In this document: positions 1 to 64,000 of the stretch, piece after piece
How the letters are laid out: every line of letters begins with the position of its first letter
How positions within the stretch are numbered: the stretch's first letter is position 1
Notes under the pieces: generated by a model
The model's database searches: none
What the model saw: the letters and a program-made list of their open reading frames with translations, nothing else
What the model was told of the DNA's origin: nothing
DNA from: Candidatus Micrarchaeota archaeon
Lineage (GTDB): Archaea; B1Sed10-29; B47-G15
Direction of reading: 5' to 3'
DNA: 64,000 nucleotides
Assembly: GCA_003660975.1 (NCBI GenBank)
Contig: QMVG01000004.1
Span: 1-64,000, forward strand
Translations under genes and position numbers: made by a program

Positions 1-453
1 CATCTCCTTCAACACTTCCTTATCCACCCCCCTCCTAACTAACTCCTCAGCAGCAACTTCTCTAACAGCCCAACTATCATTCTTTAACATCTCCTTCAAC
101 ACCTTCTCATCAGCTCTCTTAACTAACTCCTCAGCAGCAACCTCTCTGACCTTTGAGTCATTACTTTCCAATGCCCTTTTCAACTGTTCGTTGCTTGAAT
201 ACTTAAGCACTCTCTTGAGAATGCTCTCTCTCTTAGTTAATGCTTCCCACACAACAAAGTCCTTGCTTTTAGCTAATTCCATTATCTCCTCCTTGCTTAA
301 ATTCTCCTTTAGAAGCAGCCTTCTATCCTTTGGGAGGTAAAAAGTGTATGTTAGCTTTGGCTTTATTCTGCCTTTATATGGCTCCAATTCTTTCTTTATT
401 ATTTCCCAGGTCTTCAGAGAAGGACCTTTCTTATAATGACGTCCTCCGGGCAT
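1..453 (-). CDS. HEAT/PBS-lyase-like repeat protein, runs off the window start
   Basis: Manual translation from ATG 453: MPGGRHYKKG...LESNDSKVREVAAEELVKRADEKVLKEMLKNDSWAVREVAAEELVRRG; ~28-aa repeats also visible as DNA repeats; absent from the ORF track because truncated. Confidence 0.75.
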   Translation of the reverse strand, partial: MPGGRHYKKGPSLKTWEIIKKELEPYKGRIKPKLTYTFYLPKDRRLLLKENLSKEEIMELAKSKDFVVWEALTKRESILKRVLKYSSNEQLKRALESNDSKVREVAAEELVKRADEKVLKEMLKNDSWAVREVAAEELVRRGVDKEVLKEM

Positions 454-503
454 AATGTACTTTATGCAAATTCTTTTTATAAATCTTTTAGTCAGGACGC
501 ATG

Positions 504-577
504 TAAGCCTTTTCTGTTATTGCGATGCTAAAGGCTTAAGCGAAACTGAAGCCCCAATAGGGACCTTTGGTCCCTAG
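504..577 (-). repeat. Hairpin cassette behind tRNA-Leu(TAG); near-identical inverted copy at 56462-56536
   Basis: TAGGGACC-ttt-GGTCCCTA hairpin (558-576) plus TAAGCCTTT...AAAGGCTTA palindrome (504-538); 4 substitutions and 1 indel versus the other copy. Confidence 0.9.
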
Positions 578-680
578 TGCAGGGAGAGGGATTCGAACCC
601 TCGAAGGCACTAAGCCACTGGGTTTCTCAGCTCTCACGAGCTCCTAAGCCCAGCCCTTTTGACCACTCAGGCATCCCTGC
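578..680 (-). tRNA. tRNA-Leu(TAG) with 19-nt intron at 37/38
   Basis: GCAGGGA...TCCCTGCA acceptor, CTGGG/CCCAG anticodon stem, long variable arm, GTTCGAATC T-loop, BHB motif. Confidence 0.93.
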
Positions 681-693
681 TAAAAGATAGAAC

Positions 694-807
694 TTAGAGC
701 TTACCTGCCCTATGCAGTCTTTTCTTCTTTCTTTTTCTCATTTTCTTTTTCTTCCATTTCCATCTCATTCTTCCTTTTTTCTTCCATGCTCTAGGTTTGC
801 TTTTCAA
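694..807 (-). CDS. rpl41e: Ribosomal protein L41e (eS32/aS32), 37 aa
   Basis: TTG start after GGTGA RBS; MKSKPRAWKKKGRMRWKWKKKKMRKRKKKRLHRAGKL carries the MRWKW signature; below the ORF-track cutoff. Confidence 0.85.
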   Translation of the reverse strand: MKSKPRAWKKKGRMRWKWKKKKMRKRKKKRLHRAGKL

Positions 808-836
808 TCTATCACCTGCTTTTTTGGTATTTTTAA

Positions 837-940
837 TGCTCCCGTCGGGATTTGAACCCGAGTCTCAGGCTTTCTTCTCCTTGTGCGCAACAGCAAAAGG
901 ACCGAAAGGCCTGAATCCTTGACCGCTAGACTACGGGAGC
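837..940 (-). tRNA. tRNA-Glu(TTC) with ~29-nt intron
   Basis: GCTCCCG/CGGGAGC acceptor, CAGGC/GCCTG anticodon stem, BHB motif, GTTCAAATC T-loop. Confidence 0.93.
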
Positions 941-1039
941 TCAAACTTCCTTAATTTAAGAAGACAATCATTTATATATAATCAGGCATACAAAATTATA
1001 AACTCCACACTTTTTATATATTGTGGAAGAGGTGTGATT

Positions 1040-1192
1040 ATGGCTATTTTTCCAGAAGCCAGAGAGAGAAGATTGAGAAAAAAGATTTGCAGAAAATGTG
1101 GTGCAAGTAACCCTTGGACTGCTAAGAAATGCAGAAAATGCGGCTCGAAGGATTTGAGACCAAAGAAACTTGAGAAGAAGGGGAAAGCGTAG
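1040..1192 (+). CDS. rpl40e: 50S ribosomal protein L40e, 50 aa
   Basis: [43 protein letters not shown]: C4 zinc finger plus LRPK; GAGGTG RBS. Confidence 0.95.
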
Positions 1193-1193
1193 T

Positions 1194-2072
1194 ATGAGAC
1201 ACTATGATCTCATACAAAAAGTAGTTAATATACTTGATGACAATGATTTTGATATCCTAACCTATTTTAGCAGCTGTGTAGACATAGCTGCCCAGAAAAA
1301 AAGACTGAAGTTGCTAATAAAGGTTCTAGAAAACATTGATGCGATGAAGAAAGAGCAGGCAGACGATTTGAAGAAGTTATCTGCTGTGCTTTATGCCTAT
1401 CCCCTTCTAATAGGAGACCACAGTAAAAAGGAAAAGCTCCAGAACGGCGTGCTGTATGAAAGGTACAACATATCTTGCTTGAATCCAGAGACATTTGAAG
1501 AAACTCTAACAGGAGCTTATCCTGAAAAGACATATAACAGGGGCAGGCTTATAGTGGAGGTCAACGGTGAAGCACTGAAGCAAGCAAGGATTAGAAAAGG
1601 CCTCAGCATGGAGGAACTGGCGAGAATATTAAACGCAAGCAAAGAAAGCATATACTACTATGAAAAGAATTACATGAGAATGAGGTATGAAATAGCAGAG
1701 AGACTTAAGAGGATTCTTTCCAGCGACATAGTCACAAAAAAGAAGCCTTTCATAAGACCAAAAGTGAGTCTGGACAAACCCTCCAACGAGATTGCAAATA
1801 AGCTGCTTATTTTTGATTTTGACGTTTATGCTTTTAGCAAGCTGCAATTTAATTTAGGTGCGCGTGATGACAAAAACAGCATATTTATCCAAACAGAAAT
1901 ACCTGCAAATACTGAAAAAATGAAACAACTTAGCAATTTTTTCAATGCCCTTTTTGCCATAGTGCACGAGAACAGCAAATATGATAATCTGCCTGTGATT
2001 TCTCCTTTTGAGTTTAAAACAGCAAGAACAAAGGAAGAGCTAATAAAGATTATAAGAGAGAGAAGCAACTAA
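1194..2072 (+). CDS. Archaeal Cro/C1 HTH transcriptional regulator
   Basis: DIAA..K..KLLIKVL.NID N-terminal domain, GVLYERY motif, central HTH LKQARIRKGLSMEELARIL; start moved to ATG 1194. Confidence 0.8.
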   Translation: MRHYDLIQKVVNILDDNDFDILTYFSSCVDIAAQKKRLKLLIKVLENIDAMKKEQADDLKKLSAVLYAYPLLIGDHSKKEKLQNGVLYERYNISCLNPETFEETLTGAYPEKTYNRGRLIVEVNGEALKQARIRKGLSMEELARILNASKESIYYYEKNYMRMRYEIAERLKRILSSDIVTKKKPFIRPKVSLDKPSNEIANKLLIFDFDVYAFSKLQFNLGARDDKNSIFIQTEIPANTEKMKQLSNFFNALFAIVHENSKYDNLPVISPFEFKTARTKEELIKIIRERSN

Positions 2073-2148
2073 GCGAATTCTATGAAAAATTTTTAGAAAA
2101 CGATAGTTTTAAATATCATGATTGTGTCATGATAGATACGGAGATGTC

Positions 2149-2583
2149 ATGACAGGCGTGAATCCATTCAAGGATGACATTGACAAGGACTTTGAGAAAT
2201 TGGTCTTTGATATAAAATACGATAAAGAACAATTTAAAGATTCCGAAACAATCGGTTTGCTGCTGTACAGACTGGCGAAGGAAAGGGAAAAAACCAATTA
2301 CCTATACGAGCAGATACTGAAACGCTTGGATGAAATATCACGCTCACTTACCACCCAACCAGTGAGAGAGAGTGCCCCCCAAGCAGGGGTACTCTCAGAT
2401 ATAGATATGAAAATACTTGACTTTGTCAAAAAAACAGGCAAGGTTGACGCGCGGACCGTCCAGGAGAAGTTTGGTTATAAGGGACAGAACGCCGCCTCCG
2501 CAAGACTTAACGGCTTGTTCAAAGCCGGACTTCTCAAGAAAGGACGGGCAGGAAAAAAGGTCCTTTATTGGGCAGAGGGGTGA
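2149..2583 (+). CDS. Coiled-coil plus C-terminal winged-HTH protein
   Basis: LSDIDMKILDFVKK...ASARLNGLFKAGLLKKGRAGKKVLY wHTH pattern. Confidence 0.7.
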   Translation: MTGVNPFKDDIDKDFEKLVFDIKYDKEQFKDSETIGLLLYRLAKEREKTNYLYEQILKRLDEISRSLTTQPVRESAPQAGVLSDIDMKILDFVKKTGKVDARTVQEKFGYKGQNAASARLNGLFKAGLLKKGRAGKKVLYWAEG

Positions 2584-2620
2584 ATACCCCTCACATTTTC
2601 TTTTTTATTAATTTTTAGAA

Positions 2621-2995
2621 TTAGCAGCTGAAAGGACTTTCTGGAAGGTTAATGTCAAATATATAATATTCCCCACTACTTAGTGGTCTTGAAAGAGGTC
2701 TCCATTCAGAACTTCCTGCTGGCAAGCCAGATATATTGAGAACAGCAGCCACTTCATTGCTGTCCTTGCTGAATATCTTAACAGCGTCTTTTTTGTTTTT
2801 TGGGATATTATCCTTGCCCAGATTAGCTATGTAGACATGAGAGCCATTGCAGTCACTTATATGCACTGGAAAGTATGGGACCTCAGTGCCTTTGCCAAAG
2901 AGCGGCACGGCCCAGAACCAGACAACTACAGCAGAGAGTATTATTATAACTATTATAAGCACAATGGACACTGTTTCACTTACAGCTTTTTTCAT
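2621..2995 (-). CDS. Type IV pilin-like protein (class III signal peptide)
   Basis: MKKA/VSETV followed by hydrophobic helix; internal Cys and C-terminal FSC. Confidence 0.85.
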   Translation of the reverse strand: MKKAVSETVSIVLIIVIIILSAVVVWFWAVPLFGKGTEVPYFPVHISDCNGSHVYIANLGKDNIPKNKKDAVKIFSKDSNEVAAVLNISGLPAGSSEWRPLSRPLSSGEYYIFDINLPESPFSC

Positions 2996-3044
2996 ATAAT
3001 CAATTTAGTAAGTACTACATTTTATTAATGCCTTTGCCTGAGAA

Positions 3045-3434
3045 CTAGCAGTTAAAGTATACTCTCGGAAAATCAGAATCTTCTATATAATACCTTCTGC
3101 TTCTATATATCCTTGAATTGTTGTAAAAGGTCCTCCAGTACAGGCCTCCTGCCACCATCCTCCTCAGGTCTACTTTTCCCCTGTAATTGCCATCTATGTC
3201 ATAGATGCTGACATTGTGGGATGCTTTTGTTTGGCTTCCCCCAATATTCCTGACAAGCAGTTTTACTGTGCCACCACTTATGTTGCACGATGATACACTT
3301 ATGTAATACCTTATAGAAGCACTGCTTTCTCCTGGTATGAACGGCATCACGTAAAACCAAACAGCAGCAGCTGCAATCACCGCGATCGTTATCAATAACA
3401 TTGCAGATACGATGGGAGACATGCCTTTCTTCAT
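3045..3434 (-). CDS. Type IV pilin-like protein (class III signal peptide)
   Basis: MKKG/MSPIVSAMLLITIAVIAA; C-terminal FNC. Confidence 0.88.
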   Translation of the reverse strand: MKKGMSPIVSAMLLITIAVIAAAAVWFYVMPFIPGESSASIRYYISVSSCNISGGTVKLLVRNIGGSQTKASHNVSIYDIDGNYRGKVDLRRMVAGGLYWRTFYNNSRIYRSRRYYIEDSDFPRVYFNC

Positions 3435-3528
3435 GCTATCACTTTAGTTATCTTCTTACTGGTTTAAAGAATTGTCTGGAGAAAATTATAAAATAGAATA
3501 AGAAAAATGAGTGTTTTTGATTTGTTTC

Positions 3529-3936
3529 TCAGCACGTGAATGTTGTTTTCGGTATATCTGTGCCTTCTATATATAGTGTTCCTGATATTATTCCGCTGTC
3601 ACCAGTGTCATTTTGTATTTCCTCGCCGTGGAGCAGTTCCTGGGGCGATAGGTCCTCGGAAAGCGTTATGTTTCCCACTTTGCTGCCAGCACTGTTATAC
3701 ACTATTAGGACAGAATTAGCTGACAGCGTTGATGAACCAACATTCCTTATACTAACATTCGCTCCTCCAGTTGTTTTAGAGCAACCACTTAATACAAGAG
3801 AGTATTGCCCTACTGTGTTGCTTACCTGCGTCTGTGTCAGCATTGGAGCCACCCAGAACCAAACGCCAGCAGCTGCAATCACTGCTATTGCTATCAAAAG
3901 CACTACGGAAACAACAGGTGATATTCCCTTATCCAT
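3529..3936 (-). CDS. Type IV pilin-like protein, possibly the major pilin
   Basis: MDKG/ISPVVSVVLLIAIAVIAA; strong GGAGGT RBS; C-terminal FTC. Confidence 0.9.
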   Translation of the reverse strand: MDKGISPVVSVVLLIAIAVIAAAGVWFWVAPMLTQTQVSNTVGQYSLVLSGCSKTTGGANVSIRNVGSSTLSANSVLIVYNSAGSKVGNITLSEDLSPQELLHGEEIQNDTGDSGIISGTLYIEGTDIPKTTFTC

Positions 3937-3995
3937 AATATCATACCTCCGTTAACATCATCTTATTACTTTAAATGGAGCAAATCTTTATAAAC

Positions 3996-6170
3996 CTATG
4001 CTTGTTCCTTGAGCTTTAGCAACAAGGCCTCCTTTCCCAACATCTCAGATGAGTAATCTACATTGGCAAGGCTTATCCAATCAGGATTTGCGGTTCTTAG
4101 CTCTATCAATGCTTTTTTTAATGTTTTTCCGTCAATATTCAGTTCTTGGGCTATCTCCGTTAATTTCTTAGGCACATTCAACGGCATCTTTTTAATGTAA
4201 TTTTCCAACATTTGCTTTGTGTCTACTTGCGTGTTTTCTATAAGCTCGTTTAACTTTTCCACTTTTTCCTTTATCTCCTCACTTCTCTTTTCAACAGTGC
4301 TTAACTTTTCATTGACGTTTTTGACCTTTTCTTCTGCCCCTTTTACAGCTACATGGGCCTCCTGCAGCGTTTTGTCTTTCTTTTTCTTCTTTAAGCTGCC
4401 CAGGGTATTTTTTATTTCATTTAACATATTCTTTATTTCAACCATCTTTTCCACACTCCCCCTCGGAAGGATTTTTTTAGGACTCTTGATTTTTAATGCA
4501 TGGTTTTTTATTCCTCTAAGCTCCTCTCCTTCAATCGCACCGTCTAAATTTTTCTGAGCTTCTAAGACAGCGCTTTTCACGTCTTCTACATGTTTCTCTG
4601 ATATATGTTCCTCTTTTTCCAGCTCACTCTCGATTCTGCTGAGCCCCTCTGTTAAGCGCTTAACTTTGTCATTGATGTCTTTTGCTTCCCCTTTCTTTAC
4701 GCTTTCTAATGCTTCTTTGCTTTCTTTATGCAGTTTATTTACTATACTCTCAATTCTCTTGTTCTTCTCGGCCTTCGTCAGATTCTCTTTGTGCTTATTT
4801 AGGATAAACTTTGCATCATCTTTTATTATCTTATGCTCCAAATTGTGCGGTTCCATCTCTATCTTGTTTTCAATTTCGCTTATCTTTTTCCTGAGCTCTG
4901 CAATTTTTTCCTTTGAAGCTTCTTCCAGTTTCTTGTCCTTGGCATTTTTTATTATAGATTCTATGGCATCAACCTCATTTTTTAGAAAAGTCAAATGTTG
5001 CGCTTCACTTATCGGGAAGCTTCTAGAATAGAATGAGATTTTATCAAGTTCTTTTGAGATTTTGCCTATTTTTTCCATTATCATCTTATCGTTTGGATGC
5101 GTGTATTTCTTTTCAAGCACATTATCCAAGGCAGATATCTTGTCCTCCACCTTGTTTACTTTTACCTTCAAGGAAGACAAGGCGGTTCTCTCAGGAGAAA
5201 ATTTATTTTTACTGATGTTTGCTTCAAGCGTCTTTATCTCTTTCTTTACATCCTCGTTCATTTTTGATACTTTGTCAACCCTTTTCTTTAACAAAGCCGC
5301 GTCAGTGCTGGAAAGCAATGACTGAACTGTTTTTATCTCGCTCTCTATATGTGCAAGTTTTTGATTGATAGCATCAATTTCCTTTATTGTGGAAAGTTTA
5401 GCAAACTGCTTTGAAAGCTCTCCTATTTTTATTTCTAGTTCATCCATTTCTCTTTGTAAAGCATGCACAGCATTTTCATCTTTAAAGTGGGGGCTGAAGC
5501 TACCTTCTTTCTCTGTTATCTTCTTTACTTCTTTATCTGTTTCTTCTATCTTCTTGCGCAGGACATCAATGCTGCTTTTTAACGTGTTTATATCCTTCAA
5601 TAAGTTTACGTCTGAGACAGGCTTACTTTCTACTTGTTTTAATGACTGTTTCAGGGATTCAATCTCCTGGGTCATTACTTCAATCTTCTTGCTCAATGGA
5701 AAGTGGTCTGTGAGTTTCATAATTTCATTTAATTTCTTGGAAAAATCAGCAACTTTCTTTTTTTGTTCCTCTATCAGGTCTGCGATTCTAAGCTCAGATT
5801 CCTTTTGTATTTCTGAAATCTCAGATTCCAGTTCATCCTGCTTGCTTCGCAGCTTGTTGATGTTTTCCCTTATGTTTTTGAGTTCCTCCAAAATCTTGAT
5901 TTGTGATTTGGCCAAGCTTTTTATCACCTTTTCTGTTTTGTCCTCCTCCATGTTTTGCGATGCGTCTATTAACAGGTTAAGCAGATAATCTAGCTTCTGG
6001 GCTAGCTTTTTGTTATGGTCTATATCTCCACTTATACGTTCCTTCAGCGTAGATGACTTCCCGCCCTCAATGGCCTCTAGTTCTTTCAGGGCTCCTTCAA
6101 GCTCCTCTATCTCAGCGCTTAAGTTGTCCTGCTTCTCTCTAAGTTGCTTTACTTTGTTTTCCTTTTCCAT
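3996..6170 (-). CDS. Long coiled-coil hypothetical protein, 724 aa
   Basis: K/E/L-rich heptads throughout, no ATPase motif; possible HTH-like C-terminus. Confidence 0.7.
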   Translation of the reverse strand: MEKENKVKQLREKQDNLSAEIEELEGALKELEAIEGGKSSTLKERISGDIDHNKKLAQKLDYLLNLLIDASQNMEEDKTEKVIKSLAKSQIKILEELKNIRENINKLRSKQDELESEISEIQKESELRIADLIEEQKKKVADFSKKLNEIMKLTDHFPLSKKIEVMTQEIESLKQSLKQVESKPVSDVNLLKDINTLKSSIDVLRKKIEETDKEVKKITEKEGSFSPHFKDENAVHALQREMDELEIKIGELSKQFAKLSTIKEIDAINQKLAHIESEIKTVQSLLSSTDAALLKKRVDKVSKMNEDVKKEIKTLEANISKNKFSPERTALSSLKVKVNKVEDKISALDNVLEKKYTHPNDKMIMEKIGKISKELDKISFYSRSFPISEAQHLTFLKNEVDAIESIIKNAKDKKLEEASKEKIAELRKKISEIENKIEMEPHNLEHKIIKDDAKFILNKHKENLTKAEKNKRIESIVNKLHKESKEALESVKKGEAKDINDKVKRLTEGLSRIESELEKEEHISEKHVEDVKSAVLEAQKNLDGAIEGEELRGIKNHALKIKSPKKILPRGSVEKMVEIKNMLNEIKNTLGSLKKKKKDKTLQEAHVAVKGAEEKVKNVNEKLSTVEKRSEEIKEKVEKLNELIENTQVDTKQMLENYIKKMPLNVPKKLTEIAQELNIDGKTLKKALIELRTANPDWISLANVDYSSEMLGKEALLLKLKEQA

Positions 6171-6709
6171 ATGAAAAATTGAGAGAATATGGGTTTATAT
6201 AGCTTTTTACTGTATGCCTTCTGCTTGTTAAGCCAGCAGGCCCAGAGCAACAAGGCAAAGAGGGGCATCGCTACTCTCCATAAAATATTATGCACTATGC
6301 TGTAATAAGCAATACCATAGCTTTCCATTACATAGAAGCTTAGTGATAACCTTAATAAATTCACAAGATACATAAGCGGAACAGCCCAAAGTAGAGATTT
6401 AAGTTTTTCCTTTGGTTTCACGTCTGGAGTAGCCACAATCAAAGCGGTAATTGCAAAAACAGCATAAAGGCCAACACAGGCAGGTATTATGACTGCCTCA
6501 CTTTTTTCCATAACTATTATGTTTTCCCTTGCCACAGCATTAATCCCAAACAGCCTTAATAACAAAGCGCTGTGTTCAGCAACGTAATCCTGCATGAAGT
6601 TTTTTTCTACATAAGTGTCCACTATGTTAAGCAGTAGCCCAAACGCCGCCAGGATCAGCATAAACCTTATTATTTTTACCTTCACACTTTTTATAGGGCA
6701 GCTTCGCAT
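6149..6709 (-). CDS. Archaeosortase/exosortase family membrane protein
   Basis: Multi-TM; Cys (IIPACVG), Arg (VNLLRL) and His (IVHNILW) match the family catalytic pattern; start uncertain. Confidence 0.8.
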   Translation of the reverse strand: MRSCPIKSVKVKIIRFMLILAAFGLLLNIVDTYVEKNFMQDYVAEHSALLLRLFGINAVARENIIVMEKSEAVIIPACVGLYAVFAITALIVATPDVKPKEKLKSLLWAVPLMYLVNLLRLSLSFYVMESYGIAYYSIVHNILWRVAMPLFALLLWACWLNKQKAYSKKLYKPIFSQFFIWKRKTK

Positions 6710-6718
6710 ATTAATAAT

Positions 6719-7033
6719 GTGGGCATATCTGACAGTTTGAAATATATGTTGAGCAGTTTTGGTTATGAAATAGATAGCGATGGCAATATAAGGCCTTCAA
6801 TAAACCAGATGGGCTGCCTGTCTATAGAGGAAAGTGATGAAGAAGGCATTTTACATCTTGAGCTTGGTGAAAGCGACTTTCTGCCCCAGAAAACAGGCAA
6901 TGTTGCAGTACCTGTAAAGATAAACAAAATCTACACCTACTTTCAAGGAGACGATGCTGTTTACAGGATAAGAAACAGGGAATTATTTGAAAACCTTGCA
7001 CTTGCACTTATGGAAGCTGATAAGGACTTATAA
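6719..7033 (+). CDS. Hypothetical protein
   Basis: 104-aa ORF filling the gap between two minus-strand genes. Confidence 0.55.
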   Translation: MGISDSLKYMLSSFGYEIDSDGNIRPSINQMGCLSIEESDEEGILHLELGESDFLPQKTGNVAVPVKINKIYTYFQGDDAVYRIRNRELFENLALALMEADKDL

Positions 7034-7717
7034 CCTGTCCTTCACCTTAACCATAAAGCCTATCAGTGCACTTGCTTCCTTGATTCTAATTGCTGAACGC
7101 CCTATGACTCTTTTGAACATTGCCTTAACCTGCTCTGGCTTCATAAAATCCAATTTGTCAACAAGTTCTGAGAATTCTTTGCACAACCTTTGTTTCATCT
7201 CAGGGCTAGCAAGTTTTTCTTCTCCTTCTTCCAAGTCGCTGATCTCATACAGGATGACTGTCAGCGCGTGAGAGGCATTCATGACAGGATAACCTCTGCT
7301 TGTTGGGATGTGTACGACAATATCGCATAGAGATAGCTCATCATTGCTGAGCCCAGTACTCTCCCTGCCTATTAAAATTGCCTTTTTTCCCTTGCTGTTT
7401 TTTAATATGCTTTTTAACTGTTTTGGAGAAACCGTGCTCCTTTCAGTACTATATTTATCAGCCAGTATCCCTGTGCTTCCTATGACGAGGTCAAATTCAG
7501 ATAAAAAAGACAAGTCTTTTCTAATGCGTGCGCTTTCAAGTATGTCCTTTGCGTGCATGGCCAGCGCTTTTGCCTCTTTAGACAAGGGATCGCATTTTGG
7601 GTTTACCAGGATAAGCTCCCTGAAAGCAAAGTTCTTCATAGACCGAGCTACTGCGCCAACATTTCCCGGGTTTTCAGGTTCTACAAAGACAACAGAGAAC
7701 ATGCTAATCTCCCACAT
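7028..7717 (-). CDS. trmJ: TrmJ-like SPOUT tRNA 2'-O-methyltransferase
   Basis: VVFVEPENPGNVGAVARSMKNF, GRESTGL, YPVMNASHA motifs. Confidence 0.88.
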   Translation of the reverse strand: MWEISMFSVVFVEPENPGNVGAVARSMKNFAFRELILVNPKCDPLSKEAKALAMHAKDILESARIRKDLSFLSEFDLVIGSTGILADKYSTERSTVSPKQLKSILKNSKGKKAILIGRESTGLSNDELSLCDIVVHIPTSRGYPVMNASHALTVILYEISDLEEGEEKLASPEMKQRLCKEFSELVDKLDFMKPEQVKAMFKRVIGRSAIRIKEASALIGFMVKVKDRL

Positions 7718-8366
7718 TAAATAGAGATTTGTACTGCTCTATGTCCTTCTGGCTTATGGCGCATCCTGAAAATTTAAGGGCATACAGGCCTCCCTCAAGC
7801 ACCTCTGCGTTTTTTGGTTTGACCAGGCCTTTCTCGTAAGCATAGGCAAAAAGCTCACTGGAGCGAATTACCTTTACTCCTGTTGCCCTTTTCTTTATCT
7901 CTTCAACTATATTTTCATTCATTTTCACATCTATGTTCATTCTCTCCTTCAATGTTTCCACAATGCTTTCTGGGTTCTCTATGAGTTCTCTCATGGTCCT
8001 CTCATCACAAAGCAGAATGTTTGCCCCAGTTTTCTTTAAGCAGATAAAAGCCTCTGCCTCGCCCCTCTGGATTATCTTTATCCTCTTGCCATTATGCTCA
8101 AATATGTTATTTGCCATTGCCATAAACTCTTTTGCGTCAGACTTTAAGCTCTCAGGGTATACCTTTATTACTCCTTTATCTACAAGCTCCCTTATTCTGG
8201 CAGCATTAAACATAAAGCGGTGAGTTTGCAAAGGGTCATCGATGATCTCTCTCTTAACACTTTGCGGTATTATGAATTCAGCGTTTATCTCTTCCAGAAT
8301 GTTTATCAGACATGTGTCTGCCAATGAAATTATAGAACTTGAATCGCAGATGATTTTAACAGCCAT
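7704..8366 (-). CDS. PIN-domain protein
   Basis: IICDSSSII, QRGEAEA, LLCDERTMR acidic PIN motifs. Confidence 0.75.
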   Translation of the reverse strand: MAVKIICDSSSIISLADTCLINILEEINAEFIIPQSVKREIIDDPLQTHRFMFNAARIRELVDKGVIKVYPESLKSDAKEFMAMANNIFEHNGKRIKIIQRGEAEAFICLKKTGANILLCDERTMRELIENPESIVETLKERMNIDVKMNENIVEEIKKRATGVKVIRSSELFAYAYEKGLVKPKNAEVLEGGLYALKFSGCAISQKDIEQYKSLFNVGD

Positions 8367-8367
8367 C

Positions 8368-8919
8368 TCAGCCCTCCAGAAAACCCTTTAAATCCTTATA
8401 CCTCTCTATTGCAGTTTTAGCTTCATGGCGGTCGTGTATTTTTGTCTTTCCAATCATAGATAACAACCGTCCTTTGCTCACGCCAGTCAGTGCAGCAGCT
8501 TGGCCCAATGACAAGCCCATGCTGTAAGCTCTGATGGCCTGCTTCAGTCTTGCCTTTTCAACCACGTTGTCAATGTATATGCCTAAATTTTCATAGAAGG
8601 AGGACGTGAGCTCTAGCATCTCTCTCAAAACTTTGTCCAGCTCTTCTCTTGTTTGGCTTTTTTCTTCAGCTCTTTTGAGCAGATGCAGCATATCTTTTTT
8701 AAATTTCTCCCATTCTGGCCTACGCCTTAAATTGGACTTACTGGCAATTTTATATAAGGCATAACACAGAAGCGAGAGCTCTATGAGTTGTGTCTCCTCA
8801 TTTAATATAGCATCTCTAAGCAAATCGTTGCTCATGTCTCTAAGCTTTAAGTACTCTGACTTTGAAAAAGCTTCCCTGGCTTCTGATAAAGCCCTGTCAA
8901 CCTCTTTTTCTTCAATCAT
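8368..8919 (-). CDS. Helical protein with C-terminal HTH (UPF0175-like)
   Basis: AIRAYSMGLSLGQAAALTGVS. Confidence 0.65.
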   Translation of the reverse strand: MIEEKEVDRALSEAREAFSKSEYLKLRDMSNDLLRDAILNEETQLIELSLLCYALYKIASKSNLRRRPEWEKFKKDMLHLLKRAEEKSQTREELDKVLREMLELTSSFYENLGIYIDNVVEKARLKQAIRAYSMGLSLGQAAALTGVSKGRLLSMIGKTKIHDRHEAKTAIERYKDLKGFLEG

Positions 8920-8926
8920 AAGACCA

Positions 8927-9952
8927 CTAAAACCATCTGTCTATCCTCGCCTGCGTGCCTTTGTTTTCATAAGCTTTCAACAGCTTTTCAATACCGTTTT
9001 TGATTCTGTCTATGCTAAAGTCGTGTTCTTCTACCAACAACTCTATAAGCTTCTCCTCATTTACTTTCTTCCATTCAAGTTTATAATTCTTTGTTACAGG
9101 CGGGTTTAAGAAGAACGAACGCAATTTTTTGAAGTCAATATCCTCACTAATGTTATGCTCTTTGTAGACTTCCTCAACAGTTTTACCTGCTTTTACGAGA
9201 GCCAACGCTTTTTTTGGCCCTATGCCTTTCACTCCCTTGTTGAAGTCAGTGCCGATTATCATAGCTATTTCAATTAAGTCCTCCCTGCTTATTTTCAGCT
9301 CATCTAAAACAGTTTGTAAAGATATTTTTTCAGGCAGGACATCTACATATACTGACTTGCCAGGCAGTTTTCTCTTGCCAGTTATAGTGAGGTTTCTTAT
9401 GAGTATTGGAGAGCCAAATAACAGAGAATCATAGTCCTGGGAAGCAGATGCCCACACATCTCCCTTGGCAGCGATATAAGCTGCTTGGGCCTCGCCCTCA
9501 CTTGGTGCTTGAATTACAGGGACTCCCATGTACTCTAACAACTTTTTCGACTCTTCAATCATCTCTGCTGTTAACTTGGAGGAAGCCTGTGCATATTTCC
9601 TGGCATTTTCCATATCTCCTCTTATCACTGCCTCTTCCCATTTCTCCTTTGCCTCTGCTCTAATTTTCTTTCTTTCTTCTACTGTTTCCTCTTTCATAAC
9701 TGGTGGCTCTCCATCAAAAACGTAAGCAGGCCTTATCTCTTTCTCAAAGAGCCTAACCGTCCTGTAAAATAAACCTGAAAGGTGGGAGGTTACTCTGCCT
9801 TGACTGTCTTTTAATGGGCTCCCGTCGAACTGTCTTATTATCGAAAGGAATTGATAGAGAGTGTTAAAAGCGTCTATTGAAATTTTTCTTCCTTTCAGTG
9901 AATCAATTGAGATCTTCTCTTTTTCAATGATGTCTGACAATTGCACTCCCAT
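8927..9952 (-). CDS. fen: Flap endonuclease 1
   Basis: IDAFNTLYQFLSIIRQ, APSEGEAQAA, SQDYDSLLFG, GTDFN motifs and C-terminal PIP box QARIDRWF. Confidence 0.97.
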   Translation of the reverse strand: MGVQLSDIIEKEKISIDSLKGRKISIDAFNTLYQFLSIIRQFDGSPLKDSQGRVTSHLSGLFYRTVRLFEKEIRPAYVFDGEPPVMKEETVEERKKIRAEAKEKWEEAVIRGDMENARKYAQASSKLTAEMIEESKKLLEYMGVPVIQAPSEGEAQAAYIAAKGDVWASASQDYDSLLFGSPILIRNLTITGKRKLPGKSVYVDVLPEKISLQTVLDELKISREDLIEIAMIIGTDFNKGVKGIGPKKALALVKAGKTVEEVYKEHNISEDIDFKKLRSFFLNPPVTKNYKLEWKKVNEEKLIELLVEEHDFSIDRIKNGIEKLLKAYENKGTQARIDRWF

Positions 9953-10533
9953 TACCTAACTTCCCCCAACATCAACTCTGCTTTCAGCTGTTTTACTGCC
10001 AATTTAACAAATTTCCTCTTCCAAGCCCCTATCTTTTTGCTTTTTTTGAGGTAAAGGGACTTATAGCAAGCATCTGCCACAAAGTCCTCCCACAGTTCAA
10101 GTATGTCTTTTAATGATGTTTTGCCCCACCATTGGTAGAGCGTCATCCCAGACAGCTTTGCAATGCCTGTGGCTCCCATAAAATCCAGACATATTGCATC
10201 GTGCAGCATTTTTGCTTCGATAGATTTCGGCCTGCCTTTTGTCATTTGGTTCTCTATGCAGTCTACGACCTTTTTTATTTTTTCATCTGGAAACCCAATT
10301 GAGTGAAGAAAATCAGAAGCATACAAGGCTGCTTTTTTTTCAAAGTCCTGCTCGCCTTGGATTACTGCGTGTAGCATGGCAGCCGCATGTAGCACATCAT
10401 CGTCAAAATCATCAGCCAAGGTCTTGGCTAGGTCATAGATTCTTTTTGCTTCTTCAAAGTTTAGAGGAAATCTGTCCCCTATTTCCTGCTTAGCAAATCG
10501 CTCTATTTTATGTCTCATAGAAGTCTTGTCCAT
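9952..10533 (-). CDS. HD-domain-like protein with degenerate HD motif
   Basis: VLHAAAMLHA, EAKMLHDAICLDFMGATGIA; HD reads HA and the usual upstream His is missing. Confidence 0.65.
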   Translation of the reverse strand: MDKTSMRHKIERFAKQEIGDRFPLNFEEAKRIYDLAKTLADDFDDDVLHAAAMLHAVIQGEQDFEKKAALYASDFLHSIGFPDEKIKKVVDCIENQMTKGRPKSIEAKMLHDAICLDFMGATGIAKLSGMTLYQWWGKTSLKDILELWEDFVADACYKSLYLKKSKKIGAWKRKFVKLAVKQLKAELMLGEVR

Positions 10534-10558
10534 AATAAGATAACTCAGTCCTATAATA

Positions 10559-11245
10559 TTACTTTAACGCAAGATGCGCTTTTTTTACAAGCATTACATA
10601 GCTGTCAGGTCCTTTTTTCACTACCTCGTAATCATCAATAAGCAACTTCTTTTTGAATATGGGGCCATCTAAGACCAGGGTTTCAAATTCCCCTCCTTCA
10701 CCAGAAACATTGAAGCCGTATTTTTCATCAAGTTTTGTTAAGTAGTCAACAATGTTTTCATCTATCTCTTTACCTAGATAGCTTTTATCCAAGCCCATAG
10801 CAGAAACAGATGAAAATACAATTTTATAGCCCCTATTTATCATTTCCCTCAACAATTTTTCTTGTTTTTTCTGCCATAACGGAGCCAGAAAAGTTAAACC
10901 ACTTTCCTTACAGAGCTTCTCAACCCTTTGCTTTTGATAATTTGAGGCAATTGCCCCTACTGCCACTGCCTCTATGCCGTACTTTTTCTTAGCAGCTTCA
11001 AGCGCTGCTCCCAAATCTTTAAGCTCTTCCTCCTTCTCCCCTTTTGTTTTCCATGTCAATATTGCTATGCCCATAGCTTCTGCCTGTAGTTCAGCCAATC
11101 TGACATTGGCCGTGTGGAACATATATGAAAACTCGTTTTCGCTATACATTGTGATCAAACACGATATTTCATGACCTCTGCTTTTCATCCTGTCGACTGT
11201 ATAACAGCTATCTTTACCAGAACTGAATAGGACAGCCACTTTCAT
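10559..11245 (-). CDS. dph6: Diphthine--ammonia ligase (PP-loop)
   Basis: MKVAVLFSSGKDS, SYMFH, GEGGEFETLV; start corrected because the longer ORF overlaps a tRNA. Confidence 0.9.
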   Translation of the reverse strand: MKVAVLFSSGKDSCYTVDRMKSRGHEISCLITMYSENEFSYMFHTANVRLAELQAEAMGIAILTWKTKGEKEEELKDLGAALEAAKKKYGIEAVAVGAIASNYQKQRVEKLCKESGLTFLAPLWQKKQEKLLREMINRGYKIVFSSVSAMGLDKSYLGKEIDENIVDYLTKLDEKYGFNVSGEGGEFETLVLDGPIFKKKLLIDDYEVVKKGPDSYVMLVKKAHLALK

Positions 11246-11270
11246 ATTCACACCACAACTAAAAACAGAA

Positions 11271-11352
11271 CGCTGGGGGCGGGATTCGAACCCGCGTGTC
11301 CCGAAGGACACTGGCTTAGCAGGCCAGCGCAATACCACTATGCGACCCCAGC
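11271..11352 (-). tRNA. tRNA-Ser(GCT)
   Basis: GCTGGGG/CCCCAGC acceptor, CTGGC-CT-GCT-AA-GCCAG arm, long variable arm. Confidence 0.95.
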
Positions 11353-11370
11353 TGCAGAATAGTTTTGTAT

Positions 11371-12060
11371 TTATTCTATTAAATTACTTACCGCTTTTCC
11401 CAAGTTCTTTGCACAGATAATATTTGTGCTGTTTGTTTTTATGTCTTTAATTTCACCACATTGTGTAGCTGCAACAATGATTAAAGAAGCCCCGTAATCT
11501 ATGGCCCCTTCAACCCTTGTCTTCACTTTGCTTATATTTAACAAGTTTCCATTTTCGTCCATATCTGCAAGTATAAAAGCGTCTTTCCGCAGCCTTTTTC
11601 CATTCAAAAAAGCAATAAAAGCAGTGGCAATTGCTGCAGTGGCACTTTTGCCATCAATATGTTTCGCAGTTGTTATGAACTTAAGCTTGGCAGCATAGTC
11701 AAAGTTTTTCTTGCTGTAATTTTGTGCGAAGTACAGTGCTTTTAATACTGAGAATTGAAGCTCTTCTCCGATGAGCATACCTGTGATGTCCACTGAAACA
11801 GAAGGCAGGTCTTTTCTGAAGCTTATCTCTATCGGTATTATCTCAGTGAATACTGTGGCATTCCTTTCATATACTGCGACGCCTTTTGTAATCACTGTTT
11901 TTTCCCATTCTGTTGTATTTATGCTAAAATTCTCGCAGCTGAGCGGAGAGAGGCTTTCTTTTTCCCCGTGCCGTGATAAGTTAAACATTATGCCAATCTC
12001 AAAGAACAGCAATATTATCGTTAGAGAGGTAAGCAATAACGTGGCCTTTCTATTGTCCAA
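11371..12060 (-). CDS. Membrane-anchored Lon-protease (S16) domain protein, likely degenerate
   Basis: N-terminal TM; IDGKSAT retains Ser; VGG..K motif replaced by ISKVKTR. Confidence 0.65.
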   Translation of the reverse strand: MDNRKATLLLTSLTIILLFFEIGIMFNLSRHGEKESLSPLSCENFSINTTEWEKTVITKGVAVYERNATVFTEIIPIEISFRKDLPSVSVDITGMLIGEELQFSVLKALYFAQNYSKKNFDYAAKLKFITTAKHIDGKSATAAIATAFIAFLNGKRLRKDAFILADMDENGNLLNISKVKTRVEGAIDYGASLIIVAATQCGEIKDIKTNSTNIICAKNLGKAVSNLIE

Positions 12061-12064
12061 TTAA

Positions 12065-12775
12065 TCAACTCCCTACCATATACCTTAATGCCTCTTGAAC
12101 AGTTCCAACTTCAACAACATCTATGCCCACAAGTTTTTCTATGTCCACCACCCTATAGGAAACAACACACTTTTTCTCCTTGAAGTTTTTCTCTACTTTT
12201 TCAACACATTTTTGGACAGGTTCTCTATCAACTGACTCCCCAAGTGGCACAAGGAAAAGCTTTTTGCCTGCCCTGGCCACTGCCTCTGCTTTTGCTCTTA
12301 TGCCTCCAACAGCAGTTATTCTCCCACCATACGCTATGCCGCCTGTTATTACTGCATCATTCCTCAGCTTCATCCCATTCAGAGCAGCTATTGTTCCTAT
12401 TGTCATAGCAGCTCCAGCAGAGGGTCCTGCCACCAGAGATGCATTAGTGTTTAAGGAGAAGATAACATCAAATTTAGATTGGTCTTTTCCCGATAATCTA
12501 AAGGCCTCTTTCACAGCAGTTCTCATAGATTGCTGTGTGTCCGTGATGAAAGATGGGTTGTCTATATTCATAAGGATTTTGCCTGTGCCTCTCCTTATTT
12601 CAATATCAAGGGGTATTAACATACCTTCGTCGTTCTGGTCCACTGCAACAAGATATACTCTTGAATACGCTCTTTCCATGCCATTGCTTTGCAAATCTCC
12701 CAAAAGCAAATCAAAGCCCGTAAAACCTATGAGGATAAATGTCAGTGAGACCGAGAACAGAATTGATTTGTTCAT
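12065..12775 (-). CDS. Membrane-anchored Lon-type S16 serine protease domain protein
   Basis: AGPSAGAAM, ITGGI...VGGIRAKAEA Ser-Lys dyad; start corrected to ATG 12775. Confidence 0.85.
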   Translation of the reverse strand: MNKSILFSVSLTFILIGFTGFDLLLGDLQSNGMERAYSRVYLVAVDQNDEGMLIPLDIEIRRGTGKILMNIDNPSFITDTQQSMRTAVKEAFRLSGKDQSKFDVIFSLNTNASLVAGPSAGAAMTIGTIAALNGMKLRNDAVITGGIAYGGRITAVGGIRAKAEAVARAGKKLFLVPLGESVDREPVQKCVEKVEKNFKEKKCVVSYRVVDIEKLVGIDVVEVGTVQEALRYMVGS

Positions 12776-12787
12776 AAAACCACCTTT

Positions 12788-13063
12788 GTGGTGAGTACGT
12801 CTTGGGGTGGCAGTGCCTGCAAATCCCCCAGCTACCCAGAACCTCACTCAGTCCTGCAACCCCACAAGCACCCAACCCGCTTGTTATGGCTGCTCCGTTC
12901 CCGGCCTGACCAGGTTCCAAACGGGCCGAGTCCTGCGGGACAAGACGTCAGCGCTTGGTCCTGGACTGGAGGACGGCAAGCACCACGCCCCCAAGACTTC
13001 GACCCCCCCGTAAGCGGATTTGGGGTTACAGGAGACCGCTGACCTCCCGGCCTAACTCACCAC
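12788..13063 (-). ncRNA. ffs: Archaeal SRP (7S) RNA
   Basis: Helix-8 motif CAGGCCGGGAACGGAGCAG, Alu-domain TGTAA, paired termini GTGGTGAG/CTCACCAC, GC-rich, ~276 nt. Confidence 0.93.
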
Positions 13064-13201
13064 AAATATTATGCAAAGACCTGCTTAAAAAGATTTTTCA
13101 CTGAAGATGTGTATTGTCAATTCACGTGTAAATTACTCACTTTTGCATTCTAAGATAACTATAAATATCAGAATAGCGTAATAAATACGAGGTGACTGCT
13201 T

Positions 13202-14287
13202 GTGGAATCAATAGTTAGGAATGCACTAAACGTTGACGCTAAACCAGTAGCAAAACCATCACTCGCCGAAGGCCCCAAGATAGTTGTGGCTGGTTGCGGC
13301 GGGGCGGGCAACAATACGCTCAACAGGCTTGCTAGATTGGGTGTTAGTGGTGCCGAGCTTATTGCGATTAACACTGACAAACAGCACTTAACATTGATAC
13401 ATGATTCTGTTAAGAAGCTGCTTATAGGTCAGAGTGTCACGCGAGGTTTGGGAGCTGGAGGCTTCCCAGAGGTTGGAGCAAAAGCTGCAGAGGTTTCAAG
13501 AGCCACAATTGCCCAAGCGTTGGAAGGTACTGACATGCTGTTTATCACAGCAGGAATGGGAGGAGGAACAGGAACAGGTGCGTCTCCTATTGTTGCTGAC
13601 GTTGCAAAGGAACAGGGAGCAATAGTAATAGCCATGGTTACATATCCTTTCAGACTTGAAAGGGCAAGGCTTATCAAAGCAGACCAGGGAATTGAAAAGC
13701 TCAGGAAAGTGGCAGACACAGTTATAATAATTGACAACAACAGACTTGTTGAGTTGGTGCCAAACTTGCCCATTGAACAAGCATTTAGCGTGGCTGACGA
13801 GGTTATCGCGAGAGCTGTTAAGGGAATAACTGAGACAATCACAACACCTTCTCTGATTAACTTGGACTACGCGGATGTCAGAAGCGTGATGACACAGGGC
13901 GGTGTTTCAGTAATCTCAGTAGGAGAGACAAGAGGAGGACATTCAAGGGTAGAGTCAGTGGTTGAAGACACTCTAAAGAATTCCTTGCTGGATGTGGATT
14001 ACACAGGAGCAACAGGAGCGCTAATCCATATAACAGGAGGGCCAGACCTCACACTCGGAGAGGCAAACGAGATAGGTGAGAGGCTCACAGAAGCAATAGA
14101 CCCATCAGCGACTGTGATATGGGGAGCTAGGATAGTTCCTGAATATGAGGGAAGGATAGAAGTAATAGCCATTATGACAGGGGTCAAATCACCACACATA
14201 AGAGGGCCAATGGCAGCAGCATTGAGGTCTAGCGAATTTGAAGATTCAGACCTTGACAAGGCTCTCGGCATAAAGATGCTGAGATAA
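13202..14287 (+). CDS. ftsZ: Cell division protein FtsZ (FtsZ2-type)
   Basis: [25 protein letters not shown]. Confidence 0.96.
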
Positions 14288-14337
14288 ACCACCTATTTTT
14301 TGATTTTTCACAAATGCTTAGCTTTATTCATGTCGCC

Positions 14338-15726
14338 TTACGTGAAATAAGGCAAAGCACCCAGCAGAAGTGCTGCTCCAGTTATTATTGAGAATATCCA
14401 AACAACAATCTTCGCCTTTTTCTTCGCCTTTTTTACCTTGCCCTTTTTCATAAAGAAGTATGCAAGGTCTTCAAGTATGTGCGCACCGTCAAATATAGCA
14501 AAAGGCAGGTAGTTTATTATTGCGATAGTGAAGTTTAAAGTGAAAGTCCAGTACAATATTTCCATAATTATCTTCTTCACCCAGATGCTGATATCGTAGC
14601 TGCCTTTTTTAATGACATAATAGTCAAAGCCCATCAGACCATTTGCCCCTCTCTTGACCCATAATGTTCTATTTTCAGTCACTATCTGAGCTATGCTGCC
14701 CGGGATGCGCTTTTCAAATACCACATCTATGTTTTTTATGATCTCGCCCGGTCTTAAGGACGCATTGAACGCGTTTGACTTGTTTATTACGTGAACAACT
14801 TTTAGCCCCTCGACATAATCATGGCCCCATGGGATGAATGAAGGGGAAATGCTCATTGGATCGTAAACAAAATTGTTGGCAGCTGTTAGATAGAAAAGCA
14901 TGAAGAAGCAGAAAAACACGAAAGCTGTTATTATGTTTGCCATCGAGCCAGCGGCAAAGACCCTCATCCTCTTTCTGACAGGACTTCTCTTCAATTCATC
15001 CTCATCAGGCTCTGTAAAAGCACCCATTGGGAATATGCCAACAGTTAGGATTCCTAAGGACTTAACTTTTATTTTTTCCCTTCTTGCTATAATGCCATGA
15101 GCAATTTCATGAACTACCACAAGTATTACCAGGGCAAATACAGCGTGAAGGGGAATGTAAATAGGAGAACCAGGAATTTCAACACCAGGAATAACAGGTG
15201 TTATTGAGGGAGCTGGTTTTATACCCATTAAGTATGAAACAAGAATGTTTGCAGAAGCAATGAGAAGCAAGAGTAGGGTTGTGAATCCAAGACCGCCAAA
15301 GATACTAACAGTGAATACAAGATTTATGAATGGCATCATTACAGTTTTTCCAAAGCTTCTGAGGACGTTTGGTGTTAGTATCTCTAGTCCAAGCACATTT
15401 GGAGCCATGAGCAGTGTTAATATGAAAAAGTTCGACAAGATTGAGAGAACGTAAAGCACCACATAATTAATTGCCTTCTCTTTTTTTTCAAGGCTTAAAT
15501 ATAAGGCTGCTATCAAGCCAAAGGAAAATATAATCGCCATATCTGAAAAGTAATCCCAGAACCTTGTTTTGGCCAAGCTATCCAGTAAGCGCAGGCCCCT
15601 CTTTGTCCTAAACAAGCAAAGAACAGCGCCTTTTACTTCCACATTTTTTCTCTTTTTTAGGAAATATGCTGGAAGTATTACTAAAAATATAATCAGTATA
15701 AAAAACAAGTACAGCATAAAAATCAC
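14338..15726 (-). CDS. Site-2 protease (M50)
   Basis: HEIAH, FAAGSMAN, NYLPFAIFDG; multi-TM. Confidence 0.9.
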   Translation of the reverse strand: MIFMLYLFFILIIFLVILPAYFLKKRKNVEVKGAVLCLFRTKRGLRLLDSLAKTRFWDYFSDMAIIFSFGLIAALYLSLEKKEKAINYVVLYVLSILSNFFILTLLMAPNVLGLEILTPNVLRSFGKTVMMPFINLVFTVSIFGGLGFTTLLLLLIASANILVSYLMGIKPAPSITPVIPGVEIPGSPIYIPLHAVFALVILVVVHEIAHGIIARREKIKVKSLGILTVGIFPMGAFTEPDEDELKRSPVRKRMRVFAAGSMANIITAFVFFCFFMLFYLTAANNFVYDPMSISPSFIPWGHDYVEGLKVVHVINKSNAFNASLRPGEIIKNIDVVFEKRIPGSIAQIVTENRTLWVKRGANGLMGFDYYVIKKGSYDISIWVKKIIMEILYWTFTLNFTIAIINYLPFAIFDGAHILEDLAYFFMKKGKVKKAKKKAKIVVWIFSIITGAALLLGALPYFT

Positions 15727-16169
15727 TTTTTCTTTATTTTCACAATGTCTCCCAGCGTTAAGGCCCCTGTCTTCAACTTCGTTTCTATATGCTCTCTCTT
15801 TACTGTTTGCAGCAGTTCTATTTTCAAAAGCTTTTCAAGCTTCTTTGCGAGTTTTTCTGGTGGCTTCATCTTGCCCTGCTCTATTTTCTTTATCACTGAC
15901 AACTTCTCATTTACCTTTTTGGCTAAGTCCTCCTGCTCCATTCCAAACTCTTTTCTTGCCTTTCTGATGCGTTCATTGTAGTCCTCTACGACATCTATTT
16001 CAGTTTCCTCCTCAATTTTACGGGCTTTTTTCTGAGCAGTTTTTTTAGCTCTGTATTTTGATATGAAAACCCCGTGATGCTTACATGCCCTACACACAAG
16101 CATTTGCGTGCCTTCTACTGATATGACATATAAGTCGTCTGTCTTTCTACCACAGATTTCACACTCCAT
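15723..16169 (-). CDS. Archaeal MBF1 (Zn ribbon plus HTH)
   Basis: MECEICG...VCRAC, Cro-like HTH, C-terminal LTLGDIV. Confidence 0.92.
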   Translation of the reverse strand: MECEICGRKTDDLYVISVEGTQMLVCRACKHHGVFISKYRAKKTAQKKARKIEEETEIDVVEDYNERIRKARKEFGMEQEDLAKKVNEKLSVIKKIEQGKMKPPEKLAKKLEKLLKIELLQTVKREHIETKLKTGALTLGDIVKIKKK

Positions 16170-16175
16170 AGTGCA

Positions 16176-16760
16176 TCATTCTATCTCTATAATGTCATCA
16201 TCCTTTCTTTTATTGCTTTTAAGTTTCTGTAGTTCCACTTCCAATATGCCGTTTTTATACGTTGCTTTTCTGTGGCTTCTCTTTACTTTGGCAGGTAATT
16301 CAACTTTTTTGTAGAATTTGCCAGGAACCTCTATGGTCAAATATTTGCCATCTTTTGACAGCCTAACTTCTATGTCCTTCTTGCTCACGCCTGGAAGCTC
16401 TGCCAAGACTGATATTGTTCTGTCTTTTTCAATAACATCTACAAGTGGTTCCCTTATAGCTATGCTGTCAGGCCCTTTTATGTGCCTCGTATTCCCAAAT
16501 TCCTCCATCTTTATCTTTCCGTCAGGCCCTATTTTTATGGAAAAGCCCTTAACAACTTTTCTGGGCTTGCCTGGCTCAATAGACGACATTTCTCTCATCA
16601 TCCTCTCCAAGTCCTCACTTATCTGCCTAAACATGTTGAAAAAGTCATCATCTGACAAGCCTATATTCATCACAGGTTTTATATCATCTTCAAAGAAATC
16701 GTCATCATCTTTTTTCTTCTTTTTTCTATTTTTCTTCTTATTGATCCATATGCGCATCAA
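16176..16760 (-). CDS. Small heat-shock protein Hsp20
   Basis: GFSIKIGPDG, REPLVDV, AELPGV, ATYKNGILEV. Confidence 0.92.
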   Translation of the reverse strand: MMRIWINKKKNRKKKKKDDDDFFEDDIKPVMNIGLSDDDFFNMFRQISEDLERMMREMSSIEPGKPRKVVKGFSIKIGPDGKIKMEEFGNTRHIKGPDSIAIREPLVDVIEKDRTISVLAELPGVSKKDIEVRLSKDGKYLTIEVPGKFYKKVELPAKVKRSHRKATYKNGILEVELQKLKSNKRKDDDIIEIE

Positions 16761-16791
16761 ATCACCACTTTAATTATTGCTTACAACATTA

Positions 16792-17682
16792 TTAAAGCAT
16801 TCTCATGGCGTTTTTCATGGACAGTATTGGGATTTTATACGACATAATATACTGCTCATAGTATGCATTTCTTGGCAAGACAACGACGCGAAAATCTTTG
16901 CTAAGCCCTTCTCTTATTAGGTGGTTTCCAGATGTGAACTCATAACTGAATATGCCGCTCCCTTCGCTGACTGTTATGATATAAAAAAAGCAGGCGTCAG
17001 GCGAAATCACTGCTATGTGGCTGCCAATGGGCATTTCTTTTAATTTTGACAGCTTTTTGTGAATTTGCTCAGCAGCCTCTCTAATGCCAAGCGCTCTGAT
17101 ACTGTTAATCCTGGCTCTTTTTTTGGAATTTTTGGCCTTAATATAAATCCTATTGTCAATCACATCAAAGTATTTTGCAGAAAAGCCAGCCTTATTTACA
17201 ACCTCTTCTATGTTTAAGATGTCTCCTTTTTTCTCGTCAATGAACGGCACTGCAAAATCCATTGAGAAACTAATTAAAATCTCTTTTATCTGCTTTAAAT
17301 TTTTCATTTGAATTAGGTGCTTCTTCCACGATGACAAGCTGTCCTGCAATATCACGGCCTTACTATATTTTATTTCCCTGTCCTCTTCACTTATGGTTTC
17401 ACTTATGAAACAGTGGGCTGTTCCTTCCCGTATCGTATGAAACAGATAAGCCAGCTCCTCCTTTGCGTATTCAAGAGCGCTGTAAAAGGTCTGTATGTCA
17501 TCATAGGGGGATACAATGGCTTTAACAGCTACTGGCAGGCCTTCCTCTCTTGCAGCGCCGGATATGTACAAAGCCAGAGGCAAAACATTATTTCCTATAA
17601 CAAGTACAGCCTCCATTGGCTTTAGGTCAAGCAGCCTATAACTGTCCTCAAATACTGTCATATCTTTGTTTAAGTAGCTCAA
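16792..17682 (-). CDS. Hypothetical protein
   Basis: 296-aa ORF, no motif recognised. Confidence 0.6.
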   Translation of the reverse strand: MSYLNKDMTVFEDSYRLLDLKPMEAVLVIGNNVLPLALYISGAAREEGLPVAVKAIVSPYDDIQTFYSALEYAKEELAYLFHTIREGTAHCFISETISEEDREIKYSKAVILQDSLSSWKKHLIQMKNLKQIKEILISFSMDFAVPFIDEKKGDILNIEEVVNKAGFSAKYFDVIDNRIYIKAKNSKKRARINSIRALGIREAAEQIHKKLSKLKEMPIGSHIAVISPDACFFYIITVSEGSGIFSYEFTSGNHLIREGLSKDFRVVVLPRNAYYEQYIMSYKIPILSMKNAMRML

Positions 17683-17776
17683 GTTATTAAGATTTCTGTC
17701 AGGTTAGCAGTAATTTGCACTTCCAATAGTTTTTTATATTAAAAATACATTTAGCATTTATGTTAAAGGTGCGTTT

Positions 17777-18013
17777 ATGGTTGTTAGGGTTTCTCAAATG
17801 TACGGTCTTGAAATCTACGACACAGATGGCTCTTACATAGGTAAGGCATATGATTTAATCCTCAATCTGGAGAAAGGAGAAGTTGTTAGAATAACTACCG
17901 AGCCTTTGGGAAAGATAAAATCCCCAGAGAAAATAGAGGAAATTATAAAAAGAAAGAGCATACTCTTTTCTAGGGTTAGGAACATAAAAGACATCATTGT
18001 AGTTAATAAATAA
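17777..18013 (+). CDS. PRC-barrel protein (possibly CdpB-like division factor)
   Basis: VSQMYGLEIYDTDGSYIGKAYDLIL...VRNIKDIIVV. Confidence 0.85.
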   Translation: MVVRVSQMYGLEIYDTDGSYIGKAYDLILNLEKGEVVRITTEPLGKIKSPEKIEEIIKRKSILFSRVRNIKDIIVVNK

Positions 18014-18035
18014 AAATATAGAAATAGTAAAAGGT

Positions 18036-18761
18036 TTATCTCTTCCTCTTTCTCTTGTACGTCTCTACCTTGCCAAACATGTCGTCAAAGAATGCCTGAT
18101 GCTTTCTTGCTGCTGACGCTATGGCATCTTTAAGCCCATAGCCAAATGCCAGGGCAAGTCCAACTCCAAATGCTATAGCTGCTGCACCAAAGAAGAGCTC
18201 AAACGCTCTTGTTAGTATTGTCACGTCAACGCCTGGCAGTATCAAAGGCAATGCTAATACCAGTGCTATGTACGCGAAGAATATCTGTATTATCACTGCG
18301 ATCACGCCAGTGAATGGCAGTTCTTTTGTCTTGGTTATAAGAGCTCCTATGTAATCAGCCAGCAATATCGCCACTAGGATTACAAGCATTCCCTCAACAA
18401 GGCTTGGGATATAAGCTACTATTCCCACCAGTATCTCTGCCAGCACTGCTATTTGGACATAGTCCGCTGCTGCGCCTAAGAACGCTAGAATAACAAAGAC
18501 ATTCACCAGGAATGTCACTAAGCGCGTGAACGTGAAGTCACCTATTATCCTCTTTATTCCGTGTGCTGCTAATAGCTGCTCCACTTTTAGTTCTTTGAAC
18601 AGTTTCTCTATGATATAGTTTATGACCTTTGCCACTGCATATCCGACAATGAAAAACACTGCTACTACTAGGATTGCTACCAGTGCATCCACTGCATCTA
18701 CTGCAAGGCTGTATAGTGGTTCAGGCAAACTTGCGAATATTGAGGCTCCCAAACTGGCCAT
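18036..18761 (-). CDS. Conserved TM-helix repeat protein (CmpX/MscS-associated)
   Basis: Hydrophobic; YIPSLV, GLALAFGYGLKD motifs. Confidence 0.75.
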   Translation of the reverse strand: MASLGASIFASLPEPLYSLAVDAVDALVAILVVAVFFIVGYAVAKVINYIIEKLFKELKVEQLLAAHGIKRIIGDFTFTRLVTFLVNVFVILAFLGAAADYVQIAVLAEILVGIVAYIPSLVEGMLVILVAILLADYIGALITKTKELPFTGVIAVIIQIFFAYIALVLALPLILPGVDVTILTRAFELFFGAAAIAFGVGLALAFGYGLKDAIASAARKHQAFFDDMFGKVETYKRKRKR

Positions 18762-18894
18762 CTATTCACCTCCGAAATGAGAGAAATCAGAACTTATTTA
18801 TAAATATTTCTAAAATGACTTACATTATTCCGTTATATGTCGTAATTTGCTAATCTTTTTATTATTCTCTTGTGTTAGATATGTGGTGATATTA

Positions 18895-19290
18895 ATGACA
18901 GAGGATAAGAGAAAAGCAACAGAGGATATGCATGAAAATACTGATGATGAGGAACTTGATAAGACGCTAAACCTTCCTTTTCCTAATGCAACACTTGTAA
19001 GGTTAATGAAACAACACATATCTCCAAATAAAATGATAAAGAAAGAAGTGAAGATTGCCATGAATAGGTTTTTAGGTGATATAGTTAGAGAGGTTTCAGA
19101 GAAGATGAATGAATACCCATATGCAATGATTGATTACAGGATGTTTGAGGAGGCAATAAGACCATACAAGTTGGTGAAGGAAATGGACAGAGAAAAAGAG
19201 AGGCTTATGCACCATCTTGACACGATAGTACAAGACTGCCTTTCAATAAAGAGAGACTTAGATAATAAATTTGGTTCTTCAGAGCTGTGA
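18895..19290 (+). CDS. Histone-fold (NFYB/HMF-like) protein with extensions
   Basis: LPFPNATLVRLMK...KMIKKEVK...AMIDYRMFEEAI; GGTGA RBS. Confidence 0.75.
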   Translation: MTEDKRKATEDMHENTDDEELDKTLNLPFPNATLVRLMKQHISPNKMIKKEVKIAMNRFLGDIVREVSEKMNEYPYAMIDYRMFEEAIRPYKLVKEMDREKERLMHHLDTIVQDCLSIKRDLDNKFGSSEL

Positions 19291-19755
19291 GCTGTGTAGT
19301 AAGCTCCTTTCCTTCTTGCTCAGTATGAGACCAGTTTCAGCACTTGCCTTAACAGTTAGTACTGCCAAAGCATCGCTTATAAAATTGAATGCCCAAATGT
19401 GAGTATCTTCCTCTATGCTTAGTGTTGCTATTAACTGATTGAAGCGCTTTGCAGGGATTTCAGCAAATGCCTTTTCAAACAGTTCTTCCTCCCAAAAACC
19501 AAGCTTTGAACTGTCTATGAAACCAGAAGGGCTTTTAATTGCTTCTGAGCCCTTGCTAAGCTCGACGCTGCCTTCATTTACTGAGCAGGCCACAACCTCA
19601 TTGGATTCAGGGTTGTAGTATGACAATATCCATTCGCTTGGGATAAAAGGAAGTTTTGATATGCCAACACAGGAGCTAAGTGCAAAACCCTCAGACATAA
19701 TCTTTCTCACAGCGTCTGAGTTTTCAGCTTTTTTTATCGCTTCTTTTGCGTTCAT
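19279..19755 (-). CDS. Hypothetical protein (PepSY-like repeats possible)
   Basis: W-x-L-x-Y and W-x-F-x-F...VxAETGxI pattern. Confidence 0.6.
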   Translation of the reverse strand: MNAKEAIKKAENSDAVRKIMSEGFALSSCVGISKLPFIPSEWILSYYNPESNEVVACSVNEGSVELSKGSEAIKSPSGFIDSSKLGFWEEELFEKAFAEIPAKRFNQLIATLSIEEDTHIWAFNFISDALAVLTVKASAETGLILSKKERSLLHSSQL

Positions 19756-19804
19756 TTTCCCACCGAGGTGATATTTTTATATGCTTTCATCTATTAATAA
19801 GCCC

Positions 19805-21661
19805 ATGGTTGATAAAGAATTGGAAGAAGAGATAAAGGTAATAGGACTTACCAAATATCTAATAAACTTGCCTTCTCCAAAGCTGACAGTTTTCCTAATA
19901 TTGGCTGTTTCCTTCATAGCTTCTCTTCTCGGCTACTGTGCTATGCTGGGCTGTTCTGATATTGTTGCCAATCTTCCGAATATCTTGTTTTTAGCTCTCC
20001 TTTACTTGGCCACACCCGCATTTTTTTCATCAATAATCAACACTATGGCCTCACGGTTCAGCAGAAAAGAGATAATACTCAAAAGGTCTCTTTTTCTCTC
20101 ATTTTTTGGTTTGCTCATTGTTTCATCACTTTTTGTGATTGCCTGCCTGTTTTCCTCTTTCTTCAACGGAAAGTACTTCTATGATATAATGATATTCGCA
20201 TATACCATAGTACTTGCTGAGCAGGTCTTTATCATAATGGTAACACACCCCTACAATATGTTGCAGACAGTTATGGTTTCTCTTGTTTATCCCCTGATAG
20301 GCATACTGGTAATGAAGCCAGTTAAGTTCCTTTCATTGCTTCCTATGGAGATAGCAGCTGTAAATCCCATAACCATCCTGTTAAAATTCTCCATAGCCAC
20401 AACCGTTGTTCTTCTGGGCATATGGCTTTTCGTTTACGTGGTAAATGCCCCAATGAAAAGGAACTTCAATGTAAAGTCCATAGAAATGGCAAAGCTCTTC
20501 CTAGGCCATTGGTATGACTATTCAAGTGCTATAGAGGATAAACTCAAACAGATGGGAACAAAAGCAAAGACATGGATAGGCATACTCTCTTTTAAGAAAG
20601 GAAGTAAATTGAAAGTATTGCTCGTAACTCCCTACCTCCACCCAGGTCCCTTTGGAGAAGTTGGCGGCTCTAAGCTTAGCAAAATCTTTTCGGACACTTT
20701 AGAGGAGGAGACAGGGGCGAATGTCATAGTCACTCATGGCACAGTAACCTTTGATCTGAATCCCCTAACTACTGATTCCCTGTATCATAGCTGTGAACAG
20801 GTTTTAGAGGAGATTCCTAAGATAAAATATAGTAAATCGGCGTCAGCAATGATACGGTGCAGAGACGGAGATCTACAGATGTCTGGCCAGCTTTTTGGTA
20901 ATACTGTTTTTATGACATCAACGTTAAGTCCAAAACCCACAGAGGACATTGACTTTGCTGTTGGCGTAGCAGCTATGAATGAATTGAAGGAGAGCTTTCC
21001 AAATGCCATATATGCTGACTGCCACAATTGCTACCACAACGCAGGAGATTATGCCATCCTATCAGCCAACCCGAAGTTCTTCAACATCCTGAATGCTGCT
21101 AGAAAGCTGGGCAAATTACTGAAAAGAGAGAAGAAAAGGAAAATAAAGGCAGGTTATGCGCATGACCCAATGAGCAATTACTCATTAGAAGAAGGGATAG
21201 GGCCAACAGGCTTAAGGGTTCTTGTACTTAGTGTTGGCGGTATCAAAAACGCTTACATAATTTTTGATGCCAACAACATGGAGGTTGGTTTAAGGGATCG
21301 GATTATAGAGGCAGTTAGGAAGCTCGGCATAGATGATGCAGAGGTTATGACAACAGATTCACATATAGTAAATAATCTCAGAGGTGTCGAGAACCCTCTG
21401 GGCATGAAGATAGACACAGACGAGATTGTTAACCATGTTGTTGATACTGTTAGACGAGCATTGAATGACTTGGAAGAGGTTGAAGTTGGAGGCAAAACAG
21501 TAGAAGTTTCTGATATAGATGTTTTTGGTCCCCAAAAAGCAGCGGAGATTGTTGCCACCATAGACTCATTAGTTTCTGTGATGAAGATTGTGGGGCCCAT
21601 TATTTTCATTTCTTCCTTATTTTTGGCATTTGTACTGCAGACATCTGTTATTGGGTGGTGA
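19805..21661 (+). CDS. DUF2070 family membrane protein
   Basis: N-terminal TMs; HPGPFGEVGGS, DCHN, DANNM, TTDSH. Confidence 0.88.
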   Translation: MVDKELEEEIKVIGLTKYLINLPSPKLTVFLILAVSFIASLLGYCAMLGCSDIVANLPNILFLALLYLATPAFFSSIINTMASRFSRKEIILKRSLFLSFFGLLIVSSLFVIACLFSSFFNGKYFYDIMIFAYTIVLAEQVFIIMVTHPYNMLQTVMVSLVYPLIGILVMKPVKFLSLLPMEIAAVNPITILLKFSIATTVVLLGIWLFVYVVNAPMKRNFNVKSIEMAKLFLGHWYDYSSAIEDKLKQMGTKAKTWIGILSFKKGSKLKVLLVTPYLHPGPFGEVGGSKLSKIFSDTLEEETGANVIVTHGTVTFDLNPLTTDSLYHSCEQVLEEIPKIKYSKSASAMIRCRDGDLQMSGQLFGNTVFMTSTLSPKPTEDIDFAVGVAAMNELKESFPNAIYADCHNCYHNAGDYAILSANPKFFNILNAARKLGKLLKREKKRKIKAGYAHDPMSNYSLEEGIGPTGLRVLVLSVGGIKNAYIIFDANNMEVGLRDRIIEAVRKLGIDDAEVMTTDSHIVNNLRGVENPLGMKIDTDEIVNHVVDTVRRALNDLEEVEVGGKTVEVSDIDVFGPQKAAEIVATIDSLVSVMKIVGPIIFISSLFLAFVLQTSVIGW

Positions 21662-21662
21662 T

Positions 21663-22763
21663 ATGAGGATAGGTTTTTTCAGCGACACTTATTTCCCTGA
21701 GACAAACGGTGTTGTGATGAGCATAAATATCTTTGGCGGGGAATTGGTTAGAAGAGGCCATGAGGTTCATGTTATCTGTCCAAAGAGCGATAGGACAGAG
21801 GAAAGAGGCATGAAGATTCATTCTAGAAATGGCATTCCTTTTCTGCCTTATCCAGGTTATATAATTGCATTCCCTTGGGGGCCTGTTCCTGACTTGGATA
21901 TAGTCCACGCACACGGCCCATTTACCATGGGCATACATGCCGTGCATACTGCGCATAAACAAAAGATTCCCTTGGTGGCCACTTTCCACACTATGCTTCC
22001 AGATTATGTCCATTACATAGCGCCTTATGGAAAGCGAATTATGTCCAGAGTAGCAGAAGCTTATTGCTATTGGCACTATTCATATTACGATAAGGTCATT
22101 GTTCCGAGCCATGTTATAAAGAGGAAGGTCAGCGCTTGGATAAAAAACGAGATAGAGGTAATACCAACAGGCACTGACACCAAGTTGTTTAGGCCCATAA
22201 GAAAGAGCATAGCCAGAAAGAAAATGAAGTTAGAAGCTTATGATAAGATTTATCTTTATCTTGGCAGGATAGGGATGGAGAAAAACATAGATGTGTTGCT
22301 GAAAGCTGCAAGGAAATTCCTAAAAAAGAACGACATACTTGTTATAGCAGGCAAGGGTCCGTGGGAAGCCGAAATGCACCGCCTCATCAAAAGATTAGGC
22401 ATAGAGAAGCATGTTAGGTACTTGGGTTTCCTAGAGCGGGATATGGTTCCTTACTGTTATGCAGCTGCTGATGTTTTTATAACAGCCAGCGAAAGCGAGA
22501 CACAGGGATTGGTTTTAACTGAAGCAATGGCTTGTGGCACTCCTGTTGTAGCAGCGAACGCATTGGCAATTCCAGAGATAGTTAAGGACGGTGTAAATGG
22601 TTATCTATTTCCCGCAGGGGATTATGAGGCTCTTGCAGAGATAATCTTGAAAAAGGAGTTTACTAAGTCAATGATAAAAGAAGCGTATAAAACAGCAAAC
22701 GAGTTTTCAGTTGATAGCAGCGTGAGTAAGTTAGAGGCTTTATATAACAGCTTAATAGAATAG
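21663..22763 (+). CDS. Glycosyltransferase family 4
   Basis: FSDTYFPETNGV, ETQGLVLTEAMACG. Confidence 0.92.
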   Translation: MRIGFFSDTYFPETNGVVMSINIFGGELVRRGHEVHVICPKSDRTEERGMKIHSRNGIPFLPYPGYIIAFPWGPVPDLDIVHAHGPFTMGIHAVHTAHKQKIPLVATFHTMLPDYVHYIAPYGKRIMSRVAEAYCYWHYSYYDKVIVPSHVIKRKVSAWIKNEIEVIPTGTDTKLFRPIRKSIARKKMKLEAYDKIYLYLGRIGMEKNIDVLLKAARKFLKKNDILVIAGKGPWEAEMHRLIKRLGIEKHVRYLGFLERDMVPYCYAAADVFITASESETQGLVLTEAMACGTPVVAANALAIPEIVKDGVNGYLFPAGDYEALAEIILKKEFTKSMIKEAYKTANEFSVDSSVSKLEALYNSLIE

Positions 22764-23858
22764 TCAGCTCTTGTTCCTCAGCAACTCTTCATATAACTTT
22801 ATCAATTTTTTTGCTGTGTTCCTTATGTCTCTCTTCATGGCTTCTTTCTCTCCGTTTTTTACAACCTTTTTCCTGAAACTGTCGTCTTCCCATAGGTGTT
22901 TTAGCTTTGCCTTTAGCTCATCGTAGCTGTGGAAAGTATATCCTGTCTTCCCGTCTTTTATAAATTCCTTTATACAGGGTAGGTCAGTAGCTATGACTGC
23001 ATTTTCTGTAATCATGGCCTCCAAAGCTACCAGGCCTTCTGTCTCGTCCGTACTGGGAAGCACGAAGACCTTGGCAGCGTGATATGCGCTTCTTAGCTCT
23101 TCTCTGGACAGCCTTCCAACGAATGTTGCCTCTGGATATTTTTCCTTTAGCTCATCTAGCATCGGACCTGTGCTGCAAAGCACTGCCTTTATTCCCAACT
23201 CCTTGCAAGCTTTTAGGAAGAATTCTGGTCTCTTCTCAGGAGAAGCCCTTATAACAGACAAGGCGAAGTCCTCTTTAACACCATATTTGCTTCTAAATAA
23301 ATTTGGGTCACTATCTCCAAGCCAAAATTCAGCGTCTATGCCCGCAGAAGCAATGGTGACCGGCCTGTCTAGGCCATGCTTCCTAAAACGCTCCTCTGTT
23401 GCATGGGTTTGGCAGACCACATGGTCAAACTTGTTCATAAACGATATCAAGTAAGACCAGCCTAAAGGCTCTAAGAAGTTTAGGTGATACATTGAAAAAA
23501 AATGAGATGGGGCAGTATGGCTGGTTATGACTGTTGGCTTATTTTTTACTTTGCCTCCTATGAGACCTGCCCAACCAGCAGGATAAACGGTGTGAGAGTG
23601 GAATATATCCAAATCCTTTCCAAAGCTTGTGGGAAATAGTATTTCATATTTTGGCGCAGGCGGAAATGGGATTCTTGGATAGTGGTATACTTTGAAATTA
23701 GCTGGCTTATCAGAAGAAAACTTTTTAGCCCTTCCGCTCCCTGTGAACACTGTTACGTCAACACCCTCATTTGACAGGTAATATGCCAGGTTATGCACAT
23801 GAACAGCCACGCCGTTCAATTGCGCATATGTGTCAGTAAACAACCCAACCCTCATCAC
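22764..23858 (-). CDS. Glycosyltransferase family 4
   Basis: FTDTYAQLNGV, ETEGLVALEAM. Confidence 0.9.
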   Translation of the reverse strand: MMRVGLFTDTYAQLNGVAVHVHNLAYYLSNEGVDVTVFTGSGRAKKFSSDKPANFKVYHYPRIPFPPAPKYEILFPTSFGKDLDIFHSHTVYPAGWAGLIGGKVKNKPTVITSHTAPSHFFSMYHLNFLEPLGWSYLISFMNKFDHVVCQTHATEERFRKHGLDRPVTIASAGIDAEFWLGDSDPNLFRSKYGVKEDFALSVIRASPEKRPEFFLKACKELGIKAVLCSTGPMLDELKEKYPEATFVGRLSREELRSAYHAAKVFVLPSTDETEGLVALEAMITENAVIATDLPCIKEFIKDGKTGYTFHSYDELKAKLKHLWEDDSFRKKVVKNGEKEAMKRDIRNTAKKLIKLYEELLRNKS

Positions 23859-25036
23859 AAAACACCCCTTAAATAATCAAAATAATACGACTCCATTCTC
23901 TTTGTTATCTTTTCCCAGTCAAAATATCTCTCTGCCCTTTTTCTGCCTTTTTTGCCCTCTCTTCTCGCCAGTTTTTTGTCGCTGAAATATTTTATCACCT
24001 CCTTTGCCACTGCTTTCTCGTTTTTTGGTGGTATTAGAGAACCAACCTCTCCAATAACTTCAGGAATTCCCCCAACAAATGTTCCTATGGGGACAGTTTC
24101 GCAAGACATTGCCTCTGTGAAGACAAGGCCAAATGGCTCGTATAGGGAAGGGAGCACGAAAACATCTGCTGCTGAATAATAGGCTATTAGCTCTTTCTCA
24201 CTTATGAAATGAGTGATAAATATGACCTTGTCCTCCATATTTAATTCCTTAACCCTTCTTTTCAGCATGTGCTCTTCAGGACCTCTTCCTATGATAAGCG
24301 CCTTAAAATCTGGCTCTTCCTTTCTTATCTGTGGCAGTGAGTCAATTACATATTTTATTCCTTTTTGCGGCTGGAATCTAGCAACGGTTAGCATAAGGTT
24401 CTCACAGCCCAGCTCTTCCTTCACCTTATTCCTGACTTTGCGATACTTCTTGGTGTCTATGCCATTGTACAAAACCCTTGTCCTTGATTCAGGAAAGCCT
24501 TCAGGCACTGTAATTTGCAGCGTATACTCGCTGTTGCCTATTATCATATCAGCTGATTTCATGACTATCTTGCCTATGCTTTCGTCAAATAGTTGGCCAA
24601 GAGTATCTGTTATGAAATCTATTCCCACAGGTCTTGCATTGTGGAGAGTCAGAAAAAGAGGTATCTTGTAAATCCTTTTCCAAAAGATAACAGAATCATA
24701 GGACAGGAAGAACCTATTATGCAGGTGAATAAAGTCCGGCCTCTCTGATTTAAGTATTTTCCTTAACCTTCTCTGAAAGCCAAAAGGGATGTTGTATGGT
24801 GGAGGGAGAAAATATGGAAGTTTTCTTATCAGGAAGCTATTCAACCTATGGATATGGATGCCTTCAATCTCCTCTTCAAGAGGGTCATCTTCATTCCACT
24901 TTGATGCAATTATGTGAACATCGTGCTTTCTTGCCAATCTCCTGCTCAGCTCATACAAATATTTTTCAATACCTCCCATAAAAGGGTAGACAAAAGGGTC
25001 CACCATTAGTAAGGTTAACCTCTCCATATGCATCAC
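23855..25036 (-). CDS. Glycosyltransferase family 4
   Basis: GGIEKY, EPFGLVFTEAM. Confidence 0.92.
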   Translation of the reverse strand: MMHMERLTLLMVDPFVYPFMGGIEKYLYELSRRLARKHDVHIIASKWNEDDPLEEEIEGIHIHRLNSFLIRKLPYFLPPPYNIPFGFQRRLRKILKSERPDFIHLHNRFFLSYDSVIFWKRIYKIPLFLTLHNARPVGIDFITDTLGQLFDESIGKIVMKSADMIIGNSEYTLQITVPEGFPESRTRVLYNGIDTKKYRKVRNKVKEELGCENLMLTVARFQPQKGIKYVIDSLPQIRKEEPDFKALIIGRGPEEHMLKRRVKELNMEDKVIFITHFISEKELIAYYSAADVFVLPSLYEPFGLVFTEAMSCETVPIGTFVGGIPEVIGEVGSLIPPKNEKAVAKEVIKYFSDKKLARREGKKGRKRAERYFDWEKITKRMESYYFDYLRGVL

Positions 25037-26091
25037 AGTTTGAACTCCTCGTTCTCTATCAATGTCTCAAGCCCCATCTTCAGCGTTACTATTGCTCCCA
25101 CAAAAACTATTAACCAATAAGATATTAATCTAAATATCGTTGTAAAGAGCGTTCCATCCACCAAGCCCGCTCCCATGGACATAAAGGATATCGACACTAT
25201 TTCAAAAACACCTATGCCTCCTGGCAGTAAGCTGAGTAGGGAAGTCATCGTCACAGCGAGGTAGATAAACATGGCTGTGTAAACAGGAATGAAAATGCCA
25301 GAAGCTAGCATCACCATGAAAAAAGCCATTGAGACAAAGAAGTGCTGGAAAGACATCAGCAGACCATTCACTATAATCTTTTTTTTGTGCAGCAACGGGA
25401 TTACTGAGGTGTGAAAGTTCAAAACAGTTTTGTCAGCCCATGCTCCAAGCAGCTCTGGTTTGAAATTCTCTTTCTTTGTTATATAATAAGCTATCTTTGC
25501 TGCAAACCTAGCGCCTTTGACAACAAGTTTCCTGCACATGTTTAGGTCTACTATAAGGTAAATAATGATGAGAAGAGAAAAAGCAAACAGGGCAAAGAGC
25601 ACCATTATTATTACAAGGAGTGTGAAGTCATAAGCTCCTTTTATTACTACTGACAGAATCACAGTTATGGCAAATATGCTAAAACCGAAAAACCATGAAA
25701 CTATCTGTGCCACGACTGTCGCAAATGCTTTTGAATACTCTACGCCTGCCTTTTCGTGCATCAAGTAAGCAATAGTAAATTCGCCGCCAGGGGCAATGTT
25801 TGGCAATACGTTGTCCACGAAAAAGCCAGCTAATGTTATCTTAAACATTTTTAGAAAGGAAATCTTTCCGCCTAAAAAATGAAGCAGCAGTTTAAGGTTT
25901 AGAGCGTATATATATGGAGACATAAACACAAAAAAAACCGCTGCTAGCAGGAAGAAGGGATTTAAGTGCTCTATTTTTAACAAGGCCTCTCTGGCTCCTG
26001 AGAGAGACATGAAAAGGACCAGTGCCAATAGCCACAGTGCGAACACTGCTGCCCACAGTTTCATTTTCTCTTTAAGCTTTCTTTCCTTCAT
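25033..26091 (-). CDS. Flippase-like / lysylphosphatidylglycerol-synthase TM domain protein
   Basis: GFFVDNVLP..PGGE, LPGGIGVFE, FRLISYW. Confidence 0.85.
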   Translation of the reverse strand: MKERKLKEKMKLWAAVFALWLLALVLFMSLSGAREALLKIEHLNPFFLLAAVFFVFMSPYIYALNLKLLLHFLGGKISFLKMFKITLAGFFVDNVLPNIAPGGEFTIAYLMHEKAGVEYSKAFATVVAQIVSWFFGFSIFAITVILSVVIKGAYDFTLLVIIMVLFALFAFSLLIIIYLIVDLNMCRKLVVKGARFAAKIAYYITKKENFKPELLGAWADKTVLNFHTSVIPLLHKKKIIVNGLLMSFQHFFVSMAFFMVMLASGIFIPVYTAMFIYLAVTMTSLLSLLPGGIGVFEIVSISFMSMGAGLVDGTLFTTIFRLISYWLIVFVGAIVTLKMGLETLIENEEFKL

Positions 26092-26150
26092 GCTTAAATA
26101 AAAAGTAAAAGAATATAAAAAACAATAAGCCTATAACATATGGGGTTTAC

Positions 26151-27026
26151 ATGCCAAGCTTAAAGTGGGCCATAATAATTACATTCTTTATACTGTCGCT
26201 TATGCTCTCAGCTATATTCTGGTTAGCCATGTTCTTCTTCAGAGTTACAGGGCCTACATTGGTGCTCTCTACGTTTGCCTTTGTGGCTTTTATGATTTTC
26301 TTTCAGTGGCTCGTGGGGCCTTCAGTAATTAAGATGACAGCAAGGCTCAGGCCGTGTGAGGACAAAAAGATACTGCACATGGTTGAAAAGATTAGCAGGA
26401 AGACGGGAATTCCTATGCCAGATGTTTACATTGCTGACAGCAGAATACCAAATGCTTTTGCTTTTGGCAGGACCCAAAGCAGCTCTGCTATAGCTCTGCA
26501 CAAGGGATTAATTGACAGCTTGAACGACAGCGAACTGGAAGCAGTTATAGCACATGAAATAGGACATATAAAGCACAGGGATGTAATTGTAATGACTCTG
26601 GCCTCTGCTCTTCCGCTAATATTGTATTATTTGATCTACTTTGGCAGTCTTTTTGCTTCTTCTAGAGACAATAGGGGAACTGTGAACTATCTTGGAGCTT
26701 GGTTAGGAGCAAGTGTGGCTCACTTTTTAGGCACCCTCATAGTGCTTTACCTTTCCAGAGTGAGAGAGTATTATGCTGACGAGCATTCTGCTTTGGTGAC
26801 AAAGAGGCCTGATAGTCTCATATCTGCCCTTAGGAAAATAAGTCAAGGCATAAGAAGTAGCCCAGTTCCGAGAAGAGCAGGGAGAGAGGACATATTAAGA
26901 ACATTCTACATAGAGAACCCTGCCATGGAGCTGTCTGGCTCCTCTCTCATGGAGTTGCTTATGACACATCCACCATTGGAAAAAAGGATAAAGGCATTGG
27001 AGAAGATAAAGAGAAAGCTTCTCTAA
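26151..27026 (+). CDS. htpX: Zinc metalloprotease HtpX (M48)
   Basis: PNAFAFG, AHEIGHI, SRVREYYAD, THPPLEKRI. Confidence 0.93.
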   Translation: MPSLKWAIIITFFILSLMLSAIFWLAMFFFRVTGPTLVLSTFAFVAFMIFFQWLVGPSVIKMTARLRPCEDKKILHMVEKISRKTGIPMPDVYIADSRIPNAFAFGRTQSSSAIALHKGLIDSLNDSELEAVIAHEIGHIKHRDVIVMTLASALPLILYYLIYFGSLFASSRDNRGTVNYLGAWLGASVAHFLGTLIVLYLSRVREYYADEHSALVTKRPDSLISALRKISQGIRSSPVPRRAGREDILRTFYIENPAMELSGSSLMELLMTHPPLEKRIKALEKIKRKLL

Positions 27027-28243
27027 TATGTTCTCAGCTCTCCTTCTATGAGCCTTTTGCTTACGCTTCTTATATTGTCTAATTCATCGTTCGCTATGTC
27101 AACAATCTCTTTTTCCAAGCTTTTGACCTTCACTCCTTCTTTCGGTGAGACTTTTACTGAAAGCTTTTTGGGTTGGTCTATGGGCCTTCCTATGCTTGAC
27201 AATATGTCTACATATACCTCTTCTATGCCTTTTACTTCAGAGTATATTCTGTTTGAAAGCTCATCAGCCAAAACATTGTAGATTTTTCCAACGTGGTTTA
27301 TTGGGTTTTTTCCACAAGCAGCCTCCAAGCTCATTGGCCTGTTCGGCGTTATCAAACCATTGCTTCTGTTGCCTCTTCCTACCATTCCGTCATCGCCCAT
27401 CTCAGCACTCAGGCCAGTAACTGTGATATAGACACTGTCTGGATTGTCCTCATGGTCTGCAGTATTTATTGAAACCGATATGGAATCTGCCCTTTTCTTC
27501 TGCTCTTTATTTATTTCCTCACAGATGTTCAGCACATCTTCTTCTAGCTGTCTTTTCAGTGAAATGTATTCAGAAAGAGAAGAGACAAACTTGTCAACAA
27601 AAGCCACGCCCAAAGTAAATAAAAAGTCATTGCCATCTCTTAGTCCCATGACTTTTACGTCTTCTCCAATCCATGGGTGCTCTATCCTGTATTTCGGGCT
27701 ATTAAGCGTTTCAGTTACTTTCAAAACCATTTCTTCAAGTCGGGAGTATGGAGCGTATCCAACACCAAAAGAGGTATCATTTGCCAAAGGAATATCTTTT
27801 TTATTTCTCTCAAAACAGCTCACTAAGTCATTGGAACCGTGAGAGAGATATGACTCTATTTCTATGTTCTCTACTTTTAGGTTGAACATATTGTTCTGCA
27901 AGTAATTCCTGCATGCTTTTATGGCGATTTCATCAACAGGAATCTCTTCTCCCCTGTATTCGCTGCTTGCTCTCCCTATTAATATGATTTTTATGGGTTT
28001 CATTATCTCTCCACCGCCAAACTCCGGTTTTGAGGCACCTGCAGCCAGTGCGATTTTGTCAACGTTGTGGTGCAGTACTTCACCAAAGCGTTTTATGTAT
28101 TCCTTTGAGAGGGCTTTGCTGATTTCCTCTGCGAGAGCATCGCATATGGTGTCTGGATGCCCTATGCCCTTTCTCTCCACCATTTCTATTTCGTAATCCT
28201 CTATTAGAGGCCTTCCTGAGTGCTCCACTGATATATTTCTCAT
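27023..28243 (-). CDS. mat: Archaeal S-adenosylmethionine synthetase
   Basis: [35 protein letters not shown]. Confidence 0.96.
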
Positions 28244-28355
28244 CTTAACACCTATATTCTAATTAGAATATTATCAGCTAACATTATAATGAAGAGAATA
28301 GAGATATTTTGAAAAAGCTCTTTTTTATACTTTTTGTGGTTCTAACAAAAACAAA

Positions 28356-28607
28356 TCAGGCCGTGTGAAAAGCAATCTCTATGCGAACTTTATATCCTTT
28401 GGATTTTATTTCCTCTTCAATGCTGTTTTCTATGTAAGATTGCAGGTCCCTCATGTGGTGGGGCAAATGAATTAGCACATCTACAGCTTTTTCTTCCTCA
28501 TTTACTTCTATTTGCTTTACTATTCCCAAGTCAACTATGTTCTTTCCGGTCTCTGGGTCCACTATCTCCCTAAGACAATCGGCAAATGCTTTTTCTTCCA
28601 TAGTCAT
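28356..28607 (-). CDS. DUF59/SufT-like protein
   Basis: LREIVDPETGKNIVDLGIV. Confidence 0.8.
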   Translation of the reverse strand: MTMEEKAFADCLREIVDPETGKNIVDLGIVKQIEVNEEEKAVDVLIHLPHHMRDLQSYIENSIEEEIKSKGYKVRIEIAFHTA

Positions 28608-28632
28608 AAAAAAACAGCTGAGAATAAAAAGC

Positions 28633-29883
28633 TTAGAGGAAAAGCGTTATAATGCCAAGAACTATTGCAGCCCCAGCTAATAGGATTAATATCTTTATTA
28701 CCTTTTCAGCCTCTTCTGTAGGAACTCCCAAGCCTCCCCCCAACTTGACCTTTGTTTTCTTTTCCTTCTTCTCCTTGCTTTCCTGCTTTATTCTTTTGAA
28801 GACTACCGGGGCCTCTCCTGTCTCTTTCTCTGCCTCCTTTTTCTTCGGAGCTTCCAGAGCTATGGCTTCCTCTTCTAAGTCCAAAGCCCTTTTTATCGCA
28901 GCTGGAACAAATTTTACTCCTCTGAGAGTGTCAACTTGGGCAGATAGGCCCATTTCCTTTAAGCGTTCATACTCTTCGTCAGTAATTGCTATTAGCTTGC
29001 CTTCCTGCACTTTCTTTGCCACCTGCTTCTCATAGTCTTTCTTCAGCATTATTGCCCTTGGCTTTTCCTCTTTTTCTTCCTTTTTTTCCTCTGAAATTTC
29101 AGCTTTCTTCTTTTTAGCTTTGGAGCTGATCTTCATAGGTCTTATGGTTCCTTTATCTCTCATCAATGCCAGGACGTCATCATAATACGCTTTACCCAGG
29201 GCCCTTTTTGAAGGTGGCAGTGGCAATCTTATTATGGCTTTGCTTCCAAGGGCTGTTTCTACCTCACCTTCGCTAACCTCAATGCCCTTTATCTCTTTGT
29301 GCTTCTCCAAGAACTCTCTGGCCTTTTCAGGTCTCACATACAGCTTTAAGTAGAGCTTCCCGTTTTTCTTGTATGCTATCTTGCTCGCAGCTCCCATCCA
29401 GTCCTCGCCCATAACGCTCTTTTTCAGCAGGTATCTGCTGTCCTCTGTTTCAAACTCCAACTTTGACCTTGACCTCTTTCTTGACCACTCCGAAGTACTT
29501 GACTTAAAGCGCTTGAACATGGCCCCAGTAGCATCTCCAAGGACGCCAAAGCGTTTTGCGATATCTCTTGTCGTGTATTTCCTTCCATCGCTTGTTTCAA
29601 CCACTAGCATTTCATTTCCCTTTTCCTTGATTGTTTTGGCTGTCTTCTCATCTATTTCCACCATTTTCCTTTCCTTCACCAGTTTTTCTGTCCACTTGTC
29701 AACTATTTTCTTTTTTTCTTCCTCTGAGGCTTTTTCAAACTTTTCTAAAAATCGCCCCAGCTCTGTCTTCTTTTCTTTTGCTTTGCTCTGCTTCCTGGCG
29801 GGATGTTTATCTGTGTTTCTTTCTTTCCTTTCTTCCATTATTTTATTTATTCCCTTGCCGAGAGCAGCTTTTTTAGGCATCAT
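28633..29883 (-). CDS. Lys/Glu-rich hypothetical protein with C-terminal TM anchor
   Basis: 416-aa ORF, GGTGA RBS, C-terminal hydrophobic helix. Confidence 0.7.
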   Translation of the reverse strand: MMPKKAALGKGINKIMEERKERNTDKHPARKQSKAKEKKTELGRFLEKFEKASEEEKKKIVDKWTEKLVKERKMVEIDEKTAKTIKEKGNEMLVVETSDGRKYTTRDIAKRFGVLGDATGAMFKRFKSSTSEWSRKRSRSKLEFETEDSRYLLKKSVMGEDWMGAASKIAYKKNGKLYLKLYVRPEKAREFLEKHKEIKGIEVSEGEVETALGSKAIIRLPLPPSKRALGKAYYDDVLALMRDKGTIRPMKISSKAKKKKAEISEEKKEEKEEKPRAIMLKKDYEKQVAKKVQEGKLIAITDEEYERLKEMGLSAQVDTLRGVKFVPAAIKRALDLEEEAIALEAPKKKEAEKETGEAPVVFKRIKQESKEKKEKKTKVKLGGGLGVPTEEAEKVIKILILLAGAAIVLGIITLFL

Positions 29884-30021
29884 CTCACCTGAAATATTAT
29901 TGCAATCGCATATATATAAACATTCCTGAGACTAAAAAGGTTTGGGAAATATATAAAACTTGGCAAAGCGTCAGGAAAAGCTGATGAGTGAAATAAAGCC
30001 CCAAGGTTATGGTCTTCAACC

Positions 30022-30110
30022 TAAGCTTTTTTCTGTGAAAACTATGGAAAAAGCTTAAGCAAAAAAAGCAAAAATAAGCTTTTTTCTGTGATAACTGTGA
30101 AAAAAGCTTG
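30022..30110 (-). repeat. Two REP-like palindromes behind tRNA-Ile
   Basis: TAAGCTTTTTT...AAAAAGCTT(A/G) at 30022-30057 and 30075-30110. Confidence 0.88.
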
Positions 30111-30116
30111 CAAAAA

Positions 30117-30191
30117 TGGGCCAGGAGGGATTTGAACCCTCGACCTCCCGGTTATCAGCCGGGTGCTCCAACCAGACTAAGCTACTGGCCC
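30117..30191 (-). tRNA. tRNA-Ile(GAT)
   Basis: GGGCCAG/CTGGCCC acceptor, CCCGG-CT-GAT-AA-CCGGG arm. Confidence 0.96.
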
Positions 30192-30241
30192 TGAAAATAT
30201 GGAAGATATTAGGCAGCAGTAGTTATTTAAACCTAACCCAA

Positions 30242-33200
30242 TCAAACAATGTTGAAATCATCGTCCCTTGGTGCTTTTTTCTTCTTGCCTATTTTATAAG
30301 AAAACAATGTTTTCTCTTCGTCTGCCTCGTACTCTGCTAAAACCTTTCCTGACTTTGTCCTTATTTTTGGGGCAGCCTTCCTTTTTCTCTTTGGCAGTTT
30401 TGGAAGTGAAAAGCTTTTGAAAGGTGATTTCGAGGAAGCCTTGCTTATAGGATACTTACTTCTACCAAAGAGAGCCTTGATTTTGTTCAAAAATTCCTTT
30501 ACGCTGTCAAGCACGTCCATTAGCAAGGCCCTCTTAAAGAAGTACAGCAGCACGATTACTACTGCAAACGAAGCAATGCCCCCAGCTGCAACGTATATGG
30601 TGGAATCACCAGCTGCCTTTTCTTTCTGTGCAGGCGTGTAGCAGCTGCAGTCACTTATGTTTAACACCTGCTCTTCTGGACAGACGGTGTCCAGACACTT
30701 AAAGACGCATTCGCAGTTTTCATTGACCTCGTATCCTTCTGGGCACTCCACGTCGCAAGCTGCTGTTGTCTCTTCAATGCTTTCCGTGGATACAACAGAG
30801 GGTTGGCTTTCATCCATAAATTCATCCTTGTCTTCTACCAAGTTCACAGTGTAATTTACCTCTGCCTTTGATTTGGCTTTGACATCCAATGTCCACTCCA
30901 GCACAGGGTCGGCTTCAATCACTGTTGGCACGTTGTTGTCAAAAACAATATAACTAACATTGGGAGCTATGTCTTTCGGCACAGTCTCGCGTATCTTTGT
31001 TCTCTTTGTTGTGGAAAGAGGGTTGTAAACAGAGAGCGAGACGATTGTTTTATTGCTAGGAGTATCAAGGAAGTACCTTCTCACAGAAACCTTATTGCTC
31101 GGGCGCGGTTTCTCCTTAACCTCTATTGTTATCTCCTTATCAAAGTATATCTTATCCTTGTTGTTATTTGCCCCCCTTATAATCACAGTGTAATTGCCAG
31201 GTCTTGTGTATTCATCTGTCGTGTAATTAAATGAGTACTGCTTTACTTCTCCTCCGGATACAGAAACACTCCTTTTCCCTTGGAATACTTTTATTATATT
31301 ATAGTCCTGCTCAACAAAGATATAAACAGCCCTGCCTGTGCTTAGGGTGTTTTCTATTGTTAGAGAGATTGTCTTGTTTTTACCTGCTTCTGCCACCACC
31401 TTGCTTACGCCAACAGCAGATATGCCAGGCACTTGCTCAGAACCGCTGCTTTCACTGCTGCCAGCAGAGCTAGAACTGCTACCTGTGTTGTCATTCGTGC
31501 TTGACTCGCTTATGGTAAATTTATTTGTGAAGTTTTTGCTTCCAACAAGGCCCCAAACACCATCCACATCAACCATGGCATCATATGTTCCAGCATCAGG
31601 TATCGAGCAGCTGGTGAGTGTCTTTGAAGAGCTGCCGCTTATGCTTCCCGCGCATGCACTGTAACCTATTTCATAATAAACAGTGACTGTGCCATAGACA
31701 TAAGCATTAACAGAGGAGCCATTGCAACTTATGTTATATCTTATCCCACTAACTGTCGTGCTAAAGCTTTCTCCCTCCGTGGCTGAAGCAGATGACACGC
31801 TTCCTATGACAATATTGCTTTCCAATGTGCTGTTTCTGAGCACTGGAACCTTTGAGAGCTCGGTTATGCTTCCCTTCCTGCTCTGGTTATCTGTTAAGCT
31901 TATTGTAATATTATACAGGCCACCACCATTTACACCATTTACATCAAGCTGGCTTGCGTTAAACTCGCAGTACATGGACGTGCTGCTGTTGTCAAAAACT
32001 CTGCTTGTTATACTTTTCAATACTCCCTTTCTCCAGGACAGCGTGCAATTGCTCTTGTTGACCGTGTGCTGCAGGCTGCTCCATGAGATATATCCAAATG
32101 TCATGACCCTTGCCTTGAAGAAAACCTTTAACTTGGCATCTTTATCCCCAAGGTCCCCACTGTAGTATGTCTCTGTTATCTTTCCTGTGTCAGGCCCCAC
32201 ATAGCTTATATTCAGCATGGGCTCATAGAAGTATAAGATAACAGCATCTGAATAAGACTGGTTCTTTGATGACTTCACGCTTATGTTAACAGTTGTGTTC
32301 CCAGAATACGAGGATGAGACACTTATATTTACTGTGATGTTTTTACTTTCGCTTTTGTTTAACCGGATAGACACAGTGCTTGTGTTTGAGCTTAAACCAG
32401 CGCCAGGGCTTACTGACAGCGTATAGGAAGAAGCGTTATTTCCAACATTGCTCACAGTCAAAAGCACGGAAATATTTGCTTGGGGTATGCTGAAGTTTTT
32501 GTAGACCGTCTTGTTTGCAGAGACGCTAACATTGTACTCCTCCTTCATAGTAAGAGAAAATGAACTGCTGTTCGTGCTTGGATCGTAGCTTATTGGCAGC
32601 TTGTTAGAGCCACTCAAATAGCTGAAGTTCAGAAGCACGAGAGTGCTGTTTCCTCCGCCAATACTGCTGTTTAGGTGGCCATCCACGTAGAAATACCTTG
32701 AATTATGTGCCTGCAGTTCAAATGTTATACTGGTTCCCCAGCCACTGCTGTCGTTTAGGTAGATTGGCCAGTCATCCGTATTTCTTAACTCGACCGTTAC
32801 ATTGTAATTGACATTGCCTGTATTGTTTATTAAAACAGGGTGGTGTAGGTAGCCCATTGGCACATTGGCATTGTTGGCAGTTATGCTGACATTTGATTGT
32901 GCTCTCACATATACATTGATAACGGTACTCGTTCCTTGGTGTTTGTAGCTGTCATTTGCCTTTACTGTTATGTTATAGTACCCTGGGTGCTCTTTTGAGG
33001 TGTCCCAGTCATATGAACATGTTAAGTTCCATATATGAACGTTGTGTGAACAGTCCTCACTGGCGTCTATTAATTGCCAGCCAGTACCAAAGTTAATCAT
33101 TATCGTATCGTTAAGAAGATTATAATCACTCACTGTGAAGTTTACCTTGCTGCTTATGCCGGAGACATTGCTGCCATTGCCAGGTGCTGTTATGTTCACT

Positions 33201-34393
33201 GCTGGGGCATCATTGTCAATTGTGATGTTTGTTGTGTTGAACACTGGACCATTGCCTGCTTTGTCTTTTTTTACCCATATGCTTATATTGTAGCAGCCGT
33301 CGTCAAATTCAGTTGTGTCTATGGTTTTATAGAAAATATTGGCGCTGTCATTTGACATGTTAAGGTGAGAGCCGTAATTTGAGTAATAATATTGGTCGCT
33401 TGCATTATCGCATGGTGTTACATCCATCTGAACATTGTCTTCATTGCTTGGTAGCCCTGAGAGGTTTTCTGATATTCTCACAGTTACGTTATATGTTCCA
33501 TTTATGTGGCTGCCAGCAGTCGGCTGCTGGAAAATTATGATTGGGTCTTTGTTGTCAATGCCTATAAACCACGTTACGAATGCCCTATTGCTTGAAGCGT
33601 CCGTGACAGTTATATTAAAGTAATAACTGCCATCGCTAACACTCTGCGTGATTGGATATGCATTCCACTTTCCATTATTGTTGTCACCACTGTACCTGTT
33701 CATCCCAAAGCTTTGCAGTTCATCTGCAGGATTGCTGCCATTTGCGATGTAAAGCACTGCAGAGCTTATGCCGTAGCCCACATCAGTCAGGCTCACGTTT
33801 ACCGTGACTCCGTCTGATATATACGTGAAATTATTATACCAAACAGTTAGGTTGTATAGGGTTTGAGCATATGTCATAAACAGCGTGCCTGTGTTTATCT
33901 CTGGAGCTTTGGTGTCAAGGACATCTATGCTGAAGTTCTTGAACACAGACGAACCGTTCGTATCATAGTCAAAGTAGCTAAGGTTATAGTCGTGGTGATA
34001 TTCTCCTATGTAAACTTTGAACACCACTGTAACACTCTTATTTGGTGCCAATCCCAGCAAGGTGGTATTGCTGGATGCGTTTACAGTGCAGTTCATAGCA
34101 GGCATATCCCTGAACATTCCAATATCGCAGCTGACATTTTCACTGCTTGGGCCAGCCAGAAATTCAGAAAAATTACACTCATTTGGATTGCTGAAATTCG
34201 CCAATGTAAGGTTAAACTTAGTTATGTTATCATCAGAGCTTGCGTTATTCTCAATAGTGATTTGCAAGGTGTGAAATCCTGTGTCGTTTACAGTGCTTTG
34301 GTTTAGGGTTACAATAGCAACATGTGAAGATACGGTGCTTTGGGCTATAAAAACAAAAAAGAGAGCTATAAGGAAAATATACTTAATTTTCAT
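30242..34393 (-). CDS. Large cell-surface glycoprotein with Ig-like repeats
   Basis: Signal peptide, many N-x-S/T sequons, IDNxxP Ig-repeat linkers, Ser-rich linker, Cys-rich motif, TM helix, basic cytoplasmic tail. Confidence 0.8.
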   Translation of the reverse strand: MKIKYIFLIALFFVFIAQSTVSSHVAIVTLNQSTVNDTGFHTLQITIENNASSDDNITKFNLTLANFSNPNECNFSEFLAGPSSENVSCDIGMFRDMPAMNCTVNASSNTTLLGLAPNKSVTVVFKVYIGEYHHDYNLSYFDYDTNGSSVFKNFSIDVLDTKAPEINTGTLFMTYAQTLYNLTVWYNNFTYISDGVTVNVSLTDVGYGISSAVLYIANGSNPADELQSFGMNRYSGDNNNGKWNAYPITQSVSDGSYYFNITVTDASSNRAFVTWFIGIDNKDPIIIFQQPTAGSHINGTYNVTVRISENLSGLPSNEDNVQMDVTPCDNASDQYYYSNYGSHLNMSNDSANIFYKTIDTTEFDDGCYNISIWVKKDKAGNGPVFNTTNITIDNDAPAVNITAPGNGSNVSGISSKVNFTVSDYNLLNDTIMINFGTGWQLIDASEDCSHNVHIWNLTCSYDWDTSKEHPGYYNITVKANDSYKHQGTSTVINVYVRAQSNVSITANNANVPMGYLHHPVLINNTGNVNYNVTVELRNTDDWPIYLNDSSGWGTSITFELQAHNSRYFYVDGHLNSSIGGGNSTLVLLNFSYLSGSNKLPISYDPSTNSSSFSLTMKEEYNVSVSANKTVYKNFSIPQANISVLLTVSNVGNNASSYTLSVSPGAGLSSNTSTVSIRLNKSESKNITVNISVSSSYSGNTTVNISVKSSKNQSYSDAVILYFYEPMLNISYVGPDTGKITETYYSGDLGDKDAKLKVFFKARVMTFGYISWSSLQHTVNKSNCTLSWRKGVLKSITSRVFDNSSTSMYCEFNASQLDVNGVNGGGLYNITISLTDNQSRKGSITELSKVPVLRNSTLESNIVIGSVSSASATEGESFSTTVSGIRYNISCNGSSVNAYVYGTVTVYYEIGYSACAGSISGSSSKTLTSCSIPDAGTYDAMVDVDGVWGLVGSKNFTNKFTISESSTNDNTGSSSSSAGSSESSGSEQVPGISAVGVSKVVAEAGKNKTISLTIENTLSTGRAVYIFVEQDYNIIKVFQGKRSVSVSGGEVKQYSFNYTTDEYTRPGNYTVIIRGANNNKDKIYFDKEITIEVKEKPRPSNKVSVRRYFLDTPSNKTIVSLSVYNPLSTTKRTKIRETVPKDIAPNVSYIVFDNNVPTVIEADPVLEWTLDVKAKSKAEVNYTVNLVEDKDEFMDESQPSVVSTESIEETTAACDVECPEGYEVNENCECVFKCLDTVCPEEQVLNISDCSCYTPAQKEKAAGDSTIYVAAGGIASFAVVIVLLYFFKRALLMDVLDSVKEFLNKIKALFGRSKYPISKASSKSPFKSFSLPKLPKRKRKAAPKIRTKSGKVLAEYEADEEKTLFSYKIGKKKKAPRDDDFNIV

Positions 34394-34500
34394 ATATATC
34401 GCCTTTATATATGCTGTTCATTTATTTATAATTTTCTAAAATAGACTGCCAATATCTTTTTATTCACATACTGTTTTTATGAGCTGTGAGGGATAGGTGA

Positions 34501-37500
34501 ATGACGAAATTAGAGAAGATTAAGCTAAAGAACTTCAAGTCCTTCCGAAATGTAAGCATACCTCTGGCCATGGGCCATACAACAATTGTTGGACCCAATG
34601 GCTCTGGAAAAAGCAATATCCTTGATGCGATTTGCTTTGTTCTTGGAACTACTTCTATGAAAGCATTAAGGGCAACGCGCTTGACAGATTTAGTAAATCA
34701 CAATTCTAAGGATGGCACAGCCGAGGTTACGATAAGCATAAGAGACGACGGGGGAGAGAGATTTGATATAACTCGCATCATAGACAAGGGAGGAAGTAGC
34801 ATCTTCAAGGTTAACGGAAAGAGGACAACTATGAAAGATGTTGAAGAGTTGCTGTCAAGGATGGGCATACATCCTGATGGGCATAACATCATTATGCAGG
34901 GAGATGTGACAAGGTTCATAAAGATGACCCCACTCCAGAGAAGGCAAATAATAGATGAAATAAGCGGTATAGCAGAATATGAGGAGAAAAAGCAGGAGGC
35001 TATGAAGGAGCTGGAGAAGGTTCAAACAAAGATAAAGGAAGCTGAAATAGTGTTAAGCGAAAGGAAATCGTACCTAAGAATCCTTGAGAGCGAGAGGCGG
35101 GAAGCCAAAAGGTATCAGGACTTGCAAGAGAAAAGAAAAGTGTACAAGGCCAGCATTTTGAGGATAGAAGTTGAAAAAGCTGAAAAAAGGTTTAAGAGAA
35201 TTATAGAGAAAATCAGCAAGCTGGAGGGGGAGATTTCTGCCATAGATGAAAAGAAAAAAGCTTTAACTGAGAAGTTAAAGCAGTTAGAGGAGGAATACAA
35301 TAAGATAACAGACCAGATTTTTAAGGAGGGAGACAAGAGACAAGCAGATGTGTCAGCAGAAATAGAGCAGATAAAAGGCAGCATAGCAATGTTAGACGGC
35401 AGGATAAGAGCCATAAGGGAAAGCTTGGAAAATGAGCAGGCAAGGAAGGAGAAGCTTTTGTCTGAATATTCTTCTCTGGGAAACCAGCTGGCAGCTAAAG
35501 AGAAGGAAATTGAAAAGATAATATTAGAGATAGATGAAGTGACAAGGGACTTAAACGAGTGTAAAAAAGAGCTTGAAGAGTTGGGTGAAGCTGAAGATTT
35601 ATCAAAGCTGATTGATAATGTTTACTCTGAGATTGACAAGCTTAATGCGGAGATAGAGAAGAAAAAAGAAGCCTTATATAAAACTGAGATAGCAGTGAAG
35701 ACCATAACAGAGAGGATAAAGCTTAAAAAAGCTATTCTGGAAGATTATAACGCTAAGGACAGCAGAAAAAAACTGGCTGAAATTGAGGACAGGATAAGAA
35801 AGTACTCAAAAACAAAGGAAGAATGTAAGAAAGACATTTTATCTTTTGAAAACAAATTAAAGGAGCTTTACAGCGAGGAGAAGGAGCTTGATAAGGAGCT
35901 TAAGCAAAAAGAAAGCAAGCTTTCAGAGCTAATACAAAAAAAGGCAGCTCTTGAGAGCAAGATATCTGTTCTTAAGAATATTAGCGGTCTCTCCCAGACA
36001 GCAGAGGAGATAAAAAAAGCAGGCTTAAAAGGCATATTGGGCACCATTGCAGAGTTGTGTAATTACGGCACTAAATACAGTAAGGCAATAGAAACTGCGG
36101 CAGGGCCGAGAATGTTTTACATTGTCACGCAGAGCACAGAAGATGCAATAAATGCTGTTAAATACCTCAAATCAAAAAAATTGGGAAGGGCCACCTTTAT
36201 CCCTCTTGACAAAATAAAAGCAAGAGACATGCATTCTTCTGTTAAAAGCCTGCTCAAGCACCCAAAGGCCCTTGACCTGGCAGTCAAGCTTATTACTTAT
36301 GACAAAAAATATGAAAACGCAATGAAATATGTTTTTGGGGACACTCTTGTTGTTAAAGACATAGAGGCAGTTAAAGAGATCGGCCTGGGAAAGATCCGCA
36401 TGGTGACACTTGATGGAGACCTTGCGTCAGAGCAAGGAGTCATAAGCGGAGGCTTTAGCAAGGGCTTGGGTATCTCTGATGTGAAGCAGCTGGATGATTT
36501 GAAGGCTCTGATAAAAGATTATGAAAATGCAAAGAAGCTTCTGATGAGGCGCTTGGAGGAGCTTAGGGAGAAGCAGTCAGAACTTCGCTCCAAAAAGAGC
36601 TCCTCTGAGTTAAAGATGAAGGAAGCTGACGTTATGCTGAAGGAGTGGCAGAGGCGCTTTAGCGAGCAGAGCAAGGTTCTCAAGTCAGGAGAAAGGCAAA
36701 GCATGAGCATTCTAAAAGAGCTTAAGGGCATGGAGGAGGCTTTAATTGAAAAGGAAAGGCAAAAAGGCGAGATTGAAAAAGAGTTAGACGAGCTTATTGA
36801 GAAAAGAAACGCTATGAAGCAGGAGCTCAGCTCGTACGAAAAGTCTGAGGAAGCAGAAAGAGTGAAGCAATTAAAACAAAGATATGAGGAATTAAAAAAT
36901 AAGAAAACAGAACTTGAGCTGCAGAAAAAAAGCATTGAGACCGAAGCAGAAAGGGTGCTTTTGAAAAGCAGGGAGGAAGTCAAACTGCAGATCTCGGAGA
37001 TAGATGAGAGGATAAAGAAAATGACAGAGGAATTGGAGAGAAACAGCAAAGAGCGCAATGACCTTATAAGAGTACAGAAGGAAAAGGAAATAATCGCAAG
37101 GAAGCTTGCCAGCTCCATGACCGAGCTTTACGAAGCGAGGAGCAAGATTGAAACTGAGAGGTCTAAGCTAAATGAGGAGATGATAAGGTTAGAAAGCAAA
37201 CGGGAGAGCTTATCTGAAAAGCTGAGCGAAGCTAAGGTCAATAAGGCAAACATTGAAACTGAGTACTTTAATCTTAAAAACCAGCTGTCTTCATATAAGG
37301 ACGTAGAGTTTATCACAGACAAGAAAGAGGAGCAGCTGCAGAGACAGTTGATTGTCATTGAAAGGGAAATGTCCGAGATGGGCTATGTTAACATGAAGGC
37401 AATTGAGAAGTACGAAGAGTACGCAAGAGAGGTTAAGGAGATAGAAGAAAAAGCGAAAAAATTGAGGGAGGAAAAAGACAGCATCTTAAAGCTGATGAAT

Positions 37501-38016
37501 GAGATAGAAAAGAGAAAGATTGATGCTTTCATGAAAGCCTTTGAAGCACTCAACAAGAATTTCAACAGGTACTTTAAGGAATTTTATCCAGAAAAAGGCT
37601 CATACGCAAGCATCGAGCTAGACAACAAGGAGAAGCCCTTGGAGAGCGGGCTGCTTCTCTCTGCATCCCCGGCTGGAAAGAAGATGAAGCACATAGAGGC
37701 CATGAGTGGTGGGGAAAAGACAGTAACGGCGTTGGCATTTCTTTTTGCTATTCAGGCATATAACCCATCACCTTTCTATGTTCTGGACGAGGCAGACGCA
37801 GCACTGGACCCAGCCAACAGCCAGAGAGTGGCCAGGATGATAAAGAAATTCTCGCGTGAAACCCAGATAATAACAATAACACATAACAGGTACATAATTG
37901 AAGAGGCCGACCAGATAATAGGCGTTCACATGAGCAAGGACGGCTCAAGTTTGATAGAGCTTGACATGAAAGCGTATGTAGGGGATGCTAAGGAGAAAAG
38001 CACTGAAGCAACATAA
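34501..38016 (+). CDS. smc: Chromosome partition protein Smc
   Basis: GPNGSGKSN, hinge GRATFIPLD, MSGGEK, LDEADAALD. Confidence 0.97.
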   Translation: MTKLEKIKLKNFKSFRNVSIPLAMGHTTIVGPNGSGKSNILDAICFVLGTTSMKALRATRLTDLVNHNSKDGTAEVTISIRDDGGERFDITRIIDKGGSSIFKVNGKRTTMKDVEELLSRMGIHPDGHNIIMQGDVTRFIKMTPLQRRQIIDEISGIAEYEEKKQEAMKELEKVQTKIKEAEIVLSERKSYLRILESERREAKRYQDLQEKRKVYKASILRIEVEKAEKRFKRIIEKISKLEGEISAIDEKKKALTEKLKQLEEEYNKITDQIFKEGDKRQADVSAEIEQIKGSIAMLDGRIRAIRESLENEQARKEKLLSEYSSLGNQLAAKEKEIEKIILEIDEVTRDLNECKKELEELGEAEDLSKLIDNVYSEIDKLNAEIEKKKEALYKTEIAVKTITERIKLKKAILEDYNAKDSRKKLAEIEDRIRKYSKTKEECKKDILSFENKLKELYSEEKELDKELKQKESKLSELIQKKAALESKISVLKNISGLSQTAEEIKKAGLKGILGTIAELCNYGTKYSKAIETAAGPRMFYIVTQSTEDAINAVKYLKSKKLGRATFIPLDKIKARDMHSSVKSLLKHPKALDLAVKLITYDKKYENAMKYVFGDTLVVKDIEAVKEIGLGKIRMVTLDGDLASEQGVISGGFSKGLGISDVKQLDDLKALIKDYENAKKLLMRRLEELREKQSELRSKKSSSELKMKEADVMLKEWQRRFSEQSKVLKSGERQSMSILKELKGMEEALIEKERQKGEIEKELDELIEKRNAMKQELSSYEKSEEAERVKQLKQRYEELKNKKTELELQKKSIETEAERVLLKSREEVKLQISEIDERIKKMTEELERNSKERNDLIRVQKEKEIIARKLASSMTELYEARSKIETERSKLNEEMIRLESKRESLSEKLSEAKVNKANIETEYFNLKNQLSSYKDVEFITDKKEEQLQRQLIVIEREMSEMGYVNMKAIEKYEEYAREVKEIEEKAKKLREEKDSILKLMNEIEKRKIDAFMKAFEALNKNFNRYFKEFYPEKGSYASIELDNKEKPLESGLLLSASPAGKKMKHIEAMSGGEKTVTALAFLFAIQAYNPSPFYVLDEADAALDPANSQRVARMIKKFSRETQIITITHNRYIIEEADQIIGVHMSKDGSSLIELDMKAYVGDAKEKSTEAT

Positions 38017-38056
38017 ATCTTAAATATGTATAACCTGTTATAGAAGTGGTGGTATC

Positions 38057-38536
38057 TTGCAGCTCTTTGATTTTGAAAGCAAATATGCATCTGATGTTGC
38101 CGAGATGATAAACACAGCCAGGTGGAAGGAAAGGCTATTTACAAACCCGCAGTATCATGTTACTCCTGACAGCTTGGTAGAGTACATAAAAGACAAGAAA
38201 AAGAACTGCAAGCAGTATTGGATGCTCATTGCCATAGAAAAAGGAAAGGTTATAGGCTACATTGACTTTGAAATTACAAATAATAACGAAGGCCTATTGA
38301 GAGGCATATATCTGAAGCACAACTACAGGAACAAAGGAATAGGCAGAAAGATGATTGCAGAGGCAGAGAGATTGCTGAAAAACAATGGTTGCAATGTTAT
38401 TTACGCTTATATCTTTGAGGATAATGCTGATGCCATACGCTTCCTGGAGAGGCAAGGCTATCTTTATCAGAAAGCAGAGAAACACAGCTCAAGGAATAAG
38501 AAATACATAGTTATGAAAAAAGAAATAATTTACTGA
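38057..38536 (+). CDS. GNAT acetyltransferase
   Basis: YRNKGIGRKMI, NADAIRFLERQGY. Confidence 0.88.
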   Translation: MQLFDFESKYASDVAEMINTARWKERLFTNPQYHVTPDSLVEYIKDKKKNCKQYWMLIAIEKGKVIGYIDFEITNNNEGLLRGIYLKHNYRNKGIGRKMIAEAERLLKNNGCNVIYAYIFEDNADAIRFLERQGYLYQKAEKHSSRNKKYIVMKKEIIY

Positions 38537-38545
38537 GGCGAGTTG

Positions 38546-39886
38546 ATGGACTACAATATTATTATAATAGGAGGAGGACCTGCTGGCATCACTACTGCCC
38601 TCACAGCAAAACTGTACTACAAAGACAAAAGAATATTGCTCATAAAAAGCATTGAAAAGGGAGTAATTCCATGTGCAATTCCATACACATTTAAAACAAT
38701 AAAGCCAGATGAAGATGCTCTTAGTACAGAAGGTCTTGAAAAAGAGGGAATAGATGTTCTGGTTGACGAGGTGGTTCATGTTGACCGTGAGAGGAAGGAA
38801 GTTATAACCAAGGCAGATAGGCATTTTACATATGACAAGCTTGTTCTTGCAACTGGCTCAAAGGCAGCGAAATTACCAATAGAGGGAATAGAGAAAGAAG
38901 GCATATTTACAATAAGAAAAGACATGGATTACCTTAAGATGCTCCGTGAGGAGGTATACAAGGCAAACGATGTAGTTATAATAGGTGGAGGTTTCATAGG
39001 CGTTGAGATGGCTGATGAGCTATCCCACCTAGATGGCTTAAACGTGACTATCGTAGAGCTGCTTCCTGAAATTTTGCCCCTTTCATTTGACTCAGAGTTT
39101 TCAAGAGTGGCGCATGAGATACTCAGCTCCCAGGGAGTAAACATAATAACAGGCAGCTCTGCAAAACGTTTCAATGGAGGAGAGAGGGTTGAGTCAGTGC
39201 TGCTTTCTGATGGCAGGGAGATTCCAGCACAGGTGGTTATCATAGGGGTTGGAGCTAGACCAAATGCAGATTTGGCCAAAGACATAGGACTCAATGTAAA
39301 CAAGGGCATAGTGGTGGACAAGTATATGAGAAGCTCTGATAAAGACATATTTGCCGTCGGAGACTGCGCAGAAAAAAAGGACTTTTTGACAGGAAAGACG
39401 CTGAACGTGCTTCTGGCGTCTACTGCCTGTGCAGAAGCCAGGATAGCTGCTGCTAACCTCTTTGCAGTAAAAGCTTTGAGAGAGAATAAAGGAACTGTTG
39501 CTGCTTATTCGACAAAGATAGGAGACAAAACCTTTGCAGCTGCAGGCCTGATAGAGAAGCTTGCAGAGAAACAAAACATAGACATTGTTGTCGGGAAGGC
39601 AGAGGTTTTTAATAGGCATCCTTCCAAGTTGCCAGGCAGTTCAAAGACAGTGCTAAAACTTTTGTTCTCAAAGCAATCAGCTGACTTGCTGGGAGCAGAG
39701 CTTATGGGAGATTCAAGCGCAGCTGAATTAATAAACATCCTGAGCTTGGCAATACAAAGATCGGTTAAGCTATATGACCTAGAGAGAATGCAGTTTGCGA
39801 CACATCCAAAGTTAACTGCCTCTCCAGTGGCTTATCCAATAGTGAAGGCCGCTCAAGACGCTTTGGCAAAGCTTAATAGTTCCTGA
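38546..39886 (+). CDS. FAD-dependent pyridine nucleotide-disulfide oxidoreductase (NADH oxidase/CoADR-like)
   Basis: GGGPAG, single Cys in IPCAIPY, GGGFIGVE, FAVGDC. Confidence 0.9.
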   Translation: MDYNIIIIGGGPAGITTALTAKLYYKDKRILLIKSIEKGVIPCAIPYTFKTIKPDEDALSTEGLEKEGIDVLVDEVVHVDRERKEVITKADRHFTYDKLVLATGSKAAKLPIEGIEKEGIFTIRKDMDYLKMLREEVYKANDVVIIGGGFIGVEMADELSHLDGLNVTIVELLPEILPLSFDSEFSRVAHEILSSQGVNIITGSSAKRFNGGERVESVLLSDGREIPAQVVIIGVGARPNADLAKDIGLNVNKGIVVDKYMRSSDKDIFAVGDCAEKKDFLTGKTLNVLLASTACAEARIAAANLFAVKALRENKGTVAAYSTKIGDKTFAAAGLIEKLAEKQNIDIVVGKAEVFNRHPSKLPGSSKTVLKLLFSKQSADLLGAELMGDSSAAELINILSLAIQRSVKLYDLERMQFATHPKLTASPVAYPIVKAAQDALAKLNSS

Positions 39887-40202
39887 ACATCAGTTCAAAT
39901 TTCTTTTCAATCCTTCTCTTTGTGATGCCAGAGACACCAAAGAGTGCAAACCCTCCGATTATAATCAATATGAAAACTAGCTTTATGCTTTCATATCCTC
40001 CGAGAGGCGTTTCAGTGCTGAAATTCGGTATGATGTCTATGAGAACAAAAAGAAAGAGCGAGCTTATAATCAGTATCAAGTAAGTGATTTCATTGCTTAT
40101 CTCTTTTAAATACTCTACAAGAAGGTATTCGTAAGCTTCAACCTCTTTTACTTCTTTCTCAAGCTTTTGTATTTTGCTTTCTTTCTTAATAGCTCTCACC
40201 AT
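39873..40202 (-). CDS. Hypothetical two-TM protein
   Basis: Two hydrophobic segments. Confidence 0.6.
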   Translation of the reverse strand: MVRAIKKESKIQKLEKEVKEVEAYEYLLVEYLKEISNEITYLILIISSLFLFVLIDIIPNFSTETPLGGYESIKLVFILIIIGGFALFGVSGITKRRIEKKFELMFRNY

Positions 40203-40241
40203 ACACTTAGCTAAGGCGCTACGGATATAAAAATGTGGGGG

Positions 40242-40544
40242 TTAGCCGAAGAGGCTTGCAAGACCCCCTGCTGCTTCCTCTTCAGTTTTTTCCTCTTTCT
40301 TTTCCTCTTTCTTCTCAGCTTTGCTCTCTGCTGGGCTTGCAGGAGCTGCTGCAGGAGCGCTTGCCACTGGCACTCCTTTTTCTATTGCCTCGTCTATGTT
40401 TACTCCCTCAAGAGCAGCTATGAGTGCTTTGACTCTTGCCTCGTCAACTTTTATTCCCGCGCCTTCCAAAACCTTCTTAACATTTTCTTCTGTTATGTCT
40501 TTTTTCGCAGAGTGCAAAAGCAATGCTGCATACACATACTCCAT
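40242..40544 (-). CDS. rpl12: 50S ribosomal protein L12 (aP1)
   Basis: [11 protein letters not shown]...GLASLFG; GGAGGT RBS. Confidence 0.97.
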
Positions 40545-40564
40545 TTCAAATACCTCCGTTAACA

Positions 40565-41440
40565 TTATTTTCCATATCCTTTGCTCTCAAGCAGGCTCAT
40601 CAGCGCCTTTCCCCTGCTGCCGTATTTACTGAGTATTGCTTCCATACTCTGTTTGGTAAATATCTCTGCGTTTATGGCTAATGAGAGCGCTTTGCTGTGG
40701 GCCTGTGTGAGCATAATCTCAACAACATCTTTTGTTGGATATCCTATGTTAAATGCCAAGCTGAGTGCCTCTTTATATGCTTTTGTTACATCATTGAAGA
40801 GTTTTTCCTCATCTATATCCAGCACCTCAGCTGGATAAACAACGCCATCTTGATAAAAGGCCTTAACATGTAACCATATTTCGACAGGCTTTATTCCCAG
40901 CTTATTTAGCGCGTTTGCCACCTCTTTGCTTATAACATCACCTGCCTTTGCTACAGTGCTGTCTTTTGTTATCACTATCTTTCCTTTGTCAAGCTTTACA
41001 TCTATTTTTGCCATCTTTAGCTCTGTTAGTGCTGGTCCAGCAGGTATGTCTGTTTCGCCAGCAGGCACCACTATGTCCTTCTCTGCTATCATGCCTTCCT
41101 TAGCAGATGCCCTGCTCTTGTTTTCTTTGAGGGACCTAGACAACTTAAACGGGTCCTCGGAAGAAAAGATCAGGCCAACAGGGCCCTCCACATATCTCTC
41201 AAATTCCTTGTTTTTGTCAATCCCACTCTCTTCAATTGCTCTTTGAATAATGCTTTTTTTAGTAACAACTATCTCTGCCTTGCCTCTGAGCTTCTTTCTT
41301 ATCTCCTGAAACTGCTGGCTGGGCAATTTTTTTATGTCAATTATTCCAACAACAGGGCTGTTTCTTATTTTTTCCGCTATCTCTTTCACCTTATCTTTCT
41401 TCCACTGCTTTACGTGGTCATCTCCATCTCTTTTAACCAT
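40565..41440 (-). CDS. rpl10: 50S ribosomal protein L10 (P0)
   Basis: [23 protein letters not shown]; operon context. Confidence 0.95.
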
Positions 41441-42076
41441 TTACTCCACCTTCACGCTTGGTCCCATGCTGGTTTTTACATATATGCTTCTTATGTTTCC
41501 CTCTTTATTCGGAAGTTTTTCTTTTATTGCGTTTATCACAGTCATAGCATTCTCGCCCAAATCCTCATCAGACATCTCCTCGCTTCCTATGACTGTATGA
41601 ATAGTAGGCAAGTATTTGCCTTTGCTTTTTATTCTAACAGTTTTTCTCATCCTTTCAATTATCCCCTCTAACTTTGCATTTGGAGGCACTGGCTTGGGCA
41701 TCTTGTTTCTCGGTCCTAAAACCTGCCCTAAGCTCCTGCCCACAAGAGGCATCAGCTTTGCAGAAGCAATAAAGAATTTATACTTACTGGCAAGCTTTTT
41801 TGCCTCTCTTTTGTTTTTGCCCAATTTCTCCAGCTCTGCCTGAGTTATCACTTTATCTGCATGCTTTTTTGCTTCAGGCAATAAGTCATCGTCAGCGATT
41901 ACCACACCCTCAACTTTCTTGCCCAAGCCCTTTGGCAACACTATTTCCAGGTTCAACCTGTTTTCAACCTTACTGAAGTCTATGCCCTTAAAGTTTATTA
42001 TCAAGTCTATGGACTGAACGAAGTTTCTTTTCTTAGACTTCTCTTTCGCCTCTTTAATTGCTTTGATAATATCCAT
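41441..42076 (-). CDS. rpl1: 50S ribosomal protein L1
   Basis: KKRNFVQSIDLIINF, LGPRNKMP, KTSMGP. Confidence 0.96.
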   Translation of the reverse strand: MDIIKAIKEAKEKSKKRNFVQSIDLIINFKGIDFSKVENRLNLEIVLPKGLGKKVEGVVIADDDLLPEAKKHADKVITQAELEKLGKNKREAKKLASKYKFFIASAKLMPLVGRSLGQVLGPRNKMPKPVPPNAKLEGIIERMRKTVRIKSKGKYLPTIHTVIGSEEMSDEDLGENAMTVINAIKEKLPNKEGNIRSIYVKTSMGPSVKVE

Positions 42077-42079
42077 AAA

Positions 42080-42125
42080 AGCCCCTCCTACCAAGGTGCG
42101 ATGCACCCAGGTAGTGCTTGGGAGA
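42080..42125 (-). promoter_or_regulatory. Hairpin overlapping the rpl1 Shine-Dalgarno; candidate L1 operator
   Basis: RNA CUCCCAAGCA-CUACC-UG-GGUGC-AUC-GCACC-UU-GGUAG-GAGGGG directly before AUG. Confidence 0.55.
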
Positions 42126-42158
42126 TGTAAATATTCTCCTTCAGCTCATATTTAAACT

Positions 42159-42752
42159 TTACCTCTTTTTCTTCTTTTCCTTTTTTTCCTCTGCTTCCTC
42201 TTTCTTTTCTTTTACATACTTAGACATCCTTGCCTTTTTCTCCTCTTCACTCAGCTCTTTTAGAGCTTCTTTTCCCTCTAATTTTGCATCATACTTGCCT
42301 TCATCAACTTCCTTCTGCACCTCTCTTGGGTCTTTTCCGTCTACTAAGATTCCCATCGTAACGCAGGTTCCTATCACTTCCTTGAGCCTCGCCCTTGCGC
42401 TTTTCCCGTGAAGCGCGTCTTTTTTCATGAAGCTTATCTTTATCAGCTCGTCAATGCTTATGTCTCCAACCTTTTCATCCTTTGCTTTTCCAGAGCCTTT
42501 TTCTATGCCAAGCTCTTTCTTTATGAGGGCACTTGTTGGAGGCGTTCCAACCTCAATTCGGAATGTTTTTTTCACAGTGTCAACAATAATCTTGACAGGC
42601 ACCGTAACACCTGCGAAGCTCGCAGTTTTTTTATTTATTTCCGCAACTACCTCGCCTGCATTTATGCCTAACGGGCCTAATGCAGGTCCTATTGGTGGTC
42701 CTGCACTTGCCTTGCCTCCTTCAATAAGTGCATTTATTATCTTTTCAGTCAT
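42159..42752 (-). CDS. rpl11: 50S ribosomal protein L11 with K/E-rich C-terminal tail
   Basis: GGKASAGPPIGPALGP, GTCVTMG. Confidence 0.96.
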   Translation of the reverse strand: MTEKIINALIEGGKASAGPPIGPALGPLGINAGEVVAEINKKTASFAGVTVPVKIIVDTVKKTFRIEVGTPPTSALIKKELGIEKGSGKAKDEKVGDISIDELIKISFMKKDALHGKSARARLKEVIGTCVTMGILVDGKDPREVQKEVDEGKYDAKLEGKEALKELSEEEKKARMSKYVKEKKEEAEEKKEKKKKR

Positions 42753-43204
42753 TTTTCCTCCTCCTTTTCAGAACTCGCTATTAGCCTCACATTTGAAGCA
42801 TCAACCGTTATTGGGATAGGCACAGCTGCTTCTATTATCTCAACAGTAACTTTTTCCTTTCCTTCATCAACGCGTATTACCTTTGCCTTTTCACCTTTGA
42901 AAGCGCCTGATGTTAGTTCTACAATGTCTCCCCTTTCAATGCCTTTGGTAAGTGATTTTGTTTCAAAGAAATGCTCTAATTCCTCTGACTTTATTGCTCC
43001 TGCGATTACCCCCTTTATGTGAGGCACCCTGTATGTCAATTTTCTGACCTCTGCTTCATTGGCAGCCTCGACAATTATATATCCCCTAAGGCCGTCTATA
43101 ATGCTTATTGAGTAAATGTCCTCCTTTTCCTTTTTCATCTTCGTTTTTAGCGCTTCTGCTACTACCTTCTCCTGCCCTATTGTTACTCTAACACCAAATA
43201 ACAT
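42749..43204 (-). CDS. spt5: Transcription elongation factor Spt5/NusG
   Basis: VTIGQE, LRGYIIVEA, KOW motif GDIVELTSGAFKGE. Confidence 0.95.
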   Translation of the reverse strand: MLFGVRVTIGQEKVVAEALKTKMKKEKEDIYSISIIDGLRGYIIVEAANEAEVRKLTYRVPHIKGVIAGAIKSEELEHFFETKSLTKGIERGDIVELTSGAFKGEKAKVIRVDEGKEKVTVEIIEAAVPIPITVDASNVRLIASSEKEEEK

Positions 43205-43214
43205 GGCTCTCCTC

Positions 43215-43403
43215 TCACATGAATACTTTAATGGACTGTATGATGTACCCAATTATTCCCAGAAGGATTATTCCAAGACCCGTTACCTTGGCTACAAACC
43301 AGTACTCCTCTTTCTTTGGTTTTTTTAGCAATCTCAATAATCTAAGCACATCATTGATGAAAGCTTTTACCTTAAAACTAAAACGAGACGCGCTAAATTT
43401 CAT
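43215..43403 (-). CDS. secE: Protein translocase subunit SecE
   Basis: KKPKKEEYWFVAKVTGLGIILLGIIGYII; lies between ftsZ and spt5. Confidence 0.93.
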   Translation of the reverse strand: MKFSASRFSFKVKAFINDVLRLLRLLKKPKKEEYWFVAKVTGLGIILLGIIGYIIQSIKVFM

Positions 43404-43409
43404 CTGCTA

Positions 43410-44561
43410 TCACTTTTTGATGTATTTTATATCTAAGTCAGGCCCTTCTCCTTCTGCATAGTTTGCTTCTAAGTAAGGAATATGCCCTCCGGATATTAAT
43501 ATCATTGCTTGTATGCTGTTTTTAGGTAGTTCTTCGTTTATCATTGCCCCCCAAATTATGTGCGCATTTTTGTGTATCTTGCTGGCAACAGCTTCACAGA
43601 TGATTTCAGCTTCTTTCAATGTCATGTCAGGGCCACCAACAACGTTGACCAATGCCCTTTTTGCCTCTGAGATATCCACATCAAGCAGCGGAGAGTTCAA
43701 AGCCTCCTCTACTGCCTCCAAAGCTCTTGCCTCACCTGTGCTGCCGCTCTCTGATTCTCCAAGGCCTATCATAGCTGCACCGCCGTTTGAGAGTATTGTC
43801 CTCACATCTGCAAAGTCAAGGTTCACAAGACCTGGCTTTGTTATCATTTCTGTTATCCCCTTAACTGCGTTTGTTAGCACCTCATCCGCTACCTTGAAAG
43901 CAGCGTTCAGTGGAAGCTCTGGCACTATTTCAAGTAATTTGTCATTAGGGATTACTATAACTGTGTCTGCCTCTTTCTTCAAGCTCTGCAGGCCCTCAAG
44001 TGCGTTTTCCATCCTCTGTCTTCCCTCAACAGAGAATGGAAGCGTGACAACACCAACCGTTAAGGCACCGTTTTCCTTTGCTATTTGCGCAATCACAGGA
44101 GCGCTTCCTGTGCCAGTTCCGCCTCCTAGACCGCATGTGATAAACACCATATTGCTTCCTCTGACTATCTCCTCTATATCCTCTGTGCTCTCCTTAGCAG
44201 CTGCCTCTCCTATCTGTGGATCGCTGCCAGCTCCCAAGCCCTTTGTCAACTGCTTTCCTATTAACAGTTTTTTGTCAGCTTTTGTTATTAGCAAGTGCTG
44301 TGCATCAGTGTTTACAGCAATAAGTTCAGCGCCTTGTATGCCTACCTCGCTCATCCGCTGCAGCGTGTTGTTTCCAGAACCGCCAGTTCCTATCACCTTT
44401 ATTTTTGCCTGGCCTTCCTTAAGCATTTCCATTAGCTCTTCATCAGTCATTATGCCTTTCTTTCCTTTTAGGTTTATGAAGCCTGCATCACTATTGGTTT
44501 TCTTTATTTGCTTTTTTTCTTTGCTCATGTTTTCGAGTGATTTCTTTACTATGGTCTTCAA
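43410..44561 (-). CDS. ftsZ: Cell division protein FtsZ (FtsZ1-type)
   Basis: GLGGGTGTG, VNLDFADV; canonical ftsZ-secE-spt5 synteny; start uncertain. Confidence 0.96.
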   Translation of the reverse strand: MKTIVKKSLENMSKEKKQIKKTNSDAGFINLKGKKGIMTDEELMEMLKEGQAKIKVIGTGGSGNNTLQRMSEVGIQGAELIAVNTDAQHLLITKADKKLLIGKQLTKGLGAGSDPQIGEAAAKESTEDIEEIVRGSNMVFITCGLGGGTGTGSAPVIAQIAKENGALTVGVVTLPFSVEGRQRMENALEGLQSLKKEADTVIVIPNDKLLEIVPELPLNAAFKVADEVLTNAVKGITEMITKPGLVNLDFADVRTILSNGGAAMIGLGESESGSTGEARALEAVEEALNSPLLDVDISEAKRALVNVVGGPDMTLKEAEIICEAVASKIHKNAHIIWGAMINEELPKNSIQAMILISGGHIPYLEANYAEGEGPDLDIKYIKK

Positions 44562-44688
44562 ACAAAAGCCCCCTAAAATTTAGTAAAAACGCTGCTTATT
44601 ATGTAATTTTTATAGTATATAAATACTACGCTGTTCTAAAGAGCAACGTTTAAAATAATATGTGCAGAAAGATATAAATATATATGAA

Positions 44689-44770
44689 GCTGGAGTGGCA
44701 GAGTGGCAATGCGCTGGTCTCGAAAACCAGTGCCCTTCGGGGCTTGTGGGTTCGAATCCCACCTCCAGCG
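44689..44770 (+). tRNA. tRNA-Ser(CGA)
   Basis: GCTGGAG/CTCCAGC acceptor, CTGGT-CT-CGA-AA-ACCAG arm, long variable arm. Confidence 0.95.
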
Positions 44771-44772
44771 CT

Positions 44773-45624
44773 ATGCGCAGAAAACACTCGCTCAGAAGAG
44801 CAGAACTCTTTGAGGAGCTGCAGGCAATCAAGAAGCTGAAAAAGATAGAAGATGCTGAGAGAAAAAAGGCAAAGTCAGAGTGGAGAAAAAAGTGGGACAG
44901 AAAATCAAGAGGCAAGAAGAAAAAGATATTTGTTCTCGTTTTCCCGCTGATGCACTCTGGGAAGCACAGCAGGGCTGAAAGAGATTGGATGAGAAAAGTC
45001 TATGAGAGCGATGTCAAAAAAGTGCTTAATGACAAGAATGCGCGTTTGCTGCTTTTAGTTGAACCAGAAAACTTGAAGCAGTTTTCTGGCAAAAGCAAGC
45101 GAATGCTTTTGGAATTAGAAAAAGAAGGGAGGTTATTTTTCCTGCGTGAACCGCTGCCAAAAGATTTGATGGAGGGGGACAGGAAGCTGATAGTTAGGGG
45201 CGAAAGGGCAGATTTATGCGCACCAAACATTGCAGGGCACTTGACCAGGAGGCTTGGTCTTAAGCTGGAGGATGTCAGGATAGAATTGGAAGACAGCTTC
45301 CTATTTGACGAGTCAAGGAAAGACCACAAGGTAACTATTGACTCAGATACTGCTCTCTCATCCTTTTTAGAGGGTTACAGGCCAGGTAAATATATCTTTG
45401 GGTATAATGAGGAAAAGGACAAAGCATTATATGCTGCTCATTATGACAAGAGGGCAAAGAGGAGGTTTTTGAGATTTAACTTTGTTTTAAGGGAAGAGCT
45501 TGACAAGGACGTTAAGGAATTAAGGCCACTGTGGCGCAAGATTTTTAAGTTGTCAAAAGAGAAGAAGCGCTTGAAAATGGAAGAGCATAAAGAAAAGCTC
45601 TGGGAAGCAAGCGAGAAGCAATAA
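44773..45624 (+). CDS. Basic hypothetical protein
   Basis: ATG 2 nt after the tRNA-Ser end; very K/R-rich; the longer ORF-track start overlaps the tRNA. Confidence 0.65.
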   Translation: MRRKHSLRRAELFEELQAIKKLKKIEDAERKKAKSEWRKKWDRKSRGKKKKIFVLVFPLMHSGKHSRAERDWMRKVYESDVKKVLNDKNARLLLLVEPENLKQFSGKSKRMLLELEKEGRLFFLREPLPKDLMEGDRKLIVRGERADLCAPNIAGHLTRRLGLKLEDVRIELEDSFLFDESRKDHKVTIDSDTALSSFLEGYRPGKYIFGYNEEKDKALYAAHYDKRAKRRFLRFNFVLREELDKDVKELRPLWRKIFKLSKEKKRLKMEEHKEKLWEASEKQ

Positions 45625-45658
45625 TCATATTAAAGTAGAAGGCTTTTTAGAATGGGGT

Positions 45659-46231
45659 GTGTCTGTGGGCAGGGTTCTAGAGCTGGGAATCTTTGCAATA
45701 GTTGTGGTGGTGGTTGCGCTCTTCACTTCATTTGTATTTATAACCATGCCTGAGAAAAATGTCAGCAGCTCTGGCAGGACTCTTTACATGTCTCCATATA
45801 AGTACAGCATAAATTACCCAAAGCGCTGGCAAGTGGTAAACAAATCCCTTGCTAATTTGACAGGAGGAGAAATAGAACTGCTTCTGGCCCCAAAAAACAG
45901 CTCCAATATCTTTCTCTGCCTGTTCAGGCCAAAAGCAGCAAACGGCGTTAAAGCAGTTGAATACCTGATGGGCTTCGAGAAGGAGAGATATAAGGCAGAC
46001 CCCTTTTTTACTGCAATGATATACAAGAGCCTTTTCTCTGAAGACGAGGAAGCTGAGGAGATGTTCTACAAGACATATTCCACTGCTTTATCAACAGACA
46101 TATATCACAAAAAGGTGGTGATAATAAAAAATGATACGCTTTATGAAATGGAATATTTTGCCCCTTCTGACAAGTATAGGTTATTTGAGACGGATGCCGA
46201 TTCTATCTTCACCTCCTTTAAAAAGGAATAA
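45659..46231 (+). CDS. Membrane-anchored PsbP-like protein
   Basis: N-terminal TM, YSINYPKRW, C-terminal ADSIFTSFK pattern. Confidence 0.65.
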   Translation: MSVGRVLELGIFAIVVVVVALFTSFVFITMPEKNVSSSGRTLYMSPYKYSINYPKRWQVVNKSLANLTGGEIELLLAPKNSSNIFLCLFRPKAANGVKAVEYLMGFEKERYKADPFFTAMIYKSLFSEDEEAEEMFYKTYSTALSTDIYHKKVVIIKNDTLYEMEYFAPSDKYRLFETDADSIFTSFKKE

Positions 46232-46312
46232 GCTTTTCACTAAATAGTGTAAGATATCGCAAAAAAGCGACAATCATTAAATTTTTATAAGAGCTTGCAC
46301 AGAAGTATTAAC

Positions 46313-46443
46313 GCGGAGGATGGCGGCGCGTCCAGCGTCAACCATCGTGCCTAGCGCACCACGGGTTCCCGGTAGTAGCTCGCCTTGTGCAGCGAAGCGG
46401 GATAAGAATTTCTCCGAGAAGGAGAAATCACCCGTGCTCGCCC
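46313..46443 (+). ncRNA. Unassigned structured ncRNA, ~130 nt
   Basis: GC-rich intergenic island with six helices, TTTATAA box ~25-29 nt upstream and a T-tract right after. Confidence 0.7.
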
Positions 46444-46479
46444 TTTCTTTTTTGTTTTTGTTGCTCTGTCTTAGGCCTT

Positions 46480-48162
46480 TCACTTGTTTCTTGCTTGAAG
46501 GCAGGCTTTCACGAAAGCATCAAAAATAGGGCTTGGTTTTAAAGGCCTGCTCGTGAACTCTGGATGAAATTGAGTTGCTAAGAAAAAGGGATGGTCAGTC
46601 CTTTCCAAAATTTGCATAATCCTTTTTCCAGGAGCATAACCTGAGAATATTAATCCTTTTTCCTGCAGCCTATCTACAAAGTCAGGATTGCATTCGTACC
46701 TATGCCTAAACCTTTCCCTCACCTTTTCCTTTTTGTATATCTCGTATGCTTTTGTCCCTTTTTCTATTATCACATCTTGACCGCCCAGCCTCATAGTTCC
46801 TCCTGCGTCTTTTATTCTCTTTTGCTCAGGCAATAAGTCAATGACAGGAAACTCTGTATAAGGATCTACTTCTGTTGTATGCGCTGATTTCATTCCTAAT
46901 AAATGCCTTGCATGTTCTATGACTGCCATTTGAAAGCCATAACATAGGCCCAAAAATGGGATTTTCTTCTCTCTCGCGTGCTTCACTGCCTCTATCTTTC
47001 CCTCAACGCCTCTTGAGCCAAATCCACCAGGCACTATCAAACCATCTACGCCTTCTAACTGTTTTTCAACCCCCTCAACCTGCGTTGTCTCAATCCACTT
47101 AAGCCTAACCTTGCAGTTATTCTTGGCAGATGCATGGCTTAGCGCTTCTATTATGCTTGCGTATGAATCATGGAGCTGCGTGTATTTCCCTGCCATGCCA
47201 ACTGTTACTTCTTTACCTGCATTTACTATTTTGCTGACAAAGTTACGCCACGCTTCTAGGTCTATTTTTTTCGTTTTTAATCCAAAGTGCTGCAACACTA
47301 TTTCATCAACATTTTGGCTTTTTAGGTTCAAGACCAATTCATATATTGTCTTCACATTGTGCGCATCTATCACGTTTTTCAGAGGCACATTGGCTGCAAT
47401 GCTTATTTTCTGCTTGACCTTTTCCTCTATTATGTCCTCTGCCCTGCACACTATTATATTTGGCCTCAATCCCATCCCCATAAGCGTCCTTATGCCCAGC
47501 TGCGCTGCTTTGCTTTTCTGCTCCCCCAGGGTTGAGGGTTTCATGATATAAACCAGTGCAACTACCATTATGTTTTCCATGCCTTCCTCGTACTGCATTT
47601 GCCTTATAGCTTCTATAAAGTAAGAGTTTTCAATGTCTCCTATTGTTCCACCAACCTCAACCATCACTATGTCAGCATCTGTTTTCATGCCCAAGTCCCT
47701 AAGCAGGTATTTTATTTCACCTGTCACGTGCGGTATGAACTGGACATCTCTTCCAAGGTACTCCCCTTTTCTCTCTTTTTCCAATATCTTCTTGAACAGC
47801 TTTCCAGCTGTCAGGTAATTTATTGAAGACAGGTTTTCGTCCAGGAATCTCTCATAAGTTCCTAAGTCCATATCGCACTCTGTTCCGTCATCAAGGACAA
47901 AAACCTCCCCGTGCCTGAAAGGATTCAGCGTTCCTGCGTCTACATTCAAATAGCCGTCAAACTTTATGGGGCTCACCTTGAAGCCGTTCTCTTTCAGCAA
48001 TCTCGCGAGAGCAGCCATAGCTACGCCCTTGCCAAGACCAGAGATAACAGTGCCAACAAAGACGATGTATTTTATCTTGCCTGGCTTGTAGCCTTTTGGG
48101 GCAGAGGTAAAAAACTCGCCACCAGACCTGTTTGCAAACATGTCAAAATAGTTTCTGCTCAC
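46480..48162 (-). CDS. pyrG: CTP synthase
   Basis: GTVISGLGKG, HGEVFVLDDG, GLCYGFQ, QFHPEF; likely GTG start at 48162 after GGTGG. Confidence 0.97.
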   Translation of the reverse strand: MSRNYFDMFANRSGGEFFTSAPKGYKPGKIKYIVFVGTVISGLGKGVAMAALARLLKENGFKVSPIKFDGYLNVDAGTLNPFRHGEVFVLDDGTECDMDLGTYERFLDENLSSINYLTAGKLFKKILEKERKGEYLGRDVQFIPHVTGEIKYLLRDLGMKTDADIVMVEVGGTIGDIENSYFIEAIRQMQYEEGMENIMVVALVYIMKPSTLGEQKSKAAQLGIRTLMGMGLRPNIIVCRAEDIIEEKVKQKISIAANVPLKNVIDAHNVKTIYELVLNLKSQNVDEIVLQHFGLKTKKIDLEAWRNFVSKIVNAGKEVTVGMAGKYTQLHDSYASIIEALSHASAKNNCKVRLKWIETTQVEGVEKQLEGVDGLIVPGGFGSRGVEGKIEAVKHAREKKIPFLGLCYGFQMAVIEHARHLLGMKSAHTTEVDPYTEFPVIDLLPEQKRIKDAGGTMRLGGQDVIIEKGTKAYEIYKKEKVRERFRHRYECNPDFVDRLQEKGLIFSGYAPGKRIMQILERTDHPFFLATQFHPEFTSRPLKPSPIFDAFVKACLQARNK

Positions 48163-48252
48163 CTTACCACCCTGCCTGACGCAGTAATAAAGAGCTTTCA
48201 TTTTAATAAAGCTTACTACAAGCTTTAATATCTTGAAAATACTAATAATAGC

Positions 48253-48963
48253 ATGGCAAATCTGCTCGATTTTTTTGAAGACTATGAAAGGAAATACAGG
48301 GACAAAGGCATGAAGGACTTTCACAAGTTGAAGGCAGTTTATGACAAGAGCAGTGAAAAAAAAGATTACTCTGAGATGGAGTTTCAGCTTCACTGCATCA
48401 TGAAGTTCTGCGAGGCCTTTAAGCCAAAGGCCATGCAGGTAAGCATAGAGGAGAGCTATATCCTACCAAAGGAGCTTGAGTTTAACCCAACACTTTCTTG
48501 GCCAAACATAGAGATGAAGGACTATCTGGGAAGAGAGTATAGTATATGGTACAAGCCAAGGATATACGCCCCTTCACAGGACGGCGTAAGGGAGCTGCTG
48601 CCTGATTTTATAGTTATGAGAGGCCATTACGACTCTCCTTACAAGCTGGACCCTGCTTTTCTTGACAAGATAAAGAAAGAGCCTTTTCTAAACAAGGTTT
48701 TGCTGAGGGAGTTCAGCCTTGGCCTTCTGGCAAGGCTGAGGCCTGTCCAGTTCCTAATAATTGCCAGGAGGAAGATTATGAAGTCATACATAAACGAGAT
48801 AAAGCATATGCAGTTTTACCTGAAGCCGAGCAAGACACTTGTTATATCGCAGTCCACACTGGACAATGAGATAAAGCTAAACCTTCCTGTTGGGGCTCAG
48901 TTCATAGAGAATGTTGATATAAATCTTTCAAAGGTTTCAGATGAAATAAAAAAGATGATTTAG
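48253..48963 (+). CDS. Hypothetical protein (possible degenerate PD-(D/E)xK fold)
   Basis: 236-aa ORF with LLPDFIVM motif. Confidence 0.6.
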   Translation: MANLLDFFEDYERKYRDKGMKDFHKLKAVYDKSSEKKDYSEMEFQLHCIMKFCEAFKPKAMQVSIEESYILPKELEFNPTLSWPNIEMKDYLGREYSIWYKPRIYAPSQDGVRELLPDFIVMRGHYDSPYKLDPAFLDKIKKEPFLNKVLLREFSLGLLARLRPVQFLIIARRKIMKSYINEIKHMQFYLKPSKTLVISQSTLDNEIKLNLPVGAQFIENVDINLSKVSDEIKKMI

Positions 48964-49655
48964 CCCTGAATGAATTCCTTCTCCAACCTGTTTCTTATCT
49001 CGTCAAGGGAGAGTATTGTGGAGACAATAGGGATTTTTTCTATTTCACTTATCTTTAACGCGAGCTTGTCAATGTCAAGAAGGTTGTGCATTACCACTAA
49101 GTTTGGCTTTAGCTTGGTTACTCTTATTGCCACCATTGGGCTTCTGCCCATTGAAACATGCGTGAATATCAGAGCTCTCTGGGTGGTAGCTCCGTATATC
49201 TTTATGAAATCGTCAGCAGGTATCTCTAACATTGCGCGCACTGAATCTATTATCGTATAACCGTAAAGCTTTCCTGCCTCAATAAGCTCTTTATTCGTGA
49301 TCACCTTTGCCTCTATCTTCTTGCAGAACTCCTTGCTGCTTATGGGCTTTCCAAATTCGATGACTTCAAATATCTTATCCATGTCCTTATTTACCTGCAG
49401 TTTTTTCAGCACCCATCCTCCTTTTCTCTGGTCTATCTCGCATATTGCCCTCGTAAATCTCTTTACGATATTTACCCCTGGGCTTTTTCTTCTGTTTGCC
49501 TCGTAATCGCTTATGGTAGAAGGCGTGACCTTTAGGTATCTGGCCAGTTCTGTTTGGGTTATTCCAAAAATCTCTCTCCATTTCTTTAAGCTTGCCCCTG
49601 GGTTATCGCTTAATGCTATTTCCCCTGCTATTTTTTCCATTAGTTCCTTCATCAT
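48960..49655 (-). CDS. Archaeal XRE-HTH regulator with C-terminal DRTGG-like domain
   Basis: IAGEIALSDNPG.SLKKWREIF, ISDYEANRRKSPG, MGRSPMVAIRV. Confidence 0.88.
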   Translation of the reverse strand: MMKELMEKIAGEIALSDNPGASLKKWREIFGITQTELARYLKVTPSTISDYEANRRKSPGVNIVKRFTRAICEIDQRKGGWVLKKLQVNKDMDKIFEVIEFGKPISSKEFCKKIEAKVITNKELIEAGKLYGYTIIDSVRAMLEIPADDFIKIYGATTQRALIFTHVSMGRSPMVAIRVTKLKPNLVVMHNLLDIDKLALKISEIEKIPIVSTILSLDEIRNRLEKEFIQG

Positions 49656-49705
49656 AAGGTATTTGTGCAATTAACTTTAAAAACTTAACGATTGTCGTAA
49701 TAATT

Positions 49706-50839
49706 TTAGTCAGACCACGTTGAGCCCTCTAGGTACGCTCTAGTGCTGTCGTTTGTTGATGGGTAATGCCTTTGCAGCGTGAAGAGCACCGAGCCTTTTT
49801 TCTCCACGATTTCCTTCACAGTTACTCTTGCTCCCAGGTGGTTTAGGTGCTCTACAAAAGCCTCTCCAAAAGCCCTGTCAGGCACCACTATCTCAAATTC
49901 CTCAACAGCTTCCTTTCCATTGTCAATATCCCTTATTGTCTCTATAATTGGCTTCAATATGCTTCTTCCAAGCTCTGAGGATGCTTTTTCAATGTCTAAT
50001 TCTCTTTCATAGCACTGAAAAGCTTCTCTTATAAGCCTTCTGAAAAAGAAGGCCTGCCCGTAGTCCGACCAGAATTTAAATGCATATCTTAAATCATTGT
50101 TGGTGCTTTTATTGCCAGTGTATTTCAGCACAGTTTTCATGTCCAGGGACTTTATAACAATGCCTTCCCTGCTTTCCTGCTCCAGCTTTTCAATAATTTT
50201 CATCACCTTTTCGCTATCATCTGCTGAAAATTCCCCCAATTCCCTAACAGAAGGCAGGTGATATTCGCTTAGGAGCTTTCTCTTTTCCTCTATAGTCAAT
50301 GGCAAAGCGTCTCTTTTTCTCCTTATGTCAAAAACATAATAACCAAAATCTTTTGATTCAGGATATCCTTTCTCCTGGTAGGGGTTCCTGAGACCTATAA
50401 CCTCACCGCACAACATCAGTTCTTCATGCTCATCAAAAAAGCTGTTGCTTCCAATAATCTTTTCTATTCTATATGTGGTGTATGGGCATACTATGCCTCC
50501 TCTTGTTACTGCCACTAAATTGCCCCAGACCTTGGCAACCCTGACGTTATAGCCGTCTAGCTTCTCCTCAACTACAAAGCGTGAGCTTAGATTTTTCTTA
50601 ATGCCTTGCTTCAGCATGAGTATTCTTTTTATCTTCGGGTAGCCAGCCATTAATTCCGTTTGATCTCCTTTCAGGAAAACAACGGTTCCCTTCTCAAAGC
50701 CCAGCTCTTTGTGCCTAAACCTGTAATAGGGATAAAGAAAACTGCCAACCTTGTGAATGCTGTCTTTATCAACAGCTTTTTTGAATGCTTCCTTTTTGAC
50801 GCCCAGGGCCCTTGCAACTAGCGATAGCTCTTCTTCCAT
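49706..50839 (-). CDS. ATP-dependent RNA ligase (archaeal Rnl3/Pab1020 family)
   Basis: Motif I EEKLDGYNVR, TRGGIVCPYTT, LCGEV, REGIVIK. Confidence 0.92.
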   Translation of the reverse strand: MEEELSLVARALGVKKEAFKKAVDKDSIHKVGSFLYPYYRFRHKELGFEKGTVVFLKGDQTELMAGYPKIKRILMLKQGIKKNLSSRFVVEEKLDGYNVRVAKVWGNLVAVTRGGIVCPYTTYRIEKIIGSNSFFDEHEELMLCGEVIGLRNPYQEKGYPESKDFGYYVFDIRRKRDALPLTIEEKRKLLSEYHLPSVRELGEFSADDSEKVMKIIEKLEQESREGIVIKSLDMKTVLKYTGNKSTNNDLRYAFKFWSDYGQAFFFRRLIREAFQCYERELDIEKASSELGRSILKPIIETIRDIDNGKEAVEEFEIVVPDRAFGEAFVEHLNHLGARVTVKEIVEKKGSVLFTLQRHYPSTNDSTRAYLEGSTWSD

Positions 50840-50988
50840 CTTTTACCTCCCCTAGATGCACATAAACTGCACAGCCCTGTTTTGCTGTCGTAATGCTCAG
50901 CGCAAACCCTTGCTCCACAGCGCCAGCAAGTATATAAAGTTAGAGATGGCTTATTACATATACTGCAAATGCCCACAAGGCCATCCAT
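50818..50988 (-). CDS. Small Zn-finger protein
   Basis: CSIC...CWRCGARVCAEH...CSLC. Confidence 0.8.
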   Translation of the reverse strand: MDGLVGICSICNKPSLTLYTCWRCGARVCAEHYDSKTGLCSLCASRGGKRWKKSYR

Positions 50989-51004
50989 GGTGTTATTAGT
51001 GTCC

Positions 51005-52054
51005 ATGTCCTATAAAATATTGAGCATAAAGGGAATAGATATAGAGCTGCACCTGTTTTTCATAATATTCATTTTGAGCCTTCTTATCTTAGACCCACTT
51101 ACATCCTTTTTTCTGATAATTATTTTCGTTTTTGTTGCTTTGCATGAGTTAAGCCACTCTTTAGTTGCCATGAGAAATGGGATAAAGGTTAAGAAAATAG
51201 TTCTCCTGCCCATAGGCGGAGTTGCCATGATAGACAATGTGGAGATGAAGCCCCTTTCTGAAATAAAGATGGCATTGGCAGGGCCGCTCTTTAATTTTCT
51301 GGTTGTTTATCTGCTCTTATTCCTTGCCTATATCTTCCAGCTGCCTCTTGTTGAGTGGATAAAAGCTTTTTCATCAGGAAACATTTCCCTGCTCCAGATG
51401 TTATATGTCTATGTTTTGTATGCTAACCTAATACTTGGCGCTTTTAACCTCTTTGTGCCTGCATTTCCCCTTGATGGCGGGAGGATACTAAGGGCAGTTT
51501 TGGCATTGAAAATGGATTACTTGAAGGCCACTGATTACGCGAGAAAGATAAGCCTTATAATAGCTGCTATAATGTTTGTTCTGGCCTTCCACTTTGGAGA
51601 CCTTTGGATAATGATAATAACCTTTTTCATAGCTCTTGGTGCAGTCGGAGAGTATGAGGCAACGCTTATTCAGCACTCCTTGAAAAGCAGGAAAGTTTCA
51701 GAGCTGCTGACTAGTGATTTTATCTTGTTGAAAGCGTCAGACCCTGTAGCCACTGCTCTTTATTACATGATAATGAGAGACAAGAAGAGCTGCCTTGTCA
51801 GGTATTACAACAGGTTTTTTGTGCTTGAGATAAAGGATGTGCTTAGGGTTCCAAGAAGCAGGTGGCTCTCAACAGCTGTTGTGAACGTGGCAAAGCCTGC
51901 ATTTATTTTGTACGAAAAAAGCAGTTTTGAGGAGTCATTGAGGCATTTCAAGAAAACAGGGCTCTCTATGTTGCCTGTTCTTAGGGATGATGGAAGCTTG
52001 TCTGCACTTTATTTTAGTGACTTACAGTCGTCTCTGGAGAAGGTGAAGGGATGA
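51005..52054 (+). CDS. Site-2 protease (M50) with degenerate CBS domains
   Basis: LHELSH, LAGPLFN, PAFPLDGGRILR. Confidence 0.9.
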   Translation: MSYKILSIKGIDIELHLFFIIFILSLLILDPLTSFFLIIIFVFVALHELSHSLVAMRNGIKVKKIVLLPIGGVAMIDNVEMKPLSEIKMALAGPLFNFLVVYLLLFLAYIFQLPLVEWIKAFSSGNISLLQMLYVYVLYANLILGAFNLFVPAFPLDGGRILRAVLALKMDYLKATDYARKISLIIAAIMFVLAFHFGDLWIMIITFFIALGAVGEYEATLIQHSLKSRKVSELLTSDFILLKASDPVATALYYMIMRDKKSCLVRYYNRFFVLEIKDVLRVPRSRWLSTAVVNVAKPAFILYEKSSFEESLRHFKKTGLSMLPVLRDDGSLSALYFSDLQSSLEKVKG

Positions 52055-52452
52055 GCTCAAAATTCAGCTTTGAATATGCACCAGATGTTCAGGTCTTGGT
52101 TGAAAGGCTGATAAGGGTTTTGGAGCTTGACTACATAAAAAAGGAAAATGTTATTTGCATGAGGTCTTATGGAAGCACAGCAAATGCCTATGCGAGGATA
52201 TGGGAGCTGCCCTCTATATGGCAAAAGGCCCTCAACATAGAGCCTCATTACGTCATAGAGGTCTTGTCTCAGCACTACGACAAGCTGCCACAGGAGGAAA
52301 AAGAAAAAACTTTAATACACGAACTGCTTCATATTCCGAAAAGCTTCAGCGGTGCTACTGTCCCCCACAAGAACTTTGACAGGCGGATAGACGCGAGGAC
52401 TGTTAACAGGCTTTACAAGAGATACAAGGAGAGGTTGATGGATTATGGATGA
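52051..52452 (+). CDS. Putative metallopeptidase
   Basis: AYARIW, LIHELLHIP. Confidence 0.8.
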   Translation: MSSKFSFEYAPDVQVLVERLIRVLELDYIKKENVICMRSYGSTANAYARIWELPSIWQKALNIEPHYVIEVLSQHYDKLPQEEKEKTLIHELLHIPKSFSGATVPHKNFDRRIDARTVNRLYKRYKERLMDYG

Positions 52453-52954
52453 TTTCTGGGATGAGGATGAGGAGTTCCTGCAGCGCAGCGATGGAAAATA
52501 TAGAAAACTGGTTAGCTGTATTGTTTACTGGGGCAATGCAGAGCAGTTTCTCTTGCTTCACAGGAAACTCAGGTGGCATGGTTATGAGTTTCCAAAAGGG
52601 GGGATAAAGAAAGGAGAGAGTTTGGAGGAAGCAGCCAGAAGAGAGCTGAGAGAGGAAGCAGGCATAGAAGACATAATTTCAATAAAAGACACGGGGATTG
52701 AGATTAAATACAAGTGGCCTCCTGAAATCGTGAAGCACCCAGGCAATAAGAACAAATACGATGGTGCAATACAACACTTTATGCTGGTAAAAGTTCCGTA
52801 CAAAAAAGCAGAGGTAAAGAGCGATGAGCACGATGGCCTTCTCTGGGCAAGAGCAAATGTTGTGGATGAGTACCTTGCTTTTGAAAACCTGAGACAGGCC
52901 TTTAGAAAAGCATTAAAAATGATAGCAGAGGTAAAAGATAATAGGCCCCAGTAG
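52445..52954 (+). CDS. NUDIX hydrolase
   Basis: Nudix box GGIKKGESLEEAARRELREEAG. Confidence 0.9.
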   Translation: MDDFWDEDEEFLQRSDGKYRKLVSCIVYWGNAEQFLLLHRKLRWHGYEFPKGGIKKGESLEEAARRELREEAGIEDIISIKDTGIEIKYKWPPEIVKHPGNKNKYDGAIQHFMLVKVPYKKAEVKSDEHDGLLWARANVVDEYLAFENLRQAFRKALKMIAEVKDNRPQ

Positions 52955-53059
52955 CTCAATGGCAGAGCGCTCGCCTCGTAGGCCTTTCAATGATGACTGC
53001 TAAAAAGCGCTGAGAGCCGAGAAAGCGAGAGGTTGAGGGTTCAAATCCCTCCTGGGGCT
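52945..53059 (+). tRNA. tRNA-Thr(CGT) with 43-nt intron (52981-53023)
   Basis: GCCCCAG/CTGGGGC acceptor, CTCGC/GCGAG stem, BHB with CTCG/CGAG central helix. Confidence 0.93.
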
Positions 53060-53087
53060 TTTATGGCCGTGAGCCAGAGGTTCTGCT

Positions 53088-53222
53088 TCGCTTAATCTTC
53101 CACATCTATCCCAGAAAAAGGCTTTTTCCTTTTTGCTTAGCTTTTTCCACAGCTTTCCCAGAAAAAGGCATATTTTTATTTTCGCTTAAGCCTTTTCCAC
53201 ATCTATCCCAGAAAAAGGCTTA
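53088..53222 (+). repeat. Three REP-like palindromes behind tRNA-Thr
   Basis: Three units of GCTTA..TTCCACA....TCCCAGAAAAAGGC; best copy 53187-53222. Confidence 0.88.
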
Positions 53223-54389
53223 CTTTCCAATTCTTCTGATTGTGCTTCCGTAGTGTTTTATCACGTATATCAAAAGCGCAGGGCTAATCAGAGTTGCAAG
53301 CACGGATGATGAGACAATCGCAGTAAAGAGTATTGAGTCTATGATTTTGTTGACGAAGAGGAATTGGGCAACAGCAAGCTCGGTAGAGAACCTTATGGAC
53401 AGGGCTATGCCTGCAAAGAGGCCTCCAATGTCCTTGAACCTCTTTTTCATAAACGCCCAGCTGACAGCCACCTTTGTGGCCATAGGTATGACATAGAATG
53501 CTATCGTAAGCATTGGGAATATCAGTATTGAATGAATGTCTAAGCTCATCCCAACCCATGCAAAGAACAAAGGGCCAAAGAGAGAGTAGCCAACGCTTCT
53601 TATGCCATAGTCTGCCATTTTTAATTCATTTGATGGAACTAGGTTTCTTAAAGCGATTCCTGCCAAGATTGCCCCAATGCCCTCTGCTTTTGCAAAGTCA
53701 CCCAAGGCCAGGAAAACGAAGAATATAGCAAAGCCAGCCAGCATCAGCTGTTCAATCTCAGGGAACCTGAACAGCCTTCTCTTGACCTTTTTTGTTTTTA
53801 CAAAAATAAGCGTTGTAATAACCATAAGCCCTATTATTACAAAAGACGCTAGAATGTTAAAGAGCGAAGAAAAGCCAACCTTTGTTACTATCAAACCAGC
53901 AATAAGCAGCGCGGCCACCTCAAAAACATCATCCAAGACTCCAATACCTATGACAGCAGCCCCTATCTTTGTGTTCAGCAGCTTGAACTCATCAAGGATT
54001 GGCACTAAGACCGCCTCCCCTACACAGTGTGCGGTTAGGCCTATCACAAGAGCAACAGAGAAGGGATAGCCAAAAGCCATTAATACTAATGTCCACACAG
54101 CTGTTGACAAAACCTGGATGCCTAAGGTTGTTTTCACCACAACATCTGATATCTCTCTTAGCTTCTCCGTGCTCAGGTTAAAGCCAACCAGAAAAAGCAT
54201 AAAGTACATGCCAAGACTGCCTAACAGCTCATAGTCAGAAAAACCAGAAAAAGATTCATTAAGCCCTAGGAGATTAAACGCTATCCCAACGAGCAGAGCA
54301 GCGAACAGCCATGGAATCCTGAGCTTTTCAAATAAGTGCCCTAAAATCAGCGTCACTAAGAATATAATTGCTATAATGTACAGTAGCAT
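53220..54389 (-). CDS. Cation:proton antiporter (CPA family)
   Basis: About 12 TMs; GVLDDV, FGPLFFAWVG. Confidence 0.88.
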   Translation of the reverse strand: MLLYIIAIIFLVTLILGHLFEKLRIPWLFAALLVGIAFNLLGLNESFSGFSDYELLGSLGMYFMLFLVGFNLSTEKLREISDVVVKTTLGIQVLSTAVWTLVLMAFGYPFSVALVIGLTAHCVGEAVLVPILDEFKLLNTKIGAAVIGIGVLDDVFEVAALLIAGLIVTKVGFSSLFNILASFVIIGLMVITTLIFVKTKKVKRRLFRFPEIEQLMLAGFAIFFVFLALGDFAKAEGIGAILAGIALRNLVPSNELKMADYGIRSVGYSLFGPLFFAWVGMSLDIHSILIFPMLTIAFYVIPMATKVAVSWAFMKKRFKDIGGLFAGIALSIRFSTELAVAQFLFVNKIIDSILFTAIVSSSVLATLISPALLIYVIKHYGSTIRRIGK

Positions 54390-54421
54390 ATTGCCTATTA
54401 AGGAATTGTTATATTAAATGT

Positions 54422-54664
54422 TTATTCCTTATAGACCCTCACGTTTTCGTGAACCTTCTGCTCAACCTTCATGCCTATGTCATCGCCTGGCTTTGCCTCT
54501 TCTATGTTTTCATGCTCTATCTGCATTGACTCAACCTTTTGGCTGAAATCAACATTCGCTCCCTTGAAGTGGACAGTGTCTCCTACTTTTATGTTTCCTG
54601 TTACCTTTATTACTGCTACTCCTATCTTATTGAAGTAATGAGTGACAACTCCAACCTCTTCCAT
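54422..54664 (-). CDS. Translation-elongation-factor-like beta-barrel protein
   Basis: VGVVTHYFNKIGVA, QKVESMQIEH, GDDIGMKV. Confidence 0.85.
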   Translation of the reverse strand: MEEVGVVTHYFNKIGVAVIKVTGNIKVGDTVHFKGANVDFSQKVESMQIEHENIEEAKPGDDIGMKVEQKVHENVRVYKE

Positions 54665-54696
54665 GTTAAAAATTGCTGCGTAAATAGAATATAAAT

Positions 54697-54894
54697 TTAA
54701 TGTATTGATAGGGATGATATTATGTCATCTATTTCCTCTAAATGCTCTGTTTTCTGCTGCCATAAAAACTTAAACTCCCTAATTATATTTTCCTCTATAC
54801 AGTCGTTTATTATTCTTTCATAGCCTTGCTTTACCTCTTCCTCAGATCTCCTTATTTTCTCCATTAGCTCAAGCAGCTCAGAAGACATGCGCAT
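54697..54894 (-). CDS. Small helical protein, half-ferritin-like
   Basis: SEEEVKQGY...KTEHLEEI; overlaps the upstream gene. Confidence 0.55.
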   Translation of the reverse strand: MRMSSELLELMEKIRRSEEEVKQGYERIINDCIEENIIREFKFLWQQKTEHLEEIDDIISSLSIH

Positions 54895-55120
54895 CACTCT
54901 TTTCAATAGCTTCCAGAACCTTCTCCAACCTGTCCTTGTGCTCTTCTGCCTCCTTTCCCATTTGGACAAGCAGCACGAAGACTCTCTTTCCAGAGTCAGA
55001 GCCGTCTGACCTTATTATTTCAGATGCCTGCTGGTAGAGGTCTCGCAGCGCTTCTTCATCTTTTATTAGTTTCTCTATCTCCCTGCCCAGGGCCTGCTTT
55101 TCCATGCTGTGATAAGGCAT
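54878..55120 (-). CDS. Small helical protein, half-ferritin/rubrerythrin-like
   Basis: DEEALRDLY...EAEEHKDRLE. Confidence 0.6.
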   Translation of the reverse strand: MPYHSMEKQALGREIEKLIKDEEALRDLYQQASEIIRSDGSDSGKRVFVLLVQMGKEAEEHKDRLEKVLEAIEKSDAHVF

Positions 55121-55212
55121 TACTCATATAAAACAGTGCTTTCGTCTATTGCCTGCAAAAAGTTTATATATTAGTTTATTAACTTTAATATGCCACGCAA
55201 AGAGGGAGTTAT

Positions 55213-55326
55213 ATGCAAATACCAGAAGAGGAGTTCCCTGACGAGGACTGGGACTGGGACGATGAGGATGACTTGGACATCCCTTGGGACGAGGATGACG
55301 AGTTCCTGGAGGATGAGGAGGAATAA
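55213..55326 (+). CDS. 37-aa hyper-acidic peptide
   Basis: GAGGGAG RBS; MQIPEEEFPDEDWDWDDEDDLDIPWDEDDEFLEDEEE; TATA-like TTTATATA upstream. Confidence 0.65.
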   Translation: MQIPEEEFPDEDWDWDDEDDLDIPWDEDDEFLEDEEE

Positions 55327-56265
55327 TTAAAGCACTGCCTTACTGCTCAGGAAGAGCAGGTATAAGGCAAGTAGGAAGATAAAGCTTATTGCTTCCCATT
55401 TTTCAAACCTGTTTCTTATGATGCTTATTGTCATCAAGATCGAGAACGCAAGCATTATGTAAAAGTCAAGAACGTTTTTAGCAAATGAGAGAGGCAGGGC
55501 TTTTAACATTGAGGCAGTGCCAAGCACTAATAAAATATTGCTTACATTGCTTCCTATTATGGTTCCTACTGAAACATCTCCGTAATTCTTTTTAAAGGCT
55601 GTTAATATAGTTGTAAACTCAGGAAGGCTTGTCCCAAAAGCCACTATGCCTGCACTCATTGCCCACTTGCTTATGCCAAGCAGGTAAAAAATGCTCACAA
55701 CAGCATATATCACTAATCTTGCTCCAAAGTATAGGGAAAAAAGGGCAATAACCACCAATGCCACGTCCTTTACGTTTAGCTTTTCCCTTTTCACTACGTT
55801 ATTAGACCTGAATATCTTTTCTTCCTTGTACAGCGTTTTTAGGTATATAAAATACAGAAGCACCATGAAGAAGCCAATTATTGATGGAATGTATCCATAA
55901 AAGCCGAGCGCGAATAGCATCAAAGCGCTTACTAACAGCCAAACAGCGTCCCTGTCAAGCACCTTTTTTTCAAAGACCCTATATTTTTTTGCTATAAGGC
56001 CTGCAGCTATTATGAAAATGCTTATGTTGAAAATATTGCTTCCAACGATGTTTCCAACGCTTATGCTGGCCTCTGCTTGCCAGCTTGCCAAACTGCTGAC
56101 AGCCAGCTCTGGCAAGCTTGTGCCGATTGCCATTACTGTTAGCCCAATAAAGAGCCTGCTTATGCCCAAAGCCTTTGCAATCCTGACAGCTGCGTCTACC
56201 CCGTAATCAGCGCCTTTTGCGAGCAAAGCTATTCCGATAAGCAATGTTAAAAACTCTAAAAGCAT
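55327..56265 (-). CDS. Calcium/sodium antiporter (YrbG-like)
   Basis: Two GTSLPE...GSN alpha repeats. Confidence 0.92.
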   Translation of the reverse strand: MLLEFLTLLIGIALLAKGADYGVDAAVRIAKALGISRLFIGLTVMAIGTSLPELAVSSLASWQAEASISVGNIVGSNIFNISIFIIAAGLIAKKYRVFEKKVLDRDAVWLLVSALMLFALGFYGYIPSIIGFFMVLLYFIYLKTLYKEEKIFRSNNVVKREKLNVKDVALVVIALFSLYFGARLVIYAVVSIFYLLGISKWAMSAGIVAFGTSLPEFTTILTAFKKNYGDVSVGTIIGSNVSNILLVLGTASMLKALPLSFAKNVLDFYIMLAFSILMTISIIRNRFEKWEAISFIFLLALYLLFLSSKAVL

Positions 56266-56377
56266 CCAATCTCCTTGGCCACTGTCTCTCAGCTTACAGC
56301 TCATTTTTAGCAGCTATTCTTATAAATAGCTTTCTATCAAATCTTTTTATACCTGTAAGCAGATAAAAAACAACATC

Positions 56378-56461
56378 GCAGGGGTGCCGGAGTGGCCAAA
56401 CGGGATGGACTCAAGATCCATTGGCTTAGTGCCTTCGAGGGTTCGAATCCCTCCCCCTGCA
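56378..56461 (+). tRNA. tRNA-Leu(CAA)
   Basis: GCAGGGG/CCCCTGC acceptor, TGGA-CT-CAA-GA-TCCA arm, long variable arm. Confidence 0.96.
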
Positions 56462-56747
56462 CTAGGGACCGAAGGTCCCTATTGGGGGCTTCAGTTTCGC
56501 TTAAGCCTTTAACATCGGAATAACAGGAAAGGCTTAAATCCCTCCCCCTGCACTAAGCTTTTTCCTATGAAAACTGTGGAAAAAGCTTAAGCAAAAAAGA
56601 GGGGGAGGGAAGTTTTGATGAAACTTTTGCTAAAAGTTTCAATCCCTCCCCCTGCATTGCAACGCAGCTCGTTGCATCCGCAGGCGATCTTCGATCGCCT
56701 TTGCTTAAGCCTTTGACACAGAAAGGATAGGAAAGGCTTAAATCCCT
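56446..56747 (+). repeat. Tandem array of tRNA-Leu 3'-end copies separated by hairpin cassettes
   Basis: AATCCCTCCCCCTGCA at 56446, 56537 and 56641; truncated AATCCCT at 56741; inverted core GGGGGAGGGA at 56601. Confidence 0.88.
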
Positions 56748-56780
56748 GTGCTGTTAAAATACCAGTGAAGAGGTCAAGGC

Positions 56781-57041
56781 ATGAGGATTGAGAAGAAAAT
56801 ATGGCCGGAGTATTTTCAGAAAATAATTGATGGAGTCAAAACCTTTGAGTTAAGGCTGGCAGATTTTGAGTGCAGGCCTGGTGACATACTGGTTTTGAGG
56901 GAATGGGACCCAAGAACAAAAGAGTACACGGGCAGAGTTATTGAAAAGAAGGTCACTTACGTGGCCAAAAGCAAAGACATGAGGTCCTGGCCTGACGAGG
57001 ACATAAGGAAATATGGGTTTCTGGTTATTGGGTTTAAATGA
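56781..57041 (+). CDS. ASCH/PUA-like (DUF3850) protein
   Basis: KKIWPEYFQKIIDGVKTFELR, GDILVLREWD, YTGR. Confidence 0.88.
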   Translation: MRIEKKIWPEYFQKIIDGVKTFELRLADFECRPGDILVLREWDPRTKEYTGRVIEKKVTYVAKSKDMRSWPDEDIRKYGFLVIGFK

Positions 57042-57134
57042 GCGGCGGTTGATATGTTTTCAATGGTGGCCATATGATTAGATAATCGACAAACATGCGA
57101 ATCCTTTTTATATGTGAAAACAAGAAATAAAACG

Positions 57135-58895
57135 ATGCCATCCGAAACATACATTACGAAAACCTTGTCATTAAAACTCATTCCATCAGATGAAGAAAAG
57201 CAGGCGTTAGAAAACTATTTTATAACATTCCAGAGGGCCGTGAATTTTGCTATAGATAGAATAGTAGATATAAGAAGCTCCTTTAGATATCTAAACAAAA
57301 ATGAACAATTTCCAGCCGTGTGTGATTGCTGTGGTAAGAAAGAAAAGATAATGTATGTGAATATATCCAATAAAACCTTTAAGTTTAAACCATCAAGAAA
57401 TCAGAAGGATAGATACACGAAGGACATTTATACAATCAAGCCCAATGCCCACATATGTAAGACATGCTACAGTGGCGTTGCAGGAAATATGTTTATACGC
57501 AAACAAATGTATCCGAACGATAAAGAAGGGTGGAAAGTTTCGCGTTCATACAATATCAAAGTTAATGCCCCTGGACTGACTGGAACCGAATATGCTATGG
57601 CCATACGGAAGGCAATAAGTATATTAAGATCTTTTGAAAAGCGACGAAGAAATGCTGAAAGAAGAATCATAGAGTATGAAAAGTCCAAAAAAGAGTATTT
57701 AGAATTGATTGATGATGTTGAAAAAGGAAAGACAAATAAAATAGTGGTTCTTGAGAAAGAAGGCCATCAGCGAGTGAAAAGATATAAACACAAGAATTGG
57801 CCTGAGAAATGGCAAGGTATTTCTTTAAATAAAGCAAAAAGTAAGGTTAAAGATATTGAGAAAAGAATAAAAAAGCTCAAGGAGTGGAAACACCCTACAC
57901 TAAATCGACCATATGTCGAGTTACACAAAAATAATGTTAGGATAGTGGGTTATGAAACAGTGGAACTTAAATTAGGAAACAAAATGTACACCATACATTT
58001 TGCTAGCATATCTAATTTACGAAAACCATTTAGAAAACAAAAGAAAAAGTCCATAGAATATCTGAAACATCTCCTAACCCTAGCGTTAAAAAGAAATCTT
58101 GAAACATACCCCAGCATAATAAAAAGAGGTAAGAATTTCTTTTTGCAGTATCCTGTGCGAGTGACAGTTAAAGTGCCTAAGCTGACAAAAAATTTTAAAG
58201 CTTTTGGCATCGATAGAGGCGTAAATAGGCTTGCAGTAGGTTGTATAATCTCAAAAGATGGAAAACTTACCAATAAAAATATTTTTTTCTTCCATGGAAA
58301 GGAAGCGTGGGCCAAGGAAAACAGATACAAGAAGATTAGGGACAGATTATACGCTATGGCCAAGAAGTTGAGAGGAGATAAAACCAAGAAAATAAGGCTT
58401 TATCATGAGATTAGGAAGAAATTTAGACATAAAGTCAAATATTTCAGGAGAAACTATCTGCATAATATCTCTAAGCAAATTGTTGAGATTGCAAAGGAAA
58501 ATACACCGACTGTCATCGTATTAGAAGATTTACGGTACTTGAGAGAAAGGACATATAGAGGAAAAGGAAGAAGCAAAAAGGCGAAAAAAACAAATTATAA
58601 ATTAAATACTTTTACTTACAGAATGCTTATAGATATGATAAAATACAAGGCAGAAGAAGCGGGAGTTCCTGTAATGATTATTGACCCAAGAAACACATCA
58701 CGAAAATGTTCTAAGTGTGGTTATGTTGACGAAAATAATAGAAAACAAGCCTCGTTTAAGTGCCTTAAGTGTGGTTATAGTCTTAATGCAGACTTAAATG
58801 CAGCTGTCAATATAGCAAAAGCTTTTTATGAATGCCCCACGTTTAGATGGGAAGAAAAATTGCATGCATATGTTTGTTCAGAGCCCGATAAATAG
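57135..58895 (+). CDS. cas12f: Type V-F CRISPR effector Cas12f (Cas14b/Cas12f2-like), 586 aa
   Basis: RuvC-I FGIDRG, RuvC-II VLEDL, Zn ribbon CSKC/CLKC, RuvC-III NADLNAA, N-terminal CDCC..CKTC; adjacent tracrRNA, array and cas1/2/4; TATA ~25 nt before ATG 57135. Confidence 0.93.
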   Translation: MPSETYITKTLSLKLIPSDEEKQALENYFITFQRAVNFAIDRIVDIRSSFRYLNKNEQFPAVCDCCGKKEKIMYVNISNKTFKFKPSRNQKDRYTKDIYTIKPNAHICKTCYSGVAGNMFIRKQMYPNDKEGWKVSRSYNIKVNAPGLTGTEYAMAIRKAISILRSFEKRRRNAERRIIEYEKSKKEYLELIDDVEKGKTNKIVVLEKEGHQRVKRYKHKNWPEKWQGISLNKAKSKVKDIEKRIKKLKEWKHPTLNRPYVELHKNNVRIVGYETVELKLGNKMYTIHFASISNLRKPFRKQKKKSIEYLKHLLTLALKRNLETYPSIIKRGKNFFLQYPVRVTVKVPKLTKNFKAFGIDRGVNRLAVGCIISKDGKLTNKNIFFFHGKEAWAKENRYKKIRDRLYAMAKKLRGDKTKKIRLYHEIRKKFRHKVKYFRRNYLHNISKQIVEIAKENTPTVIVLEDLRYLRERTYRGKGRSKKAKKTNYKLNTFTYRMLIDMIKYKAEEAGVPVMIIDPRNTSRKCSKCGYVDENNRKQASFKCLKCGYSLNADLNAAVNIAKAFYECPTFRWEEKLHAYVCSEPDK

Positions 58896-58975
58896 CAAAT
58901 TTACTTATTCGGAGCCTGTTTAAGCCATTAGAAAAAGATAAATATTAAGAAGCACATAATTTATTTTGGTTACAT

Positions 58976-59146
58976 ATCACTGGATAATGAGAACAGCTGT
59001 AGATTAAGCTGTTTGATGTATTGTATTATGCTCCACTTTAATAAGTGGTGCCTTCCAAAGCTATATGCTGAGGGAGGATGGGCGCTGTTGCAGCGTCTGC
59101 CCACCTCAGAGTGGGTATCCTTACCTATTTTGAAAGGTTCTGTAAG
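58976..59146 (+). ncRNA. Cas12f tracrRNA (ends approximate)
   Basis: Anti-repeat TCCTTACCTATTTTGAAAGGTTCTGTAA (59118-59145); GTTGCA (59087-59092) complementary to the repeat 3' end; several hairpins. Confidence 0.85.
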
Positions 59147-59237
59147 TGTTTATAAATCCGATTGCAATTTTGCAACTTACCTATTTTTAAGTTTCAGATA
59201 TCTCGATAGACGCAGCAATACTCAAAAATTGTCTGCC

Positions 59238-60336
59238 ATTGCAGAACCCAAAGTAATAGGTCAAGGAATGCAACTGACTAAACAAAGTTTCGCTAAACTA
59301 GAAGAACAGGCCAATTGCAGAACCCAAAGTAATAGGTCAAGGAATGCAACTCAATATCAGACGCTTTATTCACTCTAGGAGCTACCCTTATTGCAGAACC
59401 CAAAGTAATAGGTCAAGGAATGCAACATTATATTTATTGTTATGTTATCATATCTCCCAAACAAAAGTATTGCAGAACCCAAAGTAATAGGTCAAGGAAT
59501 GCAACTAGGTGTTGTTAAGCGACACGGTTAGAAGGTAATCTTGATTATTGCAGAACCCAAAGTAATAGGTCAAGGAATGCAACTCGGCCTTTTTCCAGCC
59601 AAGGGCTTTTACTATTGCCCTATTGCAGAACCCAAAGTAATAGGTCAAGGAATGCAACCAAGCGAAAAGTATTTATATAACATAGGTTTGTTTCATTGCA
59701 GAACCCAAAGTAATAGGTCAAGGAATGCAACTATTCTTCCAAATTCAACACCTCCAAAATATTTATAATTGCAGAACCCAAAGTAATAGGTCAAGGAATG
59801 CAACTTGACAGCCAAGCTAGAAAGTTGTTAAACAGCTTTAATTGCAGAACCCAAAGTAATAGGTCAAGGAATGCAACTATGTTAAAATCGCTATCGGGCG
59901 TGGAAGGGGGTAGCGAATTGCAGAACCCAAAGTAATAGGTCAAGGAATGCAACCATAGTATCCCTGCGTTTGCTCTGCAACCGCAGGTTGTCTATTGCAG
60001 AACCCAAAGTAATAGGTCAAGGAATGCAACTCTGGATATCTGGTCCCTCCACGAAACCATCACCATCATTGCAGAACCCAAAGTAATAGGTCAAGGAATG
60101 CAACCACCTTTTGGTATAGCCCAGAAGCATCAAAAACATGTGAAAAATTGCAGAACCCAAAGTAATAGGTCAAGGAATGCAACTCTTTTTAGCTTTTCTC
60201 GGCAGTTTATACCACATATCCTTATTGCAGAACCCAAAGTAATAGGTCAAGGAATGCAACGGTAATGTCAGCCCATCTGACGCAACGGCATTTGAGACAA
60301 TTGCAGAACCCAAAGTAATAGGTCAAGGAATGCATG
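59238..60336 (+). CRISPR. CRISPR array: 15 repeats of 37 nt, 14 spacers of 36-42 nt
   Basis: Repeat ATTGCAGAACCCAAAGTAATAGGTCAAGGAATGCAAC; last copy ends TG instead of AC, so the leader is probably on the tracrRNA side. Confidence 0.99.
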
Positions 60337-60378
60337 AGAACCACATAATTTTTAAATTGCAGGTACTTATCATTTTTT

Positions 60379-61368
60379 ATGATTTTAGTGATAAACGATT
60401 TTTCAACATTCCTGGGGAAGAAAGGGGACCGTTTTGTAATTAAAAAGGAAAATAAGCGTGAAGAATTTTCTACAAATAACGTTGAACAAATCATAATTGC
60501 TGCAGTCTCATCTATCTCCTATGGAGCTATTCGATTGGCAATTAAACACTCTATTGATGTGGTTTTTTTAAGCAGAGGAGGTACTCCTTTAGGCAGGATA
60601 TACCCCTGTAAACTCGGTGGAACAACCTTAACGAGAAAAAAACAATTAGAGGCTTATTATTCAACAGTTGGTACAAACATCGTAAAAAATCTCGTTAAAG
60701 CAAAGATTATGAACCAAGCCTATTTTTTGAAGTCTTTAGAAAAAACAAGAAAAGATATTAATTTCACTTCTGAAATTAACAGCATTGTTAATATTGCTAA
60801 AAAGATTCCAGGTCTCACAGGTCTAATAGATGATATACGGGGAACTTTATTGGGATATGAAGGCATTGCAGCCAACAAATATTTTAGTTCCTTGTCTAAC
60901 ATACTACCATTTAAAGGAAGGGACAGAACAAGTAATGATTACGTAAATATTGTATTGAATTATGGATATGGTGTTCTGTACACGGAAGCAGAGAAAGCGT
61001 GTATTCTAGCAGGTCTTGATCCATATTTCGGTTTTTTGCACAAAGATAGGTACAACAAACCTTCAATGGTATTGGACCTTGTGGAAATATTTAGACCAAT
61101 CATAGTGGACAGGGCAGTTGTTACTTTGTTTTCCCAAAAACAGATAAATTCGAAGTGTTTTGAGAAAGAAACATATGGGGATGTTTTTTTAAGTAAAGAG
61201 GGTAGGGAAAAAATCTTATCTGCTCTTCTATCTCGCCTCAATCAGCAGATACGCTTTAAAGGTAAGAAAACAAGCTTTAAAAACATCATATTAGGAGAAA
61301 GCCGTTCTATAGCTCAATATGTTCTTGGTAATATACCAGAATATGAGCCGTTTGTTTATAGGTGGTAA
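60379..61368 (+). CDS. cas1: CRISPR integrase Cas1
   Basis: LLGYEGIAANKYF, LNYGYGVLY, GLDPYFGFLH, DLVEIFRP. Confidence 0.97.
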   Translation: MILVINDFSTFLGKKGDRFVIKKENKREEFSTNNVEQIIIAAVSSISYGAIRLAIKHSIDVVFLSRGGTPLGRIYPCKLGGTTLTRKKQLEAYYSTVGTNIVKNLVKAKIMNQAYFLKSLEKTRKDINFTSEINSIVNIAKKIPGLTGLIDDIRGTLLGYEGIAANKYFSSLSNILPFKGRDRTSNDYVNIVLNYGYGVLYTEAEKACILAGLDPYFGFLHKDRYNKPSMVLDLVEIFRPIIVDRAVVTLFSQKQINSKCFEKETYGDVFLSKEGREKILSALLSRLNQQIRFKGKKTSFKNIILGESRSIAQYVLGNIPEYEPFVYRW

Positions 61369-61370
61369 TT

Positions 61371-61655
61371 ATGATATATTGGGTGATTTATGACATCACA
61401 GACAATAAAGTTAGAAGCAAGGTTGCCGAGGAGTGCAAGAACTTGGGGTTACATCGAGTCCAAAAAAGTTCTTTTATTGGCATTCTCTCTAGAAATACAG
61501 CCGAGATGTTATATATTAAAATAGGGGATTTAATTGATAAAAGAGATTGTGTGTTCTTTATTCCACAATGTAACAAATGTTTTGCAGACAAACTTATTCT
61601 TGGCGATTTTGATGAAAGGACTGTAGAAGCAAAAGATTTCATCGTGGTGCAATGA
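61371..61655 (+). CDS. cas2: CRISPR-associated Cas2
   Basis: VIYDITDNKVR, RVQKSSF. Confidence 0.96.
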   Translation: MIYWVIYDITDNKVRSKVAEECKNLGLHRVQKSSFIGILSRNTAEMLYIKIGDLIDKRDCVFFIPQCNKCFADKLILGDFDERTVEAKDFIVVQ

Positions 61656-62245
61656 CAACGATGGATGGTTATTTAACTGCTAAGGATTTAATGAACTTTC
61701 ATTATTGTAAAAGATTAATATATTTTGAGAATGTATTGAAAATTAAACAAGCTACAACCACCAAAGAACTAAAAGGTCGCGCATTACACAACAGTTTTTC
61801 TGTATCATCAAAGAGAACCAAGATAATAAAGGAGTTTCCATATTGGCCTAAGATATATAATCTTAGATTAAAATCAGATTTTTTGCACCTTATAACTACA
61901 TTAGACTGCTTGATTATAAACCAAACAGATAATGAGGCATTTCCGCTGGAATACAAATATTCCAAAAAACCACGCAAGATTTATAAAACCATGAAATTGC
62001 AACTGTCTCTTCAAGCCCTTCTCGTAAATGAACTTTTACATTATAGTGTGAAGTTTGGTTTCATAAAGTTTTCCAAAGACAATTCTTTGGCCAAAGTAAG
62101 CATAACAGATAGAGATTTAGAAGAAGTGAGAACGACTATATCTGAGGTTAATACAATAGTAGAGAAGGAGATTTTACCTCCACCCACCGAATATAAAAAA
62201 AGATGTATTGACTGTTGCTATTTCAATATATGCAAAGGAATCTAA
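61652..62245 (+). CDS. cas4: CRISPR-associated Cas4
   Basis: YCKR, LDCL...PLEYK nuclease motif, C-terminal CIDCCYFNIC Fe-S cysteines. Confidence 0.94.
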   Translation: MTTMDGYLTAKDLMNFHYCKRLIYFENVLKIKQATTTKELKGRALHNSFSVSSKRTKIIKEFPYWPKIYNLRLKSDFLHLITTLDCLIINQTDNEAFPLEYKYSKKPRKIYKTMKLQLSLQALLVNELLHYSVKFGFIKFSKDNSLAKVSITDRDLEEVRTTISEVNTIVEKEILPPPTEYKKRCIDCCYFNICKGI

Positions 62246-62253
62246 ACACCCTC

Positions 62254-64000
62254 TCACTTCACAGTCACACTCTTGGCCAGGTTTCTGGGCCTGTCGGGGT
62301 CTAGGCCTTTGAGGACGGCCAGTTGGTAGGCCAGTATCTGGATTGGGATGATTTGGAGGATTGGGCCGAGCTCCTCGCTTTCAGGCGTTTTTATCCAGTA
62401 GTCAAAAATATCGTAATTTTTGTGAGAGACTCCGATGACATAGGCCCCTCTTGTTTTTACCTCATTTGCGTTTGCTATGATGTCTTTGTCATCCTTGGAA
62501 ACAAAGACAATAACAGGGCTTCCTTTTTTTATCAGAGCCAGGGGGCCATGCTTTAGCTCTCCTCCTGCAAAGGCCTCTGCGTGTATGTATGACACCTCCT
62601 TGATCTTTAGGGCAGCCTCCAGTGCTGTTGGATACTGCAGGGACCTTCCTAGCACGTATATGTGTTCCTCATTTAAGAGGCGTTTGGCTAATGCCCTGAG
62701 CCTGTCTCTCATGTTCCTAGACGTCAGGTTGTATATATCCATGTAAAGCTTTTTCAATTTTGCCATGCCCTCATCGTATCTTCCAGCGATTGTGTAGGCC
62801 AGCATTGCCATTAATGCCACCTGCGACGTGTATGTCTTGGTTGAGAGCACTGACAGTTCTGGCCCTGCGTTCATGAGAAGAGATTCGTGGCTCTCTCTTG
62901 TCAGAGATGAAGCAGCCCTGTTTACTATGCTTATAATCTTACTCTGCTTTTCCTTAGCTGCTCTGACTGCCTCCAAAACATCAGCTGTTTCGCCTGACTG
63001 TGAGATAGCGATTATCATGCTTTCTTTCTTCAGGAAGTGCTTGTAATTCTTGAACTCAGAAGCCAAGACAGGGTTAACGTGCATTTTAGCTACTTTTGAA
63101 AATAAGTAACTGCCTGTCAAGCATGCGTGGTAGCTTGAGCCGCAGCCTATCAAGAAAACACCTCTAGCCTCTTTGAGCTGTTTTGCTATCCTCTCAACAA
63201 GCTCTCTTTTTTGCTGTATGGCTCTTCTTATTGTGTCGCTCTGCTCAACAATCTCCTTTAACATGTAGTGCTCAAAGCCATCCTTTTTTATCTGCTCAGC
63301 TTTCCACTCAACGCTGTCTATTGGCCTTGAAACAAAGCCGTCCTTGAGATTGTATATCTTTATCTCTTTTCCTGCCTCAACCACATCGTAGTCATGTAGG
63401 TAAATCACCTTTTTGGTCCAGTCAATAAATGAAGGTATGTCTGATGAAAAGAAAAAGGCATCACTAGAAACCCCAACTACTAAAGGAGAGCCTTTCCTAG
63501 CTGCCATGACCTTATTGCTCTTAGCCTCTATTGCTAACACAGCATAGCTTCCTTTGAGCTTTGATATTGCCTTTATGAAAGCTTTATCAAAAGGCAAATC
63601 TTTCATTTCCTCTTCAATTAAGTGAGCTATGACCTCTGAATCTGTTTCTGATTTGAAGCTATGGCCTTTCAGTTCCTTTTTAAGCTCTTCAAAGTTTTCT
63701 ATTATGCCATTGTGCACCACTGCTATATTGCCAGAGCAGTCAAGGTGGGGGTGGGCGTTTACATCGTTTACCTTTCCGTGAGTGGCCCACCTGTTATGAG
63801 CTATGCCTATGTTGCCTTCAATGCTTGGGAAATCTACCTTTTTATTTATCTCTTCAACCTTGCCAGCCCCTTTCTTGCAGATTATCCTCCCGCTGTCAAT
63901 TACAGCCATGCCTGCAGAGTCATAGCCCCTGTACTCAAGGCTCTTTAATCCCTTTAGAAGAATGCCTGACGCACGCTCTGGTCCAATATATCCTATTATG
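62254..64000 (-). CDS. glmS: Glutamine--fructose-6-phosphate aminotransferase; start just beyond the window
   Basis: LEYRGYDSAG, HNRWATHG, SQSGETAD, PRNLAKSVTV; the frame stays open to the window edge. Confidence 0.97.
   Translation of the reverse strand, partial: IIGYIGPERASGILLKGLKSLEYRGYDSAGMAVIDSGRIICKKGAGKVEEINKKVDFPSIEGNIGIAHNRWATHGKVNDVNAHPHLDCSGNIAVVHNGIIENFEELKKELKGHSFKSETDSEVIAHLIEEEMKDLPFDKAFIKAISKLKGSYAVLAIEAKSNKVMAARKGSPLVVGVSSDAFFFSSDIPSFIDWTKKVIYLHDYDVVEAGKEIKIYNLKDGFVSRPIDSVEWKAEQIKKDGFEHYMLKEIVEQSDTIRRAIQQKRELVERIAKQLKEARGVFLIGCGSSYHACLTGSYLFSKVAKMHVNPVLASEFKNYKHFLKKESMIIAISQSGETADVLEAVRAAKEKQSKIISIVNRAASSLTRESHESLLMNAGPELSVLSTKTYTSQVALMAMLAYTIAGRYDEGMAKLKKLYMDIYNLTSRNMRDRLRALAKRLLNEEHIYVLGRSLQYPTALEAALKIKEVSYIHAEAFAGGELKHGPLALIKKGSPVIVFVSKDDKDIIANANEVKTRGAYVIGVSHKNYDIFDYWIKTPESEELGPILQIIPIQILAYQLAVLKGLDPDRPRNLAKSVTVK

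Follow-up and report, generated by a model that had tools for sequence, protein, structure and literature searches.

A candidate small structured RNA gene with a three-way-junction core in a DPANN order labelled Micrarchaeota

The window analysed here, a stretch of 64,000 nucleotides from a Micrarchaeota archaeon (genome G000), contains an element that very probably specifies a separately transcribed small folded RNA. Homologues of its 3' part are present in two other genomes of the same order (G002 and G007), and we consider it highly likely that the element is a genuine conserved RNA gene. Judging from searches of catalogued RNAs, it very probably represents a new RNA family, found in no Rfam entry. 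The complete explanation that we prefer goes further, namely that this is an uncatalogued stable-RNA gene whose product would act in trans and whose junction is a putative protein-binding platform; we hold it to be about evenly balanced between right and wrong.

The predicted gene and its signals

The predicted RNA gene of ~130 nt occupies positions 46313-46442 on the plus strand and has a G+C content of 0.62, compared with 0.435 for the genome. Windowed G+C is 0.60 at 46320-46439 and 0.33-0.46 in the flanks; such high G+C is as for stable RNAs. The neighbouring genes, a PsbP_2-like ORF (45659-46231, plus strand) and CTP synthase (46480-48393, minus strand), converge on the element, and both base composition and gene calls agree with an earlier note, made from the sequence, that had described a GC-rich island between two convergent genes. 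Neither repeats nor an integrase were found beside the element within the flanking region examined. The longest ORF of the CTP synthase gene encodes 637 aa from a GTG start, with the Pfam domain beginning at residue 108; probably the true start lies further downstream or the protein carries an N-terminal extension. The parts of the predicted gene, as read from the minimum-free-energy (MFE) fold and from an alignment of the three homologous cores (A3), are the following.

46282-46290 (+): TATA box TTTTTATAA, ending 22 nt before 46313
46313-46442 (+): predicted RNA gene of ~130 nt, from the MFE fold, without Rfam match
46313-46318 (+): 5' strand of the closing stem, GCG(G)AG/CUCGC, paired with 46437-46441 in the MFE fold of this genome only
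46319-46346 (+): hairpin 1, GAUGG.GGCGC/GCGUC..CCAUC, with one G.U pair, in the MFE fold; no counterpart in G002 or G007
46347-46359 (+): hairpin 2, GUGC-CUAGC-GCAC, in the MFE fold; abuts P1 on its 5' side
46360-46366 (+): 5' strand of P1, CACGGGU, paired with 46430-46436; conserved in all three genomes
46367-46402 (+): P2 arm, made up of P2a (UCCC/GGGA), a 5' bulge, a distal stem and a loop with CCUYG
46403-46407 (+): junction strand J2/3, UAAGA; invariant columns in alignment A3
46408-46428 (+): P3 hairpin, AUUUCUCC-GAGAA-GGAGAAAU; a hairpin in all three genomes, with differing sequences
46429 (+): junction strand J3/1, one invariant C in alignment A3
46430-46441 (+): 3' strand of P1, ACCCGUG, followed by the 3' strand of the closing stem, CUCGC (MFE fold, alignment A3)
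46444-46459 (+): oligo-T tract TTTCTTTTTTGTTTTT, a likely archaeal terminator; similar tracts occur at tRNA and 5S genes

The MFE fold of 46313-46443 on the plus strand has a free energy of -54.2 kcal/mol (z -2.65 relative to 200 dinucleotide shuffles with a mean of -44.7 and a standard deviation of 3.6, of which 3 fold as well), and the minus strand yields z -1.83, with 10 of 200 shuffles equally good. Taken alone, this z-score is only moderate; it is the homologues and the promoter spacing, not the z-score, that set the element beyond chance. All helices listed by eye in the earlier note are present in the sequence and in this fold. Its four-way and three-way junctions both form there as well, but only the three-way junction is conserved, the four-way junction of closing stem, hairpins 1 and 2 and P1 being found in this genome only and lacking comparative support.

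The distance from the end of the TATA box to the 5' end of the RNA is 22 nt, and the corresponding distances for the SRP, 5S and RNase P RNA genes of the same genome are 21, 22 and 25 nt, respectively. This match in spacing with known stable-RNA genes is indirect but specific evidence for a putative transcript starting near 46313. The T-tract at 46444-46459 has parallels after the tRNA-Ile, tRNA-Ser and 5S genes of this genome. An independent archaeal stable-RNA gene is recognised by a TATA box ~20-26 nt upstream together with a 3' oligo-T, and both are present here, in line with the promoter and terminator that had been proposed from the sequence. TATA boxes are also located upstream of the G002 and G007 copies, spaced like those of their own SRP RNA genes. 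Moreover, five G.U cells of the alignment would become A.C on the opposite strand, which points to the plus strand as the functional one and bears out the same preference, drawn earlier from a single G-U pair. On these predicted signals, the strand is set by promoter, terminator and wobble pairs.

Conserved core and distribution

Only the 3' ~75 nt are common to the three sequences, and they form a three-way junction; the flanks of this core are mostly unalignable among the three genomes. Alignment A3 (n=3) has 37 invariant columns and a mean column identity of 75%, with invariant blocks GGGUUYCCGG, GCGGRRUAAGAA and YCACCCG. P1 consists of GGGU/ACCC plus two variable pairs and runs directly into P2a (UYCC/GGRR). 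Invariant nucleotides cluster at the junction, in the P2 bulge and in the P2 loop, whereas P3 and the 5' extension vary.

The helices are kept by compensatory change, with the limited support that three sequences can give. Standard pairs fill 91.2% of the cells, a share that falls to 35-44% if the partners are shifted by 1-3 columns, and five pairs are double-changed, for instance A-U to G-C in P1, C-G to U-A in P2a and U-A to G-C in P3. Covarying homologues, which the earlier note had made a test of its proposal, exist in two genomes, G002 and G007. P1 is paired in 100% of cells and includes one double-changed pair (A-U, G-C and G.U in the three sequences); P2a, with the C-G to U-A change, is likewise 100% paired. 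The 5' bulge of P2 is 6-7 nt long and opens with an invariant GG, and the P2 loop measures 12-15 nt. P3 ranges from 21 to 30 nt across the genomes with completely different sequence, and 3 of its 5 basal pairs are double-changed. The structure score was reached by 4 of 500 shuffles, a significance that is overstated because there are three sequences only and their genomes are related. The gaps between the homologues span 2, 7 and 9 columns, which argues against a coding sequence. For the distal part of P2, two incompatible pairing models were obtained, GYYU/ARGC and, from RNAalifold, CCUUGY/RCAAGG. The consensus fold is the MFE fold in G000 and G002; in G007 it has -14.4 kcal/mol compared with -19.6 for the MFE fold and is thus 5.2 kcal/mol worse, and the stability of the G007 core is like that of shuffles (z -0.2).

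Outside the core, the 5' extensions judged from the TATA boxes are ~42 nt in G002 and ~24 nt in G007. A short hairpin-like stretch in G002, located at the same position as hairpin 2, may correspond to it. The junction is closed by a short helix across an internal loop in G002, and by GAGCA/UGCUC across a 3-nt bulge in G007. These two genomes share a 22-nt module, AU.UAAA..CC.UUCGGGCAAC, which immediately precedes the 5' end of the core in G002 (L040 1479-1500) and is found 6 nt past the 3' end of the core in G007 (L043 1471-1492, minus strand). The two modules are identical at 18 of 22 positions, with an alignment score reached by 3 of 5000 shuffles, uncorrected for 12 comparisons; the module is unique in each of the two genomes and absent from G000.

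The homologues were not evident from sequence similarity: BLASTN of the element against 61 genomes gave only short chance matches (best non-self match 18 nt, E 0.015). A covariance model built from the single sequence (R1) recovered G002 weakly, at 21.7 bits and over the three-way-junction part only, and misaligned G007. A strict pattern made from the shared blocks picked out three of the 401 archaeal genomes searched, namely G000, G002 and G007, and its reversed control picked out none. With a second covariance model (R2), built from the three cores, these sequences scored 76.9-88.3 bits and were the only 3 of 151 relatives at E<=0.05; in the 31 genomes of the phylum, R2 found no other convincing match. 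Weak R2 matches in G004, G010, G023 and G029 (E 0.7-4.9) look coding and are without the fold, and a relaxed pattern yielded 2 extra matches in the 31 genomes, both without P1, compared with 3 for the reversed control.

Searches of wider collections with the pattern returned five stretches in species-representative genomes (two archaeal, carrying the G002 and G007 core sequences, and three bacterial false positives), five in metagenome contigs (one true and identical to G007, four false) and two in viral contigs, both false positives. Phage and plasmid records contained no match to the element, and four DNA sequencing runs gave identical low-depth fragments together with conserved pyrG pieces of other organisms and no variants. 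A stretch in G002 (contig C80, L063 132-159) resembles the P2 arm, with an R2 score of 18.8 bits and a genome-wide E of 0.2; it is G+C-rich, overlaps long ORFs and has a fold z of -0.16, and the resemblance is probably due to chance.

Each carrier comes from a different family of a single order; together they make up 3 of its 18 genomes, with one copy apiece, and 8 of the 15 genomes without a copy are at least 90% complete. As far as searched, the family appears restricted to one clade of a DPANN order labelled Micrarchaeota.

Known RNA classes and other features of the genome

At gathering scores, an Rfam search of the 64-kb window (4227 families, earlier orphan motifs included) recovered an SRP RNA and seven tRNAs and nothing at 46313-46443. 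At E<=10 over 46200-46560, four sub-threshold matches were obtained, none credible and none on the plus strand over the element, and the homologues had no match at E<=0.1. The earlier note had recommended this check, and its outcome, with no significant match to any family, divergent 5S rRNA included, upholds the part of the proposal that spoke of a class without a name; the other part, independent transcription, is supported by the promoter and terminator signals, that is, indirectly. In the titles and abstract openings of the literature on noncoding or structured RNA in DPANN or Micrarchaeota, no such RNA is described.

The major classes of archaeal RNA were considered in turn. For 5S rRNA, RF00001 gave no match at E<=10 (at least 38 bits would be expected), and the element is not a divergent 5S, because the true gene sits elsewhere: the sole 5S match in this genome is at G000:C3:84938-85054 (75.8 bits; the 5S of G007 scores 67.5 bits). 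A tRNA, intron-bearing forms included, was rejected with no RF00005 or ARAGORN match and no T-loop GTTCRA motif. RNase P RNA and SRP RNA, which had been set aside from the start, are indeed encoded elsewhere in the genome, the former on another contig (RF00373, 162 bits) and the latter in another part of the window (RF01857, 163.2 bits); neither model matches the element. The motif scan also agrees with the reported absence of a T-loop, the 5S CCGAAC loop and C/D and ACA boxes: the C box RUGAUGA and D box CUGA of C/D box sRNAs occur in none of the three sequences, and none has the ACA of an H/ACA sRNA 3' of the fold, the sole ACA being in the 5' leader of G002. The hammerhead and other catalogued self-cleaving ribozymes were dismissed, with CUGANGA missing from all three sequences and no Rfam ribozyme match at E<=10. 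Inspection of P2 by eye for a K-turn or loop-E motif was negative, as the required G.A positions are not conserved in A3. Finally, the longest complement to the 37-nt CRISPR repeat of the window is 6 nt in each of the three sequences, and with no anti-repeat the element is not a tracrRNA.

Several features of the genome came to light in the same searches. The SRP RNA (12789-13062, minus strand) is 274 nt long, and 40 positions of the Rfam model before helix 8, the helix-6 region, are occupied by no bases; a search for SRP19 (PF01922) in the genome, which is 89.7% complete, gave no match. Equally short SRP RNAs of 266-274 nt are encoded by five other genomes of the order. We considered whether the element could supply SRP helix 6 in trans and rejected this, since G001, G005 and G006 have SRP RNAs just as short and are all without the element. 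Three tRNA genes of 103-115 nt (52945-53059 on the plus strand, 837-940 and 578-680 on the minus strand) were found by Rfam and missed by ARAGORN, and in the gene at 52945 an insertion of 45 nt, which is presumably an intron, interrupts the anticodon-loop region. Between 56437 and 56756 there are four direct copies, 91-104 nt apart, of a 25-nt sequence that matches the 3' end of tRNA-Leu (56378-56462) exactly or closely; situated just upstream of the Cas12f2/CRISPR region, they look like repeated integration scars. In the CRISPR array itself (59238-60372), a 37-nt repeat (ATTGCAGAACCC...GCAAC) occurs 15 times, and its final copy has a degenerate end. Two contig ends (G000:C5:73100-73962 and G000:C3:116603-117234) each carry part of the 16S rRNA gene, and since these overlap by 42 identical bases, the split reflects an assembly break rather than a fragmented gene.

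Possible roles and comparison with known systems

The explanation that we prefer is a single-copy gene that encodes a small stable RNA and has a TATA promoter of its own, with transcription stopping at the oligo-T tract. The functional part would be the 3' ~75-nt three-way junction, in which P1 is continuous with P2, UAAGA (5 nt) links P2 to P3, and a single C links P3 back to P1. That the RNA may act in trans as a folded molecule is suggested by the stable-RNA promoter, the high G+C, the single copy, the invariant junction and the variable peripheral helices. The junction could then be a specific binding platform, with a protein as the most likely partner, and the molecule would be the RNA part of a small RNP.

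No protein partner stood out in the genomic context. In each carrier the RNA has, within 1-6 kb, the genes for a Pab1020-type RNA ligase, an M50-CBS peptidase and a small metallopeptidase; in the window they occupy 49706-52452, with the ligase gene on the minus strand divergent from the M50-CBS peptidase gene and a gene of the 'phage metallopeptidase' family on the plus strand. A specific tie of the RNA to the ligase was rejected, as 16 of the order's 18 genomes encode the ligase, non-carriers included; the metallopeptidase is present in 11 of the 18, and of the 11 loci with the syntenic spot after its gene, only that of G007 has the RNA. Because the cluster is general to the order and also occurs without the RNA, the linkage is probably a matter of inherited gene order rather than of function. 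The immediate neighbours of the RNA differ among the three genomes, no relatives of the PsbP-like neighbour were found that could anchor synteny, and none of the neighbours in the three carriers is specifically linked to the RNA.

Among the alternatives, the one that survives best, though it is unlikely, is a base-pairing regulatory sRNA in which the P2 loop (CCUYGYG) or UAAGAA would pair with mRNAs and the rest would serve as a scaffold. An sRNA of this kind would fit an element that stands alone between promoter and terminator signals of its own, and conserved single-stranded stretches are indeed available in the P2 loop and J2/3; yet these stretches are just 5-7 nt long, most invariant bases lie in or beside helices, and a compact fold with so high a G+C speaks more for a structural RNA.

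Slightly less probable again is a small catalytic RNA, self-cleaving or self-processing, with the junction as its active site and P3 and the 5' domain as scaffold. Small ribozymes occur in permuted forms, which the 22-nt module, 5' in G002 and 3' in G007, recalls; the junction strands are invariant where the stems vary freely, and the genomic context differs between genomes. However, no Rfam ribozyme family was matched at E<=10, the hammerhead core is absent from all three sequences, and there is one copy per genome behind a promoter of the stable-RNA type. A broader version, in which the element defines a new class of small processed RNA, either a self-cleaving ribozyme or a circularised or permuted RNA, strikes us as improbable. 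Under it, the shift of the 22-nt module would reflect permuted gene forms of one mature RNA, and the Pab1020-type ligase encoded within 1-6 kb, from a family with circularising activity, could be the joining enzyme.

It is more doubtful still that the element is not a functional RNA, whether it be a stretch conserved as DNA, what is left of a mobile element or a spacer that is G+C-rich by chance. Its patchy occurrence in 3 of 18 genomes of the order, its differing position between genomes and the just moderate z-score of the fold would fit this, but the compensatory changes and strand-specific G.U pairs indicate selection on RNA structure, promoter and terminator signals accompany a single copy per genome, and neither a phage or plasmid match (the two viral-contig matches being false) nor flanking repeats or an integrase in the region examined tie it to a mobile element.

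Two further readings have hardly any probability, and equally little. In the first, the element would be a cis-acting leader, riboswitch-like or a ribosomal-protein operator, for a downstream gene. The conserved junction is aptamer-like, and in G002, where the T-tract is weak, a 138-aa ORF starts ~30 nt past the element on the same strand; here, by contrast, a strong T-tract is followed by a convergent gene, and in G007 a gap of ~157 nt with two TATA-like repeats separates the element from the next gene. The downstream ORFs are mutually unrelated, and no Pfam family was found for them. A leader should lie in the 5' UTR, on the same strand, in most instances, and only G002 is compatible with this arrangement.

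In the second, the RNA would mimic the GTPase-associated centre of 23S rRNA (H42-H44) and act as a decoy that titrates the stalk-base proteins uL11 and uL10; the corresponding segment of the genome's own 23S has a closing helix GCGGG.../...GCUCACCCGC, two hairpin arms and an A-rich strand UUAAAGA, and the strings GCGGG and AGCUCACCCGC are common to it and the G002 element, but R2 gives the segment 5.7 bits in a different alignment, the local alignment score was reached by 1215 of 2000 shuffles, Rfam yielded no LSU match at E<=10, the loops of the rRNA arms have no counterpart in the element, and P3 is not conserved. A BLAST comparison with the 16S and 23S of this genome found words of 7-9 nt only, and similarity to H42-H44 in sequence and structure did not reach significance.

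Returning to the folded, trans-acting stable RNA, DPANN genomes are tiny and keep little beyond essentials. Since such genomes keep little and the RNA fits none of 4227 families, a conserved, separately promoted and uncatalogued RNA hints at an RNP or RNA activity new to archaea. The value of the finding is limited by three sequences from uncultivated organisms, and many orphan RNA motifs of this kind are unexplained; at the same time, a conserved core of ~75 nt with clear invariant positions is easy to probe, to test for cleavage and to use as bait.

Several known systems invite comparison. The tracrRNA of the window's Cas12f2 locus would, like the element, be structured, ~130 nt long and encoded in the same window, but the element lies 12.5 kb from the array and has no anti-repeat. 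With 5S rRNA (RF00001), it shares its size, a three-way junction closed by a helix and the 22-nt TATA spacing, whereas its junction strands and loops differ. The 23S GTPase-associated centre is alike in having a three-way junction, in the sequence of the closing helix and in an A-rich joining strand of 5-7 nt, but its arms are unlike those of the element, and the similarity is not above chance. In bacteria, Y-like RNAs are encoded beside RNA-repair ligase genes, and the element too is a small structured RNA gene near an RNA ligase gene, in three of three genomes. A Ro/Y-RNA system was nevertheless rejected: none of the three carrier genomes encodes a TROVE/Ro protein, and the ligase, unlike in the Y-like RNA systems, is of the Pab1020 type and also occurs in genomes without the RNA. 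The last comparison is with orphan structured noncoding RNA genes, which have been recognised as G+C-rich intergenic islands in A+T-richer archaea and bacteria. The element lies outside all 4227 Rfam families and in three genomes only; as in these genes, it forms a G+C-rich intergenic island and a multi-helix fold, and it shares with them the lack of an assigned function, the presence of its own promoter and terminator signals, and compensatory changes in its helices.

Follow-up and report, generated by a model that had tools for sequence, protein, structure and literature searches.

A probable complete type V-F2 CRISPR–Cas system with a Cas12f2 (Cas14b) effector in a small DPANN-type archaeal genome

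Is the TnpB-like gene that precedes a CRISPR array in the small genome (~1.3–1.5 Mb) of a DPANN-type archaeon the effector of a miniature CRISPR–Cas system, or is it a transposon-type nuclease standing beside the genes of another one? In the analysed window (a stretch of 64,000 nt) the segment 57135–62245 carries on its + strand a nuclease gene, a structured intergenic region with an anti-repeat, a CRISPR array and the genes cas1-cas2-cas4 (Table 1). All four ORFs (effector, cas1, cas2, cas4) are open and their catalytic motifs are present. The locus is very probably a complete and apparently functional type V-F2 CRISPR–Cas system of this genome. It is a real yet fairly ordinary case, because such an intact miniature system belongs to the already described Cas12f2 (Cas14b) kind. 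A first-pass annotation of the same DNA had proposed a type V-F system with its adaptation module. Effector, array and adaptation genes were all found where it had placed them, and its call is borne out and can be narrowed down to V-F2 as the subtype (NCBIfam, PADLOC, tree). Also the layout, which it had considered typical of Cas14/Cas12f systems, agrees with the arrangement given in the available excerpts of Karvelis 2020 (PMC7229846).

Table 1. Features of the type V-F2 locus (positions refer to the window).
Feature	Position	Strand	Length or content	Evidence
TATA-box-like TTTTTATAT	57105..57113	+		read from sequence
cas12f2 (cas14b) effector	57135..58895	+	586 aa	ORF, Pfam, NCBIfam, alignment, tree, PADLOC
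candidate tracrRNA	58970..59148, ends approximate	+		fold, anti-repeat, by-eye comparison with Un1Cas12f1 scaffold
array leader	59149..59237	+	TATA-like TTTATAAAT at 59149–59157	
CRISPR array	59238..60336	+	15 x 37-nt repeat ATTGCAGAACCCAAAGTAATAGGTCAAGGAATGCAAC, 14 unique spacers of 36–42 nt	
cas1	60379..61368	+	329 aa	Pfam, NCBIfam
cas2	61362..61655	+	97 aa; start overlaps cas1 end by 7 nt	Pfam, NCBIfam, PADLOC
cas4	61652..62245	+	197 aa; start overlaps cas2 end by 4 nt	Pfam, NCBIfam

The effector frame contains no stops and could begin either with GTG at 57114 (593 aa) or with ATG at 57135. The TATA-like element TTTTTATAT, whose promoter role follows from the usual archaeal promoter spacing, lies ~26 nt upstream of the ATG, and in an alignment of 22 sequences the N-termini of the relatives coincide with the same codon. 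This suggests that the cas12f2 mRNA is leaderless and that the shorter product is the favoured one. The alignment also upholds the earlier description of a 586-aa protein with an intact RuvC acidic triad and two Cys4 sites: no row departs from D360 or E464, and D553 is kept by at least 90% of the rows. One Cys4 site forms the N-terminal zinc finger (C63/C66/C108/C111) and the other the C-terminal TNB zinc finger (C525/C528/C543/C546; Pfam TNB domain, 81.7 bits). Between the two halves of the N-terminal finger there are ~24 extra residues, which are common to only one of the 21 aligned relatives.

With the NCBIfam model CRISPR_Cas12f2 (NF049972, cut-off 450 bits) the effector scores 501.7 bits over model positions 2–523 of 524, and a six-frame search of the genome with this model gave 501.5 bits for it. 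The top PADLOC match is an unnamed CAS-V-F effector model (228.4 bits), followed by the Cas14b model (214.7 bits, positions 2–498 of 506), with Cas14c at 24.8 bits and Cas12g and Cas12b at no more than 55. The first-pass annotation had referred the choice between Cas12f and TnpB to a phylogeny. In a tree of 58 rows, reconstructed by a quick method and leaving out named Cas12f1 and Cas12f3 references, the effector groups with long Cas12f2-like proteins in a 21-row clade with 99% support, where 20 rows have at least 500 aa, and a branch of likewise 99% parts it from 28 TnpB-size rows. This clade includes P0014 and P0016, both above the Cas12f2 cut-off; among the ten closest relatives scanned two pass this cut-off and the remaining eight reach 296–401 bits. 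The effector is thus assigned to Cas12f2 (Cas14b), subtype V-F2. Across 1.84 billion cluster representatives no relative comes closer than 39% identity, so the properties of the tested Cas12f2 enzymes may not transfer to it.

The earlier caveat about novelty stands, since the Cas12f2 family is already characterised and the protein may be a catalogued one. It is possible, though on the whole somewhat unlikely, that it is exactly one of the catalogued or tested Cas14b/Cas12f2 proteins (Cas14b1–16, or Mi1, Mi2 and Au of Karvelis 2020) and hence already known. Public records of the protein exist in NCBI, JGI/IMG, ENA, Logan and GEM and cover two contigs, its length lies inside the 422–603 aa range of the tested set, and the curated model that it passes presumably derives from proteins of this kind. 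Additionally, the nearest named relatives of the SMC protein of the host are labelled Micrarchaeota or Diapherotrites archaeon. No finding argues directly against this identity. Members of small trial seeds score 770–1080 bits, well above the 502 here, which hints at most that the protein need not belong to the seed of the NCBI model.

A more fundamental alternative sees in the nuclease a TnpB, domesticated or ordinary, that is located beside the array and cas1-cas2-cas4 of another system (e.g., the type I/III system that the genome bin carries on contig C9) and does not use crRNAs of this array. Pfam sees only OrfB_IS605 and TNB domains in the protein, its best solved relatives by sequence bear names of the type ‘Transposase IS605 OrfB...’ and match only residues ~394–561, and NCBI names its closest relatives P0014 and P0164 as TnpB. 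Against this speak the score above the curated Cas12f2 cut-off and the position among the long forms, apart from the TnpB-size proteins. Further evidence on this point comes from the array and the region in front of it.

The array cannot be a product of chance. As had been reported for its 15 repeats of 37 nt, 14 are identical and all spacers are distinct, the best local score between any pair of the 14 being 10. Only the terminal repeat (60300–60336), which adjoins cas1, is degenerate at its last 2 nt, and therefore the leader was placed at the opposite, effector-proximal end, where A+T amounts to 66% over 59146–59237. When compared with the crRNA repeat of Un1Cas12f1 the repeat is alike in 11 of the first 12 and in all of the last 12 nt. 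The end that the first-pass annotation had considered typical of Cas12f, GGAATGCAAC, is printed immediately 5' of the guide in the Un1Cas12f1 sgRNAs in the available part of a preprint (bioRxiv 10.1101/2022.10.20.513037). Since the same 3' end stands there directly before the guide, the transcribed strand is fixed. Repeat ends equal to those of a proven Cas12f crRNA argue against a TnpB that ignores the array.

The same holds for the significant anti-repeat found on the same strand between effector gene and array. It extends over 59115–59146 (+) and pairs with repeat positions 1 to ~32; the duplex has a predicted energy of -30.4 kcal/mol vs -18.7 ± 3.0 (best -27.1) for 100 shuffled repeats. 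The intergenic region 58896–59237 folds with z = -4.14, with hairpins of the candidate tracrRNA at ~59033–59112 and the motif GTTGCA at 59087–59092, whose complement forms the last 6 nt of the repeat. A search of this candidate region against Rfam gave no family match. From the tracrRNA claimed earlier there remains a putative one, with a significant anti-repeat within a structured region and support at the sequence level only.

Downstream of the array, on the + strand, the matches to Pfam and NCBIfam models, near full-length in all three cases, confirm cas1-cas2-cas4 as had been annotated. Cas1, which is the sole Cas1 of the assembly, yields 260.4 bits with Pfam Cas_Cas1 (model positions 1–281 of 283) and 275.8 bits with TIGR00287, and its best solved relative is 4n06 (E = 1.1e-53). 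Aligned to Cas4 of 8d3l, the cas4 product shows the N-terminal Cys, the E-Y-K motif and the C-terminal Cys cluster. The best PADLOC models for Cas1, Cas2 and Cas4 are generic or of ‘b’-type, and contig C9 harbours a second CRISPR–Cas locus, which combines an array of 70 repeats with cas genes of type I/III and has no visible adaptation genes. Because of these two observations cas1-cas2-cas4 need not serve the array described here exclusively. Both also speak for a TnpB next to a foreign adaptation module, but the C9 repeat is unrelated in sequence to that of the cas12f2 locus and no Y1 TnpA was found in the assembly (89.7% complete). All in all we regard a TnpB working independently of the array as highly improbable and prefer a Cas12f2 with its own array. 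The earlier statement that no other effector or transposase is present holds for the window and, with respect to TnpA and to a second TnpB-like ORF, for the whole assembly, but not for the cas genes, as those of C9 demonstrate.

Concerning the origin of the locus, its G+C is 0.353 in contrast with 0.418 ± 0.047 for random 5.1-kb pieces, only 0.5% of 200 such pieces being as low. Among 31 genomes of the phylum the Cas12f2 family occurs above the cut-off in the host only, and Cas1 is present in four. The low G+C together with the restricted occurrence of the family means that the locus was probably acquired horizontally.

Another reading is that the locus, although its sequence is intact, is silent or has stopped taking up spacers (recently transferred or fossil). 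Outside the array, no match of any of the 14 spacers to the assembly is longer than 18 nt, and the array is not self-targeting. No matches were found to viral contigs (7 spacers tested) or, with the array, to phage records and the 30 other genomes of the phylum, so that none of the spacers tested yielded a protospacer. Viruses of such archaea are poorly sampled, and for this reason the missing protospacers weigh little. The stretch is present in two DNA runs and in no RNA run, and as both DNA runs yield identical contigs spacer turnover could not be seen. These findings are compatible with silence, but the four open frames with their catalytic motifs and the 14 of 15 identical repeats, with degeneration confined to the leader-distal one, speak against it, and we consider a silent or fossil locus unlikely. 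The first-pass annotation had gone further and deduced an active system from the identical repeats and distinct spacers; both features are confirmed, but activity was overstated, as it follows only from intactness.

For a functional V-F2 system the following course of events can be proposed. New spacers would be inserted at the leader end by Cas1–Cas2, with Cas4 presumably aiding PAM-aware trimming, in keeping with what is established for these families. The array would be transcribed on the + strand from the leader at its effector-proximal end, and each crRNA would carry its spacer behind a 5' handle that is formed by the repeat and ends in ...AAGGAATGCAAC. The putative tracrRNA (~160–180 nt, between cas12f2 and the array) would use the anti-repeat at its 3' end to pair with the first three quarters of the repeat, and the 586-aa Cas12f2 may bind this dual RNA. 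By analogy with the three Cas12f2 enzymes of Karvelis 2020 it would then recognise a 5' T-rich PAM on double-stranded DNA and cut with the single RuvC site D360/E464/D553.

IS200/IS605 TnpB with its omega-RNA shares the RuvC and zinc-ribbon core, and the NCBIfam model guided_TnpB matches residues 208–562 with 135 bits. In contrast with TnpB, the effector is ~150–200 aa longer at the N-terminus, belongs to a separate clade and is accompanied by array, anti-repeat and adaptation genes in a genome that contains neither TnpA nor a further copy. Identity with IS200/IS605 TnpB, usually found with TnpA or transposon ends, in several copies and with ~350–450 aa, was rejected, as no Y1 TnpA was found in the assembly (89.7% complete), the ORF is the sole TnpB-like one and it encodes 586 aa. 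The V-F1 enzyme Un1Cas12f1/Cas14a1 (7l48, 7c7l) has in common with the present system the 37-nt repeat with similar ends, the RuvC and TNB fold class and, by eye, a candidate tracrRNA that has a comparable anti-repeat at the 3' end and, internally, a hairpin with TTGCA. It differs in the 13 nt at the centre of the repeat, and protein similarity (7l48) is weak and limited to the C-terminal half (residues 329–562, E = 6e-9). An identity as Cas12f1/Cas14a (V-F1) was rejected, too: similarity does not extend over the full length and only the repeat ends are alike. The working form of Cas12f1 is dimeric, which the effector described here need not share.

The closest agreement is with type V-F2 Cas12f2/Cas14b. 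The curated Cas12f2 model is passed, the Cas14b model is matched nearly end to end, and size class, RuvC triad and both zinc fingers correspond. The loci of this group in the available excerpts of Karvelis 2020 (PMC7229846) likewise have a putative tracrRNA between nuclease gene and array as well as cas1/cas2/cas4, and the spacers used there (33–39 nt) are similar to those found here. According to the same excerpts Mi1Cas12f2 (= Cas14b4), Mi2Cas12f2 and AuCas12f2 perform RNA-guided, 5' T-rich-PAM-dependent cleavage of double-stranded DNA and cut just after protospacer position 21. The effector differs in that its identity to other cluster representatives does not exceed 39%, and in the enlarged N-terminal zinc finger. 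It is conceivable, but doubtful, that it founds a deep, so far unsampled Cas12f2 branch that nevertheless uses a crRNA repeat whose two ends, and apparently its tracrRNA contact sites as well, match those of the V-F1 enzyme Un1Cas12f1. In that case scaffolds of guide RNAs as well as adaptation modules would be shared or exchangeable between V-F1 and V-F2, and the enzyme could have its own PAM or cleavage behaviour and accept an already engineered type of scaffold.

Among the miniature Cas12f groups Cas12f2 has been studied least. In the literature searched, functional data came only from Karvelis 2020, no paper title contained Cas12f2, and Cas14b is mentioned in one abstract, that of a 2020 commentary on CRISPR-based nucleotide detection; among the structural relatives found by sequence no solved structure bears the name Cas12f2. 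The locus leaves unchanged what is known of how such systems work. It shows an archaeon with so small a genome keeping adaptive immunity and, as it joins a clean array to adaptation genes of its own and a plausible tracrRNA, this complete natural locus offers a test case for the V-F2 guide RNA, the working stoichiometry and Cas4-assisted adaptation with a miniature effector.

By its sequence, the effector of this locus is a member of the Cas12f2/Cas14b family, as seen from three lines of evidence (NCBIfam, PADLOC and matches to solved structures). The NCBIfam model CRISPR_Cas12f2 (NF049972) is matched over almost its whole length with 501.7 bits (cut-off 450). Among the PADLOC models "Cas14b" reaches 214.7 bits nearly end to end and an unnamed V-F twin model 228.4 bits; Cas14c gives 24.8 bits, and Cas12g and Cas12b give at most 55 bits. 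Pfam recognizes a TnpB-type core only, namely a Cas12f1-like TNB domain (81.7 bits) and OrfB_IS605 with 29.7 bits, slightly below its cut-off of 30.5. Solved Cas12f1 structures can be aligned by sequence to the C-terminal half of the protein only, with 8j3r as top entry (E = 5.7e-20, residues 394-561) and Un1Cas12f1 (7l48) at E = 6e-9; none of the 26 solved sequences matched is named Cas12f2.

Typical catalytic and metal-binding residues were followed in an alignment of the effector with 21 hand-picked long matches of at least 510 aa each. All rows keep D360 (in GIDRG) and E464, and at least 90% of them keep D553 (in NADLNAA). Both Cys4 sites, C63/C66/C108/C111 near the N-terminus and C525/C528/C543/C546 near the C-terminus, are conserved. 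In the effector 42 residues lie between the two halves of the N-terminal finger as compared with about 18 in most rows, and the insert of about 24 residues is common, of the 21 aligned relatives, to P0014 only (the nearest relative found). Cas12f1 is known from structure papers to work as a dimer. A predicted complex of two copies of effector residues 1-345 scored 0.00 and carries no weight either way.

When 1.84 billion cluster representatives were searched exhaustively with HMMER, 19 proteins were obtained at E < 1e-30, among which P0014 (560 aa) is closest with 39% identity, and a word-indexed search of 5.8 billion clusters revealed nothing between this level and the effector's own 90% cluster. 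Since both searches show this gap, the effector has no close relatives among sampled sequences. Its own cluster consists only of the two start variants of 586 and 593 aa, located on two contigs, with NCBI, JGI/IMG, ENA, Logan and GEM as sources. Two of the ten closest relatives scanned exceed the Cas12f2 cut-off (P0014 and P0016), and the other eight obtain 296-401 bits on this model. P0014 (from a Candidatus Aenigmarchaeota MAG) and P0164 (a relative from Hadesarchaea) carry the name TnpB at NCBI.

The question whether the effector is itself a TnpB was addressed with a quick IQ-TREE reconstruction (SH-aLRT support) of 58 rows comprising the effector, all 27 listed matches of at least 500 aa and the first 30 of 72 listed matches of 360-450 aa. 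The other 42 of these, all matches shorter than 360 aa or of 451-499 aa, and named Cas12f1 or Cas12f3 references lie outside this tree. The effector belongs to a clade with 99% support in which 20 of the 21 rows are long, and 28 TnpB-size rows are set apart from it by a branch of 99%. Because of this branch no clustering with IS605/IS607 TnpB is seen among the 58 rows, and the type V-F effector proposed in the first-pass annotation survives. Neither a second TnpB-like ORF nor a Y1 TnpA was found in the assembly (1.33 Mb, 130 contigs, 89.7% complete). A scan of genome contigs for homologous loci, intended for covariation analysis, gave four, each matching the C-terminal part only, and a metagenome scan with a generic RuvC motif gave 80; among the best 40 ORFs of those 80 plus 7 earlier loci the only long form is that of the window, the remaining 39 measuring 243-476 aa from stop to stop.

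The surrounding locus was found as first annotated, i.e. an effector gene followed by an array and the adaptation genes, and that description proved right on every countable point.

Features of the V-F2 locus (window coordinates)
Feature	Position	Strand	Remarks
Effector ORF	57114 (GTG) or 57135 (ATG) to 58895	+	593 or 586 aa
Intergenic spacer region	between effector ORF and array	+	342 nt
Array leader	59146-59237	+	66% A+T; TTTATAAAT at 59149-59157
CRISPR array	59238-60336	+	15 repeats of 37 nt, 14 spacers
cas1	60379-61368	+	
cas2	61362-61655	+	
cas4	61652-62245	+	

The array repeat is ATTGCAGAACCCAAAGTAATAGGTCAAGGAATGCAAC; 14 of its 15 copies are identical and the terminal one (60300-60336) deviates in the final 2 nt. 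The spacers measure 36-42 nt (38.9 on average) and are mutually unrelated (best pairwise local score 10). Two DNA runs contain identical contigs that fragment inside the array, and among the pieces listed none spans 59118-59322, a gap to which no meaning is attached. The ORFs 3' of the array are closely packed, and Cas1, Cas2 and Cas4 show near full-length model matches in Pfam, NCBIfam and PADLOC, with 4n06 (E = 1.1e-53) and 8d3l as solved relatives of Cas1 and Cas4, respectively.

Of the two effector starts ATG 57135 is the likelier one, since the N-termini of relatives align with it. A TATA-like TTTTTATAT lies at 57105-57113, about 26 nt upstream of this ATG, and transcription from it would produce a leaderless cas12f2 mRNA. 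The promoter and terminator scan used bacterial-type models and is uninformative for an archaeal host.

A preprint (bioRxiv 10.1101/2022.10.20.513037) presents an engineered sgRNA scaffold of Un1Cas12f1, the V-F1 enzyme used for comparison, that ends in a 37-nt repeat part with the guide directly after its 3' end. This repeat part and the window repeat are alike at 11 of the first 12 positions and at all of the last 12 (AAGGAATGCAAC). Because the guide directly adjoins this shared end in Un1Cas12f1, the transcribed strand of the array is fixed as the + strand, and from this orientation together with the degenerate repeat at the cas1 end the leader was assigned. A crRNA would possess a repeat-derived 5' handle ending in GGAATGCAAC.

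For the tracrRNA a candidate is found between effector gene and array. The repeat, reverse-complemented, can be aligned to 59118-59145 (+), and the RNA duplex of the repeat with 59115-59146 has an energy of -30.4 kcal/mol, compared with a mean of -18.7 (sd 3.0, best -27.1) for 100 shuffled repeats and -17.1 for the best minus-strand site. Folding of the complete intergenic region gives z = -4.14, and in the co-fold three or four predicted hairpins (59033-59112) precede the anti-repeat. By eye, not by computation, a GGGC...GTTGCA...GCCC hairpin and a 3' ...TTCTG.A... segment pairing with TTGCAGAA of the repeat recall the printed Un1 scaffold; GTTGCA (59087-59092) shows complementarity to the repeat's final 6 nt. 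Intergenic region and array gave no Rfam family match even at E up to 10 and no RNA run is among the sequencing runs listed for the stretch, which makes this tracrRNA a prediction well supported by sequence rather than an observation. The ends given for it, about 58970 or 58990 and about 59146, were guessed from TATA-like boxes.

The genome bin contains further arrays. A second CRISPR-Cas locus on contig C9 (L089, 556-19814) has genes matching Cas7/Cst2-DevR, Cmr1, Cmr6, Csx11 (603.7 bits), Cmr4, Cas5 and Cas3; after these genes come 70 copies of another 37-nt repeat, unrelated to that of the window, which reach the contig end. No cas1 was seen on C9, and the Cas1 of the window is the sole one in the assembly. 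Contig C14 opens inside a small array (L090, 28-400) of at least six copies of a 30-nt repeat of the ATTTCAATCCC...TCTAAAC type. The 81-nt periodic repeats of contig C74 were rejected as an array, being imperfect tandem repeats without unique spacers.

Self-targeting is absent, as spacer matches elsewhere in the assembly never exceed 18 nt. Seven of the 14 spacers, searched with nt 2-25 as exact 24-mers, have no match in viral contigs, where the repeat-end pattern was not found either; the array matches no phage record and, among 31 genomes of the phylum, only itself. These searches thus yielded no PAM. Nine of the 14 spacers start with T (59275-60299; binomial P = 0.010 given a T frequency of 0.31). 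This T could be derived from the PAM, represent a semi-conserved 38th repeat position or be due to chance.

The window is archaeal, with an SRP RNA of archaeal type and long tRNAs that presumably contain introns. The nearest named SMC relatives are labelled Candidatus Micrarchaeota or Diapherotrites archaeon (39-42% identity), then Woesearchaeota, and the host is therefore a DPANN-type archaeon. Among 31 species genomes of the phylum four have Cas1 and only the host passes the Cas12f2 cut-off. The locus (57135-62245) has a G+C content of 0.353 versus 0.418 +/- 0.047 in random 5.1-kb pieces of the assembly (0.5% of 200 pieces are as low), and a tRNA-Leu gene precedes it by about 670 nt. The low G+C, the nearby tRNA-Leu and the patchy relatives (Aenigmarchaeota and Hadesarchaea, with Micrarchaeota and Aureabacteria in the literature) point to a horizontal acquisition.

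An integrated element bounded by copies of the tRNA-Leu 3' end was considered and rejected, as no further copy occurs right of cas4 in window or assembly. In the region 56378-56780 the final 16 nt of tRNA-Leu(CAA) occur twice more, unchanged, after the gene (56537-56552 and 56641-56656), inside a repeated element roughly 300 nt long. Pieces of this element recur elsewhere in the assembly at 90-97% identity, including contigs C5 and C3, and two recurrences lie directly beside tRNA 3'-half copies (C4:504-576 and C1:55983-56126). These copies may have been left as att-site remnants by integrative elements, or they may represent a miniature repeat linked to tRNAs. Just downstream of a 115-nt, presumably intron-bearing tRNA (52945-59 to 53059) there are 2.6 tandem copies of a unit of about 50 nt (53098-53221), which has the GCTTAAGCCTT motif in common with the element after tRNA-Leu. 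The gene immediately before cas12f2, on the same strand, codes for an 86-aa DUF3850/ASCH-domain protein (56781-57041, +); we know of no link between this protein and the CRISPR system. Two large ORFs of 1383 aa (30242-34393, -) and 416 aa (28633-29883, -) match no Pfam family at E <= 1e-5.

Taken as a whole, the locus is a real and complete V-F2 system that is apparently functional. The best reading is a working system whose biochemical steps are carried over by analogy from the three Cas12f2 enzymes of Karvelis 2020 (PMC7229846). According to that paper the Cas12f2 nuclease is the sole endonuclease required for cleavage, the PAM is 5' T-rich (TTAT for Mi1) and the cut occurs just after protospacer position 21. 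In the literature searched this paper and its preprint are the only functional work on Cas12f2; no title among the papers listed contains the name, and Cas14b is mentioned in one listed abstract, that of a commentary from 2020 on CRISPR-based nucleotide detection. The first-pass annotation had suspected an already characterised enzyme; that the effector is one of the catalogued Cas14b/Cas12f2 proteins seems to us rather unlikely. The layout is that of published Cas12f2 loci; the kind of system is already known, and its effector is recognised by curated models. Judged from the sequences compared, what is particular here is the isolation of the effector (no more than 39% identity with any other sampled sequence), its longer N-terminal zinc finger and the combination of a V-F1-like repeat with a V-F2 effector.
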